Assembly: GCA_965215505.1 (NCBI GenBank) | Contig: OZ244065.1 | Location: forward strand, 3,712,001-3,776,000 | DNA: 64,000 nucleotides | From: Capsulimonadaceae bacterium | Lineage (GTDB): Bacteria > Armatimonadota > Armatimonadia > Armatimonadales > Capsulimonadaceae | Reading direction: 5' to 3' | Part shown: in pieces, positions 1 through 64,000 of the stretch | Layout of the letters: each line of letters opens with the position of its first letter | Position numbering within the stretch: position 1 is the stretch's first letter | The notes under the pieces: model-generated | The model's database searches: none | Seen by the model: the letters and a program-made list of their open reading frames with translations, nothing else | Told to the model about the DNA's origin: nothing | Program-made: the position numbers and the translations under genes

Positions 1-116
1 TCTTGCATCTTCCCCGCCAGCAGATCGGCGGCGCGCGGCGACCTCCCGACCTTCGCCCGCACCCGCGCGGCCTGGGCCTCCTCCGTTTCTTCTTTGCTCC
101 CGGTAGTCATGTGCAT
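1..116 (-). CDS. 5' part of a hypothetical gene running off the window edge
   Basis: Open frame MHMTTGSKEETEEAQAARVRAKVG... from ATG 116/110 to the edge; no recognisable motif. Confidence 0.25.
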   Translation of the reverse strand, partial: MHMTTGSKEETEEAQAARVRAKVGRSPRAADLLAGKMQ

Positions 117-203
117 CACGATTCCAGTTCCCCGATCCTTTTCCTGGCTAAAGCCAGGTCGCGCGGCTTTGTCTTCTATCACATGTTGGGGAAAGAATTG
201 CGG

Positions 204-1574
204 TCATGGGGCTGCAATCCACCCATCCAGGAGGATATCCAGGCCGCCGTCTAATAGTATACGGTCGGTTCGCTGGAAGTCAAAGAGTTCGCGCATGAGC
301 GGGTCGTTAACCAAAGGCTCGTTGAAGGCCAGAACGGCTTCGTACAGGTATCGCAGATCGTCGGCTCTGATGGCGAAGCCTTGTTCCGTCTCTGAGAAAT
401 CTCGGCCCCTTCCCCAGCGCACGTCTTTGAGGCCGTCTAGGTACTCCGCTTTCAGGAACACAGGGTCGATGTTTGCGACAAGCGCCGACCGAACCTGAAG
501 ATCGGCTTCCGTGTCGCGGTAGTACGCCCCGAACTTTAGCATCTGGTACGTCCCCTTCTTCAAGTCGTCAGTGCGTCCTAATCCTGGCTTTGTCTTATTA
601 GAGTCTATTTCGTCGCCCCATCCGTTGACGAGGTAGGTCAGGCGCTGGATACGTCCAATCCGCTGGGTCTTAGGGATGCTGTAGGCGTAATAAAGTTCAA
701 GCCACGCCGACAGATAATCCAGAAAATTATCGGCCTCCGAGAAATAGGACACTGCTTCGGTAAAAGGCCAGTCAGGCCCTATTCCCGTGCCTAAAGGGAT
801 CATCATCTCTCGGTGTGGTATGAACAGGTAGAGCGGGCGGCTATGGGTTTCGTGATCCACGAGGGAATGCTGCCTGTATTCCGTTCTCTCCCCATCATTC
901 CCTTCCGTATACATCGGCCGCTCGAGTTCGGCGGCGATGGGGAAGGTGACCAGCGGCGACGCTTTGATTTCAAACAAGACCAGCACGTCGGACCGGAATG
1001 CGATTGCATCGGTGTCGTGAGACTGCTTCTGAATTGTCGCAACGGATAAGGGGTTGTCAAGAGCCGCGCCGAGCAGTTTCAGGATGAGAACACTCGTAAT
1101 GCCCGTGATCTCACCGATGTGGTGGCTGGATGGCTTGTGCTGGGCACCAGTCAGCCGTGACTCAAGCCCTTTGTCCAGACAGCATCGGGGACACTGCTTC
1201 AAAAAAGAGTAGTATTTCCGTGGCGAGGCTTGATCGCTCCGGCTACAATAGATCCAGCGGGCGTTGACAAGGCGGTCATGGAGATAAGCCATATTGCTGA
1301 TGAGGTCAAAGACCGCCGCGCAAACAAGATTGAAGCGGCGGTCCTCTGTGACGCTCCGCATCAAAAACAGGTCGCTGGTCCATTTCTCGCTCCCGAGGCT
1401 CCGGCGGTAGCTTTGCATAAGCGTGGCCACCAATCGCGCCGCTTCTTTTGCGTTGATGTACTGAGTCGCCGAGAGGCTGACGTCCATCAGGCGCTCCAGT
1501 TCTCGAATTTTGTCCCGCGCCTGCGAGTCATCAAAGTCCGGAAAGCCAAGCATTAAGCCGTGCAAATTCATCAA
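204..1574 (-). CDS. Putative type II restriction endonuclease (PD-(D/E)xK-like)
   Basis: DTDAIAF...FEIKAS resembles the catalytic D...ExK motif; CPRC motif; start overlaps the stop of the upstream C5 methyltransferase; lower GC than flanks. Confidence 0.6.
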   Translation of the reverse strand: MMNLHGLMLGFPDFDDSQARDKIRELERLMDVSLSATQYINAKEAARLVATLMQSYRRSLGSEKWTSDLFLMRSVTEDRRFNLVCAAVFDLISNMAYLHDRLVNARWIYCSRSDQASPRKYYSFLKQCPRCCLDKGLESRLTGAQHKPSSHHIGEITGITSVLILKLLGAALDNPLSVATIQKQSHDTDAIAFRSDVLVLFEIKASPLVTFPIAAELERPMYTEGNDGERTEYRQHSLVDHETHSRPLYLFIPHREMMIPLGTGIGPDWPFTEAVSYFSEADNFLDYLSAWLELYYAYSIPKTQRIGRIQRLTYLVNGWGDEIDSNKTKPGLGRTDDLKKGTYQMLKFGAYYRDTEADLQVRSALVANIDPVFLKAEYLDGLKDVRWGRGRDFSETEQGFAIRADDLRYLYEAVLAFNEPLVNDPLMRELFDFQRTDRILLDGGLDILLDGWIAAP

Positions 1575-2833
1575 GCCGCCTCCAGCATAAGGTCCAGCGT
1601 CAGGGTTTCAGGGATGGAATAGGATATACAAACTGGAGGTGGCGGCGAGCCACCGGCTCGCAGTGTTTCGATGGAGTGCATGAACACCCAGCGAACAGCA
1701 GGAACGCAGACAGCGTCGCCAAAGCCGTGCATCTGCTCAGTCTCCCCGCCGACTAGTCGGAAGTCCGGGGCAGAACTTGGTAGGCATACACCTTGAAGCC
1801 GTGCCGCTTCCACGCCGAGGATACGGCGTACCCGCACCGCGCCCCCCTCAGTCTCCACGATGTACTGTGCGGAGGAGCCACCTTTCGGCGTTCGCAGGCA
1901 ACTCGCGAGGCTGTCAAAGCGCAGGTTGATGATCTGCTCCCGAACCCCCCTCCGGCGGAGGCGGCGCACGGCAGTCATGTGTCTGCGCTCCGGCGAACAC
2001 ATCAGGGTTTTCAGCTTCGGGCCGTGGTGTGTCTCCAAGTGGTGCCAGAAATACTCCATCTTAGTTTCATCCCACCAACGGGGGTCATCCGGTGGGAGCG
2101 TCTCTACGATGTCTTGGAGGCCGATATTGCGAACCGGAAGGGGCGGGAAGTCGAAAAACACCCAAGGCAAATGCGGATTCCGCTGATAGACTTCTCTCAC
2201 CTTGTAGCGACGGATGTGAGCCATCGGAATGTTTTGGGGGCGGGGGAACCGGTCACGGCCCAGAACAGCGATGATGAAGACCCGATTACGGGTCTGCGGC
2301 AGGAAGTGACTGGCGTCTACCTGTACTAGATCAAAGCAGTAGCCGAGGTCAGCGATGCGGTGCAACAACTGGTCAATGGATTTCCCCTCGTGTAGCGAGA
2401 GAAGACCCGGTACGTTTTCCAGAAACAGAAACTCAGGCGCATTATCAAGCCGGTGCAGATCAGCAATCCGGTCTAGAAAACCCCAAACGACGCCGCTCTC
2501 ATCCCCATTAATCCCTTCTCTGCCCCCTGCTTGACTCAGATCAATGCACGGGAAAGAGGCTGTGGCGACTTGAACAGGACCAACCCCAGAGACATCCAGC
2601 AAGCGAACATCTTCACCGCTGAGGGGTGTGTCGGGAAAGTTGGCGCGGTATGAAGCCGCCTTCTTCACGCTGTTGTCATTCGCCAGCACGACCCGCCAGC
2701 CGAGCGGACGCAGGGCCTCATGGATGAGGCCGATGCCGGAGAAAAACTCCACAACATTCAGCGGCTTCTTGTGGCGATACTGGCTAGCCGAGTCGAGGGT
2801 ATGGTAGCCTCCCGGCTGCGTCAAGGGACTCAT
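1571..2833 (-). CDS. DNA (cytosine-5)-methyltransferase
   Basis: Motifs FFSGIG (I), SFPC (IV), ENV (VI), QTRNRVF (VIII), GDAV (X); ATG 2833 chosen because TATAAT lies 6 nt upstream. Confidence 0.92.
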   Translation of the reverse strand: MSPLTQPGGYHTLDSASQYRHKKPLNVVEFFSGIGLIHEALRPLGWRVVLANDNSVKKAASYRANFPDTPLSGEDVRLLDVSGVGPVQVATASFPCIDLSQAGGREGINGDESGVVWGFLDRIADLHRLDNAPEFLFLENVPGLLSLHEGKSIDQLLHRIADLGYCFDLVQVDASHFLPQTRNRVFIIAVLGRDRFPRPQNIPMAHIRRYKVREVYQRNPHLPWVFFDFPPLPVRNIGLQDIVETLPPDDPRWWDETKMEYFWHHLETHHGPKLKTLMCSPERRHMTAVRRLRRRGVREQIINLRFDSLASCLRTPKGGSSAQYIVETEGGAVRVRRILGVEAARLQGVCLPSSAPDFRLVGGETEQMHGFGDAVCVPAVRWVFMHSIETLRAGGSPPPPVCISYSIPETLTLDLMLEAA

Positions 2834-2949
2834 CGGCTGATTATACCGCAAGCGGCCACCCGCCGTCAGGTTTTGACCGCTGGCACAGCCAAAAACATGA
2901 CGTTGGGCCGATATGAGGGCGTCCCAGCCCTGAAGGGCTGGGACGCCCC

Positions 2950-4548
2950 TCACCCCAGCAGCGGCGGGACTTCGGGCGAGATCGCCACTTCCAGCACGGT
3001 CGGCCCCGCCGCGGCCATCCCCGACTGCAAAGCTTCCATCAAATCCCCCGGCTGCTCCACGCGGCGGGCGTCGCAGCCGTAGCCCTTTGCCAGCGTGACG
3101 ATGTCCAGACCCGGCAGGTCCAGGCCGGGGATGCCGGTCGTCTTCTCCTCCTCGGCGAACGACTTCAGGATGGCGTACTCGCGGTTGTCGGGCACGATAA
3201 CGAGTATCGGTAGCCGGTGCTGGGCGGCGGTGTAGAGCGCCTGGATGGAGTACTGGAAGGAGCCGTCGCCGATGACCGCGACCACGGGCCGGTTCCGGCC
3301 CGTTTGCCGCTCGGCCAGGGCGATACCGACCGAAGCGGGCAGGCCGAAGCCCAGCCCGCCGCTCGCCATGCTGTAATAGGAATTGGGCTTTGTCGCGGGC
3401 AGACGCATGTGCATCGGCTTCATGTTGGAGGGGGACTCCTGCACCAGAACCGCACCCTCGGGCCTGGCCCCGGCCAGGGCGTGGAACAGGAAGTCGGCGG
3501 TCATCGGGGTCGTCTGCTCGGGGGCTGACTGGGCCGGGCGCGGGGTCGGCAGGGGCCGGTCCGAGGCCGTGACCGCGTCGGCCAGCATCGCGCAGGCCAG
3601 GGCAGCGTCGCCCAAAATGGCGTCGCCGACCGGAGCGCGGGCGGCCTCGTTCGGGTCGTCGGTGAAATGGATCAGCCGCGTCCCGCTGGGCAGGAACTCG
3701 CCCGGCACATAGGGGTAGTAGCGGAACACGGGGGCACCGACGACCAGGACGACGTCATGGCCCTTCAGCTTCTCCCCCAGCGGCCCGATGGCGAAGGGCA
3801 GGGTGCCCATGAACTGCGGGTGGTCCTCGGGGAACCCGGCCCGTTCGGCGGCGGGCGGCGAGTAGACCGGCGCGCGCAGCTTCTCGGCCAGCGTGACTGC
3901 CGCCTCCCAGCCGCCGCTGCGGTCCACGCCCGGCCCGAAGACGAGGGCCGGGTTCCGAGCGCCCGACAGCAGGGCGGCGGCGTCTTTCAAGGCGTCCGGG
4001 TCGGGCGCGGTCCGGCGGCTGACCGTGCGGACGGCGGTTTCTCGCTCAATGGGCTTCTCCCAGTCGTCCATCGGCAGCGACAAAAAGACCGGCCCCATCG
4101 GCGGCTGGAGGGCGGCGGCATACGCGCGCATCAGCGCGCCGGGCGCGTCCTCGGCGCGGGCCGTCTCGTAGCTCCACTTGACATACGGCTTCGGCAGCTC
4201 GGTCGCGTCGATGTTCGTCAGCCACGGCTCCAGCAGCAGCATCTCGCGCGTCTGCTGGCCCGCCGTGACGATCAAAGGCGTCTTGTTGTGCCACGCCCCG
4301 ATCAAGGCCCCCATGGCGTTGCCGACGCCCGGCGCGGTGTGCAGGTTGACGAGGGCGGGCCGGCCCGTCGCCTGCGCGTAGCCGTCGGCCATCGCCAAAA
4401 CGCTGGCTTCCTGCAAGCCCAGCACATAGGTGAAGTCGGCGGGGAAGTCCTGGAGGAACGTCTCCTCGGTCGAGCCGGGGTTGCCGAAGATGGTGGTCAG
4501 GCCCAGGGCGCGCAGCAGCCGGTAGGTTTCGTCGCGGACGGTGGTCAT
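2950..4548 (-). CDS. mdlC: Benzoylformate decarboxylase (ThDP-dependent)
   Basis: N-terminal FGNPGSTE...LGLQEASVLAMADGYAQA and ThDP-binding GDGS...N motif typical of MdlC. Confidence 0.85.
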   Translation of the reverse strand: MTTVRDETYRLLRALGLTTIFGNPGSTEETFLQDFPADFTYVLGLQEASVLAMADGYAQATGRPALVNLHTAPGVGNAMGALIGAWHNKTPLIVTAGQQTREMLLLEPWLTNIDATELPKPYVKWSYETARAEDAPGALMRAYAAALQPPMGPVFLSLPMDDWEKPIERETAVRTVSRRTAPDPDALKDAAALLSGARNPALVFGPGVDRSGGWEAAVTLAEKLRAPVYSPPAAERAGFPEDHPQFMGTLPFAIGPLGEKLKGHDVVLVVGAPVFRYYPYVPGEFLPSGTRLIHFTDDPNEAARAPVGDAILGDAALACAMLADAVTASDRPLPTPRPAQSAPEQTTPMTADFLFHALAGARPEGAVLVQESPSNMKPMHMRLPATKPNSYYSMASGGLGFGLPASVGIALAERQTGRNRPVVAVIGDGSFQYSIQALYTAAQHRLPILVIVPDNREYAILKSFAEEEKTTGIPGLDLPGLDIVTLAKGYGCDARRVEQPGDLMEALQSGMAAAGPTVLEVAISPEVPPLLG

Positions 4549-4683
4549 GGTGCTTGTCCTTCGTCGTCAGGGTAGTGCCGAAATGCTCTCGGGCGGCGAA
4601 GGCCGCCCCGCTGCCGTTGTACCCAGATTTCGCGACGAGGGATGAGACGCACGACCTTCGGCCCACATTCCCGCCCGCCCCGT

Positions 4684-4708
4684 GTAGGGGCGCGATTCAT
4701 CGCGCCCT
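4684..4708 (+). repeat. GTAG-type REP palindrome
   Basis: GTAGGGGCGCGAT-TC-ATCGCGCCCT hairpin in an intergenic region. Confidence 0.7.
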
Positions 4709-4825
4709 CCTTTTTGTCCTGTCCCTGGCCGCGCCCGCAGTGGAGGTGGAGGGAAAGGAGGCGAGGGGAAAGAGGGAAGGCGCGGCAGGCAGGACAATCC
4801 CTCGGGGCCGTTGAACAGCCTTCCC

Positions 4826-6537
4826 ATGAACAGCCTCTACTACGGAGACAACCTGGAAGTCCTGCGGAAATACATCAAGGACGAAACGGTAGACCTCGTT
4901 TACATCGATCCCCTTTCAACTCCAAGCGCAACTACAATCAGATCTACAACAACGTCGGGACGGAGGACCGGGCGCAGGCGCAGGCGTTCGTGGACACCTG
5001 GACCTGGGACGACCACGCCGTCGAGGGTTTCTCGCAAATCCTTTCCAATGACGGGGCGCGGCTCACGGCACAGACGATTGAACTCATCAAGGGCCTGCAC
5101 GCCGTCCTGGGCAAAGGGAGCCTGCTGGCCTATCTCGTGAGTATGACTCTGTGCATCGCAGAGATTCACCGCGTCCTGAAGCCCACCGGCTCCTTCTATC
5201 TGCACTGCGACCCGACGGCGAGCCATTACCTAAAACTCGTGCTGGACACGGTGTTTGTCACGCAGGGTGGGGATTACCGGAATGAGATCGTTTGGAAGCG
5301 CGCCGACGCCCACAATGACGCCAAGCGGCAATTCGGCTACATCAGCGACCGCGTTTTCTTCTACACGAAGGGAAGCGCCTACACCTTCCACAAGCAGCAC
5401 GACGGCTTTCAAGCGAAGACCTTGGAAGACTGGTATCAGTACGTCGAGCTGCCCGACGGCACCACGCGCCGCATGAGCAGGTCGGAAAAAGACACGCAGG
5501 TCGTCCCGGAAGGCGCGCGGCGCTTCAACACGGATAACCTACGCAGCCCCAACCCGCGCCCGAATCTGACCTATGACTACAAAGGCTTCAAGCCGCATCA
5601 TAACGGCTGGGCCGTCTCGCGCGAAAAGATGGAAGAGTTGGACGCGCAGGGGCTTCTGCTGTTTCCCGCGACTCCCGGCGGGCGCATCATGCGGAAGAAG
5701 TACCTGGACGAGAGTTCGGGGGCGGTCGCGGGCGATGTGTGGGGGGACATCAGCCAACTGCGCGGCGCGACGGCGGAAAAGCTGGGCTACCCGACGCAGA
5801 AGCCGGAGGCGCTCCTGGAGCGCATCATCCGCGCCAGCACCAACGAGGGGGACACCGTGCTGGACGCCTACTGCGGCTGCGGGACCACCATCGCCGTCGC
5901 CCAGAAATTGGGCCGCCCCTGGATCGGCATGGACATCACCTACCAGTCCATTTCGGTCATCCTCCGACGCCTGGAAGCGCAGTTCGGGAAGGCCGCTTTG
6001 GAGAGCGTCACCCTCAGCGGCATCCCGCGCGACATGGCCTCCGCCGTCGCCCTCGCCAACAAGAAGGACGACCGGGTCCGCAAAGAGTTCGAGAAGTGGG
6101 CCATCCTGACCTACAGCAACAACCGCGCCATCATCAACCAGAAGAAGGGCGCGGACGCCGGGGTGGACGGGGTGGCCTACTTCCAGACGGGGTACGAGGA
6201 CAACGCCAAGATCATCTTCCAGGTCAAGTCGGGCGGCGTCGGGCGCGGCGACATCGCCAAGCTGCACGGCGACATGCGGCGCGAAGGCGCGGCCCTGGCG
6301 GTCTTCCTCACCTTGGAGCAGCCCACCGCCCCCATGAAGGCGGAAGCCAAAGGCGTCGGCACCTACTATCACGACCTGATGGGCCGCAACTACGACAAAA
6401 TCCAGATCGTGACCGTCCAGGAGATCGTCGAGCGGGGGGAGCGCCTGGAGATCCCCATGAGCCTGGAAGTCCTGAAAAAAGCGCAGGCGGTCACGCCGCA
6501 GGAGGAGCACCCGCAGCTTTTTTCCGCTGAAGGCTGA
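4826..6537 (+). pseudogene. N6/N4 DNA methyltransferase fused to a C-terminal Mrr-like restriction endonuclease domain, frameshifted at about 4910
   Basis: MNSLYYGDNL...YIDP in one frame continues as PFNSKRNY in the -1 frame; YPTQKPEALLERII, DAYCGCGTT and C-terminal DAGVDG...QVKSG; one C is missing from GAT CCC CCT TTC. Confidence 0.8.
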
Positions 6538-6927
6538 TGCTGTCTGCTTTGAGTTAGAGTTCTACCTTCTTCTTGAGGGAGGATGAAGCAAGTGAGCCTA
6601 ATGCGCTCCCGATCTTCCGAGGGAGCCACCAAACCTCTACGTTAGAGTGATCGCGGCAGCGTTTTTTCAGGCTACTGTAAACCTCAATACGCTCCGCAAT
6701 ACTATATTGGGGGCTTTTGATTATCTCTTCGCAAGCATCTTCCATGATCGACGTTCCGATGTCCTTGATGGATCGGATGTGGTTTTCCAACAACTCTTGT
6801 AGTGGGACAACGGCTAGGATGTTTCTACTGTGTCCTAGCCCGAACACAGCCGCCTCTGCTGTGTCCGTGTCACCACCCTTTGCTGCCTCGATTAGCAACA
6901 GCACCCCATCATCGCCCATCTCCGCTA

Positions 6928-8119
6928 GTAGCCTAACCTGGTAGAATGGATGAGTCTGAGGAGGCTTATCCGATGTCCGCGAAGAAATATCATGTGTCTC
7001 TGGCCGAGGCCGAGCGCGCCGAGCTTCTGCGCCTGAGCAAGTCCCAGCGCCACTCCGAGCGCGAGCGCAAACGCGCCCGCATCCTGTTGCTGGCCGACGA
7101 AGCCAAAGAAGGCGGCGCGGACAAAGATGCCGCCATCGCCCAGCAGGTCAAGGTCGCCCCGCTCACCGTCACCCGCGTCCGTCAACGCTTCTCCGAGCGC
7201 GGCCTGCACAAAGGTCTGGCCCATAAAGAACAAGAAACGCGCAAAGCCCGCGTCCTCGACGGAGAAGCCGAAGCCTTTCTGGTCGCCACCACATGCAGTA
7301 CGCCGCCCGAGGGCCACAAGCGCTGGAGCCTGCGCCTGCTGAGGGACGCGCTCATCGAGCAGCAGATCGTGGACGCCATCGGCAAAGAGACCGTGCGCCA
7401 GGCGCTAAAAAAAATGAACTCAAGCCGTGGCTAAAGAAATGCTGGTGCATCCCGCCCGAGCAGAATGCCGAGTTCGTCTTCCGCATGGAAGATGTGCTCT
7501 CGGTCTACCAGAGGCCGCAGGACGAGAAGCGTCCCCTGGTCTGTCTGGACGAGGCCAGCAAGCAGCTCTTGTCTGACGCGCGGCCTGCGCTCCCGATGAC
7601 GGCGGGGCAGCCCGCCCGCCAGGACAGCGAATATGTGCGGAACGGGACGGCCAGTTTGTTCATGGTCTCTGAGCCGCTGGCGGGCAAGCGGCACGTCCAT
7701 GTGACCGCCCAGCGCACCTGCCAGGACTTCGCCCGCGTCATCCTGCATCTGGTGGATGTGCTGCATCCTGACGCGGAGAAGATCGTTCTGGTCATGGACA
7801 ACCTGAACACGCATACGCCCGCCAGCTTATACCGCGCCTTTCTGCCTGCGGAGGCCAAGCGGCTGGCCGACAGACTTGAGGTGCATTACACGCCCAAGCA
7901 CGGCTCGTGGCTGAACATGGCCGAGATCGAGTTGTCCGTCTTGGCGCGGCAGTGTTTGTCTGAGCGCTTGGGCGACCAAGAGAACCTGCAAAGGCAAGTG
8001 GCGGCTTGGCAAGGTAGGCGCAACGCGAGTGCCGCCAAGATTGACTGGCGGTTCACGACGGAAGACGCCCGCATCAAACTGAAGCGGCTCTACCCCACTA
8101 TCCTACCAGGTTAGACTAC
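6928..8119 (+). mobile_element. IS630-family insertion sequence
   Basis: About 20-bp imperfect TIRs (GTAGCCTAACCTGGTAGAAT / GTAGTCTAACCTGGTAGGAT), TA duplication within CTAG, two-ORF transposase. Confidence 0.93.
6946..8114 (+). CDS. IS630 transposase; OrfA (HTH) and OrfB (DDE) joined by a -1 frameshift
   Basis: A8 run at 7407-7414 in the ORF overlap; CLDE, MDNLNTH and SWLNMAEIE motifs. Confidence 0.9.
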
Positions 8120-8873
8120 TAGTGCAGCGGCGGCATAGATACTTATGGCTCTGTCACCTCCTATCTTTGCGACAAGTGGGACGATTGCTCTTGTGTCACC
8201 GATCCACCCAAGTACCTCTGCTGCGCTTGTGCATATATCCGTGTCGGGATTATCTAAGGCCGCAAGTAAAGGCTCTACCGCAGGCCCCCCTATGTCGGCT
8301 AACTTGCGCTTCACTGTCCGTGCGTCGGAAAATATTTTACTGTCCAAATGCTTGATGGCTTCAAGCAAGTCCATCTGCGCTTCAGGTTTCGGAGAAATCC
8401 ACTTCGTAAAACCAGTCCAGCTAGCTACCATCTTGTCAAAAATGGTATCCAGAGTAACCCCGTTATAGACCAGAAGCCTGCTGACGTTGAAGGCAGCTAG
8501 GAAACACTCGAAAACAAAATTAGCACCGTTCGGAAACCCCTTCAAGCGGTACGTGACAAGCGCTGCAAAAACATACCACGAGATGAACCCCAAGTAGAAT
8601 AGGTTAGTTACCGTCCTCCAAATGAGGTAGCCGGTTCCAGATTTTGTCAATACGGTCTTCAACCGCCCTTGCGCCTCTGCGGATTTTTGTAGGATAATCC
8701 CACCTAAGATAGCGCCAAGGGTAGCGACAATCAATACGCCAGCCAGTGTGGAAATGAAGAAGTTGTTTATCATAATGAAATCAGCCCATACCTTTCTGAT
8801 GTCATTAGTATAGCATAAACCATATCAGTCAGGCGGAATCTGATCCGATTTTGCATGGGTCAGGATACAGGCT

Positions 8874-9149
8874 TTGAGACACACTCCGACGTTAGAACAT
8901 CAACCCCTTGTAGATACGCGACGCGCATTCACCAGGTACAATTCACCGGTGGATACCGACCAACCGTGGCTCTTCTGGCCCTTGACCTCTGACTCGCGCC
9001 GTGTGCCCATCCAGGTGGTACTCGTCAAGTTCTTCGGCACGCACGCCGAGTACGACAAGATTGACGCCCTGACGGTTGGCATGCCGCAGCCGAAGTCTGG
9101 AACGGAGCGGGCAAAGCCGCAGGCGGAAGAGGAGGAGGAAGATTTATGA
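8874..9149 (+). pseudogene. HigB-type toxin remnant (C-terminal part only)
   Basis: VVLVKFFGTHAEYDKIDA matches the HigB C-terminal signature; the N-terminal part is not recognisable. Confidence 0.55.
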
Positions 9150-9499
9150 GCATCAAACCGATCAGGTCCGACGCGGACTACGACGCTGCGCTTGAGGAAA
9201 TCGAGCGCCTATTCGCCTCGGAGCCTGGCACGGAGGATGCGGACCGCCTCGAAGTCTTGCTGGTTCTCGCGCAGGACTATCAGGGGCGACGCTTTCCCGT
9301 TGGGCCGCCCGACATGCAATCGGCCATCATGTACGAGCTGGACAAGCGCGGCCTCGCGCGCGGGGCGATGACCACTCGTGAGGGTGTGGAAATGCACGCC
9401 GTCGGCGATACCCGCCAGGGCGTGCAGACTTCCGTTGTCAACGTCGGCAGTGTTGAAACGGGGCGGAAAACGGGGGCCGCTCAACGGTCCAGGACATGA
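9146..9499 (+). CDS. HigA-type antitoxin, HTH apparently degenerate
   Basis: MSIKPIRSDADYDAALEEIERLF...GTEDADRLEVL...PPD is a typical HigA N-terminus; similarity fades after KRGL. Confidence 0.6.
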   Translation: MSIKPIRSDADYDAALEEIERLFASEPGTEDADRLEVLLVLAQDYQGRRFPVGPPDMQSAIMYELDKRGLARGAMTTREGVEMHAVGDTRQGVQTSVVNVGSVETGRKTGAAQRSRT

Positions 9500-9708
9500 C
9501 TTTGAAGGGAGAGGTGGATTGCGTCTTTTTCTTCCTCCGTGAGCGTCGCCTGAAAAGCCCTGATGCCATCCAAGTAGGACGGCCCGCCTTCCACCCATCG
9601 CGACTTAATGCCGACCTTGTCCCGTTGAATCTTCGCGTCTGCCGCGCGCGGCCGTGCCGTCTTCTTTCCACATCGCTGACAGCCGCCTAGGCTTTTGTGT
9701 AATGCCAT
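9481..9708 (-). CDS. Small hypothetical protein with CxxC
   Basis: AGGAG upstream of ATG 9708; MALHKSLGGCQRCG... 75 aa. Confidence 0.4.
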   Translation of the reverse strand: MALHKSLGGCQRCGKKTARPRAADAKIQRDKVGIKSRWVEGGPSYLDGIRAFQATLTEEEKDAIHLSLQSHVLDR

Positions 9709-9834
9709 TGAACTCTCCTGCCCCCATGTTACCATAATCTCATCCGTTCGTTCAGAGCGCAACGGGTTTGAAGCCGTGGCAAGACCTGCGCCCTCATAGT
9801 CACGTCCGGCCCATTCCGCAGGTACAATGTTCTC

Positions 9835-11862
9835 ATGGACACCGATCGACCCCTGGCTCTTCTGGCCCTCGACCCCTGGCTCGCGCCGTATGCCTATCAG
9901 CTCCGGCAGCGGCAGGCGCACTACGGACGGCTGCGCGCGGCCATTGACGGCACGGGGGGCCTGCTGGGGCCGATCAGTGCGGGGCACCACTTCTTCGGGT
10001 TCACGCGCGGCGAACAAGACGGAAAAGCGGGCGTGTGGTATCGGGAGTGGGCACCGGGGGCGGACGCGGTCTCTTTGACCGGGGACTTCAACGGGTGGGA
10101 CCGCGACAGCCACCCGCTGGCCCGCGACCCGTGGGGCGTCTGGGAGCGGTTCTTCCCGGACGACGCTGTGGGCGGGGCACTGGCGCACGGGGGTCGGGTC
10201 AAGGCGCATGTCGTGGGGGGCGGGGTCTGGCGGGACCGCATCCCCGCCTACGCCCGGCGCGTGGTGCAGGAGGGGGAGGGCGGGGAGTTCAACGCCGTCG
10301 TCTGGCTGCCGCCGCCGTTCGAGTTCCAGAACGCGGTCCCCGAGACGAAGGGCGGGCTGCGGATCTACGAGGCGCACGTCGGCATGGCGCGCGAGGAGGG
10401 GCGGGTCGGGACGTTCGCGGAGTTCGCGCGGGACGTTTTGCCGCGCATCGCCGGGCTGGGGTACAACGCCGTGCAGCTCATGGCGGTCATGGAACACCCC
10501 TACTACGGCTCCTTCGGCTACCACGTTTCGTCGTTCTTCGCCGTCTCCTCGCGCTTCGGGACGCCGGAAGATTTGAAGCAGTTGATAGACGCCGCCCACG
10601 GGCTGGGCCTGCGCGTCCTGCTCGACATCGTGCATTCCCACGCGGTCAAGAACGTCCTGGAAGGGCTGAACCGCTTCGACGGCACGGATTTCCAGTACTT
10701 CCACGCCGGGGCGCGCGGCCTGCACCCGGCCTGGGACTCTTTGACTTTCGATTATGCCAAGTACGAAGTCCAGCGATTTTTGCTCAGTAACGTCCGTTTC
10801 TGGCTGGAAGAGTTCCAGTTTGACGGCCTGCGCTTCGACGGCGTGACGTCCATGCTCTACCACGACCACGGGCTGAACCGGGTCTTCACCAGCTACGAAG
10901 ACTACTTCGGTGGGAATGTGGACGGGGATGCCGTCGCCTACTTGCAGGCCGCGAACGACCTGGCCCGCGCCGTCCGCCCGGCCGTCGTGACCATCGCCGA
11001 GGACGTTTCCGGGATGCCGGGCGCGGCCCGCCCCGTGGCGGAGGGCGGCCTGGGCTTCGACTACCGCCTGGCGATGGGCGTCCCGGACTACTGGACCAAG
11101 CTGATCAAGGAGACGCCCGACGAGGGCTGGCCGCTGGGCGCGGTCTACCACGAACTCTTGGACCGACGGCCCGGCGAGAAGCGCGTCGGCTACGTCGAGA
11201 GCCACGACCAGTCTTTGGTGGGGGACCAGACCCTTGCCTTCCGGCTGATGGGCCAGGAGATGTACTGGAACATGGGCGTGGAGAGCGAGAGCGTCGTCGT
11301 CGAGCGCGGCCTCGCCCTGCTGAAGCTGATCCGGCTGCTGACCTTCAGCCTGGCCGGGGAAGCGTGGCTGTCCTTCATCGGCAACGAGTTCGGCCACCCC
11401 GAGTGGGTGGACTTCCCGCGCGAGGGCAACGGGTTCTCCTACCACTATGCCCGGCGTCAGTGGTCGCTGGCCGAAGACCCGCGCCTGCGCTACCACTTCC
11501 TGAACGATTTCGACCGGGCGATGCTGGCCCTAGACACCGAGTTTGGCCTGCTGCCGGACGCCCTGATCGAACAACTGGCCCTGCACGAAGACACGCGGCA
11601 GCTCGTCTACCGGCGCGGGCCGCTTGTCTTCGCCTTCAACTTCCATCCCACGCAGTCCTACGCCAGCCTGCGTATCCCCGTGCCCGACGATGCCGACTAC
11701 CGCGTGGTCCTGGACACCGACGCCGCCCCGCTGGGCGGGTGGGGGCGCGTCGCCGAGGGCACGGTGTACCCGGTCCAGCCCGTCCCGATGTACGGGCGCG
11801 GGCGGAGCGTCCAGATCTATCTGCCCTCCCGGAGCGCGCAGGTGCTCGCGCCGGTCGGATAG
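9835..11862 (+). CDS. glgB: 1,4-alpha-glucan branching enzyme (GH13)
   Basis: YREWAP, IYEAHVGM, HPYYGSFGYHV, RFDGVTSM, AEDVSG and ESHDQ motifs. Confidence 0.93.
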   Translation: MDTDRPLALLALDPWLAPYAYQLRQRQAHYGRLRAAIDGTGGLLGPISAGHHFFGFTRGEQDGKAGVWYREWAPGADAVSLTGDFNGWDRDSHPLARDPWGVWERFFPDDAVGGALAHGGRVKAHVVGGGVWRDRIPAYARRVVQEGEGGEFNAVVWLPPPFEFQNAVPETKGGLRIYEAHVGMAREEGRVGTFAEFARDVLPRIAGLGYNAVQLMAVMEHPYYGSFGYHVSSFFAVSSRFGTPEDLKQLIDAAHGLGLRVLLDIVHSHAVKNVLEGLNRFDGTDFQYFHAGARGLHPAWDSLTFDYAKYEVQRFLLSNVRFWLEEFQFDGLRFDGVTSMLYHDHGLNRVFTSYEDYFGGNVDGDAVAYLQAANDLARAVRPAVVTIAEDVSGMPGAARPVAEGGLGFDYRLAMGVPDYWTKLIKETPDEGWPLGAVYHELLDRRPGEKRVGYVESHDQSLVGDQTLAFRLMGQEMYWNMGVESESVVVERGLALLKLIRLLTFSLAGEAWLSFIGNEFGHPEWVDFPREGNGFSYHYARRQWSLAEDPRLRYHFLNDFDRAMLALDTEFGLLPDALIEQLALHEDTRQLVYRRGPLVFAFNFHPTQSYASLRIPVPDDADYRVVLDTDAAPLGGWGRVAEGTVYPVQPVPMYGRGRSVQIYLPSRSAQVLAPVG

Positions 11863-11903
11863 GGAGAGGGGAGGCGAGGCAGCAGGATAGGACGAGCGGA
11901 TAA

Positions 11904-12057
11904 GACGAGTGATTGAAATCACTCGCTACGGCAAAATTTGTCCAGGGGACAAGGGGAACCAAATGATGCCGGTTGTCCGCCGGTCCCCCTCTTCTGTCTT
12001 TATTATCTTCTGTCCCCTGGACAGGTCCCAATCAGCGAGTGATTTCAATCACTCGTC
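11904..12057. repeat. REPIN/MITE-like element, copy 1
   Basis: Perfect 24-bp terminal IR GACGAGTGATTGAAATCACTCGCT; inner IR GTCCAGGGGAC/GTCCCCTGGAC. Confidence 0.8.
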
Positions 12058-12156
12058 CTATCCGCTTGCCCCATCCCGCGCCCATTCTCGCGCTCCCGTC
12101 CCGCCGCAGAAGGAAATCCCCCCGCCCGCCGCGAACAACCGGCCCAGAGGTCCCTC

Positions 12157-12492
12157 ATGAAAACACCGATCGCCCTGCTCCTCCTGGTCGCGGCGGCGGG
12201 CCTGGAGGCGGGCGGGGACGCACTCGTCCGGGGGGGATTGTTCGGCCCGACCCCCCTGCGCCGCGCCCTGCTGCTGGCGCTGGGCGCGCTGGTCCTGTTC
12301 GCCTACGGCTGCTTCGTCAACCTGCCGCGCTGGGACTTCGGGCGGCTGCTCGGGGTCTACGTTGCCGCGTTCTTCGTCGTCGCCCAGATCATCAACTGGG
12401 CCGGCTTCGGCCAGAAGCCGACCCTGCCGATCCTCGTCGGCGGCGGCCTCATCGTCGGCGGCGGGCTGGTCATCACGCTCTGGAGGGCCTAG
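12157..12492 (+). CDS. Small 4-TM membrane protein (YnfA/SMR-like)
   Basis: Four hydrophobic helices; LEAGG and FGRLLGVY motifs. Confidence 0.6.
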   Translation: MKTPIALLLLVAAAGLEAGGDALVRGGLFGPTPLRRALLLALGALVLFAYGCFVNLPRWDFGRLLGVYVAAFFVVAQIINWAGFGQKPTLPILVGGGLIVGGGLVITLWRA

Positions 12493-13401
12493 TTGCAGAA
12501 ACCATCCCATGCGGAGCGTCACGCGGGGAACCCGGTCCTCCCCGGCTGGTGTGCCGACCCAGAATTGCACATCTTTGAGGGCCGCTACTACCTCTACCCG
12601 ACCTACTCGGCGGAGTACGAGAAGCAAACCTTCTTTGAGGCTTTCTCGTCTGCGGACCTGACTGATTGGCGCAGCGAAGGCCGGATACTGGACTTCGCCG
12701 ACGTGCCGTGGAGTACGAACCGGGCCGCCTGGGCACCGTCCGCCATCGAGCGAGGCGGGCGGTACTTCTTCTACTTCTCGGCGGGCGACGGCGCGGGCCT
12801 GGGCGTCGCCGTCGCCGACCGCCCCGCCGGCCCGTTCCGCGATGCCCTGGGCAAGCCGCTGGTGGCCGACTACCCGCACGGCGCGCAGCCGATTGACGCC
12901 CACGCCTTCCTGGATGACGACGGGCAGGCGTACCTCTACTTCGGCGGGTGGAGACACGCCGTGGTCGCCCGTTTGAACGAGGACATGGTCTCGCTGGACG
13001 GCGGGTTTATGGAGATCACGCCCGATAACTACGTCGAAGGGCCGTTCATGCTCAAACGGCAGGGCGTCTACTACTTCATGTGGTCGGAAGGCGGCTGGAC
13101 CGATTCGAGCTACGCCGTCGCCTATGCCAGAGCGTCCTCGCCGCTCGGCCCGTTCACCCGCGTGGGTCGCATCCTGGAGAACGACCCTGCCGTCGGCCTG
13201 GGCGCGGGGCACCATTCGGCGCTCTGTTACCCCGGCAGCGACGACTGGTACATCGCCTACCACCGCCGCCCGCTTGAGGAGACGAACGGCCACCACCGGG
13301 TGGTCTGCATCGACCGGATGCATTTCGACGACGCGGGCGACATCCTGCCGGTCGTCCTGACCCATGAGGGGGTCACGGCCCGGCCTCTGCCCGGCGCTTG
13401 A
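12493..13401 (+). CDS. Glycoside hydrolase family 43
   Basis: ADP, WAPS, IDAHAFLDDDG, EGP and GHHS motifs; start codon uncertain. Confidence 0.88.
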   Translation: MQKPSHAERHAGNPVLPGWCADPELHIFEGRYYLYPTYSAEYEKQTFFEAFSSADLTDWRSEGRILDFADVPWSTNRAAWAPSAIERGGRYFFYFSAGDGAGLGVAVADRPAGPFRDALGKPLVADYPHGAQPIDAHAFLDDDGQAYLYFGGWRHAVVARLNEDMVSLDGGFMEITPDNYVEGPFMLKRQGVYYFMWSEGGWTDSSYAVAYARASSPLGPFTRVGRILENDPAVGLGAGHHSALCYPGSDDWYIAYHRRPLEETNGHHRVVCIDRMHFDDAGDILPVVLTHEGVTARPLPGA

Positions 13402-13474
13402 CCCGCCGGGAGCCTGACACGCTTCTACCCGACATAGGCCGCCGTTTTATGACAAGCACACAGGAGAAAACACC

Positions 13475-13798
13475 ATGATCGTCGCGACCACGCCCGACAT
13501 CGCCGGGCAGCGCATCGAGCGGACTCTGGGACAGGCGTTCGGCGTCGTCGTCCGCAGCCGGGGCATCGGCGGCAACCTGATGGCGGGGCTGCGCTCGCTG
13601 GCCGGGGGCGAGATCACCGAATACACGGAGATGCTGGAAGAGGCGCGGCGGCACGCCCTGGACCGGATGGTCCGGAATGCGACCGAGATGGGCGCGAACG
13701 CCGTCGTCGCCATGCGCTTCGACTCGTCCGAGATCGGGGACACCATGAGCGAGATCGTCGCCTATGGCACGGCCGTCGTCACCGCCCCGGCGGTCTGA
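13475..13798 (+). CDS. YbjQ/UPF0145 family protein
   Basis: GGEITEYTEML...GANAVVAMRFD...AYGTAV; good RBS. Confidence 0.9.
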   Translation: MIVATTPDIAGQRIERTLGQAFGVVVRSRGIGGNLMAGLRSLAGGEITEYTEMLEEARRHALDRMVRNATEMGANAVVAMRFDSSEIGDTMSEIVAYGTAVVTAPAV

Positions 13799-13813
13799 CC
13801 GGGAGGAAGGTCC

Positions 13814-14098
13814 ATGCTCCGCCGGATAGTGCTGATCGCCGGCGGCCTGCTCCTCCTGGCCGCCCTGGTCCTGTTCACCCGCCCGCCGCTGATCGGGATC
13901 GCTCTGTATCTCGCCTTCTACGGCGTCCTCGTTGTCGGCGGCATTCTGTTCGAGCGGAGCGCCTACCGGCCCCACGTCCAGCGCACGCGGCCAGGCTGGC
14001 AGCGCACCGACGAGCGGTTCACGGACCCGGTTTACGGCGTACTGACCGAGGTCTGGTTTAACCCGGAAACCGGGGAACGCGATTACCGTCCCGTCTGA
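13814..14098 (+). CDS. Hypothetical membrane protein
   Basis: Two TM segments, then GWQRTDERFTDP...NPETGERDY; RBS present. Confidence 0.7.
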   Translation: MLRRIVLIAGGLLLLAALVLFTRPPLIGIALYLAFYGVLVVGGILFERSAYRPHVQRTRPGWQRTDERFTDPVYGVLTEVWFNPETGERDYRPV

Positions 14099-14150
14099 AC
14101 ATGGCTTCTGGATATCGCTCAACCAGAGCCATTTGGGTACAATCACGACT

Positions 14151-15830
14151 ATGAACACCAATAAGATTAATGCCCAGGATTGGGACACCGTCGCGCCGCA
14201 CTTCGCGGCGCTCGCCGACGAAGACCTGACGGCCCAAGGCGTCGGCGACTGGCTGCTGCGGTGGAGCGAGGTCGAGAAGGAACTCGGCGAGGCCGGGGCG
14301 CGGGCCGGGCGGGCGAAGTCCGAGAACACGGCGGACCAGGAGGCCGAAACCGCCTACCTGCACTTCGTCCAGGACATCATCCCCAAGTGGACAGTGGCCG
14401 CCCAGGCGCTGAAGACCAAGCTGCTGGCCGTGCCCGGCTACGAGCCTGACACCGAACACAGGCAGTTCCTGCGCCGGCTGCGCTCCGACGCCGACCTGTT
14501 CCGGGCGGAGAACGTCCCCCTCCAGGCCCAGCTCCAGACACTCGCCAACGAGTACAACAAGCTGACCGGGTCCATGACGGCCACCGTGAACGGCGAGGAG
14601 ATGACCTTGCCGCAGGTGGAGGGTCTGCTGCTCGACACGGACCGTGGCGTCCGCGAGGCCGCCTGGCGGGCGGTGCAGGAGCGGTGGCTTGCGGCCAGGG
14701 AGCCGCTGGACGCCCTGTACCTGAAGATGCTGCCGCTGCGGCGGGAGCTTGCCAAAAACGCCGGGCTGCCCGACTACCGCGCCTACATGTGGCGGGCGAT
14801 GAAGCGGTTCGACTACACGCCCGAAGACAGCCTGGCCTTCGGGGACGCCATCGAGGCCGAGGTCGTCCCGCTGGCGAAGCGGCTGCTGGAGTCGCGCCGC
14901 CGGACTTTGGGCGTGGACGCGCTGCGGCCCTGGGACCTTGCCGCCGACCCCGAGAACCGTGCCCCGCTCCGGCCCTTCGCCGACGTCGCCGAACTCGAAG
15001 AGGGGACCGCGCGCATCTTCGCCAACGTGGACCCCGCCCTCGGCGCGGACTTTGAAAAGTTCCGCCAGGGGTTCCTGGACCTCGGCTCGCGCAAGGGCAA
15101 AGCGCCGGGCGGCTACTGCTCGTTCTTCCCCAAGACCGGCCTCCCCTACATCTTCATGAACGCCGTCGGGACGGAAGGCGACGTCCGCACCATGCTCCAC
15201 GAGGGCGGCCACGCCTTCCACGGGCTGGCCTCAAGCGCCACCCAGCCCCTGCTGTGGAACCGGGGTGCGCCGATGGAGTTCAACGAGGTCGCCTCCATGG
15301 CGATGGAATTGCTGGCCCTGCCGTATTTGGAGAAAGAGCAGGGCGGGTTCTACACGTCGGAAGAAGCCGCCCGCGCCCGGCAGGAGCAGCTCGAGCGCAT
15401 CGTCATGTTCCTGCCCTACATGGCGGTCGTGGACGGCTTCCAGCACTGGGTCTACAGCGAAGCGCCGGACGACGTGACGGCTAAAGACCTGGACGCGCGC
15501 TGGGACCTGCTCTGGACCCGCTTCATGGGCGGGACGGACTGGGCGGGCCTTGAAGCCGAGCGGCAGACGGGCTGGCACCGCAAGCTGCACATCTTCACGG
15601 TCCCGTTCTACTACGTCGAGTACGGCCTGGCCCAGCTCGGCGCGTTGCAGGTCTGGCGCAACGCCCTCGCCGACCAGGCGGACGCCGTGCGCCGCTACCG
15701 GTCTGCCCTGGCCCTGGGCAACACGCGCCCCCTGCCGGACCTCTACGCCGAGGCCGGCGCGCGCCTGGCCTTCGACCGCGAGACGGTGGGCGAACTGGCG
15801 CGACTGGTGGAGTCGCACCTAGAGGCGTAA
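14151..15830 (+). CDS. M3-family oligoendopeptidase
   Basis: KAPGGYC, HEGGH zinc motif, EVASMAMEL, PFYYVEY. Confidence 0.92.
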   Translation: MNTNKINAQDWDTVAPHFAALADEDLTAQGVGDWLLRWSEVEKELGEAGARAGRAKSENTADQEAETAYLHFVQDIIPKWTVAAQALKTKLLAVPGYEPDTEHRQFLRRLRSDADLFRAENVPLQAQLQTLANEYNKLTGSMTATVNGEEMTLPQVEGLLLDTDRGVREAAWRAVQERWLAAREPLDALYLKMLPLRRELAKNAGLPDYRAYMWRAMKRFDYTPEDSLAFGDAIEAEVVPLAKRLLESRRRTLGVDALRPWDLAADPENRAPLRPFADVAELEEGTARIFANVDPALGADFEKFRQGFLDLGSRKGKAPGGYCSFFPKTGLPYIFMNAVGTEGDVRTMLHEGGHAFHGLASSATQPLLWNRGAPMEFNEVASMAMELLALPYLEKEQGGFYTSEEAARARQEQLERIVMFLPYMAVVDGFQHWVYSEAPDDVTAKDLDARWDLLWTRFMGGTDWAGLEAERQTGWHRKLHIFTVPFYYVEYGLAQLGALQVWRNALADQADAVRRYRSALALGNTRPLPDLYAEAGARLAFDRETVGELARLVESHLEA

Positions 15831-15831
15831 C

Positions 15832-16152
15832 GTGAAGCTCCTCGTCGCCACCGGGTTGGTCCTTGGTTTCGCTTACGAGTTCGGTATGACCTGGTATGCG
15901 ACCCAGGCTCCACAAGTGCGCGACAGGCCACACTTCGGGCTGGACGTTTTCATCTTGTATGGGCTGGTTGGTGCGTTCTGGGGCTGCCTACTGGCTGCGG
16001 CTGTCGGCGCTGGGTATCGCAAGCTGAGGGAGCGGCACAAGGTCAACGTAGCCGAGTTGATACGGCAGGCAGATAAGATTCCAGCAGGAGATCAAGGAGT
16101 TTGGCCCCCTCCGCCGATTGACAGGGCTGCGGACAAGAGGAACCCGCGATGA
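15832..16152 (+). CDS. Hypothetical membrane protein
   Basis: Two TM helices and a C-terminal VWPPPP; lower GC. Confidence 0.55.
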   Translation: MKLLVATGLVLGFAYEFGMTWYATQAPQVRDRPHFGLDVFILYGLVGAFWGCLLAAAVGAGYRKLRERHKVNVAELIRQADKIPAGDQGVWPPPPIDRAADKRNPR

Positions 16153-16364
16153 CAATCACACAGCACCCCACGGCGCGGCAGCTCCTTGCTATGCCGGAAG
16201 CGGAGCGGGGCCGCATCCTCGCGGCAGCCGCCGCCCATGCCGCGCCGCTGTATGAGGCCGACCTTGTCCTGCCGCCGGAGCAGCGCGAGCTGACCGCCCT
16301 GTCGGCGATAGAGGACGATATTCATGACTACCACCGTGAGGGTGTCATGGACAGAGACGAGTGA
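16149..16364 (+). CDS. Small hypothetical protein (possible orphan antitoxin)
   Basis: RBS, ATGA overlap with the upstream gene, acidic C-terminus. Confidence 0.5.
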   Translation: MTITQHPTARQLLAMPEAERGRILAAAAAHAAPLYEADLVLPPEQRELTALSAIEDDIHDYHREGVMDRDE

Positions 16365-16512
16365 TTAAAATCACTCGCTCCGGTCGGACCTGTCCAGGGG
16401 ACAGAAGAGGGATGAAATAGAAGAGGGGAGGGGATGAAGTTAGGGTAGCCTCACCCTGTTTCCGCGTCCCCTGGACGCTTCCTATCGCAGCGAGTGATTT
16501 CAATCACTCGTC
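16356..16512. repeat. REPIN/MITE-like element, copy 2
   Basis: Same 24-bp terminal IR (one mismatch) and inner GTCCAGGGGAC IR. Confidence 0.8.
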
Positions 16513-16574
16513 CAATCCTGTCCGATCCTCCAATCCTTCGCCTCGGCTCTCTGACGCCGCCGGACCTTACGCCC

Positions 16575-17159
16575 ATGACCCTGCGCCACATCCCCGCCGC
16601 GCTCGTCGCCTCGCGCCTCCTCGCCGGGCCTGTCCTGCTGTGGGCGGCTTTGGCCGGAACGGGCCGGTTCTGGCTGGTCGGCATCCTCGTGTACGTCTTC
16701 CTGTCGGACGTCTTCGACGGCGTGATCGCGCGGCGGCTCCGGGTGGTGACGGCCCGGTTGCGGGTGGCTGATAGCTGGGCGGACACCCTCTTTTACGCCT
16801 GCGTCGCCTTGGCCGTCTGGGGTTTGCACCGCGCCCTGCTCGCGCCGTTCCTCGTTCCACTGCTGATCGTCCTTGGGCTAATGGGCGTCAACTGGGGCGC
16901 TGCAATGCTCAGGTTCCATCGCGCTCTGAGCTTTCACGCCTACTCCTCGAAACTCTGGGGCCTGTCGCTGTTCGCGGCGAGCGTCGCCCTGCTCGGCTTC
17001 TCCTATGCCGGGTGGTTTCTGTGGGCGGCGGTCGCGGTCGGCATCGCCGGGCACCTGGAAGGCTTCGCGATGACCCTGATCCTGCCCAATTGGGCGCACG
17101 ACGTTTCCGGCATCCCCGAGGCGCTGCGCCTTCGGGCGGCGCGGGGCCTGCTGCCTTAA
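16575..17159 (+). CDS. CDP-alcohol phosphatidyltransferase family protein
   Basis: DVFDGVIARR...DSWAD motif; multiple TM helices. Confidence 0.85.
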   Translation: MTLRHIPAALVASRLLAGPVLLWAALAGTGRFWLVGILVYVFLSDVFDGVIARRLRVVTARLRVADSWADTLFYACVALAVWGLHRALLAPFLVPLLIVLGLMGVNWGAAMLRFHRALSFHAYSSKLWGLSLFAASVALLGFSYAGWFLWAAVAVGIAGHLEGFAMTLILPNWAHDVSGIPEALRLRAARGLLP

Positions 17160-17224
17160 TCCCGCGCGTTTTCAGGTAGAATTGCTGACAATTCAGGGGC
17201 AATCCGGGGGCAGAGGGGGAAGCG

Positions 17225-17857
17225 ATGAGAATCACCGTCACACTGGCGCGTCAGTTCGGCTGCGGCGGCTCGTACCTGGGCCAGCACGTCGCCGACGCCT
17301 TGCAGGTCCGGTGCCTGGACCGGGAGATCGTCAGCCACGCCGCCCGCGACCTCGCCGTGGATGAGGCCGAGATGGCCGCCCGTGAGGAGCGCGGGACGCC
17401 CTTCTGGGAGCGGATGCTGCGCGGCATCACCGCCTCCCCGCCCGAGGCTTTGTACCACGCCCCGGCCGTCCTGTCGGTTTCGGACCGGGAGATCTTCGAG
17501 GCCGAAACCGGGGTGATGAAGACGATCGCGGCCCGCGAGGACTGCGTGATCGTCGGGCGCATCGCCGCTCACGTCCTGCCGAAACATCCGGGCATGGTCA
17601 ACGTCTTTTTGCACGCCCCGCTCTCCTTCCGCGTCCCGCGCGTGATGGAGTATTATGGGGCTGCCGATGAGGCGGCTGCCCGCGCCATGATCGCCCAGTC
17701 GGACGGCACGCGCGAGCGGTTCATCCGCCAGATGCTCGGGCGGGAGGAGGACGACGCCCGGAGCTATCACCTGTGTTTGGACACGAGTTCGCTGCCGCTG
17801 TCCGAAATCGCCGACCTGCTGACCGACTTCGTCCGGCGGCGGACGGCGGAGGCCTGA
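17225..17857 (+). CDS. Cytidylate kinase-like family protein
   Basis: TLARQFGCGG, CVIVGR, YHLCLDTS. Confidence 0.85.
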   Translation: MRITVTLARQFGCGGSYLGQHVADALQVRCLDREIVSHAARDLAVDEAEMAAREERGTPFWERMLRGITASPPEALYHAPAVLSVSDREIFEAETGVMKTIAAREDCVIVGRIAAHVLPKHPGMVNVFLHAPLSFRVPRVMEYYGAADEAAARAMIAQSDGTRERFIRQMLGREEDDARSYHLCLDTSSLPLSEIADLLTDFVRRRTAEA

Positions 17858-17858
17858 C

Positions 17859-18416
17859 ATGACGCCGATCCCCATCCTGGACACGCCCCGCCTGCGCCTG
17901 CGGCCCCTGCGGCTCGCGGACGCGCCGCGCATCCAGGAGCTTTTCCCACAGTGGGATGTATTGGAGTTCATGGCGGCGGCGATCCCGTGGCCCTATCCCG
18001 AGGACGGTGCGCGTCAGTTCATTGAGAGTGTCCTGCCGAAGATTGAGGCGGGCACGCAGTACGATTGGGCGATCACGCTGAAGGCCGCCGGGGACGACCT
18101 GCTGATCGGGTCCATCGGCCTGTACCCCGAGGGGGCGGACAATCGAGGCTTCTGGCTCGGCAGAGGGTATCATCGTCAGGGGCTGATGACGGAGGCGATG
18201 GCCGCCGTCAATGACTTCGCCTTTGAGGTGCTTGGGATGCCGCACCTGACGCTGAACAACGCCGAGCCTAACCAGGGGTCGCACCGGCTGAAGGAAATTT
18301 CCGGGGCGAAGATCATCGCGGTCAACGACGACGTGCCTTATGTCGGAGGCCGGTTCCGGCAGGTCCAGTGGCGTCTGACGCGCGAGGATTGGGAGAGCCA
18401 CCGGGGCGCGCTTTGA
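17859..18416 (+). CDS. GNAT N-acetyltransferase (RimJ/RimL-like)
   Basis: TPRLRLRPL, GFWL...HRQGLMTEA, N..S.RL. Confidence 0.88.
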   Translation: MTPIPILDTPRLRLRPLRLADAPRIQELFPQWDVLEFMAAAIPWPYPEDGARQFIESVLPKIEAGTQYDWAITLKAAGDDLLIGSIGLYPEGADNRGFWLGRGYHRQGLMTEAMAAVNDFAFEVLGMPHLTLNNAEPNQGSHRLKEISGAKIIAVNDDVPYVGGRFRQVQWRLTREDWESHRGAL

Positions 18417-18498
18417 GCCATCGGCGTCGGGCCAGGGTTGTGGCAGATGGCTGCCCAGCGCGGGAGCAGTCCGGTCCATCGGTCCCGGCCCCAGGGTT

Positions 18499-18665
18499 CC
18501 CGGCCATGAATGGCCGGTCTACTCTTGCATGAAAGTCGCTCCGCGACTGGGGATGGGGCGCGGCAAAACCAAGGAGGGCGCGGTAAGCGGTGCCCCCACG
18601 CCCCGACTGTTCCTCAACCGCAGAGCGGTTTTCACTCAGGAGTAGCCCGGCCATTCATGGCCGGG
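18499..18665. repeat. Inverted pair of REP-like hairpins
   Basis: CCCGGCCATGAATGGCCGGTCTACT ... AGTAGCCCGGCCATTCATGGCCGGG; a single arm recurs near 56135-56171. Confidence 0.7.
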
Positions 18666-18695
18666 ACGCATGCCCCGGTGCCAATCAAACAGCCC

Positions 18696-19463
18696 ATGAA
18701 CACACCACCCCCAGTGCGACTCGCCATGTGGTCCGGCCCGCGCAACATCTCCACGGCGATGATGCGCTCCTGGGGCGGGCGGCCCGACACGTTCGTCTGC
18801 GACGAGCCGCTCTACGCCCACTACTTGCAGGCGACGGAACGCGACCACCCCGGAGCCGAGGAAGTCATCGCGGCGGGCGAGACCGACTGGCGCAGTGTGA
18901 CCGACTGGCTGACCGGGCCGGTGCCCGAGGGCAGGAGCATTTTCTACCAGAAGCACATGACCCACCACCTGCTGCCGGACATGGGCCGGGAGTGGCTGGC
19001 CGGCCTGGCGCATTGCTTCCTGATCCGCGAGCCGGGCGAGGTCATCACGTCGTACATCAAGAAGAGCCACGACCCGACCGTGGAGGATTTGGGCTTCACG
19101 CAGCAGGCGGAGATCTTCGACTGGGTGCGGCAGCAGACCGGCGCGACGCCGCCCGTCCTGGACGCCCGCGACGTGCTGGACGCCCCGGCGTTCACGCTGC
19201 GTCGTCTGTGCGAAACTTTGGGCATCGCGTTCCTGCCCGACGCCATGCTGTCCTGGGAACCGGGCCTGCGCGCGACGGACGGCGTGTGGGCGAAGCACTG
19301 GTATCCGGAGGTCCAAACCTCCACCGGCTTCCGCCCCTACAGCGCCAAGCCGGACGTGGTTCCCGAGCGCCTGCGCGGCGTCTATGAAGAATGCCGGGAG
19401 GCTTACGAGCGGCTGTATCCGTACCGCATTCAGCCGCCGGTGGAGGGGAAAGTGGGCCGATGA
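18696..19463 (+). CDS. Sulfotransferase-like P-loop protein
   Basis: MWSGPRNISTAMMRSW, DEPLY, YQKHMTHH, DGVWAKHWY. Confidence 0.8.
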   Translation: MNTPPPVRLAMWSGPRNISTAMMRSWGGRPDTFVCDEPLYAHYLQATERDHPGAEEVIAAGETDWRSVTDWLTGPVPEGRSIFYQKHMTHHLLPDMGREWLAGLAHCFLIREPGEVITSYIKKSHDPTVEDLGFTQQAEIFDWVRQQTGATPPVLDARDVLDAPAFTLRRLCETLGIAFLPDAMLSWEPGLRATDGVWAKHWYPEVQTSTGFRPYSAKPDVVPERLRGVYEECREAYERLYPYRIQPPVEGKVGR

Positions 19464-20359
19464 AGCAGCAGTTCAACGAGAAGAACCGTGACCTGATCGT
19501 CAACATCAACGGGCGTCTCGTCCACCGGGACGCGGCGGGCGTCAGCCCGTTCGACTCGGTCGCCCAGGGCGGGGATGCCGTCTGGGAGGGCCTGCGGCTC
19601 TATCAAGGGCGCATCTTCAAGCTTCACGAACACCTGGACCGGCTGCGCGACTCGGCCCAGGCGCTGGCCTTTAGTGAAATCCCGACGCAGGGCGACATAG
19701 TCACCGAAATCAGCAGGACGCTGGCGGCCAACGGCATGACGGACGGCGTCCACATCCGACTGACCCTGACGCGGGGGGTGAAGACCACCTCGGGCATGGA
19801 CCCGCGCCTGAACACGTCCGGGCCGACCCTGATCGTCCTGGCCGAACACAAGCCGCCGGTCTACGACAAGACCGGGCTGTCGCTCATCACCAGCAGCGTC
19901 CGCCGGTCCGGGCCGGACTCGCTGGACCCGAAGATCCACCACAACAATCTCCTGACCTCCATCCTTGCCAAGATCGAGGCCAACCACGCCGGGGCGGACG
20001 ACGCTTTGATGCTGGACGGGCGCGGCTTCGTCGCCGAGACCAACGCCACGCACGTCTTTCTGGTGCATCGGGGCCGTGTGCAGACGCCCCACGCCGTCGC
20101 CTGCCCGGAGGGCATCACGCGGGCGACGGTGCTGGAGATCTGCGCCGCCGAGGGCATCCCTTGGGCCGAGGCGGACCTTTCGCTGGCCGAGTTCTACCGG
20201 GCTGACGAGATGTTCTGCACCGGCACGATGGGCGAGCTTGCCGCCGTCACGCATCTCGACGGGCGCACCATCGGCAGCGGGGAGGCTGGGCCGATGACGG
20301 GCCGCCTCAGCGCCCTGTTCGCCGAGCGCACGGCGGCGGAAGGGGTTGCCGTGGTTTAA
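19460..20359 (+). CDS. Class IV PLP-dependent aminotransferase (branched-chain/D-amino acid type)
   Basis: GDAVWEGLR, KIHHNN, EGITR, GTMGE; ATGA overlap with the upstream gene. Confidence 0.88.
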   Translation: MKQQFNEKNRDLIVNINGRLVHRDAAGVSPFDSVAQGGDAVWEGLRLYQGRIFKLHEHLDRLRDSAQALAFSEIPTQGDIVTEISRTLAANGMTDGVHIRLTLTRGVKTTSGMDPRLNTSGPTLIVLAEHKPPVYDKTGLSLITSSVRRSGPDSLDPKIHHNNLLTSILAKIEANHAGADDALMLDGRGFVAETNATHVFLVHRGRVQTPHAVACPEGITRATVLEICAAEGIPWAEADLSLAEFYRADEMFCTGTMGELAAVTHLDGRTIGSGEAGPMTGRLSALFAERTAAEGVAVV

Positions 20360-20396
20360 CGGGAGGCGCGGGAGCGGAAGGGATTGAATGACGCCC

Positions 20397-20422
20397 GTAG
20401 GGGCGGGGTCCCCCCGCCCTCC
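20397..20422 (+). repeat. GTAG-type REP
   Basis: GTAGGGGCGGGGTCCCCCCGCCCTCC, identical to 26997-27022. Confidence 0.75.
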
Positions 20423-20444
20423 TTGACCGATAGGAGCATCACAC

Positions 20445-21077
20445 ATGTCTGAATTCTCTTCCGAAGTCTTTCTCCTCCTGCACGGCTGGGGCGGCAACAA
20501 GCCCGCTCACTGGCAGGAACACCTCGCCGCCAAGCTCACCGAGGCCGGGGCGGACGTCCGCTACCCGAAGATGCCTGAGCCGATGAACCCGGAGCCGGGG
20601 GCATGGATGGAGGCCTTGCACGCGGCCCTCGAAGCGATCCCCGGCGACGCCACCCTGACCGTCCTGGCGCACTCGCTGGGGGCGATCAACTGGATGCACC
20701 ACGCCTCCATGTCCGAGGAGTCGTCGGAGCCGCACGTCGGCCCTCGGGCGGACCGCGTCCTGCTGGTCGCCCCGCCCTATGTCATCCGCGAGATCCCGCC
20801 GCTCGACGCGCCGACCGGGGCGGCCGACTTCTTCCCCCCGCCGCTTTCCAAAGCAGGCATCGCCTCCCTCGCGCACCAGACGGTGCTGGTCGCCTCGGAC
20901 ACCGACGACTATGCGACCTTCGACCAGGCATCGGCCTACGCCGCCGGGCTGGGCATAGACATCCAGAAGCTGCCCGGCGGCGGCCACATCTCGCCGTACT
21001 ACGGCTACGGCGAGTGGCCCTGGGTGCTGGACTGGGCCATGCGCCGTGCCGACCTGCCGCCGCTGCCGAACAAGTAG
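20445..21077 (+). CDS. RBBP9/YdeN-family alpha/beta hydrolase
   Basis: LLHGWGG, HW, AHSLG nucleophile elbow, SDTDDY, GGHI. Confidence 0.85.
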   Translation: MSEFSSEVFLLLHGWGGNKPAHWQEHLAAKLTEAGADVRYPKMPEPMNPEPGAWMEALHAALEAIPGDATLTVLAHSLGAINWMHHASMSEESSEPHVGPRADRVLLVAPPYVIREIPPLDAPTGAADFFPPPLSKAGIASLAHQTVLVASDTDDYATFDQASAYAAGLGIDIQKLPGGGHISPYYGYGEWPWVLDWAMRRADLPPLPNK

Positions 21078-21236
21078 CCTGATCCTAACCCCCGGTTTGT
21101 GAGGGAACACGGGTGATTTCAATCACTCGTCGCGTGCCGACGGCGGGGCATCTCGCCCATGCCCGTGTGCTATAATACCGAATAGAGGGGCGGCGTGGAC
21201 GCCGCCCCCCGAGCAGCACCGGCACGGAGACAGTTC

Positions 21237-23897
21237 ATGCCCGCTTTGCCGACCGAAACCCGAACCTTCCTGTTTACGGACATTCAGGGCAGCACGCGCC
21301 TGTGGGAGCGTCACCCGGAGGCCATGCGGCTGGCACTGGCCCGCCACGATGCCCTGCTGCGGGAGAGCATCGAGGCGCACGGCGGGCACGTCTTCAAGAC
21401 CGGCGGGGACTCCTTCCACGCCGCCTTCGCCCAGCCCCGCGCGGCACTCGCCGCCGCGCTGGCCGCCCAGACCGCCCTGCGCGCCGAACCCTGGCCGCTG
21501 CCCCCAGGCGCGATGCTCCTCGTCCGCGCCGCCCTGCACGTCGGCGTCGCCGAGGAGCGCGGCGGTGACTATTTCGGTGCCCCCCTCAGCCGCACCGTGC
21601 GCCTGCTGAATGCCGCGCACGGCGGCCAGACCCTCGTCTCCCAGGCACTGGCCGCCCAGGCGGACGGGGCGCTGGCCCCGGAGGCCGCCCTGCGCTCGCT
21701 GGGCCACCACCGCCTGAAGGACCTGGCCGAGCCGCAGGAGGTCTTCCAGCTCACCCACCCCGATCTGCCCGACGCCTTCCCGCCCCTGCGCTCGCTCGAA
21801 TCCTTCACCCACAACCTGCCCTCCCAGCTCTCCAGCTTCATCGGGCGCACGCAGGAAGTCGCCGACGCCCGGCGTCTGCTGGCGGGGACGCGGCTGCTGA
21901 CGCTGACCGGCACGGGCGGGGCGGGCAAGACGCGGCTGGCCTTGCAGGTGGCCGCCGAGGTGATCGAGGAGTACCCCGGCGGCGTGTGGCTCATAGACCT
22001 GGCCCCGCTGACCGACCCCGCTCTCCTGCCCCAGGCTGTGGCCTCGGTTCTGGGAATCGGTGAGGAGGGCGGGGAGCGGACTCTGGTGCAGACCTTGACG
22101 GACGCCCTGCGCCCGAAGTCGGTGCTGCTGGTTTGGGACAACTGCGAGCATCTGATCCTCGCCTGCGCGCGTCTGGCGGAGACCCTGCTGCGGGCCTGCC
22201 CCGGCCTGCGCCTGCTGGCGACCAGCCGGGAGGCTCTGGAAGTCGGCGGCGAGTCCGTCCTTGCCGTCTCCTCGCTCGCCCTGCCGCCCGGCCCCTCGGC
22301 GGGCGGGCGGGCCGCCACCGCCGAAGCCGTGGCCGGCTGCGACTCGGTGCGGCTGTTCGTGGACCGGGCGGCGGCGGCCCTGCCCGCCTTCCGCCTGAGC
22401 GACGCCAACGCCGCCGCCGTGGCCCAGGTCTGCGCCCGGCTCGACGGCATCCCCCTGGCCCTGGAGCTGGCCGCCGCCCGCGTGCGCGTCCTGACCCCCG
22501 AGCAGATCGCCGCCCGCCTCGACGACCGCTTCCGCCTGCTGGCGGGCGGATCGCGGACCGCCCTGCCCCGCCAGCAGACGTTGCGCGCCCTGATTGACTG
22601 GTCCTATGACCTGCTGCCGCCGCCCGAGCAGGCGCTGCTGCGCCGCCTGTCCGTGTTCGCCGGGGGCTGGCCCTTGGAGGCCGCCGAGGCGGTGTGCGTC
22701 GGTGAAGATGTGGAAGACTGGGAGGTCCTGGACCTGCTCTCCCGCCTGGTGGCGAAGTCGCTGGTGGTGGTGGAACCCCCCGAGGCGGGGCGGGTGCGCT
22801 ACCGGCTGCTTGAGAACCTGCGCTCGTATGCGCGCGAGCGGCTGGCGGAGACGGGGGAGGGGGGCGCTCTGGCGGGGCGTCACGCCGACTGGTTCCTGGC
22901 CTTCGCGGAGGAGGCGGAGCCGCGCCTGTCGGGGCCGGAGCAGGCGTCGTGGCTGGACCGGCTGGAGCGGGACCACGACAACCTGCGCGCCGCCCTCGCC
23001 TTCAGCCATGACGACGCGGGCGGCGTCGAGGCCGGCCTGCGCCTGGCGGGGTCCTTGTGGAAGTTCTGGTGGATGCGCGGCTACTTCAGCGAAGGCCGGG
23101 CATATTTAGGGCGGGCGCTGGCACTGCGTGGGGATAGTGCCCCCTCGCTCCGCGCCAAAGCGTTAAGCCGAATGGGGATACTCGCGGAAGCGCAGGGCGA
23201 TTACGCGGCGGCGACTGCCAGCTACGAGGAAGGCCTGGGCATCCACAGAGGTCTTGGAGACACATTGAGCGTCGCCTCGATACTGACCAACCTGGGCAAT
23301 GTCGCCTCGTCTCAGGAAGATTGGGCGAGCGCGCAGGACTACTATGAGCAAAGCCTTGTCGTTTTCCGCGCCCAGGCGGACGAGAAACGGACGGCGATTC
23401 TCCTGATGAACGTCGGCATCGTGGCGACTCATCGGCAGGAGTATGCCGAGGCCCATTCTCTGTATGAAGAAAGCCTTGAAATCTTCCGCAGACGCCAGGA
23501 CCTCGGTCCGCTTTCCTCTGTGCTGCTGAACCTAGGCGATCTCGCCTGCAATCAAAAGGAATATGCATCGGCCCGCGCTTATCTGTTTGAGGGGCTTAAG
23601 ATCGCAGAAAAGATCGGTGAGAAAGAGTGTATCGCCTCAATCTTGACGACGCTCGGGTATACTGCATGGCCTCTGGGCCAGTATGAACAGGCAGCCAAGC
23701 TGTTCGGAGCCGCCGCCGCAATACGCGCATCCGCAGGTTCCTCGCTTGCGCCGCGTAATCAGTCGTCCTTTGAGGAGAACATCGCCACCGTCCGGGCGAA
23801 ACTCGGTGAGGAAAAGTTTCGGACCGCATGGAAGCAGGGGGAAGGAGCCAAACTGAGGCAGATCGTTAATGAACTGCTCTCAACCCAGGACAGGTAA
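21237..23897 (+). CDS. Adenylate/guanylate cyclase domain + STAND (NB-ARC-like) ATPase + TPR protein
   Basis: FLFTDIQGST, GDSF, DYFG cyclase motifs; GTGGAGKTRLA, WDNCEH, LDGIPLALELAA; C-terminal TPR-like repeats. Confidence 0.9.
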   Translation: MPALPTETRTFLFTDIQGSTRLWERHPEAMRLALARHDALLRESIEAHGGHVFKTGGDSFHAAFAQPRAALAAALAAQTALRAEPWPLPPGAMLLVRAALHVGVAEERGGDYFGAPLSRTVRLLNAAHGGQTLVSQALAAQADGALAPEAALRSLGHHRLKDLAEPQEVFQLTHPDLPDAFPPLRSLESFTHNLPSQLSSFIGRTQEVADARRLLAGTRLLTLTGTGGAGKTRLALQVAAEVIEEYPGGVWLIDLAPLTDPALLPQAVASVLGIGEEGGERTLVQTLTDALRPKSVLLVWDNCEHLILACARLAETLLRACPGLRLLATSREALEVGGESVLAVSSLALPPGPSAGGRAATAEAVAGCDSVRLFVDRAAAALPAFRLSDANAAAVAQVCARLDGIPLALELAAARVRVLTPEQIAARLDDRFRLLAGGSRTALPRQQTLRALIDWSYDLLPPPEQALLRRLSVFAGGWPLEAAEAVCVGEDVEDWEVLDLLSRLVAKSLVVVEPPEAGRVRYRLLENLRSYARERLAETGEGGALAGRHADWFLAFAEEAEPRLSGPEQASWLDRLERDHDNLRAALAFSHDDAGGVEAGLRLAGSLWKFWWMRGYFSEGRAYLGRALALRGDSAPSLRAKALSRMGILAEAQGDYAAATASYEEGLGIHRGLGDTLSVASILTNLGNVASSQEDWASAQDYYEQSLVVFRAQADEKRTAILLMNVGIVATHRQEYAEAHSLYEESLEIFRRRQDLGPLSSVLLNLGDLACNQKEYASARAYLFEGLKIAEKIGEKECIASILTTLGYTAWPLGQYEQAAKLFGAAAAIRASAGSSLAPRNQSSFEENIATVRAKLGEEKFRTAWKQGEGAKLRQIVNELLSTQDR

Positions 23898-23954
23898 GTA
23901 CGTTGCAAGTCACGAACACCCATCAACCGCAGTAAGACTTCAAAGGAGATTATC

Positions 23955-24500
23955 ATGTCCGACCCTCAGCAGCCTACCACAGTGCCCGCCCCCGGCCCAC
24001 CCCCTACAGACCCGCCGCCCGGCGTCACGATGCACTGGCCGGTCGAGGGGGCCGACATCATTGTCGGTACTCCGGCCCCCGACAATGTCCGCCGCCGCAA
24101 GCTGTCCGTGGTCCCGGTGACCTTCAAGATCAAGCTCGACCCGAAGCTGAAACTGAGCGAGGTCGTGGTCCTCTCGCTGCTCTACGTCGTCAACGGGTCC
24201 CTGGACTACTCGGGGCTGTTCTCGCAGGTGGAGATCAACAGCCACAGCACCGTCACCTTCCCGCCCGGCGTGACGGAGGCCGAGGTCGTCCTGCACACGC
24301 TGCCGCTGGCCCCCGGCGCGACGTTCGATCTGGAGGTGGTCGCCTACCCGGCCAGCGCCGAAGGCGTCATCGCCCTCCCGCCGGGGCAGGCGGACGCCGA
24401 GGACAAGAGCCTGAAGGCGCTCAACGCACTCGCGACCACTGCCCTGGTGACCGCCCTCGGCGCACTGGCCTTCGCCCTGCTGCGGCGGCCGAAAGACTGA
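23955..24500 (+). CDS. Hypothetical protein with C-terminal membrane anchor
   Basis: Strong RBS AAGGAG; beta-rich core; hydrophobic tail ending RRPKD. Confidence 0.7.
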   Translation: MSDPQQPTTVPAPGPPPTDPPPGVTMHWPVEGADIIVGTPAPDNVRRRKLSVVPVTFKIKLDPKLKLSEVVVLSLLYVVNGSLDYSGLFSQVEINSHSTVTFPPGVTEAEVVLHTLPLAPGATFDLEVVAYPASAEGVIALPPGQADAEDKSLKALNALATTALVTALGALAFALLRRPKD

Positions 24501-24527
24501 GCGGACGGGAGACGGATGCGACACGGG

Positions 24528-24559
24528 AACGCCCCGGCCTTGTGGAAGGCCGGGCGTTT
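24528..24559. terminator. Hairpin between convergent genes (possible terminator)
   Basis: AACGCCCCGGCCTT-GTGG-AAGGCCGGGCGTT stem. Confidence 0.5.
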
Positions 24560-24782
24560 GCCGTCAAGAAGGAGTGTGCCGGCCCATCAGTGCTGCGGAG
24601 GGGCGAAGCCGAGGAAAAAGAGGGCGAGGGGGGAAGGAGGGTTGGCGGACCCGGCCCCTACAGGGACGGCATCATTCGGGCCGCGTAGGGGTGCCGCTTG
24701 CCGCGCCCTTTTCTCTTGCCGCGCCCTTTTCTCTTGCCGCGCCCTTCCGTTTGTGTCGGCTTCTCCTGCCTGGAAATAGCCC

Positions 24783-26927
24783 TCACGGGTCCACGGTGAA
24801 CAGGCCGACGCGCGCCCAGCCCTCTTTCCCGATGGGCGCGAGCGGCGCGTCGCTGTCCAAAAGGCCCGTCCGCAGGTCGCGCAGGAGGGGACGCTTGCCG
24901 CTCTTCCAGACCGTCACGGCCTCGACGGCGGGCGGGGCAAGGACCAGCAGCAAAAGCTGGTCGGTCGCCCGGCAGACCAGCGGCAGCCAGTCCGCCCACC
25001 GCTCGCCCGGCGCGTCCCCGCCGGCGGGCTGGACGCGCAGGCCCGGCGCGGCGGCGGGGTCGGGGGCGAAGACGCGCCAGCCCAGCGTCACGGCGGGGGC
25101 GTCGAAATCGAGCTTCGACTCGGGCGCAAGCCCGGCCAGGGCGACGAGGGCCGACTGGTGGGCGGCGATCGACCGCCAGTTCGCCGCGCGTGAGGCTTGC
25201 GGCACCTGTCCCAAGGCGGCGAAGGCGCAGCGCAGGTAGGAAACGTCGCGGGTCAGCCCGAACAGGCCGAAAGCCGCCTGGGCGCAGTCGTACAGACCGG
25301 CGTGCAGGCCGTCCGGGCTGAGGGAGGGGAGGTCCGGGCGGAGCGGCAGCAGGCGCAGCCACGCCCCCCACTCGGCCAGGGCGTCCCGCAGGCGCGGGTT
25401 CGGGGCCTCGGCGTCCAGGGCCAGCAGGGACAGGACGACGCCCGCGACGGCGGCGGGGGGCTGCGCGTCGAACTCGCGCAGCCGCCCGGCCAGCAGGAAG
25501 TCAGCGGCCTTCCAGGCGGCCTTGATCCAGACCTCGACGTGCGTCGCCCGGTAGGCCAGCACGAAGGCGCGGATCGCCTCGGCCCCGTCTAAAGCGCAGG
25601 GCTGCGGCAGGGCGCGGCCGTCGCCTTCCAGCCCGCGCGTCGCCCGGAAGCGCGCGCCGTCGTAGAAGCCCGCCTCGTTCTGCTTCAGCAGGAGCCACTG
25701 GCAGATGTTTAAAGCAGACTGACGCAGCAGCGGCTCGCGGGTCTCCTCGTGCAGCAGGAACAGGGACCGGGCCAGGCGGGCATTGGAGGAAAGCCCGTGC
25801 GTCTGGCCGTCCGCGAAGTCGGTGCCGACTCCGGCCGTCAGTTTGTCCCAGAACGCTCCTTTATTCGGCTCCGCCTCCTCCCCCCGGCCCATCACCTGGA
25901 AGTCGGCGCACAGGCCGCGCGACCCGAAGCGGACCAGGCGCGGGATGCCCGGCGTGTCGTGCAGGCGGTTCCAGTCCCAGAAGGCTTTCAAAGCCCCCGC
26001 CGGCTCGTGCGGGAAGCCCGCGAAGTGGCTGCCCTCCTCACCGGCCACCGGCGGCTTGAGGTACAGCCGCTCCATGCCCTGCACGTCGTAGGCCTCGGGC
26101 GCGGTCAGCCGCATCAGGGCGTCGGCCGGGTCGAGCGGCGTGACCGTCTCCAAGGGGTGCAGGGTCGCCCAGCCCGCGCACTGCTTCACCAGAGCGGCGC
26201 GCGCCTCGCCCGCCAATTTGGCCGCCCCGAAACGCAGGCCGAAGGCGATCAGCTTGCCGCCGCCGAACGGAAAGGCGGGATAGTCTATCGTCCACCCGCC
26301 TGCCTCGCTCCAGGAGGCCGCGCCGTCCCCCCCCGTCACCAGGCCGAGGCAGTGCGCGCTGTAGGCCGACCAGGCGCTCCCTGCACTGTACCCGGCATCG
26401 GGGGAACTGACATTGGGGGGGGCGGGGAGCGTCCACAACTCGGGCCGGAACAGCGGCGAGGCCAGCTCGATCCGCAGCGCCCCGCTCCGGCGCGGGGTCG
26501 TCCGCACGCGCATCTCCACCCGGAACGCGCCCTCGTCGCCGGGCTGGGGCAGCCAGCGCATCTCCCAGGCGAGGGTGCCGCCGTCCGCCCCCAGCCGCCG
26601 CTCGCCGCCCAGGCCGAGCTGCCCGCCCCGGCGTGACTCGTGCCAGTCGATGGTCAGCGGGTAGGCCTCGCCCTTGACGGTGACGGTGGCGAGGGGCCGC
26701 AGGACGCCGGTTTCGAGCAGGGGGGCGGTGACTTTTGCCCCGCCCCGGCTGCGGGCGGCGACGGCGAGCTGCCAGGTCGGGCGCAGGCCGTTCCCGCCCA
26801 GGGTGAAGGCGGCCCACAGGCTGCTCTTCCGGCCCAGCCGGTAGAGGACGGGCGCGTCGGGACCGGGCAGGGCGGGGGTGGGCAGGGCGGTCGTCATGGG
26901 TTTGGCGGGGGGTGTGGTTTCGGTCAT
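24783..26927 (-). CDS. Large hypothetical protein
   Basis: 714-aa ORF with host-like codon bias; the helical C-terminal half might be an alpha/alpha toroid. Confidence 0.7.
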   Translation of the reverse strand: MTETTPPAKPMTTALPTPALPGPDAPVLYRLGRKSSLWAAFTLGGNGLRPTWQLAVAARSRGGAKVTAPLLETGVLRPLATVTVKGEAYPLTIDWHESRRGGQLGLGGERRLGADGGTLAWEMRWLPQPGDEGAFRVEMRVRTTPRRSGALRIELASPLFRPELWTLPAPPNVSSPDAGYSAGSAWSAYSAHCLGLVTGGDGAASWSEAGGWTIDYPAFPFGGGKLIAFGLRFGAAKLAGEARAALVKQCAGWATLHPLETVTPLDPADALMRLTAPEAYDVQGMERLYLKPPVAGEEGSHFAGFPHEPAGALKAFWDWNRLHDTPGIPRLVRFGSRGLCADFQVMGRGEEAEPNKGAFWDKLTAGVGTDFADGQTHGLSSNARLARSLFLLHEETREPLLRQSALNICQWLLLKQNEAGFYDGARFRATRGLEGDGRALPQPCALDGAEAIRAFVLAYRATHVEVWIKAAWKAADFLLAGRLREFDAQPPAAVAGVVLSLLALDAEAPNPRLRDALAEWGAWLRLLPLRPDLPSLSPDGLHAGLYDCAQAAFGLFGLTRDVSYLRCAFAALGQVPQASRAANWRSIAAHQSALVALAGLAPESKLDFDAPAVTLGWRVFAPDPAAAPGLRVQPAGGDAPGERWADWLPLVCRATDQLLLLVLAPPAVEAVTVWKSGKRPLLRDLRTGLLDSDAPLAPIGKEGWARVGLFTVDP

Positions 26928-26953
26928 GGTGTTGATGATGCCCGACCGGTGCG

Positions 26954-27022
26954 GGAGGGCGGGGGGACCCCGCCCCTACGGGCATTATTTGTCGGCGTAG
27001 GGGCGGGGTCCCCCCGCCCTCC
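26954..27022. repeat. Inverted GTAG-REP doublet
   Basis: 26954-26979 is the reverse complement of 26997-27022. Confidence 0.8.
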
Positions 27023-27061
27023 TACTTCATCATTCCTTTGCCCGCTTGTGCGGCTGATCGC

Positions 27062-27913
27062 CTACGCCGCCGCCGCGGCATAGGACTCGATCTCCAGGCG
27101 CTTGAAGACCAGGGCTTCCAGCAGCTCGGCCAGGGCCGCTTCGTTCAGGCTGAAATACTCCAAGATCACCGGGTCCATCTCGCGCATCAGGCAGTCCCCG
27201 CCGCTGCCGATGTTCGAGCGGTGGGCCAGGACGTTCGCCAGGTAGACGATGGCGGCCAGGTCGAAGGAGGTCTGCGCCCGCGTCGGGTGGTGGTGGAACT
27301 CGACCGCCTCGACGACCGGGGCGGGCAGTCCCCACCTCCCCAGCACCCACGCGCCGAGGGCCGGGTGGGACAGCCCCAAGACCTTCTTCTCGGCGTCGTA
27401 CATCGCCAGCCCCTCGCCGCGCACCGCGCCCATGATCTCGCCCAGCCCCTGCGGGATGAAGCGGGCCAGGATGATCTTGCCGAGGTCGTGCAGCAGGGCC
27501 GCCGTGAAGGCCTTCTCGGACTGCGGGTAGCGGGCGCGCTTGGCGATCAGCTTGGCGGCCGTCGCGGTCGTGACCGAGTGCTTCCACAAAGCGTTCAGGT
27601 CGAAGCCGGTCCCCTGGATGCGGAACATGTCGAAGACGGCGGCGGCCAGCAGCGCGTTCTTGAGGGTCGCGAAGCCGAGCAGCGTGACCGCCTGCGGGAT
27701 GTTGGCGATCTTCTGCCGGAACCCGTAGTAGGAGGAGTTGGCGAGTTTGAGGACCTTGGCGGCCATGGCCGGGTCCGACTGGATGACGCGGGCGAGGTCC
27801 GAGGCGGAGCAGAACGGGTCCTCGATCATCTGCATGACGCGCAGGACGCTTGCGGGCAGCGTGGGCACGTCGGAGATGCGGGACAGCAGGCTTTCCAGGT
27901 ACGGGTTCTTCAT
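27062..27913 (-). CDS. HDOD domain protein
   Basis: PTLP, SDPAMAAKVLKLANSSYYG, LWKHS, LLHDLGK, FHHHP. Confidence 0.92.
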   Translation of the reverse strand: MKNPYLESLLSRISDVPTLPASVLRVMQMIEDPFCSASDLARVIQSDPAMAAKVLKLANSSYYGFRQKIANIPQAVTLLGFATLKNALLAAAVFDMFRIQGTGFDLNALWKHSVTTATAAKLIAKRARYPQSEKAFTAALLHDLGKIILARFIPQGLGEIMGAVRGEGLAMYDAEKKVLGLSHPALGAWVLGRWGLPAPVVEAVEFHHHPTRAQTSFDLAAIVYLANVLAHRSNIGSGGDCLMREMDPVILEYFSLNEAALAELLEALVFKRLEIESYAAAAA

Positions 27914-28116
27914 GGTATTGCTTTTCGCGTTTTCTTCATTGAGCGGTCACGCCCGCATCAACGTATGGAAACTCCAGGGTGTGGAGAGGGTGGTCAGATA
28001 CCCTGGATTATCGGCGCGCGGGAGGGGGGGCCGTATCGGGAAGAATACGGGGGTTGGTGTGGGTTCCGCCGGACTTGAAGAGAAGGGAGGAAAGGCGAGT
28101 AGGAAGGGCGAACACG

Positions 28117-28329
28117 GGAAGGGCGAACGGGACAGGAAGGGCGAACGGGACAGGAAGGGCGAACGGGACAGGAAGGGCGAACGGGACAGGAAGGGCGAAC
28201 GGGACAGGAAGGGCGAACGGGACAGGAAGGGCGAACGGGACAGGAAGGGCGAACACAAGGTTCGCCCCTACGGGGCAGACGGACAGGACGTTTGGACGGA
28301 TGTAGGGCGCGAACCTTGTGTTCGCCCTT
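28117..28329. repeat. 18-bp tandem array (7 perfect copies of GGAAGGGCGAACGGGACA) abutting a GTAG-REP doublet
   Basis: Units at 28117-28242; REP arms at 28245-28271 and 28302-28329. Confidence 0.85.
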
Positions 28330-28418
28330 CCCGTCCTGTCGGCTCCCCCGTCGCCCAGGCTCCCCTGCCTTAGAGCAGCCACGCCCGAGCCGGCGCCGAT
28401 GCAGAAAGGCAAGCTCTA

Positions 28419-28755
28419 ATGACAAAAAACTCAGTGACCTTTGAAGCGTCGGGCGGGAACGTGTTCGCCGACTTCGACATACCGGACGCCGACGAGCATC
28501 TTGTCAAGGCGGACCTCGCCTTCCACATCCGCCAAGCCCTTCAGGAGCGCGGGCTGACGCAGACGGAGGCCGCCAGGCTGCTCGGGACCAGTCAGGCCCG
28601 CATCTCAGAATCTCTGCAACGGCCGGGTGGCTCGGATGACGTATGACCGCCTCCTGGTCTGGCTGAACGTCTTGGGGAACGACGTGCGAATCACCGTCGT
28701 CACGACCGGCGCGGACGAGCGGCGTGCGCGTGGCAAAACGCTCCTCAGCGTGTGA
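28419..28755 (+). pseudogene. XRE-type HTH antitoxin-like gene with a frameshift near 28609
   Basis: SGGNVFADF...RGLTQTEAARLLGTSQARIS continues as LCNGRVARMTYDRLLVWLNVLGNDVRITV in the next frame. Confidence 0.7.
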
Positions 28756-29096
28756 CTGTCCTTCTCACATGATGGAGGCGCAGACAAAAGCCGCCGGAAC
28801 CACATTAGGTTCCGACGGCTGACGGGCGATATACCTCCTAGTGGGTACGGCAGAATGCCTTGTGTGTGCCCCATGCTTTCAGGCATGGTGGCTAAATGAT
28901 ACAGCCATTTCCGGAAGCATCTGCCATACCAGTTGCGATATATGGATCATCCCCAGCACTTTGACACGCATCCACCTGAACATAGTTATAGGGTGGTAAG
29001 TGCCATTTTACTCCCAGGGCTGCGCTTTCATCGGGTGAAGATAGTTTAACCTACTTCGGAACAACTACTTATGAATTGGGTGTTTCTCGCAGAGCG

Positions 29097-30575
29097 TTAG
29101 GTCCCGCAGAACGTTTGGGACACCCGCTCATCGTCCTGCGGCGGCTCCGCGTAGGGCGCAAAGGTCGGCTGGTCGTCAAACGGCTTCGACAGAACAGTCA
29201 GCAGCTCCTCGAACGGGCCGAAATCGTCCGCCTCGACGGCCGCCCGGATGACCGCCTCCACCCGGTGGTTGCGCGGGATGAAGGCTGGGTTCGCCGCCCG
29301 CATGGCCGCCTGGCACGCCGCAACGCCCGTCGGCTCCTGGCCCAGACGCTGCCGCCAGCGCGCGGCCCACCCGTCGAATGCGGACGGGTCGGCAAAGAGG
29401 ACCCGCACACCCGAGTCGCCTTCAGGGCTGGGCGCGGCGTCACTCAGCAAGCGGAACGTGAGCGTGAAGTCGGCACCGTTCGCGCTCATCGCCGTCAGCA
29501 GATCGTTCCCGAGCGCCGCGTCACCCTCGCGCTCCGTGAGAAGGCCCAGCTTGCGCCTCAGCCCCGCCTCGTAAGCCTCCTCGAAGGACGGCGCGTAGGC
29601 CCCGAGCGCCTCCTGCGCCTCCGCGACGGCTGCGGCGGCGTCCTCGGACAGGAGCGGCAGGAGACACTCAGCGAGCCGCGTCAGGTTCCACCGGCCGATG
29701 GCGGGCTGGTTCCCGTAGGCGTAGCGCCCCTGGACGTCAATCGCGCTGAAGAAGGCGTCGGGGTCGTACCGGTCCAGGAAGGCGCAGGGGCCGTAGTCAA
29801 TCGTCTCGCCGGCGACGGACATGTTATCCGTGTTCATCACCCCATGGATGAACCCGACCAGCAGCCACCGAGCGATCAGCCCCGCCTGCGCCCCGATCAC
29901 CGCGTCCAGCAGCGCGCGGTACGGGCGCTCCGCGCGGCCCGCGTCCGGGTAGTGGCGCGCGATGACGTGGTCCGCGAGCAGACGCACCCCCTCCACGTCG
30001 CCCCGCCCCGCGAAGAACTGGAACGTGCCGACGCGGACGTGACTGGAGGCGACGCGCGTCAGCACGGCACCGGGGAGCATCGTTTCCCGCCTCACGCTTT
30101 CCCCTGTTGTCACCGCGGCGAGGGCGCGAGTCGTGGGAATGCCCAGGGCCGCCATCGCCTCGCTGACGACGTATTCGCGCAGGACCGGCCCCAGCGCGGC
30201 CCTGCCGTCGCCGCGCCGCGAGAAGGGCGTCGGGCCTGAGCCTTTGAGCTGGATGTCGCGCCGGGTCCCGCCCCGGTCGAGGACCTCGCCGAGCAGGATG
30301 GCACGGCCGTCCCCCAGTTGCGGCACGAACCCGCCGAACTGGTGCCCCGCGTAAGCCGCCGCGAGAGGCTCGGCGCCCTCGGGGACACGGTTGCCGGCCA
30401 GGACTTCCACGCCCTCCGCGCTGGCGAGCCAGTCCGGGTCAAGGCGGAGGTGCCGTGCGAGGGGCCGGTTGAGCCGGATCAGCCGGGGCGCGGCGACCGG
30501 CGTGGGCGCGGTGCGCGTGAAGAAGCGCTCGGGCAGCCGCGCGTAGGTGTTATCTAAAGGGAACTGAATATTCAT
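29097..30575 (-). CDS. selO: Protein adenylyltransferase SelO/YdiU
   Basis: YAGHQFG, LGDGRA, KGSGPTPFSRRGDGRA, HGVMNTDN, DYGPC, C-terminal TFCGT. Confidence 0.95.
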   Translation of the reverse strand: MNIQFPLDNTYARLPERFFTRTAPTPVAAPRLIRLNRPLARHLRLDPDWLASAEGVEVLAGNRVPEGAEPLAAAYAGHQFGGFVPQLGDGRAILLGEVLDRGGTRRDIQLKGSGPTPFSRRGDGRAALGPVLREYVVSEAMAALGIPTTRALAAVTTGESVRRETMLPGAVLTRVASSHVRVGTFQFFAGRGDVEGVRLLADHVIARHYPDAGRAERPYRALLDAVIGAQAGLIARWLLVGFIHGVMNTDNMSVAGETIDYGPCAFLDRYDPDAFFSAIDVQGRYAYGNQPAIGRWNLTRLAECLLPLLSEDAAAAVAEAQEALGAYAPSFEEAYEAGLRRKLGLLTEREGDAALGNDLLTAMSANGADFTLTFRLLSDAAPSPEGDSGVRVLFADPSAFDGWAARWRQRLGQEPTGVAACQAAMRAANPAFIPRNHRVEAVIRAAVEADDFGPFEELLTVLSKPFDDQPTFAPYAEPPQDDERVSQTFCGT

Positions 30576-30979
30576 TGAAGGCTTCCGTCATCCCGGCCTG
30601 TGAGTCACACAGGACTCAGTCAAAGAGGATGCTCAAAGAGATTAGCCACGGCGGGCGTGAAAACAACATGGGACCGTCTCGGCCCCACCGCCATGTGGAA
30701 ACCCGCGCGTATCCGACGGGCGTTTGAAGCGCCTTGCGTTGTTATGCCTTGCCGTCAGACGCCTTCACGTTCCTTTTGCCGATTATACCGCGTGGAATGG
30801 GCTTTTGATTGTTGAGCATGTGGTTCATTCAGGCTTCTTCCAGCGCGTAATCCGCCGCCTGCCGCTCGTATATCCCCTGTGGGCCGCCCCCCCCGCAGCC
30901 GCGCGGGGCAGGAATGAGGCGAGGGGGGAGCGTATAGGGCATCACGGCGTTTGCCGGAAGGCGGGAGGCAGAGAAAAGC

Positions 30980-32851
30980 ATGGAATGGGAACAGGTGGGG
31001 CCGGGGGTGTATCGGTTCCCCGAGAGCTGCAACGTCTACGCCCTGGCCGGGCCGGAGGGCAGCGTGATCGTGGACGCGGGCACGGGGCGGTGGCTCGATC
31101 ACCTCGCGGCCCTGCCCGCGCCGCCGGTCGCATTGCTGCTGACCCACTACTTCCGGGACCACGCGGCGGGGGCGGCGTCGGCGGCACGGGCGGGCATCCC
31201 CGTGTGGGTGCCGGAGGGGGAGCGGGCGATCCTGAGCGACCCCGGCCAGCACTTCCGGGAGCGCGAGACGTACATCATTTACGACAACCTGTGGGACCTG
31301 TTCGCGCCCATCGAGGGCGTGCCGGTCGCGGGCATCCTGCGCGATTATGAGACGGTGCGGCTGGGCGGGCTGGACATCGAGGTCCTGCCGCTGCCGGGCG
31401 TGACGCTGACGCAGATCGGGCTGGCCTTCGGGATGCCGCAGCCGGGCGGCGGGGTGCGCCGGGTCGTCTGCTGCGGGGAGGCCATCCACTCGCCGGGGCG
31501 GCTCGCCCGGATCGCGCCGCTTCAATACAATTACAACGACCTGGGCGGCGCGGTGAACGCCTTCACGTCCGCCCGCCGCCTGCGGGACTACAGGCCGGAC
31601 GTCCTGCTGCCCAGCCTGGGCGAGCCGATGCTGAGTAATACGGACGACGCCCTGGCGCGGCTTCAAGCCTCGCTCCGGCTGCTGGTCGCGGGCCGTCCGG
31701 GCATGACGGATCGGCTGGACAATCTCGGACCGGACCCTTTGGAGCGCGTCACCGACCACGTCTGGAAGACGACGCACGCGCACAGCGTCAACTGGTTCCT
31801 CGTGAGCGACTCCGGCAAGGTGCTTGTCATTGACTACGGCTACGACGCCCACAACCTCACAAGTACGAACTACCCGCGCCCGGCTAACCGCCGCGCCTCG
31901 CTGCACAGCCTGGAAGCTCTGAAGGGAAGGTTCGGGGCTGACCGCATTGATGTCGTATTGGTGAGCCACTTCCACGACGATCATGTCTGCGGCATCCCCC
32001 TGCTCCAGCGCCTGTTCGGGACGCAGTGCTGGGCGGCGGAGAACTTCGCGGACCTCATGGAGTCGCCCCACGCGCACTGCTTCCCCTGCGACTGGCCCGC
32101 CCCGACGCGCGTGGACCGCCGCCTGCCCCTGGGCGAGACGTTCACCTGGGAGGAATACACCTTCTGCCTGCACCCCATGAGCGGTCACACCCGGTTCGCG
32201 TCGCTGATCGGCTTCGAGGCCGACGGCGTGAAGTTCGCGCACACGGGGGACCAGTATTTCTTCCAGCAGGGCTGGGGCGGCGGGCCGATGCCGCCGTTCG
32301 CCGAGAACCCCCTCGCCCAGAACCATGTGTACCGGAACGGGGCTTTGCTGGACGGCTACGACCGGAGCGGCGACTGGCTGCTGGCCTGGCGGCCCGACAT
32401 CGTTATCCAGGGCCATCAGGCCCCGTTCCACACCGACGACGCCTTCTTCGAGCGCATCGCGGCGTGGTCCATCGAGTACAAGGACATCCACCGGCGCGCG
32501 ATGGTCCTGGGCGACGACGAGGCCCACTTCGACCTGGACAGTTGGGGCGGCTGGATCTGGCCGTACCGGACCTTCCTGCCGGAGCCTGGCCCCGCCCATG
32601 TGCGCGTCACCGTCCGCAACCCATTCCCCCGGCAGGCTTCGCTCACCGTGACCCTGGTCGGCCCCCAGGGCTGGGAAGGCACGTCCGCCGTCCTGGACGC
32701 CGCCCCGCGCGCTGAGGTCTCGGCGACGCTGTCCATCACGCCCACCGGCCCCTGCCGCCGCCAGCCCTTCGCCGTGGAGCTGACCGCCGACGGCCGCCCC
32801 TTCGGCCAGGTCGCCGAGGCCCTGCTGACGGTCGGCGGCGAGGCGTTCTGA
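30980..32851 (+). CDS. Tandem MBL-fold metallo-hydrolase
   Basis: Degenerate THYFRDH domain followed by SHFHDDH...GHT...GD...GH. Confidence 0.8.
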   Translation: MEWEQVGPGVYRFPESCNVYALAGPEGSVIVDAGTGRWLDHLAALPAPPVALLLTHYFRDHAAGAASAARAGIPVWVPEGERAILSDPGQHFRERETYIIYDNLWDLFAPIEGVPVAGILRDYETVRLGGLDIEVLPLPGVTLTQIGLAFGMPQPGGGVRRVVCCGEAIHSPGRLARIAPLQYNYNDLGGAVNAFTSARRLRDYRPDVLLPSLGEPMLSNTDDALARLQASLRLLVAGRPGMTDRLDNLGPDPLERVTDHVWKTTHAHSVNWFLVSDSGKVLVIDYGYDAHNLTSTNYPRPANRRASLHSLEALKGRFGADRIDVVLVSHFHDDHVCGIPLLQRLFGTQCWAAENFADLMESPHAHCFPCDWPAPTRVDRRLPLGETFTWEEYTFCLHPMSGHTRFASLIGFEADGVKFAHTGDQYFFQQGWGGGPMPPFAENPLAQNHVYRNGALLDGYDRSGDWLLAWRPDIVIQGHQAPFHTDDAFFERIAAWSIEYKDIHRRAMVLGDDEAHFDLDSWGGWIWPYRTFLPEPGPAHVRVTVRNPFPRQASLTVTLVGPQGWEGTSAVLDAAPRAEVSATLSITPTGPCRRQPFAVELTADGRPFGQVAEALLTVGGEAF

Positions 32852-32945
32852 CCGCTACAGCCGGGAAGGGATGTCGGCGGCATGGCAGGAGCCGCACGTC
32901 TAAAGAGCGATGTCATAGCCCGTGATCCCGAAGCCGGAACGCCTG

Positions 32946-33896
32946 TTAGGACGGCTTCATTGCCCGAATATCAGACACAACACGGGGCAATTTTGCTAGC
33001 GACGCAGCCACTACCATGCTGTCAACAAGAGCGCAGCACTCGGATTTTCCCGTCGCCAGCAGCTCGCGGAATGGCCGGACTCGTGACATGGACCAGAGCA
33101 TGGCCGCCACTGCCACTGCCGGACGGCCGTTGATGCGTTGCTTTGCTTTTGGATAGACCGGATACCCCAGCCGCGTAATCAGCTTGTAGCTCGCGTGAAC
33201 GCCGCGTGCCAGAATCAGAGCCTCTTTCCACGAGGCACCGCCCCCACGCCGCTCGCCCGCCACTGACACGCTTTCAAACGCCACACACATCGGGGCGTGG
33301 CAGCGAAGCCAGAGAGGCATGTCGGGTTCCAGTGCAGCCGGCAACCCGGCGGCGTTGAACACGTCCACCCAGCGCTGCCGGCTCATAATGGTCTTTTGAC
33401 CGCCAGCCCCGATGGTCGCTTTGAGCCTGCCGTCGCCATCCAAAGTGGCCTGCACGAATGGCATACCGAGGCAGCACCGCTCGCCCCCAATCGCTTCTTG
33501 AAGGCGCTCGGGATGGAAGGTGTTGAACATGAACTGGATGCTCTTGGCGGCGCTGCGCGTCAATGCCGGCAGCAGCGTGTCGGTTTGATGCGCCAGAAGC
33601 GTGACGATTACCAGATCATACGGCGTCCGCTCGTCGAGTGCGCTTGAAACACGGACGCTTGCCCGTTCGCCTTTGACATCAACAACTGCACCATCGCGTT
33701 GAAGCTGTTGCAGCCTGAGGGAGTCGGGCCGCGCGATGACGGTGACATCATGGCCGCCGACGCGGGCCAGTTGAAAGGCGAATGCGCTGCCGATCTTTCC
33801 TGCGCCTAAAACAGCGATGCGGAGAGGGGAAGACAGTAGGGAAGATGATGCGGGCATAACAACTCCTGACATCGTGGGGAATATACTGGAGGACAC
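32946..33896 (-). CDS. Ketopantoate reductase family oxidoreductase
   Basis: IAVLGAGKIG Rossmann motif, YDLVIVT, WLRCHA; true start may be 33857. Confidence 0.75.
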   Translation of the reverse strand: MSSSIFPTMSGVVMPASSSLLSSPLRIAVLGAGKIGSAFAFQLARVGGHDVTVIARPDSLRLQQLQRDGAVVDVKGERASVRVSSALDERTPYDLVIVTLLAHQTDTLLPALTRSAAKSIQFMFNTFHPERLQEAIGGERCCLGMPFVQATLDGDGRLKATIGAGGQKTIMSRQRWVDVFNAAGLPAALEPDMPLWLRCHAPMCVAFESVSVAGERRGGGASWKEALILARGVHASYKLITRLGYPVYPKAKQRINGRPAVAVAAMLWSMSRVRPFRELLATGKSECCALVDSMVVAASLAKLPRVVSDIRAMKPS

Positions 33897-33981
33897 GAAG
33901 AGAGCCTCTTAAGACAATTCCGTAGGCTGTTGGACACGTTCAACTGGACGGCCAGTTAATCTTTTGCAACAGGCGGTATAG

Positions 33982-34027
33982 TCGCACCGAGTGCGATCAT
34001 GGAATTATTATTACACCAAGTGCGAAA
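33982..34027. promoter_or_regulatory. Probable TetR operator sites
   Basis: Palindrome TCGCAC-CGA-GTGCGA and a related copy TTACACCAAGTGCGA between the divergent genes. Confidence 0.55.
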
Positions 34028-34154
34028 TTATGCAAGCCCTCCTGCAATTTCCCCCCCGCCTTTAGACGCTGACAGTGATATGATGTATATACGCGACCGC
34101 TCTGCACTGCGCCGTGTGCGAATGTAGAGCGGTTGTCAAAGGGAGCCGCTTACA

Positions 34155-34766
34155 ATGATTGAGAGTTCCGAGGTTGAGATGGCCGAAGGGAAGGAGGGGC
34201 TGCGCGAGCGAAAAAAGCGGGAAACGCTCAAACGCATCGCAGAGGCCAGCCTCAAACTCTTTGTGAAGAACGGATATGAGGGCACGACGCTGGACGAGAT
34301 CGCGGCGGAGGCCGGCATCGCCCGGCGGACGTTCTTCTATTACTTCAAGTCCAAAGAGGCCATCCTCATGGCGTACCTGGATGGGGGCTTTGCGAGGTCC
34401 AGCGTACCCCTCTTGCTCGCGCAGCCGACGGATCAGGCACCGCTGACTGCGGTTCGTAACAGCTTTTTGCAATTGATGTCCTGGTTTGAGACGGAGGAAG
34501 CCATCGTTGTGGACACCTTATTGGGGTCCACCGAGGCGCTGAGGGCGCGGATGCAGGCGAACTATGTGGAGACGGAGCATTTAGTCTTTGAAACACTGTG
34601 CGAGTTGTGGCCGCAGCCGGAAAGGAGGGCTTCGCTTCGGATCGTCGCGATGGTCTCGGTGGGTGCCATGCGCGTTGCGAAGGAGGCATGGCGACGGGAG
34701 GAAGGGCAGCGGCCTCTGGCGGAGTACCTGCGGGAGAGCTTCGCGGCTCTCGAAAGGATTATCTGA
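34155..34766 (+). CDS. TetR-family transcriptional regulator
   Basis: GLRERKK...GYEGTTLDEIAAEAGIARRTFFYYFKSKE. Confidence 0.93.
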   Translation: MIESSEVEMAEGKEGLRERKKRETLKRIAEASLKLFVKNGYEGTTLDEIAAEAGIARRTFFYYFKSKEAILMAYLDGGFARSSVPLLLAQPTDQAPLTAVRNSFLQLMSWFETEEAIVVDTLLGSTEALRARMQANYVETEHLVFETLCELWPQPERRASLRIVAMVSVGAMRVAKEAWRREEGQRPLAEYLRESFAALERII

Positions 34767-35030
34767 CGGATCACGTCATTGCGTCAGACGAGCGCAGCCA
34801 CAAACCTGCCCTCAGTAGGGACATCTATAAACTAAAGCGACGTTCCCGGTTTACTATGTGATAACGTCCTCTATCGGATACAATGACCACATCAGGGGCT
34901 TCACCTGAAACTTTAGTCCGGTTCCGGCGACCCGGCCGTTGCCATCATCACACTCTTTCTGCGCTTGACCTTAACGGCTTCGCCCATGAATTCGCTCAGT
35001 TTCCGATTCAGCTCGTCCATATCGCGCTGC

Positions 35031-35123
35031 CGTCAGCCCTTCGCCGTCGGATTGGTGGCCGACGGCCGCCCCTTCGGCCAGGTCGCCGAGGCCCTGCTGA
35101 CTGTGGGCGCCGAGGCGTTCTAA
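35031..35123 (+). repeat. Diverged duplicate of the last 93 bp of the MBL gene (32759-32851)
   Basis: 44-bp identical core 35058-35101 = 32786-32829; reading frame conserved to the stop. Confidence 0.9.
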
Positions 35124-35191
35124 CTACTCTCCGGTGTAACCCTGCAAACCACCCTTTGTAAAAAAGATGAGATAAACCATAACTCTCGCTA

Positions 35192-35229
35192 TTGACTTCT
35201 TGTCTCTAATTGTGGACAATATGTCACAT
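35192..35229 (+). promoter_or_regulatory. Methyltransferase promoter overlapped by a single C-box
   Basis: TTGACT-N17-GACAAT; TTGTGGAC-N5-GTCACAT resembles the operator upstream of the C gene. Confidence 0.65.
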
Positions 35230-36624
35230 ATGGCACTCTCCATAATTGACGGAAGTGAATTGCGAACTATTCGTATTCGACTTGGCCTTTCACAAGTCAA
35301 ATTAGCGGAGATTACTGGCGTACCTCAAGCAGACTTATCAGCCTTTGAGCTTGGCAAATCGTCACTTTCCTCTAGAGAAATAGACCACTTAAATGACTTG
35401 CTTTCTAAGGAAGAAGATGTTTTTCGTGTTGTCAGCCGCAAGAAGCGTTATCGCCAACATGAATTTGGTTCTCTGTTGAGAGATCAGTCGCGTGCATTGT
35501 TAGCGCGCAGGACGCCAGAGAACATCAACTATTTAGAGTTACTAGCGACGCTCCAACAACAAGCCAACCAGAACTTACAGGCCGGGCCGACTGCGCTTTC
35601 CCTCTTTTCGGGATGTGGCGGCTTCAGTACTGGCTTCAGTTGGGCTGGCTTCAAAATACTAGGGTTTTTAGAGATAAACCCTGACTTCCGACGCATCTAC
35701 CGCGAAAACTTTCCCGCTGCCCTAGAGCTTGCCACTGACATAACCAAAGTTTCTCAATTTCAAGTCCAAAGCTGGAAAGAGAAACTAGGCCAAGTTGACG
35801 TGATAATCGGCGGCCCTCCATGTCAGGGCTTCAGTCTGTCTGGCAAGCGCAAATCTGATGATTATCGAAACACTTTGTTTGAACACTATCTTAGAGTAGT
35901 TGAAATTGTACAACCAAGGGTCGCAGTTCTCGAAAATGTGCGGCTATTAACATCAATGAAGCTTCCTGACGGCAGCCTCGTTACCGATGCAATTCGCAAA
36001 AGTTTTCAAAGGTTGGGCTATTCGGTTCAAGCTTTCGAGGTTAATGCCAAAGAATTTGGCGTTCCTCAACATCGTGAACGCATTTTGTTTGTAGCCACAA
36101 GAAAGGACCAAACAGTAGTGCCTTCAATTCCTAACCCAATGCATTCCTCAAACTCAAACCTATTTGATAACAAAATACCCTGCCGCACCTTTGCCGACGC
36201 TTGTTCTGACTTAGAATTTTTAGAATCTGGACAAAAATCGTGCATTGACCCTCTCCATGAAGCTGTCGATCACCCGCGACATGTGATTGAGTGGCTTTGG
36301 AATGTCCGCCAGGGTGCTAGTGCTCACGAAAATGAAGATCCAGCAATGCGGCCTCCGTCTGGTTATAATACCACCTATAAACGGCAGATGTGGAACGAAC
36401 CAGCGTCAACCGTCCAAACCACATTCGGCATGATTTCCGGTTGTCGAAATGTTCATCCATTTGCAACTCGTGCATTAACTGTTCGCGAAGCTGCGCGGAT
36501 TCAGTCATTTCCTGACACTTATAAGTTTTCGGGAACACTTGGCGCAGTTAGAACCTCGATTGGGAACGCGGTTCCGCCACTTCTCGCTTACCATTTAGGA
36601 TGCCACATAAAACAGTGGCTCTAA
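35230..36624 (+). CDS. DNA (cytosine-5)-methyltransferase with N-terminal XRE HTH
   Basis: LGLSQVKLAEITGV...LSAFELGK; LFSGCGG, GGPPCQGFS, ENV, QHRER, IGNAVPP. Confidence 0.93.
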   Translation: MALSIIDGSELRTIRIRLGLSQVKLAEITGVPQADLSAFELGKSSLSSREIDHLNDLLSKEEDVFRVVSRKKRYRQHEFGSLLRDQSRALLARRTPENINYLELLATLQQQANQNLQAGPTALSLFSGCGGFSTGFSWAGFKILGFLEINPDFRRIYRENFPAALELATDITKVSQFQVQSWKEKLGQVDVIIGGPPCQGFSLSGKRKSDDYRNTLFEHYLRVVEIVQPRVAVLENVRLLTSMKLPDGSLVTDAIRKSFQRLGYSVQAFEVNAKEFGVPQHRERILFVATRKDQTVVPSIPNPMHSSNSNLFDNKIPCRTFADACSDLEFLESGQKSCIDPLHEAVDHPRHVIEWLWNVRQGASAHENEDPAMRPPSGYNTTYKRQMWNEPASTVQTTFGMISGCRNVHPFATRALTVREAARIQSFPDTYKFSGTLGAVRTSIGNAVPPLLAYHLGCHIKQWL

Positions 36625-37601
36625 ATCTTGTGGAAATAGCCAGCCTCTAAGTTAAATTGCAATTGTGTGGGGTGCTGCGCTTGTCCTCCTCTCTGCATCT
36701 GAATAATACCGAATCGTGGGGCTTCGTGCTGAACACTAGGTGGGTCTCTGTAACTTCCCTTTCTGATCGAGTAACCTTTCTTGGAGAAACCGCCGTAAGC
36801 ACGAGATAATTTGATAAGCTCATCAATTCCATAAACAGCTACTTCAGTAGCATCCCAACTTGTTGAAGATTTTGTTTTGTGTAGCAGAAAATCAGGTGCG
36901 AATGGATCGTTCAAATAGGCTTTCTGAAAAAGAAGTCGCGAAACCTCCTCTTGTTTTACTGACAAGATGTATTCCCACTCTTGTCGCCCTGCTGCATTGA
37001 TTTCCTCCCAAAACCATCGTCTTGGGTCACTCAACCTTTCGTTCAATCCAGCAGGATCATCGCTCGGGCGAAAACCAACGTCGCCACAAAATTGTCTAAG
37101 GCTATTTATAGCATTTTGCGAAACCGGAAGCCCATTGCGTATCAATAGATTTGCGAAACCTACTGCTGTTGTAAAATACAGTTGGGCATTTGTCGGAGTC
37201 TGACCATTACACTGCTTTGTTGAAACTCCGATTGTCTTTACATCTTTATCACTCCATTCAAAAGTGATTACTAAATCGCTTTTACATCTGTTGACAGTAA
37301 CACCGTTGATGTTTAGCCAACGAACGCCTTCTTCGGAAGTTGCGAGAGCACCAGTTGAAATTGCCTGTATTCGCCTAATCACAGATTTGCCAAGGAGTTG
37401 ACTAACATAATCAATCAAAATGGTGGCTGGATCTCCTGAGAAGACATGTCCTGGTCCGACGGTAGTAAGACGTCGAGGATAAGTGAGCGAGTTAATTTCT
37501 TGAGCGATCCTGCCTTCAAAGCTATGGCCGGCTTTCCTACCTAAAATCCCGGCTTGAATTTGAAGAGCATGAATCTCATCGACTGGTGTAAGAGCCATCA
37601 A
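36621..37601 (-). CDS. Putative type II restriction endonuclease
   Basis: KSD...GVSTK variant PD-(D/E)xK motif, C-terminal QRGG...QLQF; downstream of the C gene and convergent with the MTase; low GC. Confidence 0.7.
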   Translation of the reverse strand: MMALTPVDEIHALQIQAGILGRKAGHSFEGRIAQEINSLTYPRRLTTVGPGHVFSGDPATILIDYVSQLLGKSVIRRIQAISTGALATSEEGVRWLNINGVTVNRCKSDLVITFEWSDKDVKTIGVSTKQCNGQTPTNAQLYFTTAVGFANLLIRNGLPVSQNAINSLRQFCGDVGFRPSDDPAGLNERLSDPRRWFWEEINAAGRQEWEYILSVKQEEVSRLLFQKAYLNDPFAPDFLLHKTKSSTSWDATEVAVYGIDELIKLSRAYGGFSKKGYSIRKGSYRDPPSVQHEAPRFGIIQMQRGGQAQHPTQLQFNLEAGYFHKI

Positions 37602-37822
37602 ATACCTTCAATCAGGTCTGACAAAGAGACTTCCAGACCTTCTGCTAGTTTAATTAGATTCACGAAAGCAGGGTTTCGCCGACCACGTTCTAACATGCTG
37701 ATGTATGTGCGGTCGAAGCCACAGCGATCTGCTAGGCTTTCTTGAGATAGATGGAGCTTTTCACGCTGACCTCGTATCTTCTCGCCTAAAGTATTCAGGC
37801 TGTTTTGATGTTCTCTCATCAT
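37598..37822 (-). CDS. R-M controller (C) protein, XRE HTH
   Basis: LSQESLADRCGFDRTYISMLERGRRNP; overlaps the start of the endonuclease gene. Confidence 0.88.
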   Translation of the reverse strand: MMREHQNSLNTLGEKIRGQREKLHLSQESLADRCGFDRTYISMLERGRRNPAFVNLIKLAEGLEVSLSDLIEGI

Positions 37823-37836
37823 TGATTACTGGATCA

Positions 37837-37872
37837 ATTGTAGACGCTCTGTCCACGGACAGAACGTCACAT
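37837..37872 (-). promoter_or_regulatory. Tandem C-box operator
   Basis: Minus strand ATGTGAC-N5-GTC-CGT-GGAC-N5-GTCTACAAT, the double GAC-N5-GTC layout with central CGT known for C-protein operators. Confidence 0.75.
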
Positions 37873-38181
37873 TAATTTAGGAAGGAACCATCAAAATTCA
37901 GAAACCATTTTGAGTTAGCTTTTGTACCAGACTGTAACCATTGAAACGGGCGTTTCACGGGTAACGAATTACTCCGTGACATTGTCCTTCATCGGATGTA
38001 ACAACCTGAACAGAAGCTTTGCCTGAAGCCCCTGTTCATCTTCGGCGGATAGTCGTTGCTGTCATGCTTTTTTTGTGTTCAACCTCGATGGATTCGCTCG
38101 GCTCCTGGTTTAGCCCGGCCAGTTCGTACCGCCACCGGCCCTTCGTCGGCAGTCTGGCTGCCAAAGCCCTAATAACCGCAG

Positions 38182-39405
38182 GTGGGGCGTTCTAATTTGC
38201 CTGTAGTCAACGCTGGGCGCTCCCCGCGCGTCGCGGTCGCGGCCCTGTGCTGCGCGGCCCTCTTCCTGTACGCCGTCTACCTCGGTGCGTTGGGCGTCCT
38301 GCTGCCCGCCGTCGGCGTCTCCTTCAGGCTGGGGGCGGCGGCCCAGGGGCGGCTTTTTCCTGCCGACTTCGGCGGGTTCGTCATCGGGGTGCTGCTCTGC
38401 GGGGCGCTGTCCGACCGGCTGGGGCGCAAGGCCGTCCTGCTGGGCGGGGTGGCGGCCTATGCGCTGGGGCTGGCCCTGTTCAGCCGGGCGGGGACGTTCC
38501 CGCTGGCCCTGTTCGCGACGGGCCTGATTGGGGCAGGCAGCGGGGCGATGGAGACGGTCGCGAGCGCCCTGGCCTCCGACCTGTTCCCCCACCGGCGCGC
38601 GTTCCTGATCAACGCCCTCCAGGTCGCCTTCGGCGCGGGCGCGGCCCTCGGCCCGGCCCTGGCCCACCCGCTGCTGGCGGCGGGTGTGGACTGGCGGCTG
38701 CTCCCGCTGGCATTGGCCGCCGCCAACGTCCTGCTCTTTTTTGCCCTCGCCTTGCAGCCCATCGCGGACACCCGGCACGCGGGGGAGGCGCTCGACCCCG
38801 CCGCCCTGCGCGCGGCCCTGCGGCAGCCGGTCTTCCTGGCCCTGTGTCTGTGTCAGGCGCTCTATGTCGGGGCGGAGGTCGGCTTCGCCTCGTGGATGCC
38901 GACCTATTTCCTGCGCCATTTGCCCGGCGCGGCCTGGGCGGGGGCTGTCGTTTCCGTCTTCTGGGTCGCCATGACGTTGGGACGCCTCGTGACGGGGGCT
39001 TTGGTGACGCGCCTGCCGCTCCTGCGCCTGACCCTGTTCCTGGCAGTCGGCGGGACGGTGGGGGCCGCCCTCGCCCTGGCCTGGACCGCGCCGGGGCCGA
39101 CGATGGTCCTGGTCGGGGTCACCGGGCTGTGCTTCTCAGGCATCTTCGGCCTGATTCTGGCCGAGGCGGGGGAGCGTTACCCACGCTTCGCCGGGACGGC
39201 CTTCGGGGCGGTCGTCGCGGCGGGCGGCATCGGCGGGGCGGTCGTCCCCTGGGCAGTCGGGGCGCTGGCGGACACGGGCGCGGGCCTGCGCGGAGCCTTG
39301 CTGCTCGTCCCGCTGGCGATGGCGGTCCTGACCGCCCTGGTCTACCGGCTTGGGCTACTGCGCCAGCCGCTCATAAGCGGCGTACTGCCAGAGGGCGAGG
39401 CGTGA
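38182..39405 (+). CDS. MFS transporter
   Basis: GALSDRLGRK motif A, about 12 TM helices; start uncertain. Confidence 0.88.
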   Translation: MGRSNLPVVNAGRSPRVAVAALCCAALFLYAVYLGALGVLLPAVGVSFRLGAAAQGRLFPADFGGFVIGVLLCGALSDRLGRKAVLLGGVAAYALGLALFSRAGTFPLALFATGLIGAGSGAMETVASALASDLFPHRRAFLINALQVAFGAGAALGPALAHPLLAAGVDWRLLPLALAAANVLLFFALALQPIADTRHAGEALDPAALRAALRQPVFLALCLCQALYVGAEVGFASWMPTYFLRHLPGAAWAGAVVSVFWVAMTLGRLVTGALVTRLPLLRLTLFLAVGGTVGAALALAWTAPGPTMVLVGVTGLCFSGIFGLILAEAGERYPRFAGTAFGAVVAAGGIGGAVVPWAVGALADTGAGLRGALLLVPLAMAVLTALVYRLGLLRQPLISGVLPEGEA

Positions 39406-39416
39406 GGGCATCGGGG
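39355..39416 (-). repeat. Duplicate of the last 62 bp of the PLD gene (40237-40298)
   Basis: 59/62 identical; differences are TAG/TGA and CGG/CGA. Confidence 0.92.
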
Positions 39417-39436
39417 GAGGGCGTTCCGGCCCGGAA

Positions 39437-39892
39437 CTACCGGCGGCGAGGGCCGACCAGCACTTCCAATGCGCTGCCGTCGGACAGCCGGTAGACGTAG
39501 AAGTCTCCGTCTACGGTCAGCACCCGGCTCAGAAGGCGCGTCTCCGCCGTGACGACCAGGGAGGCGTCGGCCAGGTCCATCGGCGTGTCGGCGTACTGCG
39601 CCATCAGCGCGCGCATCCGCGCCCGCTCGTCCGCGCTGAGGTCATGCAGGACGACCAGAGCGTCTTCCACATAGCCCCACAGAGCATCCTGTCCGCGCGG
39701 GCCGTCGGCCTCCCCGAGCAGGTACATCGCCTCGGTCAAGCAGGGCCAGGTCGTGAGCAGCGGCACTTCGGGCAGGAGTGCCATCTCAGCCAGGACGCGC
39801 GCGTGGTTGGGGTCGTTCCGGTCTATCATCGCGGTCAGCGGCCCGGCGTCGGTCAGTACTTCGGTTTCGCGTTTTGATTTGCGTCGGCTCAT
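39437..39892 (-). CDS. vapC: VapC-type PIN domain toxin
   Basis: LTDAGPL, TEAMYL, MDLADASLV, TVDGDF acidic PIN residues. Confidence 0.85.
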   Translation of the reverse strand: MSRRKSKRETEVLTDAGPLTAMIDRNDPNHARVLAEMALLPEVPLLTTWPCLTEAMYLLGEADGPRGQDALWGYVEDALVVLHDLSADERARMRALMAQYADTPMDLADASLVVTAETRLLSRVLTVDGDFYVYRLSDGSALEVLVGPRRR

Positions 39893-40179
39893 CGCGCGTG
39901 CTTCCGCGCCAGCGCTTCGGCGAAGCGGCGCCCGCCGTCCTCGGAATGGGCTTCCCCGGAGCTGGCGACGAGGCCGACGCGGCCGGCAAACAGGTCGGCC
40001 ATGCTTCGGCCCATCAGCGGACTCTCCCCGTCTTCCGTTTCTTCGTCTTCCGTTTCTTCTTCAGCCAGCCGTTCAGTCAGGAGGCGCAGGGCGACCGCCT
40101 GTGCGTCTTCCCCGTCGCGTGTCGCCCGATGCCGCAGGCGTGCTTCCGCGTCCGGGGGCAGTTCCAGCATGATAGTCAT
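39889..40179 (-). CDS. Putative antitoxin
   Basis: MTIMLELPPDAEARLRHRA RHH-like start, acidic middle, ATGA overlap with the toxin, strong RBS. Confidence 0.75.
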   Translation of the reverse strand: MTIMLELPPDAEARLRHRATRDGEDAQAVALRLLTERLAEEETEDEETEDGESPLMGRSMADLFAGRVGLVASSGEAHSEDGGRRFAEALARKHAR

Positions 40180-40236
40180 GGTCGTCTCCTTGAGCCTGTT
40201 CTCATTATGGCGCGGGTTAAGGGCCTTGTCAAACGG

Positions 40237-41355
40237 TCACTGCGCCAGTCGCTCATAAGCGGCGTACTGCCAGAGGGCGAGGCGTGAGGGCATCGGGGCG
40301 GGGGCGGAGCGCAGCCAGTCGGCCTCGAATTGGGCCTGCATTTGGGCGATGACCGCGCCGCCGTGCAATTCGATGTCGGTTTCACGGACCCAGCCGAAGC
40401 CGGCCCGTGTCCAATTGGTCGAGCCTGCGACGGCGGTCTGGCCGTCGAAGAGGGCCATTTTCAGGTGCAGGCGCAGGACGTCCCGCCCCAGGCGGAAGAA
40501 GTGGACGGAGACACCGGCCCGGAGCAGGGCGGCCGTTGCCCCGACGTTCAGGGGCGCGGCGGGCAGCCAGGGGTAGGACACGAGTGGGTCGAGCAGGACG
40601 CGCACCGAGACGCCGCGCTCGTGGCAGGCGATGAGGTCGCCCACCAGGCTGGTCCGGCCCATCTCGCATAGGGCGACGCAGACGGAGGCTTGGGCGCGCG
40701 AAAGGTTCTCGTGCAGGGCGGCGTCGGTGGGGGACTGCCCCACGCCCGTGCCCAGCAGCCGCGCCTGTGTCTGCCCCGGCGCGTCCGGCACGGCGGGCGT
40801 GGGCGCATCTGGAGGCGGCGCGGCGTCGCCGTCATCGCCGGCCTGCCGCCACTCGTCGTCGAACAGGGCCGTCAGAGACCCCGCGATGGGGCCGCGCAGT
40901 TGCAGCATCAGGTCGTGGTAGCGCGCGAACAGGGTGCCGACGTTCATGCCGCCGACCAGGACCTCCCGGTCGTCAATGGTGATGAACTTGCGGTGCATCT
41001 GGGGCGGCTTTCGGGGCCAGTCCGGCAGCGGGCGCGTGTCACTGAGCCGGACGGGGATGCCGAGGGCGCGCAGCCGCCCGTATGCGCGCCGGCCGTCGGC
41101 CATGAGGCCGGGCAGGAAGTTCCGCAGGCCGAGCGACCGGTCGAGCAGGACGCGCACCATCACGCCGCCTCTCTGTTTGGCCGCCAGGATGTCCATCATC
41201 CGGTCGGCGTCGGGGCCGCCAAAGAGGTAGAAGGCCATGCAAATGGTGTGACGGGCGCGTCCCAGCAGGGCGGGCATCTCGGCATAGGCCGCGCCGTCGA
41301 AGAGCGCATCGGCGGCGTGGGGCGCGAAGCCGGGTATGGGGTCGGAGGGAGGCAT
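40237..41355 (-). CDS. Phospholipase D/cardiolipin synthase-like protein
   Basis: Two HKD motifs: HRKFITID...GGMN and HLKMALFD...GSTN. Confidence 0.9.
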   Translation of the reverse strand: MPPSDPIPGFAPHAADALFDGAAYAEMPALLGRARHTICMAFYLFGGPDADRMMDILAAKQRGGVMVRVLLDRSLGLRNFLPGLMADGRRAYGRLRALGIPVRLSDTRPLPDWPRKPPQMHRKFITIDDREVLVGGMNVGTLFARYHDLMLQLRGPIAGSLTALFDDEWRQAGDDGDAAPPPDAPTPAVPDAPGQTQARLLGTGVGQSPTDAALHENLSRAQASVCVALCEMGRTSLVGDLIACHERGVSVRVLLDPLVSYPWLPAAPLNVGATAALLRAGVSVHFFRLGRDVLRLHLKMALFDGQTAVAGSTNWTRAGFGWVRETDIELHGGAVIAQMQAQFEADWLRSAPAPMPSRLALWQYAAYERLAQ

Positions 41356-41387
41356 ACACCTCCATACCCCGTTTAGTGCTGGGAGCG

Positions 41388-42437
41388 TCAGGACAGGTAG
41401 GGGCGGGCCGTGACATTTTTGCCGTCGCTGACGAACGTGACCGCTCCCTGACGGTCGGTGCGGAAGGTCTGGACGCCGTGGGCGTCCAGCCGGGCCAGTG
41501 TCGCCGGGGCCGGATGCCCAAAGCGGTTGTGTCGGCCGCAGGAGATGACGGCCTGACGGGGCCGGAGGCGCGCAAGCCAGTCGTCGCCGGTCGCGTTTTT
41601 GGAGCCGTGGTGGCCGGCCTTCAGCACGTCGCAGGCGAGGTCCGGGTAGGCCTCCAGCATGGCGGCCTCGGCCTCGTTCTGGGCGTCGCCGGTCAGGACG
41701 AAGCGGGTCCGCCCGTACTGGACCAGCAGGGAGGCCGAGTAGTTGTTGATGGCGGCGTCGTCGGTGCCCGTGCCGAACGCGGCGGACGTGCCGAAGGCGG
41801 GCGTCGGCGGCGGGTTCAGGACGCGCAGGGTGACGCCGTCGCCCATGTCCAGCCTCATTCCGCGCACGGCGCGGGCGTAGGGGACGCCCTTGCGATGCAC
41901 TTGGGCGAGGAACTGGGCGTAAGCGGGGGAAGGGTAGGGGAGCGTAGTGCCGTCCAAGACCGTCCCGACCTCCTGGGCGCGCAGGACGGCGGCCAGGCCG
42001 CCGACGTGGTCGCCGTGCGGGTGGGTCAGGACCAGCACATCCAGCCGGTTGATGCCGAGGTAGCTGAGGAAGGGCACGACGACCCTGACGCCGACATCAG
42101 ACGCATCCGCGTCGGTCTCGTCGCTGTTCCCGCCGCCGTCAACGAGGACGGTCCGGCCCGAGGGCGTCTGGATCAGGGTGCTGTCGCCCTGCCCGACGTC
42201 GATGGCCGTGACGCGCAGCTTCCCTGCGTCCGGGTCGGGGCGGCGGGCCAGGGCATACCAGAGCAGCGAGCCGAGCGGCAGGAGCGGGGCCAGCCGCAGC
42301 AGGCGACGCCGCGCGGCGTCCGGGGGCGTCGTGGCTGGCGATGGGCCAGGCGGGGTGTCCTGTACGGGCGTGTCGCCCGATGGGGGCGCTTCGTCGTGTT
42401 CGGGTACGTCGTCATCCGGTGACATGGGTTCCTCCAT
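41388..42437 (-). CDS. ComEC/Rec2-like MBL-fold hydrolase
   Basis: DVGQGD, THPHGDHVGG, NNYS, TGD, GHHGS, FGHP, RTD. Confidence 0.88.
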   Translation of the reverse strand: MEEPMSPDDDVPEHDEAPPSGDTPVQDTPPGPSPATTPPDAARRRLLRLAPLLPLGSLLWYALARRPDPDAGKLRVTAIDVGQGDSTLIQTPSGRTVLVDGGGNSDETDADASDVGVRVVVPFLSYLGINRLDVLVLTHPHGDHVGGLAAVLRAQEVGTVLDGTTLPYPSPAYAQFLAQVHRKGVPYARAVRGMRLDMGDGVTLRVLNPPPTPAFGTSAAFGTGTDDAAINNYSASLLVQYGRTRFVLTGDAQNEAEAAMLEAYPDLACDVLKAGHHGSKNATGDDWLARLRPRQAVISCGRHNRFGHPAPATLARLDAHGVQTFRTDRQGAVTFVSDGKNVTARPYLS

Positions 42438-42466
42438 GGGGGCGGTCAGGCTGAGTGGGGCCGAGC

Positions 42467-42650
42467 GGGGACGAGTTAAGGCGAGTGAATGAATTCACTC
42501 GCTGCCGTCGGACCTGTCCAGGGGACAGAAGAGAAAAGTCACGCGGCGAGGGGATCACGCGGGGGCGCTTGCCCCCTGCTCTGTTCCCGTGTCCCCTGGA
42601 CAACTCCTGCGTCAGCGAGTGAATTCATTCACTCGCCTTAACTCGTCCCC
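42467..42650. repeat. REPIN/MITE-like element, copy 3
   Basis: Perfect 38-bp terminal IR (42467-42504 / 42613-42650) and inner GTCCAGGGGAC IR. Confidence 0.8.
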
Positions 42651-42740
42651 ACTTGGCCTGCTGCTATCTGCCAAATAGCAAGACGCCCAGCCCCCGTTTC
42701 AGGAAGGCCGGGCGTCTCTCTGTGTCATCCGCGTCTGTTG

Positions 42741-43118
42741 TCATCCCGACCGCCGGAGCGAGCGGCACTGGTGTGCCGCCGTGTCGGCATGCGCGTGGCA
42801 GTAGTAGCCGCCGCAGGCGGGGCAGTAGTGCCGCTCCTCCGGCTCCTCGATGAGAGTGTCGCATCCCCACAGGCGGGGCGACTTCCGGCCCCGGTTGAGC
42901 GGGGGGGGGGCGGAATAGCCGAGGGACGGGAGCGAGCCGTGCGCGCAGTGGAGCGCGAAGACGATCTCGCCAGGCCCATACGCCGGGGCCGGGGGCGGCG
43001 GGGCATGGGGAACAGTGATCGGGGCCGCCTGTCCGCCGTTCAGCGAGGCCAGGAGCCGAGAGAGAGGCATTTCGAGACCGCCGAGGAGCGCACCGCTGCT
43101 GTCAGTCAACCGTGCCAT
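42741..43118 (-). CDS. Hypothetical protein with AN1-like zinc finger
   Basis: C-terminal CPACGGYYCHAHADTAAHQC. Confidence 0.55.
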   Translation of the reverse strand: MARLTDSSGALLGGLEMPLSRLLASLNGGQAAPITVPHAPPPPAPAYGPGEIVFALHCAHGSLPSLGYSAPPPLNRGRKSPRLWGCDTLIEEPEERHYCPACGGYYCHAHADTAAHQCRSLRRSG

Positions 43119-43337
43119 TGCCGTGTCCTGTTCTGCCGCCTAACCTGCGGGCGGCGCGAAAACACGAGAAGCGTCTCCATTCATCCCCGTGCCGGGGATA
43201 TGTATCATAAGAGTCCCATCATAGCACAGAAAACGCCGAGAGTCAAGGAGTAATTCGGCTAACATTCCGCGCCACTTGGCACGGTTTATGCACTAGGTAT
43301 TTGTACCGGCTGTTCGCCGCGAGAAAGGGCTGCCCCT

Positions 43338-44309
43338 GTGTATTATTCCCCTAAGATTTCGATGGCCTCCCGCGCCGCCTTCCTGGCTTTGATTCCGGTC
43401 CTGGCGGCCAACGCCCCCCAGGCGTCGCAGGCCCAGACCACTTATGTGGCCGTCGGCGACAGCCTCGCCTACGGCTTCATGGACTTCAATGCCACCCCGA
43501 CCGGGACGGCGGGCTATCCCGGCTACGCCCAGCCCTACGCCGCCTTCCTGAGCAGTCCCGGCAAGACGGTGAGCCTCGTCAACCTTGGCATCGTCGGCGA
43601 AACCACCGACTCCCTGCTGGGCAACTCGGTCGGCAACAGCGCCCTCAACAGCAACTACAGCGTTGCCGCCCCGACCTCCCAGTACGCCCTGCTCTCGGCG
43701 GACCTGAACCCGAACGTCAGCAACGTCACCGTCCAGATCGGCGGCAACGACATCCTCGGCCTGGCCTCGAACCCCGCCTTCCAGGATGCCTTCGTGGACG
43801 GCGATACGGCCACCGCCAACGCGCTCCTGAACGCCACGCTGACGCACATCGGGGCCAACTACAATGCCCTCTTGACCCAGATCAACACGCTGGCACCGGG
43901 CGCGAAGGTGCAGGCGATGGGTTACTACAATCCCTACGCCTTCCTGCCGCCGACGAACCAGAACAACATCTATCTCCAAGCCGTCTCTGGCCCTCTGGAG
44001 CAGGGGCTTAACACCGTGATCGCGCAGGAAGCCGCCCTGCACCACGACCAGTTCGTGGACCTGAATACTGCCTTCGCCGCGCAGGGAAGCCAGTACGGCA
44101 GCTATGTGCTGACCGGCGAGACGATCCCCACCGCCTTCGGCCCCCTCCCCAACGACCACCCGACCGCCCTGGGCTACGGCCTCATCGCCCAGCAGCTTGA
44201 AGCCGCCCCCGTCCCTGAAGCCTCCACCGCGCTCTCCTTCGGCCTCCCGGCAGCCCTGGGGCTTGGCGGCCTGATCGTCGCCGTCCGGCGGAGGAAGAGG
44301 CGGGCGTAG
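43338..44309 (+). CDS. SGNH/GDSL hydrolase with PEP-CTERM-like sorting tail
   Basis: GDSL, IGGND, DHP; signal peptide; VPEAST + TM + RRRKRR. Confidence 0.88.
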   Translation: MYYSPKISMASRAAFLALIPVLAANAPQASQAQTTYVAVGDSLAYGFMDFNATPTGTAGYPGYAQPYAAFLSSPGKTVSLVNLGIVGETTDSLLGNSVGNSALNSNYSVAAPTSQYALLSADLNPNVSNVTVQIGGNDILGLASNPAFQDAFVDGDTATANALLNATLTHIGANYNALLTQINTLAPGAKVQAMGYYNPYAFLPPTNQNNIYLQAVSGPLEQGLNTVIAQEAALHHDQFVDLNTAFAAQGSQYGSYVLTGETIPTAFGPLPNDHPTALGYGLIAQQLEAAPVPEASTALSFGLPAALGLGGLIVAVRRRKRRA

Positions 44310-44367
44310 CCTCCCCGCCCCCGACAATGGGGGGCCGCATAGGAAGGCGCAGGCCCCGCCGTGGCGC

Positions 44368-44504
44368 AGGCCCCGCCGTGAACGGCAGGTCTGGGGGGCG
44401 AAGCGCCGACCGCCCTGCGGGTGGGGGTGACGTATCACCCGCTCTCCCGGTCGCAGGCCGGCCGGCCGCAGGCCCTCCAGACCTGCCGTTCACGGCGGGG
44501 CCTG
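44368..44504. repeat. Inverted REP-like pair
   Basis: AGGCCCCGCCGTGAACGGCAGGTCTGG ... CCAGACCTGCCGTTCACGGCGGGGCCT. Confidence 0.65.
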
Positions 44505-44604
44505 CGCGGCTGGTTCCAGCACACGGGCCGTCCCCGTCCCCCAAACCGCGCACCGGGAAGGAAACCGGCTCCGATGCCGGGAACAATGGCATAGGAGAAC
44601 CCTC

Positions 44605-45615
44605 ATGCCATCCTCACCTGCGCCCTACTACGGTTTCAACTTCCTCTGGATGTACGTCTCGGACGGAGAGACGCCCCGCCCGCCCGACGAGCGCGCGCTG
44701 GACTTCCTGGTCCGGACCGGCTTCAACTTCGTGCGCGTCCCGACCAACTACCGCTCCTGGATCAAGGACTTCGACTATTTCCACCCCGACGAGGCCGTCT
44801 TTTCCTACATTGACCGCTACCTCGACGCCTGCCGGTCGCGCGGCCTGCATCTGAGCCTGAACCTGCACCGCGCGCCCGGCTACTGCATCAACAACAACGA
44901 CCTGGAGCGCGACAACCTCTGGCTCGACCCGGTCGCCCAGGACGGGTTCGTCTTCCAGTGGGAGACCTTCACCCGCCGCTTCCTCGGCACCCCCAGTTCC
45001 GCGCTCTCCTTCGACCTCCTGAATGAGCCGCCGAATGTCGGGCAGTACGGCCTGACCCGCGAAAACCACGCCGCCGTCATCCGCCGCGCCGTTCAGGCCA
45101 TCCGCGCGATTGACCCCGCCCGCGAGATCGTCATTGACGGCCTGGGCGGCGGCCACCTCGCCATGCCCGAGCTTGCCGACCTTGGCGTGGTCCACAGCGG
45201 ACGTGGCTACCAGCCCATGCCGGTCAGCCACCACAAGGCAAGCTGGTGGGACGGCCACGCGGCCGCCCCCGCGCCCGAGTATCCCGGCCAGGTGTGGGAG
45301 GGCCGGACGTGGGACCGCGACTCGCTGCGCGAGTTTTACCAGCCCTGGCGGGACGTGGAGGCGGGCGGCGCGCGGGTACACATCGGCGAGTGCGGCTGCT
45401 ACAACAAGACCCCCAACGACATCGTCCTGCGCTGGCTTGGGGACCTGTTCGGCCTGTACAAAGAGTTCGGCTGGGGCTACGCCCTCTGGAACTTCGCCGG
45501 CGACTTCGGCATCGTCGAACACGGCCGCCCCGGCGCGGTCTACGAGGAGCTGCACGGGTACAAAGTGGACCGCGCCCTGCTGGACATCCTAACGGAGAGC
45601 CGCGCATCGGCATGA
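44605..45615 (+). CDS. Glycoside hydrolase family 5
   Basis: GFNFVRVP, LHRAPG, NEP acid/base, IGECG nucleophile, WN. Confidence 0.88.
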   Translation: MPSSPAPYYGFNFLWMYVSDGETPRPPDERALDFLVRTGFNFVRVPTNYRSWIKDFDYFHPDEAVFSYIDRYLDACRSRGLHLSLNLHRAPGYCINNNDLERDNLWLDPVAQDGFVFQWETFTRRFLGTPSSALSFDLLNEPPNVGQYGLTRENHAAVIRRAVQAIRAIDPAREIVIDGLGGGHLAMPELADLGVVHSGRGYQPMPVSHHKASWWDGHAAAPAPEYPGQVWEGRTWDRDSLREFYQPWRDVEAGGARVHIGECGCYNKTPNDIVLRWLGDLFGLYKEFGWGYALWNFAGDFGIVEHGRPGAVYEELHGYKVDRALLDILTESRASA

Positions 45616-45670
45616 CAGAGGACAGGAAGAGGGGGTATAACTCTAACACGACACGCGGGGGACTGAAGAC

Positions 45671-46408
45671 ATGAGACAAGCCAGCTTTGCGGACATTAAC
45701 GAGGACTTCACGGCCCCGCCGTCGGGCTGCCGCGTGGTGCGCGCCGACGCCCTGACGGCATTGGCCGCCGTTCCCGATAGGACCTTCCGCTGCTGCGTCA
45801 CCAGCCCTCCGTACTGGGGCCTGCGCGATTATGATGTTGAACACCAGGTCGGGGCGGAGCCGAGGCTGGAAGATTACATTGCCAACGTGCGCGCCGTCTT
45901 CGCCGAGGTCCGTCGGACGCTGACGGACGACGGGACGCTCTGGCTAAACATTGGGGACAGCTACACAAGCGGGGGGCGGACCTGGCGCGACGCGGACAAG
46001 AAGAACAAGGGCCGGGCGATGGATTACCGCGCGCCTACTCCAGACGGGCTGAACCCCAAGGACCTCATTGGCGTCCCCTGGCGGCTCGCGTTCGCCTTGC
46101 AGGACGACGGCTGGTATCTGCGCTCGGACATCATCTGGCACAAGCCCAACTGCCAGCCGGAGAGCGTCAAGGACCGGCCGACGCGCGCCCATGAATACCT
46201 GTTCCTGTTCTCCAAGTCGGAGAAGTATCACTACGATCACGAGGCCGTCAAGGAGCCAACGGCCACGGCAGGCATGAAAGAGACGGGCCTGAAAAACCGC
46301 CGCTCCGTCTGGTCCGTCAATGAACCGCAGATGAGGCTTCGAAGTGACCTTACTCCTGAGCAGCGAGCATACGTTTTGCGGAGAATTGCCGACGAGGGTT
46401 TGCTCTAG
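45671..46408 (+). CDS. N4-cytosine DNA methyltransferase (beta class), N-terminal half
   Basis: TSPPYWGLRDY catalytic motif, LWLNIGDSY, IIWHKPN, HEYLFL, NRRSVWSVN, then a 28-aa foreign tail; no SAM-binding motif. Confidence 0.9.
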   Translation: MRQASFADINEDFTAPPSGCRVVRADALTALAAVPDRTFRCCVTSPPYWGLRDYDVEHQVGAEPRLEDYIANVRAVFAEVRRTLTDDGTLWLNIGDSYTSGGRTWRDADKKNKGRAMDYRAPTPDGLNPKDLIGVPWRLAFALQDDGWYLRSDIIWHKPNCQPESVKDRPTRAHEYLFLFSKSEKYHYDHEAVKEPTATAGMKETGLKNRRSVWSVNEPQMRLRSDLTPEQRAYVLRRIADEGLL

Positions 46409-47368
46409 TCAGATGGCACCCGCGCGAACAGTACAGAACGCCAGGACGGTCTGCTGTAAACACCTTGCCGCAAGCTTGACACGCTTGGGGATCTCGTTTA
46501 AGGTGTACAGATCGACACGACCGAGAACAATATTTCAAGGTTCGGGAGGTCGCTCTCCGAGAAACGAAAACCTTGCCACACGCGATGCAGGATGCAGTAC
46601 AGCAGGCGTCACAAACTTTAGACGCAGGGGAGCGGGGCGTGAAGTCTACCCCGCACTTTGCACATGGGCGCAAAGGGACAACAAAGGGAAAACGTCGTAG
46701 GTCAGCAATGTCGGGATTGTTCCGCAGGAAGGCTATCTCCGCTTTGCCGTGACACTTGGGGCAGAGAGTAACAAGGTTTTCAATCTTGTTGGCATGGCGG
46801 TAGTCGGTAAACAGGTGGAACGGCGTGACATGATGCACAGGCAATCCACGGGCGATTATTCCACAGTGCTGACAAGTATCGTTGTCCCGCTTCCTGGCAG
46901 CGATTCTCTGGCGGTTCCAGTTTTCGCCACGATAGCTCATATGGCCGCCCTGCCATGTCGAGTTGTTTGGGCCGCTCATAATTCCAGAAGACCGCCATTT
47001 GGCCGCGCAGGATCGGCCGCAGAAGTTGTGTTCTTTGAGGCTACTTGGGCTGCGCTCTATCGTTCTGCCGCACATGAAGCAAGGAACCGAAACTTTCTTG
47101 GAGCCTACGCCTTTACGATGAGCCTGTTGCCATTTGCCGTAGCACGACAATCCGCAGAAATGGTTCACGGACAGCCCCGCCATGTAGGGCTTTGCCTGGT
47201 ACGGTGAGCCGCATTCATCACATGTTAGGGTGATCATGCTCTATCATACGCTCTAAATGGAAAATCGTCAATGAACATCACTTTGCGCCGGGACGAGATA
47301 CCCGATGACCTGCTAGAGTTTTTCGAGGATGCTGATACGCAGGCAAAAACGGACGTGTTCCGTGTCAA
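46321..47368. mobile_element. HNH endonuclease-carrying insert splitting the methyltransferase
   Basis: Removing these 1048 bp (GTCAA at both junctions) restores SVWSVNTEAFREAHFATFP in frame; the insert is visibly lower in GC. Confidence 0.75.
46350..47237 (-). CDS. HNH endonuclease with multiple Cys-rich zinc-binding repeats (homing-endonuclease-like)
   Basis: RDNDTCQHCG...VHHVTP...NKIENLVTLCPKCH; repeated CxxCG...(F/Y)CxxxC units on both sides. Confidence 0.9.
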   Translation of the reverse strand: MITLTCDECGSPYQAKPYMAGLSVNHFCGLSCYGKWQQAHRKGVGSKKVSVPCFMCGRTIERSPSSLKEHNFCGRSCAAKWRSSGIMSGPNNSTWQGGHMSYRGENWNRQRIAARKRDNDTCQHCGIIARGLPVHHVTPFHLFTDYRHANKIENLVTLCPKCHGKAEIAFLRNNPDIADLRRFPFVVPLRPCAKCGVDFTPRSPASKVCDACCTASCIACGKVFVSRRATSRTLKYCSRSCRSVHLKRDPQACQACGKVFTADRPGVLYCSRGCHLTRANPRRQFSAKRMLAAQE

Positions 47369-47591
47369 CACCGAAGCCTTCCGCGAAGCGCACTTCGCCA
47401 CCTTCCCTACCAAACTTGTCGAGCCGTGCATCCTGGCCGGGTCGGAGCCGGGCGACACGGTCCTTGACCCCTTCCTCGGCTCCGGCACGGTCGGGCTGGT
47501 GGCCTGCCGACTGGATCGGAAGTTCTTGGGGGTGGAGTTGAGCGAGGAATACGCCTCAATCGCCCGGCGGCGGCTGGGCTGGACTAAATAG
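47271..47591 (+). CDS. N4-cytosine DNA methyltransferase, C-terminal half
   Basis: 33-aa foreign head, then TEAFREAHFATFP...VLDPFLGSGT (SAM-binding)...GVEL. Confidence 0.88.
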   Translation: MNITLRRDEIPDDLLEFFEDADTQAKTDVFRVNTEAFREAHFATFPTKLVEPCILAGSEPGDTVLDPFLGSGTVGLVACRLDRKFLGVELSEEYASIARRRLGWTK

Positions 47592-47750
47592 GTTCTGCTC
47601 CGGCGGGGGCGGTGTATCTTCCGGGGCGGGAGCGACGGTGGGGATGATCCAGGAGACGTGCCGAACGCAGAACTCTATTTGCAGGCCGGAGATGGTGATC
47701 TTGCCGTCGCTCCCGTCCAGGCGCAGTGTGAACGCAGGCCGCCCATCAAT

Positions 47751-48846
47751 AGATACTCCGTGAAATAGAGAAAGGGGTTGTCCCTGCCGAAGATTGTGGC
47801 ATGAACCTGACCCAACTGCACCGCCTGCCCAAAGACCGTGTCCGTGCCCTCTTCGGCCTCGACCCCGCCGCCCTCGGCCAACTGCTGGCCGCCGTCCTGC
47901 CCCCGCTTGTGGGGAAGCGGCACGCCTAACAGGAGGCCAAGGGGAAGCGGCACGCCCAACAGGAGGCCAAGAGGAACCGGCAGCGCGCCGTCGGCGGCGG
48001 GCGCAGGCGCAAGCTGCTCCCGTACCAGGAGGTTTTGATCACCCTGGTCTACCTGCGCCACAACGTCTCCCACGCCGTCTCCCACGCCGTCTGCGGCCAG
48101 ATGTTCGGCGTCAGCGCCGACATCAGCGAGAACAGCTTCCACGAGGTCATCCGGCTCTTGCGCGACGTGTGCCCCGCCGACCGCTGGGGCGCCGAGAAGA
48201 AGTGGACCAAGAGGGAGCCGTCGTGGCACCCCGACACGCTGGACCTGATCCTGGTGGACAGCTTCGAGACCCCCATCGGCCGGTCGAGCCTGCCGGACGT
48301 GCAGCGCAAGTTCTACTCGGGCAAGAAGAAGCGCCACACGACCAAGACACAGATCATTACCAACAAGCAGGGCGAGGTGCTTGCCATTGAGCCGGGGCAC
48401 CCCGGCCCTAAGTCCGATAAGAAGCTCTACGAACAAAGCCGGGCCAAAGATCAGTACCCGCAACGGGCCAAAGATCAGTACCCGCAAGCGGCGCGTCGGG
48501 CGGACCTTGCGTATGTGGGCGTGCCGGAGATGCTGCTGCCGCACAAGAAGGTGCGGGGCAAAGCAGGCGAGAAAGCCCTGCCGCTGACGCCGGAGCAGCA
48601 GGAAGAGAACCGGCACGCGGCGTCGGCGCGTGTCCCGGTGGAGCACGGGGTACGCCGGGTGAAGGCGTGGCGCATCCTGCGCGACGAGTACCGTCTGGCG
48701 CGGGGCCTGTTCTCGACGATCGCGCTGGCGACGGTGGGGCTGGTTCATCTGAGCCGTGTTGTGCCTGGATGAAGCCAAGCCGGAACAGAAGGGCGGCTGC
48801 GCCGCCCAGCTCACCCGGCAAGACATGGCTATTTCACGGAGCATCT
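47751..48846 (+). mobile_element. IS5-like (ISL2/DDE_Tnp_4-type) insertion sequence
   Basis: 18-bp TIRs AGATACTCCGTGAAATAG / AGATGCTCCGTGAAATAG, 3-bp AAT duplication. Confidence 0.9.
47801..48772 (+). pseudogene. Transposase with a premature stop and internal duplications
   Basis: GGGRRRKL, LVYLRHN, VDSFE, YSGKKKRH, ADLAYVG, RVPVEH; TAA at 47927. Confidence 0.85.
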
Positions 48847-49915
48847 AATGGTGACCTTCACACTGCTACCGCCTTGGGAGGTCCGGGGACTGAAATCGGC
48901 GGACGTCAGGGCGGCAACGCGCCCCAGAACGTCGCGCGGTATCTCCACGATCTCGCAGAGCAGTCGGGTCGCCGACACGTCCCGTGCGCGGAGTACGAGG
49001 ATGCGGTCGTACTGGCTGAGGTGGGCTGGTATCCGCCGCGCGGCTTCCCGAGCCAGGTCTTCCAGCGTGGAGAACTGCTGTATCCAACGCGCCTCGGTGA
49101 ACTTGGAGATGGTGATCTTGTCCGGGCGGATGTCTTTAGAGGCTTCCGTTTTCAGCGAGAGCTTGACGCCTTCAACGGTCACGTCAATGCCGGAGAAGGT
49201 GTCACTGACAGTGATCGTCTCGGCCCTGCCATCGGCTGCACAGGCTCCCCTGAAGGCGTATTCAAACGCCTTCTTGCTCAACCGGGCTTCGTTCGTCGCG
49301 TGATGGATGAGGAGGCGGTTGCGAGAATCAGCCGTGAAGCGGGGCGTGGCAAAATCACTGGCCGGGTTGACGGTTTCCTCGACCTGACGCATCATCGTCC
49401 GGGCGACTTCGGTCAGCAACTCCACTTGAATCGGGTCAAGCCTCGTCGCGACCGAGATCAGTTCCCGAAGGGCGGTGCGTTCCTCGGCTTCGTCGGGCGG
49501 TTGATCGTCTCGCAGCATCACACCGAATTTAACACAGATTCCATCAGGAGTCAAACCCCATTGGGAAAGGCCGAGCGCAACGCGCCCGGCCTTCTGCTAT
49601 CCGACTGTGGGTGAAGGAGGTTGCTCGCCCTAAACTTCGCTCCGCGACTCGGGCTGCGGCGGCGAGATCGCGCCGCTGGTGGCGGCCCGCTCGAAGCTGT
49701 CTACTAGACCGGCGAAGCGCTCGAAGCGGCGGGCGGCGGCGGGGGACAGGTTATCCGTGTTGACTTTGGCGTCGTTGGGGGCGGGGCGCGGTTCGGCCCC
49801 TCTCTGTGACGGCGAGACGTTCGAGTTGATCGTTTCCGGCATGACTTGTTTGACCCCTTCCGCCAATGCTGCCTGCAATGGTTCCTGTCTGGCCTGCGGT
49901 TCCTGATTATACCCG

Positions 49916-50938
49916 TCAGTTCGTCGAAATGGTTCCGGGCTTGTGTCCGCCCGCGATAATCACGCCCTCGCGCCACAGGAGTATCCCCAGGATAGAGCGG
50001 AGCGGGGAGATGAACCGCTTGATGTCCGCGGCATAGAACTCGTTCTCGCCGAAGATGTTGGGCTTGTTGGACTGGATGTTGAGGACGGCCACGATCTCCC
50101 CGGCGAACTCGACCGGCAGGCTGACGAAGCTGACGTACTGCTGCTTGGAAAAGAACTCGATCACCTCCCGCTTGACGGCGGGCGGCTGGCCTTCCAGGAG
50201 CGCATTCAGCCGGCCCGCGTCTTTGACATCCGGGATGACTGTTTCGTCGCCGGCGGCGAAGGCCCGCGCGGCCCCGAACAGCAGGCGCTCGTCGTCGGCA
50301 TCCACGGGGATCGCGAAGTCTCGGGGGACGCCCGAAGCGTTCTGCGCCCAGGCCGTGAGGAGAAGGACGGCCCGATACTCGTCATGCGGGCGCGACTGGT
50401 CGGCGAAATGGACCCGCCGGGCGTCGAGGTATTTGCCCGCCGCAAACTCCGACGTCGGGCGGGGCTGCATCAGGTTGGCGTTGACGTCAAGCTCGACCTT
50501 CTCCTGAAAGTAAGTGATCACAACCGAGGCGATGTACTTGAGCGTCTGCCGCTGGGCGAACTTGACCTGCTGGGCGTTATAGCCGTTCAGGTCTTGCAGG
50601 AGGTCCACCGCCCCGGAGAGTGTTTTGGTGTAGTCTTTGAGGAAGGCGTACTCGCCGGCCTGCCCTTGGAGCTGGCCGAGGTTGCCTCGCAGAGTCTTCA
50701 CCTGAGTCGCCAGGTTCCCCTTCTCGGCTTCGAGAGTCGTCACCTGATGCCGGTTTCTCGCCAGCACGCTGATCTTGTCCCACGCCTGGGCGAGCGACCC
50801 CGCGACCAGCAAAGCGCCGTAGGCCCACGGGTGATAGCCCTCCGAGTGGGGCGTATAGAGGTCCAAGTACCACGGGATCGCGACCCCACAGGCGAGCTGG
50901 AGGGCGATAAAGACCCAGGCCAAGATTGCGGAAAGCAT
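49916..50938 (-). CDS. Membrane protein with coiled coil and GAF-like C-terminal domain
   Basis: Two TM helices, heptad region, SFVSLPV...IVAVLNIQS; start could extend to 51013. Confidence 0.65.
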   Translation of the reverse strand: MLSAILAWVFIALQLACGVAIPWYLDLYTPHSEGYHPWAYGALLVAGSLAQAWDKISVLARNRHQVTTLEAEKGNLATQVKTLRGNLGQLQGQAGEYAFLKDYTKTLSGAVDLLQDLNGYNAQQVKFAQRQTLKYIASVVITYFQEKVELDVNANLMQPRPTSEFAAGKYLDARRVHFADQSRPHDEYRAVLLLTAWAQNASGVPRDFAIPVDADDERLLFGAARAFAAGDETVIPDVKDAGRLNALLEGQPPAVKREVIEFFSKQQYVSFVSLPVEFAGEIVAVLNIQSNKPNIFGENEFYAADIKRFISPLRSILGILLWREGVIIAGGHKPGTISTN

Positions 50939-51012
50939 TGCGTCAGGTATTCCGTCTGCCTGCCGCGTTTTCCTCCTCTGCGGGCGCCGATTCCTCCGCG
51001 CGCTACGCCCCA

Positions 51013-52302
51013 TCAGGGCGAGGGGCTAAACACCTCGACCCGCGCATCGCCGTAGTCCGCGACATACACGTTCCCGCTCTTGTCTAACGTGATACCTTCC
51101 GGGCGGGCCAGGTCCCCATCCGCTCCCGATGTCCTGCCACTCCCGATCTGGGTTAGGAAAACGCCGCTGGGGCTGTATTTGTTCACGCAGTTTTCCTCAT
51201 TGTCCGTGACATAGATGTTCCCGCCCGCATCTAACGCCACGCCTCTCGGTACGCCCGTGTACCCCGCTTGCGGCCCGACTGCGCCGATCCTCGCGATCAA
51301 GGAACCTGTGGGACTGAACTTAGCGACCCCGCCCCGGCCGTCATCCGTCACATAGAAGTAACCCGAGGCATCTAAGGCGATCCCATTGCCGCCGATGAAC
51401 TGGCCGACGCCGAAGAGGCTCAAGTAGCTGCCCCCTGGCCCGAATTCCTCCACGCGATTACCGGGACCTGACGGACCGTTACCACCCGGAAAATAAGTGT
51501 CGGCGACGAAGACATCGCCGGATGTGTCAACGGCAATGCCGGAGGGACCTTGGAATTGGCCGTTCCCACTGCCGCTGGTTCCGAACTGGCTCAGATAGCT
51601 GCCGTTGGCATCGAATTTCACTACGCGCGTGTTGGAGGAGTCCACGACGAGGATGTTTCCGGCGGCGTCCACCGCTATTCCCAACGCGCCGGAGACTTGC
51701 CCTGGGCCTGCCCCCCCGAAGTCCAATAGTAGTGTTCCGGCAGGATTAAACTTCATCACGCGGAAGGAGGTCGTAATGTAGACATTACCGCTGCTGTCCA
51801 AGGTGATCGCTATCGGGGCGATGTTCGGACTGCCATCATTGGGTAACGTGAACTTGCTTTGGAAGACGTATGAAGGGCTGCTGCCGCCTCCGGTCCCAGT
51901 ACCCGTGCCGGTCCCAGTACCCGTGCCGGTCCCAGTACCCGTGCCGGTCCCAGTACCCGTGCCGGTCCCAGTACCCGTGCCGGTCCCAGTACCCGTGCCG
52001 GTCCCAGTACCCGTGCCGGTCCCAGTACCCGTGCCGGTCCCAGTACCCGTGCCGGTCCCAGTACCCGTGCCGGTCCCAGTACCCGTGCCGGTCCCAGTAC
52101 CCGTGCCGGTCCCAGTACCCGTGCCGGTCCCAGTACCCGTGCCGGTCCCAGTACCCGTGCCGACGGGCGTTGAGGGGGAGCCTGAGTTGCCGCCACCTGA
52201 ACAGCCGCTTAGGGCCAGGGATGTAAGAACAGCAAGGCCAGTATAACAAGACAAGTTGAAGGATAGACGGGGATGGAGCATATTTGACGGAGTCCTCGGC
52301 AT
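51013..52302 (-). CDS. NHL-repeat lipoprotein with a long Gly-Thr linker
   Basis: LSGC lipobox, about 45 GT dipeptides, six P.GIA.D..G..YV.D blades; start may be 52281. Confidence 0.85.
51890..52159. repeat. Perfect 18-bp tandem repeat, 15 copies
   Basis: CCGGTCCCAGTACCCGTG repeated with no spacers. Confidence 0.95.
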
Positions 52303-52522
52303 GCAAGCACGGCCACGTTCATGGTCTGGCTCCCAAGAGCCTGATTGTCAGATATTATACCAGGACTACGGCTATGGCTGTGAACGCCTGTGCGCCCGGT
52401 CAGGACATAGGCGGCTCACAAGACCTTAACACAAAAACGCGCATTTCGGGGCGCGTTGTTGAAAGTCTGCCTGTTTGGGGGGCCAGCGCGTCGCGCCCGG
52501 CCCCCGCCTGCTCCCGCGTGCC

Positions 52523-53746
52523 CTACGCGGCCATCTTCAGCCCCTTGACCGCCTGGGCCTCGTACTTGGGCTTGTAGTCGGGGCACTTGTAGCTCTTGGA
52601 ATACTCCTTGGGGTTCTCGGCCTCGGCGACGTAGATCTGGGCGGAGTTGACGCCGCACTTCTCGCGCGTCCGGTCGTAGTTGCCGCAGTCGTAGCAGCGG
52701 CGCAGGATGGTCCAGCAGACGGAGCAGCGCATTGAGCCGACCAATTCCACCCGGCCGCACAGCGGGCAGTGGATATAGGTCTCCTGGAAGCCGTACTCTT
52801 TGGACTTCAGGGCCAAGCGCACCTTGCGGTTGAACTCCTCCAGGCCGCGCGAAAGCTCGGCGCAGGTGGCGAGGAGCTGGTTCATCTGCACGGCGCTCAG
52901 ATACTCGATGACGCGCTCGTCCAGCAGTTCCGAGAGCTGCTGGCCGACCTTATCAATCGCCTTCATGTGCTGCTCGGCGGTCGCGGGGCGGTAGGGCTTG
53001 GCCTTCTCCGCCCGTGCCCCCAATGTCTTCAAAAGCTGCTCGGTGATGGCGAGCGGGACGCGCAGGAAGGCCTCGCGCTTCTCGGGATGCTTGACGATGG
53101 CCCCCATGATGCGCTCGGAGTCGCCGACGTTCAGCTTCTCGGCCTTGATCTTCTCCACCATCCGCTTCTGCGAGCCGGGATCGTGGGCCAGCGCGGCGAG
53201 GGCGCGGGCGTGGCCCTCCGTCAGAAGGATCTGGCCCGCGGCGGGGGCGCGCAGGGTCAGTTCCTGCTGGACGAACGGGGGCAGTTCCAGCAGCTCCAGG
53301 GACCGGCGCAGGGTGGTTTCGGAGACGCCCAGTGTCTTGCCGCACTTCTCCCAGGACATGAAGGTCAGCAGGCCCTGGATGGCCCGCGCCTTCTCAATGG
53401 GGTTCATGTCCTCGCGCTGGAAGTTCTCCAGCAGGGCGTCGGCGTGGGCGTCCTCGTCGCTCATCTCCTTGACGATGGCCGGGATGGTGAGGTTGCCGGC
53501 GATCCTGGAGGCGCGGAAGCGGCGCTCGCCCATGACGATCTGGAACCTGTCCGAGCCGTCCGGCATCTTGAACGGGCGGACGACGATCGGCTCCAAAACG
53601 CCGCGCTCCTTGATGGAGGCGGCCAGCTCCTCTAGGGTGTCCTGGTAGAAGGACTTGCGCGGCTGGTTCTCGTTGGTGACGATCTGGTCCAGCGGCATCT
53701 GCCGGACGGTCTGCTCCGGCGGGCTGAGTTGTTTGGTTGTAGGCAT
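52523..53746 (-). CDS. ParB/Spo0J-like protein with a Cys-rich C-terminal domain
   Basis: QPRKSF, GVLEPIVVR, GERRFRA, ENFQREDMNPIE, HTH, EGHARAL; CPLC/CSVC/CYDC tail. Confidence 0.85.
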   Translation of the reverse strand: MPTTKQLSPPEQTVRQMPLDQIVTNENQPRKSFYQDTLEELAASIKERGVLEPIVVRPFKMPDGSDRFQIVMGERRFRASRIAGNLTIPAIVKEMSDEDAHADALLENFQREDMNPIEKARAIQGLLTFMSWEKCGKTLGVSETTLRRSLELLELPPFVQQELTLRAPAAGQILLTEGHARALAALAHDPGSQKRMVEKIKAEKLNVGDSERIMGAIVKHPEKREAFLRVPLAITEQLLKTLGARAEKAKPYRPATAEQHMKAIDKVGQQLSELLDERVIEYLSAVQMNQLLATCAELSRGLEEFNRKVRLALKSKEYGFQETYIHCPLCGRVELVGSMRCSVCWTILRRCYDCGNYDRTREKCGVNSAQIYVAEAENPKEYSKSYKCPDYKPKYEAQAVKGLKMAA

Positions 53747-54159
53747 GGGGCGCTCCGGGTCGATCTCTGTCAGGGTCAATCTCTGGGCGTGGGTCCGTGA
53801 ACATCTGGGCGTTGGCCCGTGAACAAAGGCGGGTTTTCGTGGGATAATCATCGGCAGATGTGGGCGGGAGCGAGAGGGGGCGTGGCCATGCGCGCCAGAA
53901 AGTCAGCGGTGATGGCGGGGGCCGTGAGGCAGGCGGAAACCGTGGAGCGGATGGAGGCGCGGCCGGGGCCGCCACGGGGGCGCGGCCTGCCCGACGCGGG
54001 GGCTTCCGGGACGCCCCGGTGGAAGCGGCGGGCTGGGCACTGCATGCCGCCAGGCTGGGCCGCAGCCAGGTCCGCCTGTCCGGCGACCCCGTCCCGTCGG
54101 TTCCCCGCGCCGCGCCGTTCCAGGCACCAGGCGTCTCGCGGCTAGAACGTGTGGCTGGT

Positions 54160-55872
54160 CTAGAACGTGTGGTTGACCGGATCGTAGTTAATCTCGCCGA
54201 CCCCCATGCCCTGCCGCAAGGTGGACGGGTCATTGGGATTAGGAAGTGCCAACAAGAGGTCCATCTTCTTTTTGCCGTCCTTGTCCTCGTGCAGCCCGCC
54301 GGACAGCCGCAGCTCGCTGAACCGGGTGACTTCCCTGGGCGGGTCGGCAGTGAGCCAACGAATCAAGGAGTCCATCGTGTCCACCATGAGGACGACCGCG
54401 AAGGCCCGCCCCTCCCGCTCCGACAGGGCCGACAGCGCCACCTCCCCGTCTTTGGAGGCCCGGATCTTCGGCTCCGCCGCCGTCCGGATCTGCCGCACGG
54501 CGTACACCATCAGTGGCGAGAGGTCAGAATGGATGGGCGATTCAGGGTCGAAAGCGCCATAGGTGGGGTGCATCCGGTAGGCGCGGACGAGCGGGTCGGG
54601 CAGGAACTGGTCCACGACGTCGTGCAGGGCGGCCACGTCCAGCGCGGGCGTCGGTGCCCGCCGGGTCACGCGCAGGCGGTCGTGGCCCTGCTCCCTGTCC
54701 TCGGTCAAAACGCGCAGGCTGTAGACGTCTGCCAGCGCAGCCACCTCCTGACGGGGCGTCATCGCCTCCGCACCGAAGACGGTGGCGCGCTTGGGGGCGA
54801 GGTACGGCTGGATCGTCACTTTCAGGCCGTCGCCCTTGCGGGCGTTGACGTTCACTTGCGTGAGGATGTCGCCCAGGGAGGCGCTGACGGGCGGGGCGGG
54901 CGCGGGGGCATCAGGCAGGACGGGGAGCGGGTCGGTTATGTCGCCGGGCATGATCTTCTCGTTCGCCTGCGGTATCGCAGGCGCGGACACGCTCACCGGT
55001 CTTGGGGTAATCCGTACCGGCCCGTCAGGTTGTACGTTTATCTGGTCGGGCTTGCTCATCGTGATGAAGACGGGCTTCCCATCGGTGCGGGTGGCTTCAT
55101 ACCCGAACAGGGGGACGTCGCCTTGGGGATCAAAGCGGGCGAGCCAGGGGTCGACCTGGGCAAAGGTACGCAAACCGAACTTGGGATCGGTCGCGGAAAT
55201 ACGGCGGAGGCCGGCGAGGGTCCTCGGGAGGTCGTTGATCGCCGTCTGCACGTACAGGTGCAGAAGGAACTGCTGGACCTCCTGCTGCTGGACCGGTGCC
55301 AGTGAGGTCACTGGAACCCCCCGGTGGATGTCCTTCATCGCCGCGAGCTGTTCGGGCGTCAGCAAGTAGACTAGATCGTGGATGGCGTGGCTTCGGTCGG
55401 GCAGCCCCAGCACGAGATGCGGGTTGAAGTTCTCGGCATAGCGGTTGGTCTCTTCCAGCGCCAGGGCGCACTCCTGGACGGTGACGGAGGGCAGATCGGC
55501 GGGGTCGGTGTACCGCTTCCTCAGCAGGAACACCGTGCCGGAGGGTAGAGCGCCGGAGGGCTGTACGTCGTAGTCATAGGCCGCCGCCAGTCTGGGCAGG
55601 AGGGTGGACAGCGGCTCGCCGTCGGGGTTCAGCTTCAGCCCTGCCGAAGACGTCAGGGCGGGGTGTAAGGGCTGGTCCTCGGCGACGAGGGCGACATGGG
55701 CCTGCTCGGAGAGGGCGGTGAAGGCGGAGAAGAAGGTGGACGCCTGGGCGGGGGTGATCCGGACGCGGGGATCGGGGGCGGCCTGGGCATGAGAGAAGGC
55801 CGGGAAAAGCAGCGGCAGCAGGGCTGCGGCCGTCGCGGTGCGGACGCGACCTAGGCGGACTCGACGTGGCAT
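54160..55872 (-). CDS. Hypothetical secreted protein
   Basis: Signal-peptide-like ...LLPLLFPAFSHA; long ORF; ATG 55872 preceded by GGGGAGG. Confidence 0.7.
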   Translation of the reverse strand: MPRRVRLGRVRTATAAALLPLLFPAFSHAQAAPDPRVRITPAQASTFFSAFTALSEQAHVALVAEDQPLHPALTSSAGLKLNPDGEPLSTLLPRLAAAYDYDVQPSGALPSGTVFLLRKRYTDPADLPSVTVQECALALEETNRYAENFNPHLVLGLPDRSHAIHDLVYLLTPEQLAAMKDIHRGVPVTSLAPVQQQEVQQFLLHLYVQTAINDLPRTLAGLRRISATDPKFGLRTFAQVDPWLARFDPQGDVPLFGYEATRTDGKPVFITMSKPDQINVQPDGPVRITPRPVSVSAPAIPQANEKIMPGDITDPLPVLPDAPAPAPPVSASLGDILTQVNVNARKGDGLKVTIQPYLAPKRATVFGAEAMTPRQEVAALADVYSLRVLTEDREQGHDRLRVTRRAPTPALDVAALHDVVDQFLPDPLVRAYRMHPTYGAFDPESPIHSDLSPLMVYAVRQIRTAAEPKIRASKDGEVALSALSEREGRAFAVVLMVDTMDSLIRWLTADPPREVTRFSELRLSGGLHEDKDGKKKMDLLLALPNPNDPSTLRQGMGVGEINYDPVNHTF

Positions 55873-56192
55873 GGGGGCCTCCCCGCAGGACCTCCCTGCG
55901 GCTTCAGGGTCGTCATCATGGGCCGCTCGTGAAGAGGGCACCTCCACTATAACACGCCCCCGTCGGGCTGTCAAACGGTGCCCGCGACGGGCAGGCGGAT
56001 AGGCCGCCCGCTTCGGGGCTTTAGAGAGGATACGGCAGAGGAGAGCGCGGTAAGAACGCGGCAAGAACAAGGAGGGCGCGGCAAGCGTCGCCCCTACAGC
56101 CCGCGATCGTGGCCTGCCCCCAACCCTGGAGGGGCTTTCACTCAGGAGTAGCCCGGCCATTCATGGTCGGGTGCCTCTGAGTCCCCCCCGCC

Positions 56193-58694
56193 TCACTCCC
56201 GGCGGGCGCTGCGGACCGGCGCGGGGACCGGCACGCCCGGCTTCAAGGCGTGCCACAGGATCGCGTTCAAGGCGTCCGGGTCCGCCCGGTCGGGGGCCGA
56301 GAAGTCCAGCCGCGCCGAGGCGACCGCCCCCGCGCCCTTGGCCGGGTTCCTGGCTTCCAGGTCCACGCGCGGGCCGATGTTCGCCCAGGCGGTCAGGTCG
56401 GGCGTGGCCGTGAAGCAGGAGAGCATCGGCGTGGCCGCCCGGTCGTACTGGGTCATGGGGGGCAGGTGGAGGATCATCTCCATCGTGCGGACCATGGAGG
56501 CCGTCGTGTACTGCGTGCTGTCCACGGCGCTGCGCTTGACGTAGGGGGAGATGACGAGGCCCTCAGTGCGGTGGGCGTCTATGTGGTCGGGTCCGTTCTG
56601 GGCGTCGTCCTCGATGACGAAGATGGCGGTCTCTTTCCAGAAGCGGGACTTGGAGATGCCTTCCACGATCCGGCCCAGGGCCTGGTCGTTCTCGGCGACG
56701 TTGGCGATGGGCGTGTACGCGCCCGCCTCAAGCCCCTGCGTGTGGTCCTCGGGCAGTGACATCACCATGAACTGCGGCCACACGCCGGTCTTCTCCGCCG
56801 CGCCCAGGTCACTCAGGAAGATGTCCGCCCGCCCGATGTCGCGCGGTCCCTTGAACCAGTCGAAGCCGGCGTATTCCGCGCTGGCGTGGCCGGCTAATCC
56901 CTTGCTCCCCGCGAAGACCGGCGGCGCGTTGGGGGTGGCGGTGAAATCGGCCTCCTCGCCGTAGGAGCGGTAGGAGACCCCGTGCCGCGCGCAGTCGTCC
57001 CAGATCTCGCCGGCGGGCGAGTCGGTCAGGCGCGAGTCGGCGTCGGGTTCGCCCCGGCTGCTGTAGGCGCTCGGCCAGACCTTCTCCACGAAGCCGGTGG
57101 CGTAGGCGGCGTCGCACCACTTGTGGCCGTCCTCCGAGACTTCGCCGTTGCAGTACAGGTTGTCCAGCAGGACGTAGTGCGAGGCCAAAGCGTGCGCGTT
57201 CGGCGTGACGCTCGCGCCGAAGATGGTCAGGCTCGGGTCGCCGTTGCCCGCCGTGAGGTCCCCGAACACCTGGTCATAAGTACGGTTCTCCCGGATGATG
57301 TACAGGACGTGCTTGATCTTGCCCAGGGTCGCCTTCATGTCCGGCCCGGCCTGTGCGGTCCTCGCGTTCAGGCCGGGCGTGTTGGCGTAGACCTGCCGGG
57401 TGTAGGCGGCCAGGCCCGCAGCGCCCGGCAGGCGCACGGCGCAGACCGCGCCGCTGAGGGCGCCGCCGATGTAGTCGTAGGCCTGGCCCGAGACGGGCTG
57501 GTTCCGCGTCCAGGGCGTCGTCGCCTTGTCGTTGGCGCGGAAGCTCAGGCCCTTGCCGGTCCCGACGTAGAGCGTCCGGCCGTCGGGGGCGAGGGCCAGG
57601 GCGCTGGGATACCAGCCGGTCGGAATAAAGCCGAGGACGCGGGAGGCGCGGGGGCGGGAGGTGTCTATGACGGCCACGTCGTTGTTGTCGGCGTTTGCGA
57701 CGTAGAGCCGCCCGCCGTCGGGGCTGAGGGCGAGGGCGTCCGGCGTGGACCCGACGGGGTCGGTGGGAGACAGCGAGGTCTTGACCGTTTCCGTCACCTT
57801 GCCGCCCGTGATGACGCTGACGCTGTTGCTGCCTGCGTTTGCGACGAACAGGCGTCCATCGTTGGCCCAGGCCAGCTCGTTGGGCTGGCTGCCGGCCGTG
57901 ACGCGGGTTCGTTCTTGCAGATTCGATGCGTCCAGCAGGCTGACCGTGCCGTCGCCCATGTTGGAGACGGCGAGCGTCGCCCCGTCCGGCGACAGGGCGA
58001 CGGCGTAGGGGCGGTAGCCGACGTGGGCGGTCGCTTGCAGGGCGGCGGGCGAGCCGGCGAGCTTGTAGACGACGTCGCCCTCGACCTCCGCCACATACAG
58101 CGCCCCATCCTTGCCCGCCGCCACCCCCGCCGTCCACCGCTCCTTGCCGTCCAGGAAGGGCACGGCCAGCGGCTCTTGCAGGGTGAGCCGTCCGTCCGCG
58201 TAGCCCAGCCGCAGCACGGTCTCCTTTAGGGAGGCGACGCGCCGGGCCGAAGCCCCGTCCTTGACCGCCTTGTCCAGAGAGGAGGGCGTGTCGCCCTGCC
58301 CGGCGGCGACGTAGATGGTCCGGCCCGACGGGTCGAAGCACATCCCCGCCCAGTCCTTCTCCACGTCCACGCTCTGCACCAGCCGGTTGGTGGCCGGGTC
58401 AATGAGGCTGACGCCGTGGTCGTGCCAGCCGCCGGTGAGGGCGAGCAGGAACCGGCCGTCGGGGCTGAACGCCATCTTCAGCGGCAGGTCGCCCGGCAGC
58501 GCGATGGGCGTCCCGGCCGGGGTGACGTGCCAGCCGTTGGGCAGCCGCGTCCCCGTCCCGTTGCCGTCGGGCAGGTCCGGGAGCGCGACCGCCTTGCGGG
58601 CCTCCCCCCGGCGCAGTCCGTGCGCGAGGCTGAAGCCCGCCAGGGCGGCGGTGAGGGCGAGCGTGACGGCGGGGAAGAGTGTGCGGCTTTTCAT
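56193..58694 (-). CDS. YVTN/YncE beta-propeller + phosphoesterase/alkaline-phosphatase-like protein
   Basis: Repeated SPDG..LYVAN blades; IIRENRTYDQVFGD, EDDAQNGPDH. Confidence 0.88.
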   Translation of the reverse strand: MKSRTLFPAVTLALTAALAGFSLAHGLRRGEARKAVALPDLPDGNGTGTRLPNGWHVTPAGTPIALPGDLPLKMAFSPDGRFLLALTGGWHDHGVSLIDPATNRLVQSVDVEKDWAGMCFDPSGRTIYVAAGQGDTPSSLDKAVKDGASARRVASLKETVLRLGYADGRLTLQEPLAVPFLDGKERWTAGVAAGKDGALYVAEVEGDVVYKLAGSPAALQATAHVGYRPYAVALSPDGATLAVSNMGDGTVSLLDASNLQERTRVTAGSQPNELAWANDGRLFVANAGSNSVSVITGGKVTETVKTSLSPTDPVGSTPDALALSPDGGRLYVANADNNDVAVIDTSRPRASRVLGFIPTGWYPSALALAPDGRTLYVGTGKGLSFRANDKATTPWTRNQPVSGQAYDYIGGALSGAVCAVRLPGAAGLAAYTRQVYANTPGLNARTAQAGPDMKATLGKIKHVLYIIRENRTYDQVFGDLTAGNGDPSLTIFGASVTPNAHALASHYVLLDNLYCNGEVSEDGHKWCDAAYATGFVEKVWPSAYSSRGEPDADSRLTDSPAGEIWDDCARHGVSYRSYGEEADFTATPNAPPVFAGSKGLAGHASAEYAGFDWFKGPRDIGRADIFLSDLGAAEKTGVWPQFMVMSLPEDHTQGLEAGAYTPIANVAENDQALGRIVEGISKSRFWKETAIFVIEDDAQNGPDHIDAHRTEGLVISPYVKRSAVDSTQYTTASMVRTMEMILHLPPMTQYDRAATPMLSCFTATPDLTAWANIGPRVDLEARNPAKGAGAVASARLDFSAPDRADPDALNAILWHALKPGVPVPAPVRSARRE

Positions 58695-58921
58695 ACCCTA
58701 TTATGGCCGACGGGGACAGAGTTTCGGCCGAAATGACAATACTTGCCGCAGGCGACCCGGACCCGGCGGAAATACTTGCCGTTTTTCTACCCGCTGCGCT
58801 TGTTTGGCATGGTTTGTGCTGTGCGGAACAGTGGCCACGTTGTGCGGCCACACGACGGTTATTTGGCCCTTTCAATCCGTTACGCTTTTTGCGGCCCCGC
58901 TTCCGAAAGGTTGATCCCCTC

Positions 58922-60427
58922 ATGCCTCCTGCCTACCCGCGATTGCCTGCGCTCTCCAGGCTCACGACTCTGGGCCTTGCTCTAGCCTCATCCCTGACCG
59001 CCGCGCCTGCCGACGCCCAGACGCAGGACCTGTTCGTCGCGAACCAGCACGGCAGCACGATCTCGCGCTTCGCCGGAACCGGACCCGGCACATTTTCGAC
59101 CAACCCGACGGTGATCTCCGGCGGCCTGAACCAGCCGGAAGGGCTGGCCTTCGACGGGCAGGGCGACCTCTTCGTGGCAAACAACCTGGACGGCACTCTC
59201 GCGGAATTCGCGGCCGGAACAACGCCCGGCGCGCTCGACGGGGCGACGACCGTCCGGACCGGCCTCAGCCAGCCGCAGGGCATCGCCTTCGACGCGCGGG
59301 GCGACCTGTTCGTCGGGAACTTCGGCTCCGACACCATCATCGAACTCCGGGCGGGAGCGGCCCCCGGCACCTTCGGCACGTCCACCACGCTCACCCCCGG
59401 CTATCTGAATGGTCCGGAAGGTCTGGCCCTCGACGCCCTGGGGAATCTGTACGCCGCGAGCTATGTCGGCACCGTCAGCCCCATCAACGACACCATCACC
59501 AGGTTCCAGTACAACCCCACGTCGGACGTTTTTACCTATGGCATGATCGCCGAGAACGGTCAGAACCGTGTCCAGGGCCTGGCCTTCGATGCGGCGGGCG
59601 ACCTGTTCGCCGCGAACGCCGGTACGAACAGCATCAGCGAGTTCATGGCGGGGGCGACGCCCGGCACTCTGGGCACGAGCACCGTGTTCACCGGGGGCGG
59701 CCTGAACTATCCGCGCGGCATCGCCATGGATGCGGAGGGTGATCTGTTCGTCGCAAACACCGTCGGCAATACCATCACCGAATTCGCTTTCGACCCCGCA
59801 ACGAAAACCTTCGGGGCCGGCACGGTCGTTGAGCGCGGCTTGAGCAGCCCTTCGTTCATCGCATTCGGCCCGTCCGCGCCCGTCCCCACCGCCTACAGCC
59901 AGAGCGTCACCACGGGACAGGATGCCCCCGCCGCCGTCCTCCTGAGCGGGAACGACACGAACTCCCCTCCGCTATCATTGACGTATGCCGTCTCGGTCCT
60001 GCCGCTGCACGGGACTCTGACCGGCACGGCACCGAACCTGACCTATACTCCCGCCGCAGGCTACTCCGGCCCCGACAGCCTCACGTTTTCGGCGAGCGAC
60101 GGCGTTGAAACCAGCGCGTCCGCGACGGTCGTCATTCAGGTGCTCACCCTGTCCTCGTTGGCCTTCGTTTCTCCGGTCCCCGGCGGCACCGTGCTGACCG
60201 CCACCGTCACCCTCAGCGCGGCCGGCACGTCGGACACCGTGGTCGGCACGGCGAGCAGCGACCCCTCCGTGGTGCGCGTCCCCCCGGCGCTGGTCATTCC
60301 GGCGGGGTCGAGCGGCGCGACGTTCTTGATCGCCACGTTCCGCAGCCACACGACCAAGGCGGTGACGATCACGGCGACGCTAGGTTCGGCGGTCCGGACG
60401 GTCCCGCTGACCATCACGGGCCGGTGA
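58922..60427 (+). CDS. Secreted NHL-repeat protein with Ig-like domains
   Basis: Signal peptide; P.GLAFD..GDLFVAN repeats; LTYTPAAGYSGPDSLTFSASDG Ig-like module. Confidence 0.85.
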   Translation: MPPAYPRLPALSRLTTLGLALASSLTAAPADAQTQDLFVANQHGSTISRFAGTGPGTFSTNPTVISGGLNQPEGLAFDGQGDLFVANNLDGTLAEFAAGTTPGALDGATTVRTGLSQPQGIAFDARGDLFVGNFGSDTIIELRAGAAPGTFGTSTTLTPGYLNGPEGLALDALGNLYAASYVGTVSPINDTITRFQYNPTSDVFTYGMIAENGQNRVQGLAFDAAGDLFAANAGTNSISEFMAGATPGTLGTSTVFTGGGLNYPRGIAMDAEGDLFVANTVGNTITEFAFDPATKTFGAGTVVERGLSSPSFIAFGPSAPVPTAYSQSVTTGQDAPAAVLLSGNDTNSPPLSLTYAVSVLPLHGTLTGTAPNLTYTPAAGYSGPDSLTFSASDGVETSASATVVIQVLTLSSLAFVSPVPGGTVLTATVTLSAAGTSDTVVGTASSDPSVVRVPPALVIPAGSSGATFLIATFRSHTTKAVTITATLGSAVRTVPLTITGR

Positions 60428-60471
60428 CGCGGGGCGGCCTGTGACTCGACTCCTCCGCCCGCCCGGAGACA

Positions 60472-60500
60472 AGAAGGCCGCCCCGATGGGGCGGCCTTCT
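60472..60500 (+). terminator. Rho-independent terminator-like hairpin
   Basis: AGAAGGCCGCCCC-GAT-GGGGCGGCCTTCT after the gene stop. Confidence 0.65.
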
Positions 60501-60563
60501 GAGTCTTGCCGGCGCGGACCGGCCCGTCTGTAAACGGGCCGCGCATCTGCTACAATGAAAACG

Positions 60564-60771
60564 AAAAGGCCGCCCCCGAAGGCGGCCTCTTCAATCTTGT
60601 CGAAAGGAGGTGCGTCCTATGCGACAAGGCAACTGGCGCAAGGTCTTGAAACTCAAGACCATTGCACAGACTATTGCTGCGATTGCGTCGGCAATCGCGG
60701 CGATCCATCAGCTACCGAGGAAGTAGTCTGACGGCGGGGGACGTTATTGGAGCAACGCCCTCCCGTCTGCT
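60564..60771 (-). ncRNA. Candidate antisense (antitoxin) RNA
   Basis: Minus-strand TGTGG-TATACT (-10 at 60778-60783); hairpin 60564-60591 is followed by UUUU on the minus strand. Confidence 0.4.
60619..60726 (+). CDS. 35-aa cationic/hydrophobic peptide, candidate type I toxin
   Basis: AAAGGAGGTG RBS; MRQGNWRKVLKLKTIAQTIAAIASAIAAIHQLPRK; upstream TGcTACAAT. Confidence 0.65.
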   Translation: MRQGNWRKVLKLKTIAQTIAAIASAIAAIHQLPRK

Positions 60772-60800
60772 GGTTGCAGTATACCACAAAACATCAATTT

Positions 60801-60819
60801 GATACAGTGATACTGTATC
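60801..60819. promoter_or_regulatory. Palindromic operator-like site
   Basis: GATACAGT-GAT-ACTGTATC perfect 8-bp IR upstream of ggt. Confidence 0.5.
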
Positions 60820-60848
60820 GGTCTACCCAGAACGGGGGCAGCACGGGC

Positions 60849-62426
60849 ATGAGAAGCATCACGCGGACACCGGGGCGCACGGCGCGCACGGGGATGGTGG
60901 CGGCGGCGAACCCGCTCGCCTCGCTGATCGGAGTCGAGATCCTGCGCGCGGGCGGCAACGCCGCCGACGCGGCCGTCGCGATGGGGGCGGCCATGGCCGT
61001 CATGGAGCCGCACCTCTCCCACCTCGGCGGGGACGCCTTCGCGCAGGTGTGGGACGCGCCCGCGCGCAAGCTTTCCGCCCTCAACGGCAGCGGCGCGGCC
61101 CCGGCCGGGGCGACACTTGCGGCGATGGGCGGCGAGATCCCCCTGCGCGGCATCCGGGCGGCCTCGGTCCCCGGCGCGGTGGCGGCCTGGATGACGATGC
61201 TGGAAACCTGGGGGACGATGACCGCCTCGGAGGTCCTGGCCCCCGCCGCCGCCCTGGCCGAAGACGGCTACGCGCTGCCCGCCTGGCAGGCCGCGCTGCT
61301 GCGCTCCCATGACGCGCTGTGGGAGGAGTTCCCCGAGTCGGGCGCGGCGCTGGTCCCCGACGACCTGCGGCCCGGCGTCACCCTCTACCAGCCCGTCCTC
61401 GCCCGGACCCTGCGCCAGATCGCCGACGGCGGGCGCGCGGCCTTCTACGAGGGCGAGTTCGCCGAGAGGATGGTCGCCCATTCCGAAGCAAGCGGCGGGT
61501 TCTTCACGCGCGAAGATCTGGCCGCCCACCGGTCGCAAATCCTGGAGCCGATCCGCACGACGTACCGGGGCGTCACGGTGACGGAGCAGCCGCCGGTTTC
61601 GCAGGGCTGCCTGCTGCTGCAAATGCTGAACATCGTGGAGGGCTTCGACCTGGCCGGCCTGGACCCCGAAGGGGCGGAGGCCCTGCACCTGATGGCCGAG
61701 GCGAAGAAGCTGGCCTTTGCGGACCGCCTGGCCTATCTGGGCGACGTGCCCGACACGCCGCTCGCGACTTTGCTGTCCAAGGACTACGCCGCCCAGCAGC
61801 GCAAGCGCATCGGGGCCGAGGCCGCGCCGCGCTACTCGCCGGGCCGTCTGCCGGCCGTGAACGGCGGCTCGGACACCACCTACCTGTGCGTCGTGGACGG
61901 GCGCGGCAACGCCGTGTCCTGGATACAGAGCGTTTTCCACGGCTACGGCAGCGGCGTGGTCGTGCCGGGCACGGGCGTCCTGCTGAACAACCGCATGACC
62001 GGCTTCAGCCTGGACCCGAAGAACCCGAACGTGCTTGCGCCGGGCAAGAAGACGATGCACACGCTCAACACCTGGATGGCCTTCAAAGACGATGACCTGT
62101 GGGCGGTGGGGGGGACGCCCGGCGCGGATGTGCAGGTGCAGACGAATTTGCAGACGATCACGCAGATGGTGGACTGGGGCCGCAGCCCGCAGGAGGCCAT
62201 CGAAAGCCCCAAGTGGCACGTCCCGCCGGACGGCGCGGAGCTTGCCGTCGAGGACCGACTGCCGCTCGACACCTGCTACGAGCTGCGCCGCCGGGGCCAC
62301 CACCTGACGGTCGGGGGGCCGTGGTCGGGCCTGTGTTCGTCCCAGATCATCACTCTGGACCCGGCGACGGGTTCCTTGATCGGCGGCTCCGACCCGCGCT
62401 ACGACGGGCTGGCGCTGGGATACTAA
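60849..62426 (+). CDS. ggt: Gamma-glutamyltransferase family protein
   Basis: GGNAADAAVA, LGGD, SVPG, DTT nucleophile site, LNNR, GTPG, GSDPR. Confidence 0.92.
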   Translation: MRSITRTPGRTARTGMVAAANPLASLIGVEILRAGGNAADAAVAMGAAMAVMEPHLSHLGGDAFAQVWDAPARKLSALNGSGAAPAGATLAAMGGEIPLRGIRAASVPGAVAAWMTMLETWGTMTASEVLAPAAALAEDGYALPAWQAALLRSHDALWEEFPESGAALVPDDLRPGVTLYQPVLARTLRQIADGGRAAFYEGEFAERMVAHSEASGGFFTREDLAAHRSQILEPIRTTYRGVTVTEQPPVSQGCLLLQMLNIVEGFDLAGLDPEGAEALHLMAEAKKLAFADRLAYLGDVPDTPLATLLSKDYAAQQRKRIGAEAAPRYSPGRLPAVNGGSDTTYLCVVDGRGNAVSWIQSVFHGYGSGVVVPGTGVLLNNRMTGFSLDPKNPNVLAPGKKTMHTLNTWMAFKDDDLWAVGGTPGADVQVQTNLQTITQMVDWGRSPQEAIESPKWHVPPDGAELAVEDRLPLDTCYELRRRGHHLTVGGPWSGLCSSQIITLDPATGSLIGGSDPRYDGLALGY

Positions 62427-62430
62427 GGCC

Positions 62431-63378
62431 TTACCCCGGCGGCTCCACCGGACGCAGCTCCTCGGGGTGCAGGCGCAGGTAGCGCATCAGGTGACGCCGC
62501 TTCTCCAAGCCCCGGTGGGCGGGGCCGGCTTCGGGTGCGTCAGGGAACAGGCCCGGCTCCGTGCCGGCGACGCGGTCGTAGATGCCCACCCAGCGCTTCT
62601 TGACGGCGGCCACGGTGACGCCCAGGGCGGCGGCCATCTCCTCGTCCGTCTTGTCAAGAAGGGCGTGCCAGAGCAGGTCCTGCTCGCGGGGCTTGAAGTA
62701 GAACCGGGGCGGGGTGTAGACGAAGAGCCGCGAGACGTGAAGCCCAGGGTGCGGCAGCGTCTCCTCACGCGTGATCCCCAGCAGGGTGGGGCACTCGCCG
62801 GCGGGCCGCGCGTGGGTGCGGTAGTACGCGCCGTACTCGGAGCGGACGCGGAAGCCGCTCTCGATGGCGAACTGGCGCAGGTGTTCGCTGCGGTGTTCCA
62901 CCAGCACCTCGGCATAGCGGTAGCCGCCGTGGACGTAAAAGAACGTCTCCACCTGCTTGTCCCGGACGCCCCGCAGCCGCTCGGGGGGGCCGGGCGCTTC
63001 CGCATAGTGCAGCACGATCAGGTTCAGCCCCGGCCCCGAGTTCGCCCGGCGGACCGCGTCGGGGGCGAGTACGGGCGCGCGCCCCGATCCGAGCCGCCGC
63101 GCGACGAGGGCAGCCAAGCCCGGCGTCCCGCCGCGCCGCGCCTCGGCCATGAAGTCGGGCGCGGCGAAGACGCTCATGCCGAACGCGGCCAGCCGCTCGC
63201 CGGGCGCACCGGTCAAGTCTTCCAGCACCATACCGTTCAGCATGCCCGCCGCCAGCAGCCGCCGCCAGACCTGCGGGGCGCGTCGGAAGCCTTCCGGGTC
63301 GCCCGCGTAATCCTCCGCCGCCAGGGCGAGACACGGTTCGAGATCGGCGGCCTCCAGGGGGCGATAGACCAGATACAC
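62431..63378 (-). CDS. Hypothetical regulator with a C-terminal LuxR-like HTH
   Basis: FKPREQDLL...TDEEMAAALGVTVAAVKKRW; GNAT-like start YRPLEAADL. Confidence 0.65.
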   Translation of the reverse strand: MYLVYRPLEAADLEPCLALAAEDYAGDPEGFRRAPQVWRRLLAAGMLNGMVLEDLTGAPGERLAAFGMSVFAAPDFMAEARRGGTPGLAALVARRLGSGRAPVLAPDAVRRANSGPGLNLIVLHYAEAPGPPERLRGVRDKQVETFFYVHGGYRYAEVLVEHRSEHLRQFAIESGFRVRSEYGAYYRTHARPAGECPTLLGITREETLPHPGLHVSRLFVYTPPRFYFKPREQDLLWHALLDKTDEEMAAALGVTVAAVKKRWVGIYDRVAGTEPGLFPDAPEAGPAHRGLEKRRHLMRYLRLHPEELRPVEPPG

Positions 63379-63792
63379 GCGCTTGCCTCCTCTGCATCCG
63401 GGAATGCGTCCGCGCCTATTTTACCCCGCGTTCCGGAATACCCGTGTTTTTACCCTTTTAGGATATTGATTCCTGTCCCCGCCTGTCTTATAATAGCACT
63501 CAGGACACGGGTTATGTTGCTGAGTGCCCCCCCAGGCACAGTTGACGTCCGTGTCTCCACTTTTCTTTCCCGTCCCCCTTCCGTTGTTCCCTCCCATGTT
63601 CCCTCCCAATGATGCGGCGCATTGACAGGCGTGTCGGTCCCGGCCCGCCACGAACCCGGCCCGGCGTATGGGGCGGCATAGGCAACCCGGCCCTTCAGGG
63701 CCGGGACCGATGCGCCGGGTGCGTCGCGCTCCGGGCCTCTCTTGCCCAGAGAGGCTGTTGAGCAGACGCCCCGTGCCGGGCGATAACGCTTC

Positions 63793-64000
63793 ATGGACAC
63801 AATGACAATCAAGACTCCTCGCATGACCCTCGTGCCCGCGACCGTCGCCCTGGCCCGCGCAGAGATCGAGGACCGTCCCGCTTTTGCCGCCCTGCTCGGT
63901 GCCGCCGTCCCCGCCGCCTGGCCGCCGGAGATCCTGCGGGACGCCCTGGCCTTCTTCCTCCGGCAGCTAGAGGCCGCCCCGGACCGGGTCGGCTGGGGTG
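63793..64000 (+). CDS. GNAT acetyltransferase, partial (5' end)
   Basis: IKTPRMTLVP...LLGAAVPAAWPP...VGW; runs off the window. Confidence 0.65.
   Translation, partial: MDTMTIKTPRMTLVPATVALARAEIEDRPAFAALLGAAVPAAWPPEILRDALAFFLRQLEAAPDRVGWG

Follow-up and report, generated by a model that had tools for sequence, protein, structure and literature searches.

Within the window, the whole 64,000-nucleotide stretch that was analyzed, a beta-class N4/N6 DNA methyltransferase gene is present as two open reading frames (ORFs), an N-part of 245 residues and a C-part of 106 residues, on either side of an antisense HNH endonuclease gene (Table 1). In Pfam scans against PF01555 (N6_N4_Mtase), the N-part matched profile positions 2 to 145 of 221 (E 2.2e-28, 100.1 bits) and the C-part positions 142 to 220 (E 2.9e-22, 80.2 bits); both exceed the gathering cutoff of 26.7 bits, and the catalytic and SAM-binding halves of the family are both covered by the two fragments. 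The HNH product matched PF01844 with 29.1 bits (cutoff, 21.4 bits), and H136, N150, N154, and H163, together with the Cys pairs, are invariant across 20 sequences. The HNH ORF occupies 888 of the 1048 bp of the insert, its 3' end overlapping the tail codons on the opposite strand (46350-46408). About 5 nt separate its putative promoter from the HNH ATG, and the first base of the C-part ATG lies within the -35 hexamer; an equivalent promoter layout in the aligned intergenic DNA, and a GGAG-like site at the place matching the Shine-Dalgarno-like site, were seen in most of 19 other loci, in both cases by eye and without counting.

Table 1. Features of the split methyltransferase locus (window coordinates)
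Feature	Position	Strand	Evidence or remark
N-part ORF	45671-46408	+	245 aa
Host-derived N-part, M1-N217, catalytic SPPY motif	45671..46321	+	PF01555 match; identity to intact alleles; dN/dS
Insert, 1048 bp, single copy in the 6.18-Mb genome	46321..47368		Low GC; absent from four same-genus alleles and one X5 contig
C-terminal tail of N-part, residues 218-245 + stop, insert-encoded	46322..46408	+	Conserved in 17 loci (alignment A3)
HNH endonuclease gene, 295 aa, several CxxC zinc-finger-like modules	46350..47237	-	PF01844; homologues
Sigma-70-like HNH promoter, TTGACG-17 nt-TATGAT	47243..47271	-	10/12 consensus matches
Shine-Dalgarno-like site, 8 nt before C-part ATG	47258..47262	+	By eye
C-part ORF	47271-47591	+	106 aa
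N-terminal head of C-part, codons 1-33, insert-encoded	47271..47369	+	Alignment A2; acidic segment, then strand copy (47346-47369)
Host-derived C-part, SAM-binding FxGxG motif, stop codon included	47370..47591	+	PF01555 match; dN/dS
Detached 3' remnant of restriction gene, 62 codons + stop	47556..47744	-	Matches L005, L007, L008 C-termini
IS element, DDE_Tnp_4 transposase (PF13359), within restriction gene	47745..48849		Pfam; X3/X6 contigs
SmaI-like restriction endonuclease gene, 5' part	48850..49554	-	PF17411, E 1.2e-17

The insert stands out by composition, with a GC content of 0.51 to 0.565 across 46300-47299 versus 0.605 to 0.68 in the flanks (200-nt windows). The pentanucleotide GTCAA at 46316-46320 occurs again at 47364-47368, and the insert edges are ambiguous by this common stretch; taking out 46321-47368 leaves 217 + 73 = 290 codons. 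N217 is the last host residue of the N-part, which is closed after its tail by a stop at 46406-46408, and the C-part restarts in another frame. The diverged second copy of the pre-junction strand, at the end of the head, is a trait of the whole family and not of the window only. No terminal inverted repeats pairing the insert ends were found; there are 10 short inverted pairs in 46200-47500, the nearest (12 nt, 83%; 46340-46351 with 47386-47397) having its second arm outside the insert. Rfam gave no match at E<=1 across 45000-48500, and no group I or II ribozyme core was detected; Pfam scans found no intein family in the fragments, and intein features are lacking, tail and head together amounting to about 55 to 60 residues with end residues that are not conserved. 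An exact 11-nt direct repeat (46315-46325 and 47266-47276) was also considered as a mark of the mechanism. Among 16 loci compared, the window alone had a repeat length that no shuffle reached (among 300 shuffles, 8 and 12 matched the 7-nt repeats of L023 and L031, respectively), and the repeat was dropped as a window-only feature, taken as local.

The neighboring restriction gene is interrupted. As now read, its ORF ends within the IS element at 48829, the PF17411 match spans profile positions 8 to 182 of 240, and there is no full-length ORF; the homologues adjoining intact methyltransferase genes in L005, L007, and L008 are about 60 residues longer. In contigs of runs X3 and X6, which lack the IS, 47744 is joined to 48850 with 6 other letters. 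The X6 contig, about 5% divergent, carries the split methylase and the HNH gene beside an IS-free restriction gene joined in frame, indicating that the split is older than the IS. The restriction-modification (R-M) system is thus not intact in this genome, the last ~62 restriction codons being severed by the IS, and because the restriction gene is broken here, the methylase may by now be under weaker selection.

The original prediction, made from sequence alone, had proposed a methyltransferase split into two intact ORFs by an antisense HNH gene, a lower-GC insert at 46321-47368 whose deletion at GTCAA restores a 290-residue enzyme, a stop and a start supplied by the insert, a re-supplied diverged copy of the interrupted motif, and the absence of intein termini, terminal inverted repeats, and an intron core. 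All of these held (ORF coordinates, Pfam, repeat search, Rfam), with one minor correction, namely N217 as the final host residue, which places the tail at residues 218 to 245. The proposed setting, a chromosomal R-M methyltransferase, held only in part, the restriction gene here being cut by the IS.

Uninterrupted alleles and evolution of the halves

An uninterrupted allele is found in four genomes of the same genus (G005, G007, G013, and G017), with 79 to 85% identity to the N-part. The N-part match ends at residue 218, and the intact alleles run straight across the junction, exactly where the original prediction had placed it. In one metagenome contig of run X5, which also lacks the insert, 46320 is joined to 47388 with 19 other letters between. 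The whole cassette is therefore present or absent at one codon among close relatives. Compared with the intact alleles, dN/dS is 0.04 to 0.13 for the N-part and 0.04 to 0.14 for the C-part. In run X3, 2 of 1419 positions in the tract 46157-47575 are different from those of the window, whereas neighboring contigs differ at 21/557 and 21/199 positions; such a near-identical tract within diverged flanks suggests recent spread with flanking co-conversion. Presence/absence polymorphism and the near-identical tract support homing only indirectly, and cleavage by the HNH enzyme is inferred, without cutting data.

The search for HNH homologues returned 34, of which 19 are 44 to 95% identical over at least 82% of the query. 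The tail, antisense HNH gene, and head occupy the same codon in 16 of the 19 loci with a close homologue; in two more, the other side of the HNH gene is lost beyond the contig edge, and in the remaining one (L018) the methyltransferase is absent on the visible side. One split gene, L016, has decayed, its N-part being frameshifted at the junction and its C-part stopping 16 codons past the head. The checks that accompanied the original prediction, namely intact alleles, an HNH gene at the same codon elsewhere, and dN/dS of the halves, thus gave intact alleles in close relatives, recurrence at the same codon, and ratios that are not neutral.

The history of the HNH genes is less well resolved. 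Only 2 of 16 inner branches of their tree have strong support. The presence or absence of a four-Cys insert in the C-part requires five changes on this tree, shuffled labels giving means of 4.5 to 4.6, and 500 of 500 label shuffles were as low as observed; there is no clustering, and with so few supported branches, transfer between architectures is not proven. Pairwise identities fall in similar ranges for the HNH proteins (41 to 77%) and the host methyltransferases (31 to 71%), so that much of the family history could be vertical; pairwise identities cannot tell co-descent from transfer. Among viral contigs only two loci have a site-1 head, and viral HNH relatives are distant (24 to 50% over aligned segments, most spanning only part of the query).

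The tail and head as a recurring pair

The coding ends of the insert, a tail of 28 residues and a head whose acidic part has about 25, are maintained as protein. Majority-base frequencies at codon positions 1, 2, and 3 are 0.76, 0.89, and 0.50 for the tail and 0.77, 0.85, and 0.52 for the head, and the head has a pN of 0.29 and a pS of 0.80; tail and head are kept at the protein level while third codon positions vary, that is, under purifying selection. The window head has a net charge of -5 and a pI of 4.1, and heads overall are acidic (median pI 4.1, net -4.5); tails are mildly basic (median pI 8.5, net +1), 4 of 17 cores being net negative.

Head-only and tail-only hidden Markov models were applied to 204 proteins from two profile searches, and a head was found in 142 and a tail in 53 of them. 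The great majority are terminal (131 heads at the N terminus, 46 tails at the C terminus); the internal ones (11/142 heads, 7/53 tails), e.g., P0149, P0166, and P0229, are in-frame fused forms without an HNH gene. Both tail and head are present in P0189 and P0058. The pair was found at no fewer than three positions of the methyltransferase fold. In L101 and L102 the same pair surrounds an unrelated sense-strand HNH gene, and at a second site it surrounds a distant antisense HNH gene in L183 and a sense HNH gene in L188, so that the HNH genes it accompanies belong to three or more lineages and can be in either orientation; what lies between tail and head was visible only in loci fetched by pattern scans. 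The tail and head are a conserved, portable pair and not incidental ends of the insert. In passing, the N-part of L017 contains a ShiLan-like hidden HNH, and true inteins are detected by Pfam in the related methyltransferases P0070 and L101.

Searches for known relatives of the pair were negative: no Pfam family covers the module in the fused forms at E<=1, the PDB sequence search with head and tail profiles gave nothing significant (best E values of 0.24 and 0.091, to unrelated proteins), and a tail search among proteins of 30 to 133 residues yielded no candidate with enough common words. Structural information comes from models only. The N-part/C-part complex model reached an ipSAE of 0.83 (0.83, 0.82, and 0.83 in the individual runs), the best control scoring 0.00; 58 of 80 solved complexes reach the 0.83 mark versus 2 of 110 mismatched pairs, counts that hold only roughly since our own alignments were supplied. 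At least 83% of contacts were common to the runs, partner pLDDT was at least 73, and the modeled interface contains tail residues 218 to 244 and head residues 2 to 21. The interface is known only as a list of participating residues, without pairing of individual tail and head residues, and the complex score may largely reflect likeness to solved single-chain methyltransferases. In the AlphaFold model of the fused form P0229, the corresponding block (pLDDT 70 to 91) has a strand (61-64), a helix (70-82), a strand (92-94), and a helix (100-105), from which tail and head are predicted to form one small beta-alpha-beta-alpha unit in the interface.

Proposed mechanism, alternatives, and known systems

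We consider it likely that the insert is a free-standing homing endonuclease cassette that does not splice, and that the methyltransferase fragments are reassembled through a tail/head clasp; methylation, assembly, HNH cleavage, and transcripts are inferred here, without experiment. In this view, the cassette would consist of a 28-codon tail with its stop, an opposite-strand HNH gene with a compact promoter, and a ribosome-binding site, start, and head, the last comprising about 25 acidic codons and then the strand beside the cut in a second, re-spelled copy, and opening the downstream fragment. The HNH enzyme would presumably cut insert-free alleles at a conserved methyltransferase motif, and repair of the cut would copy the cassette in. 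The fragments would be translated apart and reassemble noncovalently, tail and head probably forming one beta-alpha-beta-alpha unit that clasps the halves, as inferred from conservation and models; the pair would stand in for the ribozyme of an intron or the splicing domain of an intein. The partner restriction gene was broken later in this genome, by the IS. The original prediction of a non-splicing homing element with a two-subunit host enzyme is supported by computation, methylation, cleavage, and the absence of splicing being inferred; to be added to it is that the coding ends of the insert are a conserved pair, probably holding the halves together by analogy with Aeh1 nrdA.

The alternative that survives best, although unlikely, is that the split methyltransferase is dead or dying here, the insertion having inactivated a gene whose loss is tolerated as the restriction gene is, or became, broken. 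In its favor, the SmaI-like gene has lost its final ~62 codons to the IS, and L016 shows that split genes of this family can decay. Against it, both fragments are open, with intact catalytic and SAM-binding motifs and dN/dS of 0.04 to 0.14 versus intact alleles; the X6 contig pairs the split gene with an IS-free restriction gene, so the split came before the IS; and layout and tails are conserved family-wide.

The other three alternatives are very unlikely. In the first, tail and head together would be an ancient domain inserted in frame into some methyltransferases, and the HNH genes would merely have settled in its loop: HNH-less fused forms are known (11/142 heads and 7/53 tails internal), the same tails accompany three HNH lineages, and HNH and host identities covary. 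However, tail, HNH gene, and head are present or absent together, as a single low-GC unit of 1048 bp, when compared with the four intact alleles and the X5 contig, at least three unrelated fold positions fit a mobile cassette better, and no Pfam model spans the module. Covalent ligation by a very small, atypical split intein made of tail and head, as in "fractured genes," is suggested by the shared order of fragment, endonuclease gene, and fragment (PMC2677866), by the window head ending in Asn followed by Thr, and by a degenerate intein having been raised by Crona et al. as a possible origin of the Aeh1 tails (PMC3045599). Yet tail and head, at ~55 to 60 residues, are far below the size of a Hint fold, the tail start lacks a conserved Cys/Ser and the end residues of the head vary, Pfam finds no intein in the window fragments while detecting the true ones in P0070 and L101, and the module stays in frame in the fused forms. 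A self-splicing intron carrying an antisense endonuclease gene would fit insertion within a conserved motif, which is common for homing introns, but there is no Rfam match at E<=1, the HNH ORF takes 888 of 1048 bp, purifying selection acts on both translated ends, where the stop, the Shine-Dalgarno-like site, and the start are conserved, and HNH genes of either orientation are flanked by the same ends.

The cassette-and-clasp reading has its closest precedent in the phage Aeh1 "genes in pieces" ribonucleotide reductase, nrdA-a/mobE/nrdA-b, whose fragments bear insertion-derived tails (Crona et al. 2011, PMC3045599). There too, an enzyme gene is interrupted, at a point between two strands of the fold, by a free-standing HNH gene, the insert brings a stop and a start, no RNA or protein splicing is involved, and the extra tails are absent from intact homologues, in our case by comparison of the window with its relatives. 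The role of the Aeh1 tails in holding the halves has been shown experimentally (PMC3045599); their pI values of 3.8 and 10.4 (PMC3045599) are paralleled clearly by the acidic head and only weakly by the mildly basic tail of the window family. Unlike Aeh1, where a single phage gene has unique tails, one conserved family is found here: 131 fragments begin with the head and 46 end with the tail, no fewer than three insertion sites are occupied, and the accompanying HNH genes differ and can face either way. The split gene is a chromosomal R-M methyltransferase, its HNH gene runs antisense with one end overlapping the tail codons, and assembly is inferred, without biochemistry. Crona et al. anticipated that tails of this kind would be idiosyncratic and would escape similarity searches (PMC3045599); what is new relative to Aeh1 is that one tail/head pair recurs on more than 100 other methylase fragments, among which both the insertion site and the endonuclease vary.

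The ShiLan domain, a hidden out-of-frame HNH within actinophage DNA methylases (Arsenault, Gosselin, Gogarten 2025, PMC11855218), is likewise an HNH homing element in a DNA methylase without an intron or intein, with zinc fingers on the HNH and a short duplicated stretch adjoining the insertion site. The methylase frame, however, is open through the ShiLan insert and the HNH lies on the same strand in another frame, whereas here the gene is divided into two ORFs by a stop and a fresh start, the frame does not stay open, and the HNH gene is antisense. Fractured genes, which combine a split intein with a free-standing endonuclease gene (Dassa et al. 2009, PMC2677866), share the arrangement of fragment, endonuclease gene, and fragment in one locus and an invader that brings stop and start; there the extensions are split-intein halves, presumably ligated, whereas here they are too short and have no intein motifs. 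Phage T4 mobA is associated with the split topoisomerase genes 39 and 60, whose fragments bear tail-like extensions (PMC3045599). M.AquI is a natural two-subunit methyltransferase; two-subunit methyltransferases, which are C5 enzymes, are not known to contain an endonuclease cassette. In both the T4 and M.AquI cases, the enzyme functions as two polypeptides after the split, but there is no sequence in common with the window system.

Homing endonuclease genes are thought to persist in essential or conserved genes only by way of self-splicing introns or inteins, to which Aeh1 nrdA, its fragments reassembled by tails derived from the insert, was one exception. A bolder reading, somewhat less likely than not, is that the tail/head pair is a dedicated portable clasp, a third vehicle for homing endonuclease genes besides introns and inteins, which would repair its host by noncovalent reassembly; it would embrace several fold positions, exchange of cargo (at least three HNH lineages, on either strand), three-piece genes, and endonuclease-free fused scars resembling mini-inteins. 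If so, noncovalent reassembly would be a heritable, transferable strategy and not a one-off accident. As a natural two-part clasp of about 25 + 25 residues, the pair would be a candidate split-protein tool. Many methyltransferase genes that are listed as "truncated" in genome or REBASE-type annotation would then be working two- or three-piece enzymes, their activity being inferred.

A methyltransferase gene split by an HNH insert

The original prediction that a DNA methyltransferase gene is split by an HNH endonuclease insert was confirmed, and its three open reading frames (ORFs) are exactly as described. The insert extends the N-part by a C-terminal tail (residues 218 to 245) and the C-part by an N-terminal head. 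It has GTCAA at each end, and GC content is 0.51 to 0.565 over 46300-47299 compared with 0.605 to 0.68 in both flanks; the insert and the HNH gene are each single copy in the 6.18-Mb one-contig genome. A GH5 cellulase gene lies upstream of the split gene, and an insertion sequence (IS) and a restriction gene lie downstream.

Features of the split methyltransferase locus and its surroundings
Feature	Position	Strand	Description
Methyltransferase N-part	45671-46408	+	245 aa; PF01555 N6_N4_Mtase profile positions 2-145 of 221 (Pfam)
Insert	46321-47368		1048 bp
HNH gene	46350-47237	-	295 aa; PF01844 HNH (Pfam)
-35/-10 pair of HNH gene	47271-47243	-	TTGACG, 17 nt, TATGAT
Methyltransferase C-part	47271-47591	+	106 aa; PF01555 N6_N4_Mtase profile positions 142-220 of 221 (Pfam)
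Direct repeat, copy at left junction	46315-46325		exact, 11 nt
Direct repeat, copy at C-part start codon	47266-47276		exact, 11 nt
IS	47745-48849		inside SmaI-like restriction gene
Short ORF in IS	47801-47929		upstream of transposase ORF
Transposase ORF in IS	48035-48772		DDE_Tnp_4
Restriction ORF	48829-49554	-	SmaI family (Pfam)
Separate ORF	43338-44309		C-terminal hydrophobic segment, Arg/Lys-rich end

The 3' end of the HNH gene overlaps the tail on the opposite strand, by 59 nt including stops in the window and by 34 nt in the related locus L017. The intergenic DNA is conserved, with a GGAG-like site 8 to 10 nt ahead of the start codon of the head and, on the HNH strand, the -35/-10 pair, whose -10 element stops just a few bases short of the start codon of the HNH gene; the HNH transcript is inferred to be near-leaderless. 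The direct repeat was not found in 15 other loci compared and is therefore probably a local coincidence or the product of local conversion. The separate ORF is unrelated to the split methyltransferase; judged by eye, its product resembles lipase-like proteins that carry a PEP-CTERM-type sorting signal.

Three other readings were rejected. An intein is ruled out because Pfam shows none of the intein families in the fragments and because the extensions lack the necessary length and have variable end residues; true inteins are detected in related methyltransferases, unlike in the window fragments. Hidden HNH genes have been described in phage methylases, with a short duplication beside the site (Arsenault et al. 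2025, PMC11855218); this design, as in the out-of-frame ShiLan endonuclease, is excluded since a stop closes the host frame. An intron is ruled out because there is no Rfam match, the HNH ORF takes 888 of the 1048 bp, and both insert ends are translated.

Conservation and portability of the tail and head

A search with the HNH protein returned 34 homologues at E≤1e-3, of which 19 are 44 to 95% identical over at least 82% of the query, and the Cys and His columns of the alignment are invariant. Pattern scans fetched 5 loci from genome contigs and 80 from metagenome contigs, and 19 loci (L016-L018, L021-L035, L037) formed a close set with phmmer E≤1e-40 to the window HNH. In 16 of these 19, an N-part and a C-part lie on either side of the HNH gene and on the opposite strand, and the tail that ends the N-part and the head that opens the C-part are of the same kind as in the window. 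Two others (L030, L032) show only the head side, the other side being past the contig end, and in L018 the visible side contains no methyltransferase. The hosts differ widely, with N-parts of about 300 to 540 aa and C-parts of 119 to 440 aa, with or without a four-Cys insert; one C-part contains an intein. One member (L016:3817-5742) is decayed, with an intact HNH ORF but an N-part frameshifted at the junction and a C-part that stops 16 codons past the head. More distant HNH relatives adjoin whole methyltransferase genes and do not lie within them. Three loci with long flanks (L024, L026, L027) look phage-like, with SNF2, DnaB-like, IstB-like, PIF1, and MT-A70 genes; the window copy is unusual in being located within a chromosomal restriction-modification (R-M) cassette.

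Both extensions are selected as protein. For the head (18 loci), pN was 0.29 and pS was 0.80 over codons 2 to 20, and majority-base frequencies at codon positions 1, 2, and 3 were 0.77, 0.85, and 0.52; the corresponding values for the tail (17 loci, 15 codons) were 0.76, 0.89, and 0.50. The tail pattern persists even though the tail partly overlaps the 3' end of the oppositely oriented HNH gene, and in L017 this overlap leaves the best-conserved tail codons largely untouched.

The pair is also portable. A 62-position head-region profile searched against 1.84 billion representatives gave 11,419 matches at E≤1e-3. Ordinary methyltransferases make up most of these, aligning through the motif that follows the head. 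At E≤1e-10 there were 788, and the top 150 consist mainly of proteins of 100 to 250 aa that start with the head. The tail profile search gave 54 proteins. When head-only and tail-only HMMs were run on 204 proteins from both searches, the head was found in 142 (131 N-terminal, 11 internal) and the tail in 53 (46 C-terminal, 7 internal). The 131 N-terminal heads are followed by the region after the window's junction (92), the region just past the SPPY motif (9), or a region about 100 to 140 residues into the N-part (11); the remaining 19 were unclassed by the filter, and three inspected (P0043, P0066, P0124) are short C-parts of the window-junction kind. C-terminal tails follow the three matching places in 41, 1, and 1 cases, and a fourth place, in the C-part, in P0237 (HMM) and P0236 (by eye). 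Two fragments (P0189, P0058) carry both head and tail, and their genes are therefore in three pieces. Seven fused forms (P0149, P0166, P0112, P0113, P0229, P0233, P0235) lack the endonuclease and have tail and head in frame.

The pair flanks other endonuclease genes in viral contigs: a sense-strand HNH_5-type gene in L101 and L102, with no significant similarity to the window HNH (best BLASTP E 0.14, L101), and, at the second site, an antisense HNH that is only distantly related (26% identical, E 7e-7) in L183 and a sense-strand HNH in L188. Two further proteins (P0231, P0232) end in the same tail with a weak or no PF01555 match, P0232 having no Pfam match at E≤1, so the cassette may also occur in other methyltransferase families.

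Related methyltransferase genes are hot spots at which several types of homing element occur. The L017 N-part (2760-3488, minus strand) has an in-frame insert of about 250 residues with an out-of-frame HNH ORF on the same strand (PF01844, E 1.1e-12), a hidden endonuclease resembling ShiLan that shares its host gene with the tail/head cassette. Inteins lie within other conserved motifs of related fragments (L035/P0070, L101:84-1847, L102), with LAGLIDADG_3 matches and a weak Intein_splicing match under the Pfam cut-off.

Intact alleles and population variation

Among 61 genomes (G000 and 60 relatives), 27 had an N-part match. In four of the same genus (G005, G007, G013, G017), the match, 79 to 85% identical, ends at residue 218 and lies in one open frame of 289 to 313 codons, whose translation crosses the junction unbroken into the window's post-insert sequence; in three of the four (L005, L007, L008), a SmaI-like gene adjoins the intact methyltransferase.

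Contigs of four public sequencing runs were aligned to window positions 44600-49600. In run X5, one contig has 19 other letters between 46320 and 47388, an uninterrupted allele, and the insert is also present (46499-47447, 0 differences). An X3 contig over 46157-47575 has 2 differences in 1419, and neighboring contigs have 21 in 557 (45467-46023) and 21 in 199 (47546-47744). An X6 contig of 3268 nt, with a divergence of about 5%, has both the split gene and the insert but not the IS, 47744 being joined to 48850 by 6 letters. The cassette is therefore polymorphic, forms a nearly identical tract within diverged flanks, and predates the IS. Contigs of X3 and X5 join 45590/45603 to 49569, the whole R-M cassette being absent; the block of methyltransferase, HNH, IS, and restriction genes behaves as an insertion/deletion of about 4 kb between the cellulase gene and the next gene.

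The SmaI-like restriction gene is broken in the window genome. Its ORF terminates within the IS, genes of relatives run about 60 residues longer, and the missing end is encoded intact beyond the IS, at 47744-47559; in the IS-free contigs, present in X3 and X6, the join is in frame because it is 6 letters. The X3 IS copy lacks 12 nt at 48064, a difference suggesting that the window's copy has a short tandem duplication.

Probable reassembly by the peptide pair

All 20 head sequences are acidic (median net charge -4.5, pI 4.1). The core of the tail is mildly basic (median +1, pI 8.5), with 4 of 17 negative. A complex model of the two fragments had an ipSAE of 0.83 (0.83, 0.82, and 0.83 in three runs) against 0.00 for the best of three controls, with at least 83% of contacts in common between runs and partner pLDDT of at least 73. 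Among solved complexes, 58 of 80 attain this ipSAE mark, as do 2 of 110 mismatched pairs, counts that apply only roughly here because the alignments were author-supplied; the pass could reflect likeness to solved one-chain methyltransferases. Residues in the modeled interface include 218-224, 227, 231, 235-236, 238-239, 242, and 244 of the tail and 2-11, 14-15, and 17-21 of the head. In the AlphaFold model of the natural fused protein P0229 (mean pLDDT 71.3, pTM 0.73), the module has a strand (61-64), a helix (70-82), a strand (92-94), and a helix (100-105), with block pLDDT of 70 to 91; it is inferred to be one small unit, with tail and head each supplying one half.

In Aeh1 nrdA, tails from the mobE insertion are essential for activity and are basic and acidic (pI 10.4 and 3.8); such tails were predicted to occur elsewhere yet to be hard to detect by similarity (Crona et al. 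2011, PMC3045599). Split inteins in fractured genes have also been reported, with the idea that stop and start codons come with the invading element (Dassa et al. 2009, PMC2677866). The full-text literature searched, subscription journals and supplementary files being outside its scope, contained no account of split methyltransferases that share a conserved pair of tail and head. The original interpretation, a non-splicing homing element that keeps its host gene alive as a two-subunit enzyme, is supported. What is new is that the cassette carries a conserved, portable peptide pair, which probably reassembles the enzyme, on comparative and model evidence only. The tail/head cassette is the Aeh1 principle in a new form, with a much wider reach.

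What the first reader, a model, noticed from the sequence alone, without database searches (positions are those of the whole stretch)
46322..47369. Insert-encoded terminal peptides may be a pair of docking tags
Seen: the N-half gains EPQMRLRSDLTPEQRAYVLRRIADEGLL (28 aa, amphipathic helix-like) and the C-half gains MNITLRRDEIPDDLLEFFEDAD... (33 aa, acidic/hydrophobic). Both read like folded protein rather than random read-through, and the first stays open while overlapping the HNH 3' end antisense for 59 nt (46350-46408). Inference: the two peptides form a split mini-domain that joins the halves non-covalently, like a split intein without splicing.
Basis: inference. Interest (0 to 1): 0.8.

Follow-up and report, generated by a model that had tools for sequence, protein, structure and literature searches.

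The report
Mobile nuclease cassette with methylase-joining tails
A selfish DNA-cutting gene has split this bacterium's DNA methylase gene in two and brought along a conserved pair of short peptide ends, one for each half, which probably help the halves work together, a trick already published for two phage genes but apparently not for methylases.

Summary
A PF01555 DNA methylase is split at 46321/47370 by a 1,048-base insert with an antisense HNH nuclease gene. Unsplit 290-residue relatives (93% identical) lack the 28 extra residues on the N-half and the 33 on the C-half.

The two peptides are not chance read-through. The same pair recurs on split methylases in another Acidobacteria genome, metagenome and viral contigs, and 68 mycobacteriophage records. 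It occurs at four or more split sites, with HNH nucleases, Vsr-type nucleases or no nuclease. Both peptides keep their residues through saturated synonymous change (28 of 28 pairs pN<pS, in that open frame alone).

Binding between the peptides was not tested, because the complex predictor was unavailable. Two single-chain folds were uninformative.

The closest known cases are the mobE tails on split NrdA of phage Aeh1 and the MobA extensions on T4 topoisomerase. It is not an intein and not an intron.

Here the partner SmaI-type restriction gene has lost its 3' end next to an insertion sequence. So this copy's methylase need not still be under selection.

This scan found the same cassette earlier in two other genomes. 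I rate it a new variant of a known kind.

The parts
45671..46321 (+). Host part of the methylase N-half (residues 1-217: catalytic motif IV region through the target-recognition part, ending with the S-V-W-x-V motif)
   Evidence: PF01555 profile positions 2-145, E 2.2e-28. 93% identical to unsplit P0001 over 89% of the query.
46322..46408 (+). Insert-encoded C-terminal tail of the N-half (28 codons plus stop); conserved core R-L-R-x-D-L-T-P-E followed by a helix
   Evidence: Absent from unsplit relatives. Homologous tails occur on P0241-P0244, L003, L004, L015, L045 and phage loci. 28/28 pairs pN<pS in this frame.
46350..47237 (-). Free-standing HNH homing-type endonuclease gene with zinc-ribbon repeats, antisense to the methylase
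   Evidence: PF01844 E 1.1e-6. phrog_1271 HNH endonuclease E 1.4e-34. Catalytic H/N/H columns are invariant in alignment A3. Single copy in the genome.
47243..47271 (-). Promoter-like -35/-10 pair directly upstream of the HNH start, inside the 33-nt spacer
   Evidence: 10 of 12 consensus matches. This is a consensus match only, not evidence of function.
47271..47351 (+). Insert-encoded start codon and acidic N-terminal tag of the C-half (27 residues); conserved core I-P-x-x-L-x-x-F-F-E
   Evidence: Absent from unsplit relatives. Homologous tags occur on P0121, P0122, P0129, P0160, P0241, P0243, L003, L004, L015, L045 and phage loci. 28/28 pairs pN<pS. Net charge -6.
47352..47369 (+). Six codons that repeat, in diverged form, the host motif at the end of the N-half; comparable to the 'HomR' region of MobA elements
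   Evidence: Pfam aligns them to the same profile columns as the N-half end. Alignments. HomR is described in bioRxiv 10.1101/2022.08.31.505936, section 6 (read).
47370..47591 (+). Host part of the methylase C-half (motif X, AdoMet-binding motif I, C-terminus)
   Evidence: PF01555 profile positions 142-220, E 2.9e-22. Aligns to residues 218-290 of unsplit relatives.
48035..48772 (+). Transposase ORF of an insertion sequence lying between the methylase and the restriction gene (context)
   Evidence: PF13359 DDE_Tnp_4 E 1.9e-25.
48829..49554 (-). SmaI-family type II restriction endonuclease gene, the methylase's partner, lacking its last ~32 codons (context)
   Evidence: PF17411 E 1.2e-17, profile positions 8-182 of 240 only. 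PADLOC REase_II E 2.9e-24. Alignment with three relatives shows the missing C-terminus.

Best explanation
Window 46322-47369 is a roughly 1.05-kb mobile cassette that has split the N4/N6 DNA methylase of a SmaI-type restriction-modification system. The cassette has three parts. The first is 28 codons plus a stop, read in frame from the N-half. The second is an HNH homing-type nuclease gene on the opposite strand, with its own promoter-like site. The third is a start codon, a 27-residue acidic tag and a 6-residue diverged copy of the target motif, read in frame into the C-half. The two peptides are the conserved 'extension pair' of a family of such cassettes. This family splits PF01555 methylase genes at several positions and carries either HNH or Vsr-type nucleases. 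What is shown: the peptides belong to the insert, they recur with it, they are selected as peptides, and they persist after the nuclease gene is lost. What is inferred: they let the separately translated halves assemble into, or stabilise, an active methylase, which would make the insertion nearly harmless to the host. That is the role shown for the mobE tails of Aeh1 NrdA and proposed for the MobA extensions of T4 topoisomerase. Direct tail-to-tag binding is the most likely mode but is unproven. In this genome the selection that would keep the methylase active may already be relaxed, because the partner restriction gene is truncated.
For: (1) The peptides come from the insert. Unsplit relatives lack both peptides: P0001-P0004, same-genus loci L054 and L055, and phage Phegasus gp63.
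(2) The pair recurs. C-tags are on P0121, P0122, P0129 and P0160. Tails are on P0241-P0244. P0241 and P0243 are middle pieces with a tag at the N-terminus and a tail at the C-terminus. Both peptides occur in L003, L004, L015, L045 and phage loci.
(3) At least four split sites are used: the S-V-W site; before K-P-K-D-L-I-G; before Q-I-G-L-E; and inside a C-x-x-C after motif X.
(4) There are two nuclease types, always antisense. HNH is found in the window, L003 and L015. A DUF559/Vsr-like nuclease is found in L004 and in Seagreen gp73, annotated 'vsr'.
(5) The pair persists without a nuclease. In 11 of 16 viral loci with the tail, no nuclease ORF lies between tail and tag. In L045 both methylase ORFs are intact, a GGAG sits ahead of the second start in the short spacer, and the tag is fused in frame.
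(6) Selection acts on the peptides. By Nei-Gojobori counts over 8 loci, 28/28 pairs have pN<pS for the tail (median ratio 0.42) and 28/28 for the tag (median 0.50), with no stops. Among the other five frames only the mirror antisense frame reaches 28/28, and it carries stops. In L004 the tail core lies outside the antisense nuclease ORF.
(7) Charge. 8 of 9 distinct tags are acidic, net -3 to -7.
(8) Precedent. Oppositely charged, insert-derived tails are essential for split NrdA activity (PMC3045599, abstract, introduction and discussion read). Conserved extensions plus HomR occur in MobA elements, including swaps to Vsr or GIY-YIG nucleases (bioRxiv 10.1101/2022.08.31.505936, sections 6 and 12 read).
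(9) The element is found in several samples. Contigs from 4 runs of 4 studies cover the whole insert. Of 40 listed differences, 33 lie in the N-half at third codon positions, 6 in the insert and 1 in the C-half (72 more differences were not shown).
Against: No binding or activity was measured or predicted (tool unavailable).
The AlphaFold2 models of P0241 (mean pLDDT 49) and P0243 (66.5) give the tag low confidence (about 52-56). They show only isolated helices, with no strands in either peptide.
The tails are not uniformly basic: net charge runs from -1 to +6, and the window's tail is 0. The charge complement is therefore weaker than in Aeh1.
In the mycobacteriophage alleles a 7-nt gap containing a stop separates the tag ORF from the methylase C-part. 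Unless ribosomes shift or hop there, the tag is not attached to the piece it should dock.
L003 is a decayed copy: its tail is out of frame and its C-half is cut to 38 residues.
In contigs of runs X7 and X8 the otherwise invariant Pro of the tail core is changed: 46355 C>T is listed, and the codon reading is mine.
In this window the restriction partner lacks its C-terminus. Nothing here requires the split methylase to be active.
In Aeh1 the tails were not needed for the halves to bind each other (PMC3045599, discussion).
Confidence: 0.6

Rival explanations
1. The peptides are functional and selected, but they do not bind each other. Each may stabilise or cap its own fragment, contact the other fragment's body, or promote a higher-order assembly. 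In split NrdA the tails were dispensable for pairing of the halves but needed for dimerisation and activity.
For: PMC3045599, discussion (read): tail-less mutants still formed the heterodimer. The single-chain models show each peptide as a lone helix. Tail charge is not consistently opposite to tag charge. Three-piece methylases carry the same pair at two junctions (P0241 and P0243), which would cause cross-pairing if the tags alone decided the partners.
Against: Tail and tag always come as a pair, whatever the split site. That is easiest to explain if they act on each other. A fragment-specific contact would not be expected to transfer between four different sites of the fold.
Confidence: 0.24
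2. The conservation reflects constraints on the cassette's DNA or RNA, and the peptides are by-products. The constraints could be the nuclease's 3' coding end on the other strand, its promoter, and translation start and stop signals for the halves.
For: In the window 59 nt of the tail overlap the HNH 3' end. The HNH C-terminus is conserved in some relatives. The spacer and the tag start overlap a promoter-like site. In the phage alleles the F-E-E codons of the tag form a GAGGAGG six bases ahead of the annotated GTG start of the C-part (the reading is mine).
Against: Synonymous sites are saturated while residues are kept, and only in the peptide frames among open frames. In L004 the tail core lies outside the nuclease ORF. 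The pair is kept in 11 of 16 viral loci that have no nuclease gene at all. Vsr-type and HNH-type nucleases have different 3' ends but the same tail.
Confidence: 0.07
3. The two peptides are the remains of a split intein, and the halves are joined covalently by trans-splicing.
For: [quoted passage not shown] True inteins do sit in related methylases: L015 and Atcoo gp55, annotated 'methylase + intein'.
Against: 28 + 27 residues are far short of an intein fold. Pfam finds only PF01555 in both halves. No Cys, Ser or Thr is conserved at the start of the tail, and no His-Asn at the end of the tag, across the aligned examples. In fractured genes all three ORFs lie on one strand (PMC2677866, section 10); here the nuclease is antisense.
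Confidence: 0.03
4. The extensions are chance read-through to the first stop and the first in-frame ATG of a gene killed by the insertion, and they have no function.
For: 28 open codons are not rare by chance. L003 shows that copies do decay. The local restriction partner is truncated, so a dead methylase would be tolerated here.
Against: Homologous peptides occur in many independent contexts and are under purifying selection. Both halves in the window are intact and 84-93% identical to unsplit relatives.
Confidence: 0.02

Closest known systems
mobE insertion in nrdA of Aeromonas phage Aeh1 (NrdA-a / MobE / NrdA-b; Crona et al. 2011, PMC3045599)
   Same: A free-standing HNH homing nuclease gene splits an enzyme gene. 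The insert supplies a C-terminal tail to the first piece and an acidic N-terminal tail to the second. There is no RNA or protein splicing, and lower GC marks the insert.
   Different: In Aeh1 there is one known site in one gene, the nuclease lies on the same strand, and the tails were said to be unlikely to be found by similarity. Here one recognisable tail pair recurs at four or more sites of methylase genes, with two nuclease families, always antisense. Tail function was shown biochemically in Aeh1 and has not been tested here.
MobA element splitting the T4-type topoisomerase gene (genes 39/60; Manning and Atkins, bioRxiv 10.1101/2022.08.31.505936)
   Same: The mobile element adds conserved C- and N-terminal extensions. 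The N-terminal extension consists of a unique part plus a diverged copy of the target region (HomR). The nuclease is sometimes replaced by Vsr or GIY-YIG types or lost, while the split and the extensions remain.
   Different: MobA always sits at the same site of one gene, on the same strand, and carries the 50-nt bypass cassette. The window's element has no gap. Related phage alleles have a 7-nt stop-containing gap; see Noticed in passing. The extensions are about 44 residues in MobA and 27-28 here.
Fractured genes with split inteins (Dassa et al. 2009, PMC2677866)
   Same: An enzyme gene is broken in two with a free-standing nuclease gene (Vsr-like in half of the loci) between the pieces. The arrangement is mostly found in phages.
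   Different: In those loci the flanking peptides are real split-intein halves and all ORFs are on one strand. No methylase is among the eight host enzyme types (terms 'methyltransferase' and 'methylase': 0 occurrences).

Membership tests
Homing-nuclease cassettes that split a gene and add assembly tails (MobE/nrdA, MobA/topoisomerase type) | A free-standing homing-type nuclease gene lies between two pieces of one host gene | tested here: met
   An HNH ORF lies between two halves that match adjoining parts of PF01555.
Homing-nuclease cassettes that split a gene and add assembly tails (MobE/nrdA, MobA/topoisomerase type) | In-frame C- and N-terminal extensions are encoded by the insert and absent from unsplit alleles | tested here: met
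   Alignments with unsplit relatives.
Homing-nuclease cassettes that split a gene and add assembly tails (MobE/nrdA, MobA/topoisomerase type) | The extensions are conserved among independent insertions and kept after the nuclease is lost | tested here: met
Homing-nuclease cassettes that split a gene and add assembly tails (MobE/nrdA, MobA/topoisomerase type) | The extensions are required for the activity or assembly of the split enzyme | not testable with these tools
This needs biochemistry.
Homing-nuclease cassettes that split a gene and add assembly tails (MobE/nrdA, MobA/topoisomerase type) | The nuclease gene is on the same strand as the host gene (as in MobE and MobA) | tested here: not met
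   The nuclease is antisense in the window, L003, L004, L015 and Seagreen.
Split intein / fractured gene | Intein (HINT) sequence blocks, with a nucleophile at the first intein residue and at the first residue after it | tested here: not met
   Pfam finds no intein domain in either half. No conserved Cys, Ser or Thr at the junction columns. The peptides are 28 and 27 residues long.
Self-splicing intron carrying a nuclease ORF | A structured ribozyme flanks the ORF | tested here: not met
   No Rfam match at E<=1 in 45600-47700. Only 28 and 132 nt of the insert lie outside the nuclease ORF.
PF01555 N6_N4 DNA methylase (SmaI-type restriction-modification partner) | Both halves together cover the family profile, and a cognate restriction gene lies next to them | tested here: met
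   Profile positions 2-145 plus 142-220. A PF17411 SmaI-family gene lies nearby but is truncated. An intact adjacent pair is found in relatives G130, G157 and G407.
HNH endonuclease (PF01844) | An HNH motif with the catalytic His/Asn/His kept | tested here: met
   PF01844 at 29.1 bits, above the 21.4 cut-off. H136, N150, N154 and H163 are invariant in A3.

The most novel reading that the evidence does not exclude
The tail and tag form a self-contained, portable heterodimerising module. A family of nuclease cassettes carries it from site to site, so the cassette can land at many positions of a methylase gene, and perhaps of other genes, and still leave a working enzyme. This would be a third general way, beside introns and inteins, for a selfish element to hide its insertion. 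The pair would also be a ready-made natural tag set for reassembling split proteins.
Probability: 0.35. Interest if true: 0.75.

Novelty: new variant of a known kind. Interest (0 to 1): 0.55.

Why it matters
Homing nucleases are thought to survive inside genes only when an intron or intein removes them from the product. The Aeh1 and T4 cases showed a third route, insert-encoded tails, but each was tied to one gene and one site. Here one recognisable tail pair serves at least four split sites, two nuclease families, and hosts from Acidobacteria to mycobacteriophages. That pattern suggests a modular, transferable solution rather than a local patch.

If the peptides do bind each other, three things follow:
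- They would explain how restriction-modification methylases tolerate being cut in pieces.
- They would give annotators a way to recognise 'broken' methylase genes as working ones. Many of the phage pieces are annotated as hypothetical proteins.
- They would offer small natural tags for split-protein engineering.

Tried and rejected
No verdict on binding.
- AlphaFold2 of P0241 (mean pLDDT 49.2) and of P0243 with 61 rows (mean pLDDT 66.5) predicted a helix in each peptide. The tail scored about 75-86 and the tag about 52-56. Neither model gave information on pairing.
- I tested the idea that the tail copies the C-terminal strand-helix of a methylase and the tag copies its N-terminus. hhalign of the tail and tag profiles against 115 unsplit methylases gave probabilities below 1%. 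Tail against tag gave 2.8%. I dropped the idea.
- I first argued that the restriction partner forces the methylase to stay active. I withdrew this for the window because the restriction gene lacks its last ~32 codons.
- The HNH protein was not found at E<=1e-10 in 400 other genomes of the phylum. It was not found in viral contigs with single-protein patterns. One locus turned up in genome contigs.
Only L004 was relevant. L005-L014 (gut assemblies) and L016-L017 showed no methylase or nuclease by tblastn. The contigs of P0241-P0244 were not retrieved, so their neighbourhoods were not seen.
- In the pattern scan, L037 and L040 matched only a look-alike motif inside another ORF.
- Other searches: tail against plasmids, no match; tag against phages by tblastn, no match at E<=10; Rfam, nothing.
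- No RNA holder was listed among the sequencing runs, so nothing can be said on expression.
- One low-support joint (46278 to 47517, one contig, depth 3.1) in run X7 was not interpreted.
- Literature searches found no paper describing this tail pair in methylases.
Full report
THE OBSERVATION

The region holds three ORFs:
- 45671-46408 (+, 245 aa)
- 46350-47237 (-, 295 aa)
- 47271-47591 (+, 106 aa)

Pfam places the first ORF on positions 2-145 of the PF01555 N6_N4 methylase profile. It places the third on positions 142-220. The middle ORF matches PF01844 HNH. PHROGs calls the middle ORF an HNH endonuclease (phrog_1271, E 1.4e-34).

A search of 5.8 billion proteins returned unsplit methylases of 285-290 residues that are up to 93% identical to the N-half. 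Each covers only 89% of it. The alignment puts the break after residue 217 of the N-half and before residue 34 of the C-half, and 217 + 73 = 290.

GC drops from about 0.65 to 0.51-0.57 over the insert.

One refinement concerns the last six of the 33 residues (47352-47369). They are a diverged repeat of the host motif that ends the N-half. Pfam aligns both copies to the same profile columns.

THE PEPTIDES HAVE RELATIVES

I searched short proteins with the C-half. Besides a 97% identical cluster mate (P0121), this found three diverged C-halves: P0122, P0129 and P0160, 52-56% identical. All three start with the same kind of tag, followed by the S-V-W-type motif.

I then searched with residues 200-245 of the N-half and found four proteins that end in the same tail (P0241-P0244). 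Two of them, P0241 and P0243, are middle pieces of methylases. They begin with a tag and end with a tail. Their tags sit at two other places of the fold: before K-P-K-D-L-I-G and before Q-I-G-L-E.

Three loci show the same layout at the DNA level:
- L003, an Acidobacteria MAG, holds a 57% identical HNH gene in the same tail-to-tail layout. That copy is decayed: the tail is out of frame and the C-half is reduced to 38 residues.
- L004, a metagenome contig, has tail and tag around an antisense ORF. This ORF combines zinc-ribbon repeats with a DUF559/Vsr-like nuclease domain, not HNH.
- L015, a viral contig, has tail and tag around an antisense HNH gene. The break lies inside a C-x-x-C after motif X. 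The same methylase ORF also carries a true intein.

THE PHAGE SERIES

A tblastn search with the tail found 68 mycobacteriophage records, all inside genes annotated as DNA methylase. Closely related phages show three states:
- Unsplit gene without either peptide: Phegasus gp63, with 129 nt between two anchor motifs.
- Split gene with tail, antisense Vsr-type nuclease and tag: Seagreen and KilKor, 1,063 nt between the anchors. The Seagreen ORF is annotated 'DNA endonuclease (vsr)'.
- Split gene with tail and tag but no nuclease: Ksquared, Daenerys, Philus and Atcoo, 358-379 nt between the anchors.

A degenerate pattern for the tail core found 18 viral loci. Two of them (L037, L040) are look-alikes inside another ORF. 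The other 16 have the tail at the end of a methylase piece. Of these 16, 5 have an antisense Vsr-like ORF after the tail. The other 11 have none, and there the tag motif follows 54-124 nt after the tail's stop.

L045 is the clearest nuclease-free case. Both methylase ORFs are intact, and the spacer holds a GGAG ahead of the second start. The tag is fused in frame to a C-piece that runs on through the AdoMet-binding motif.

SELECTION ACTS ON THE PEPTIDES

Codon tables show the conserved residues carried by different codons in different loci.

I made Nei-Gojobori counts over eight loci: the window, L003, L004, L015, L045, L018, L019 and L046. Three of these are close phage kin. The results:
- Tail (17 codons): pN<pS in 28 of 28 pairs.
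- Tag (16 codons): pN<pS in 28 of 28 pairs.
- Synonymous sites are near saturation.

As a control, I scored the same DNA in the other five frames. This gave 0-14 of 28 pairs, except for the mirror antisense frame. That frame also gave 28 of 28 but carries 3-6 stops in the eight sequences. The peptide frames carry none.

In L004 the tail core lies outside the antisense nuclease ORF. In nuclease-free loci nothing overlaps the tail at all. The tail is therefore not conserved merely as the reverse reading of the nuclease's end. The HNH C-terminus itself is kept only in some relatives.

WHAT THE PEPTIDES DO

This part is inference. The closest published cases are two.

The first is phage Aeh1. There mobE splits nrdA, and the insert-derived tails are essential for activity. 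One tail is basic and the other acidic. They were not needed for the two halves to bind each other (PMC3045599; abstract, introduction and discussion read).

The second is the MobA elements. These add conserved C- and N-terminal extensions and a diverged target copy (HomR) to the split T4-type topoisomerase gene. They sometimes swap the nuclease for Vsr or GIY-YIG types, or lose it, while keeping the extensions (bioRxiv 10.1101/2022.08.31.505936; sections 6 and 12 read).

The window's cassette has the same logic: tail, nuclease, tag plus a HomR-like repeat.

Tags are acidic in 8 of 9 distinct examples. Tails range from net -1 to +6.

I could not test binding. The complex predictor was unavailable. 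Folding two natural middle pieces that carry both peptides gave only a helix in each.

Weighing this, I put about 0.9 on 'conserved, selected, cassette-borne extension pair'. I put about 0.55-0.6 on 'they act by helping the halves assemble'. Direct tail-tag binding is the leading mode of action but is unproven.

RESULTS AGAINST THE READING, AND OPEN POINTS

- In the mycobacteriophage alleles a 7-nt stop-containing gap follows the tag ORF. Three sequence variants of it were seen. The methylase C-part continues in another frame. There the tag is not obviously joined to its piece.
- L003 is decayed.
- Contigs of two runs carry a change in the otherwise invariant Pro codon of the tail.
- The local context weakens any argument from necessity. 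The neighbouring SmaI-family restriction gene (PF17411) lacks about 32 C-terminal residues compared with three same-genus relatives.
- A DDE_Tnp_4 insertion sequence lies between the restriction gene and the methylase.
- Of the four same-genus relatives with an unsplit methylase, three (G130, G157, G407) have an intact restriction gene directly beside it.
- No close methylase paralogue exists in the genome.

The split methylase here may be active, or it may be a recent relic. The halves are intact ORFs.

WHAT IT IS NOT

- It is not an intein. Pfam finds no intein domain, no junction nucleophiles are conserved, and the peptides are too short.
- It is not a 'fractured gene' in the published sense. 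Those have split inteins and all ORFs on one strand, and no methylase is among them (PMC2677866, section 10 read).
- It is not an intron. There is no Rfam match, and only 28 and 132 nt of the insert lie outside the nuclease ORF.
- The idea that the peptides copy methylase termini found no support.

SPREAD

Contigs from four runs of four studies cover the whole insert. Two contigs span all of 45900-47600 with 69 differences. Of the 40 listed differences, 33 lie in the N-half, at third codon positions by my count. Six lie in the insert and one in the C-half. Another 72 differences were not shown, so this distribution is only indicative. It fits an element younger than, or exchanged between, diverged host alleles.

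NOVELTY

Five literature searches found no description of this tail pair in methylases. The principle itself is published for NrdA and topoisomerase. This scan had already noted the same cassette in two other genomes (e1-6040217 and e1-6059691).

Relative to the published cases, four things are new:
- One recognisable pair is used at several split sites.
- The nuclease is consistently antisense.
- The targets are methylases.
- One host is a bacterial restriction-modification system.

I rate it a new variant of a known kind, with interest 0.55.

Noticed in passing
window 47801-49554: The SmaI-family restriction gene (48829-49554, minus strand) lacks about 32 C-terminal residues compared with three same-genus relatives. 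An insertion sequence (DDE_Tnp_4 transposase ORF 48035-48772) lies between it and the methylase. Both genes of this restriction-modification system have therefore been hit by mobile elements.
   Followed up: yes
L018 2240-2270; L019, L020, L022-L024, L046 (mycobacteriophage loci): After the tag ORF, which ends in A-H-P-T, a 7-nt gap that starts with a stop codon (three sequence variants) shifts the methylase C-part into another frame. Possible readings are a short ribosomal hop, a +1 shift, or a restart at the annotated GTG, which lies behind a GAGGAGG formed by the tag's F-E-E codons.
   Followed up: partly
L015 3111-5084: The same viral methylase ORF that ends in the tail also carries a true intein (it starts C-L-S-G-G-T and ends T-A-N followed by S) inside the I-I-W/K-P-N motif. 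Phage Atcoo gp55 is annotated 'DNA methylase + intein'. These methylases seem to be hot spots for several kinds of selfish insert.
   Followed up: no
proteins P0036 and P0040 (alignment A1): Two unsplit methylases have a 9-residue insertion that duplicates the V-W-x-V motif exactly at the window's split site. It may be a footprint of a lost cassette or a tandem duplication.
   Followed up: no
L004 3787-4341: A second nuclease ORF with an HNH motif lies on the same strand as the methylase pieces, directly upstream of the N-piece. That N-piece itself lacks the S-P-P-Y motif. The methylase may therefore be in three pieces with two different nucleases.
   Followed up: no
window 47243-47271, minus strand: A promoter-like TTGACG-17-TATGAT sits so close to the HNH ATG (47237) that the nuclease transcript would be nearly leaderless. 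Its -35 overlaps the start codon of the C-half on the other strand.
   Followed up: no
window 28125-28271, minus strand: One reading frame gives a run of repeated F-A-L-P-V-P hexapeptides, from a tandem 18-nt repeat. It turned up by chance in a motif scan.
   Followed up: no
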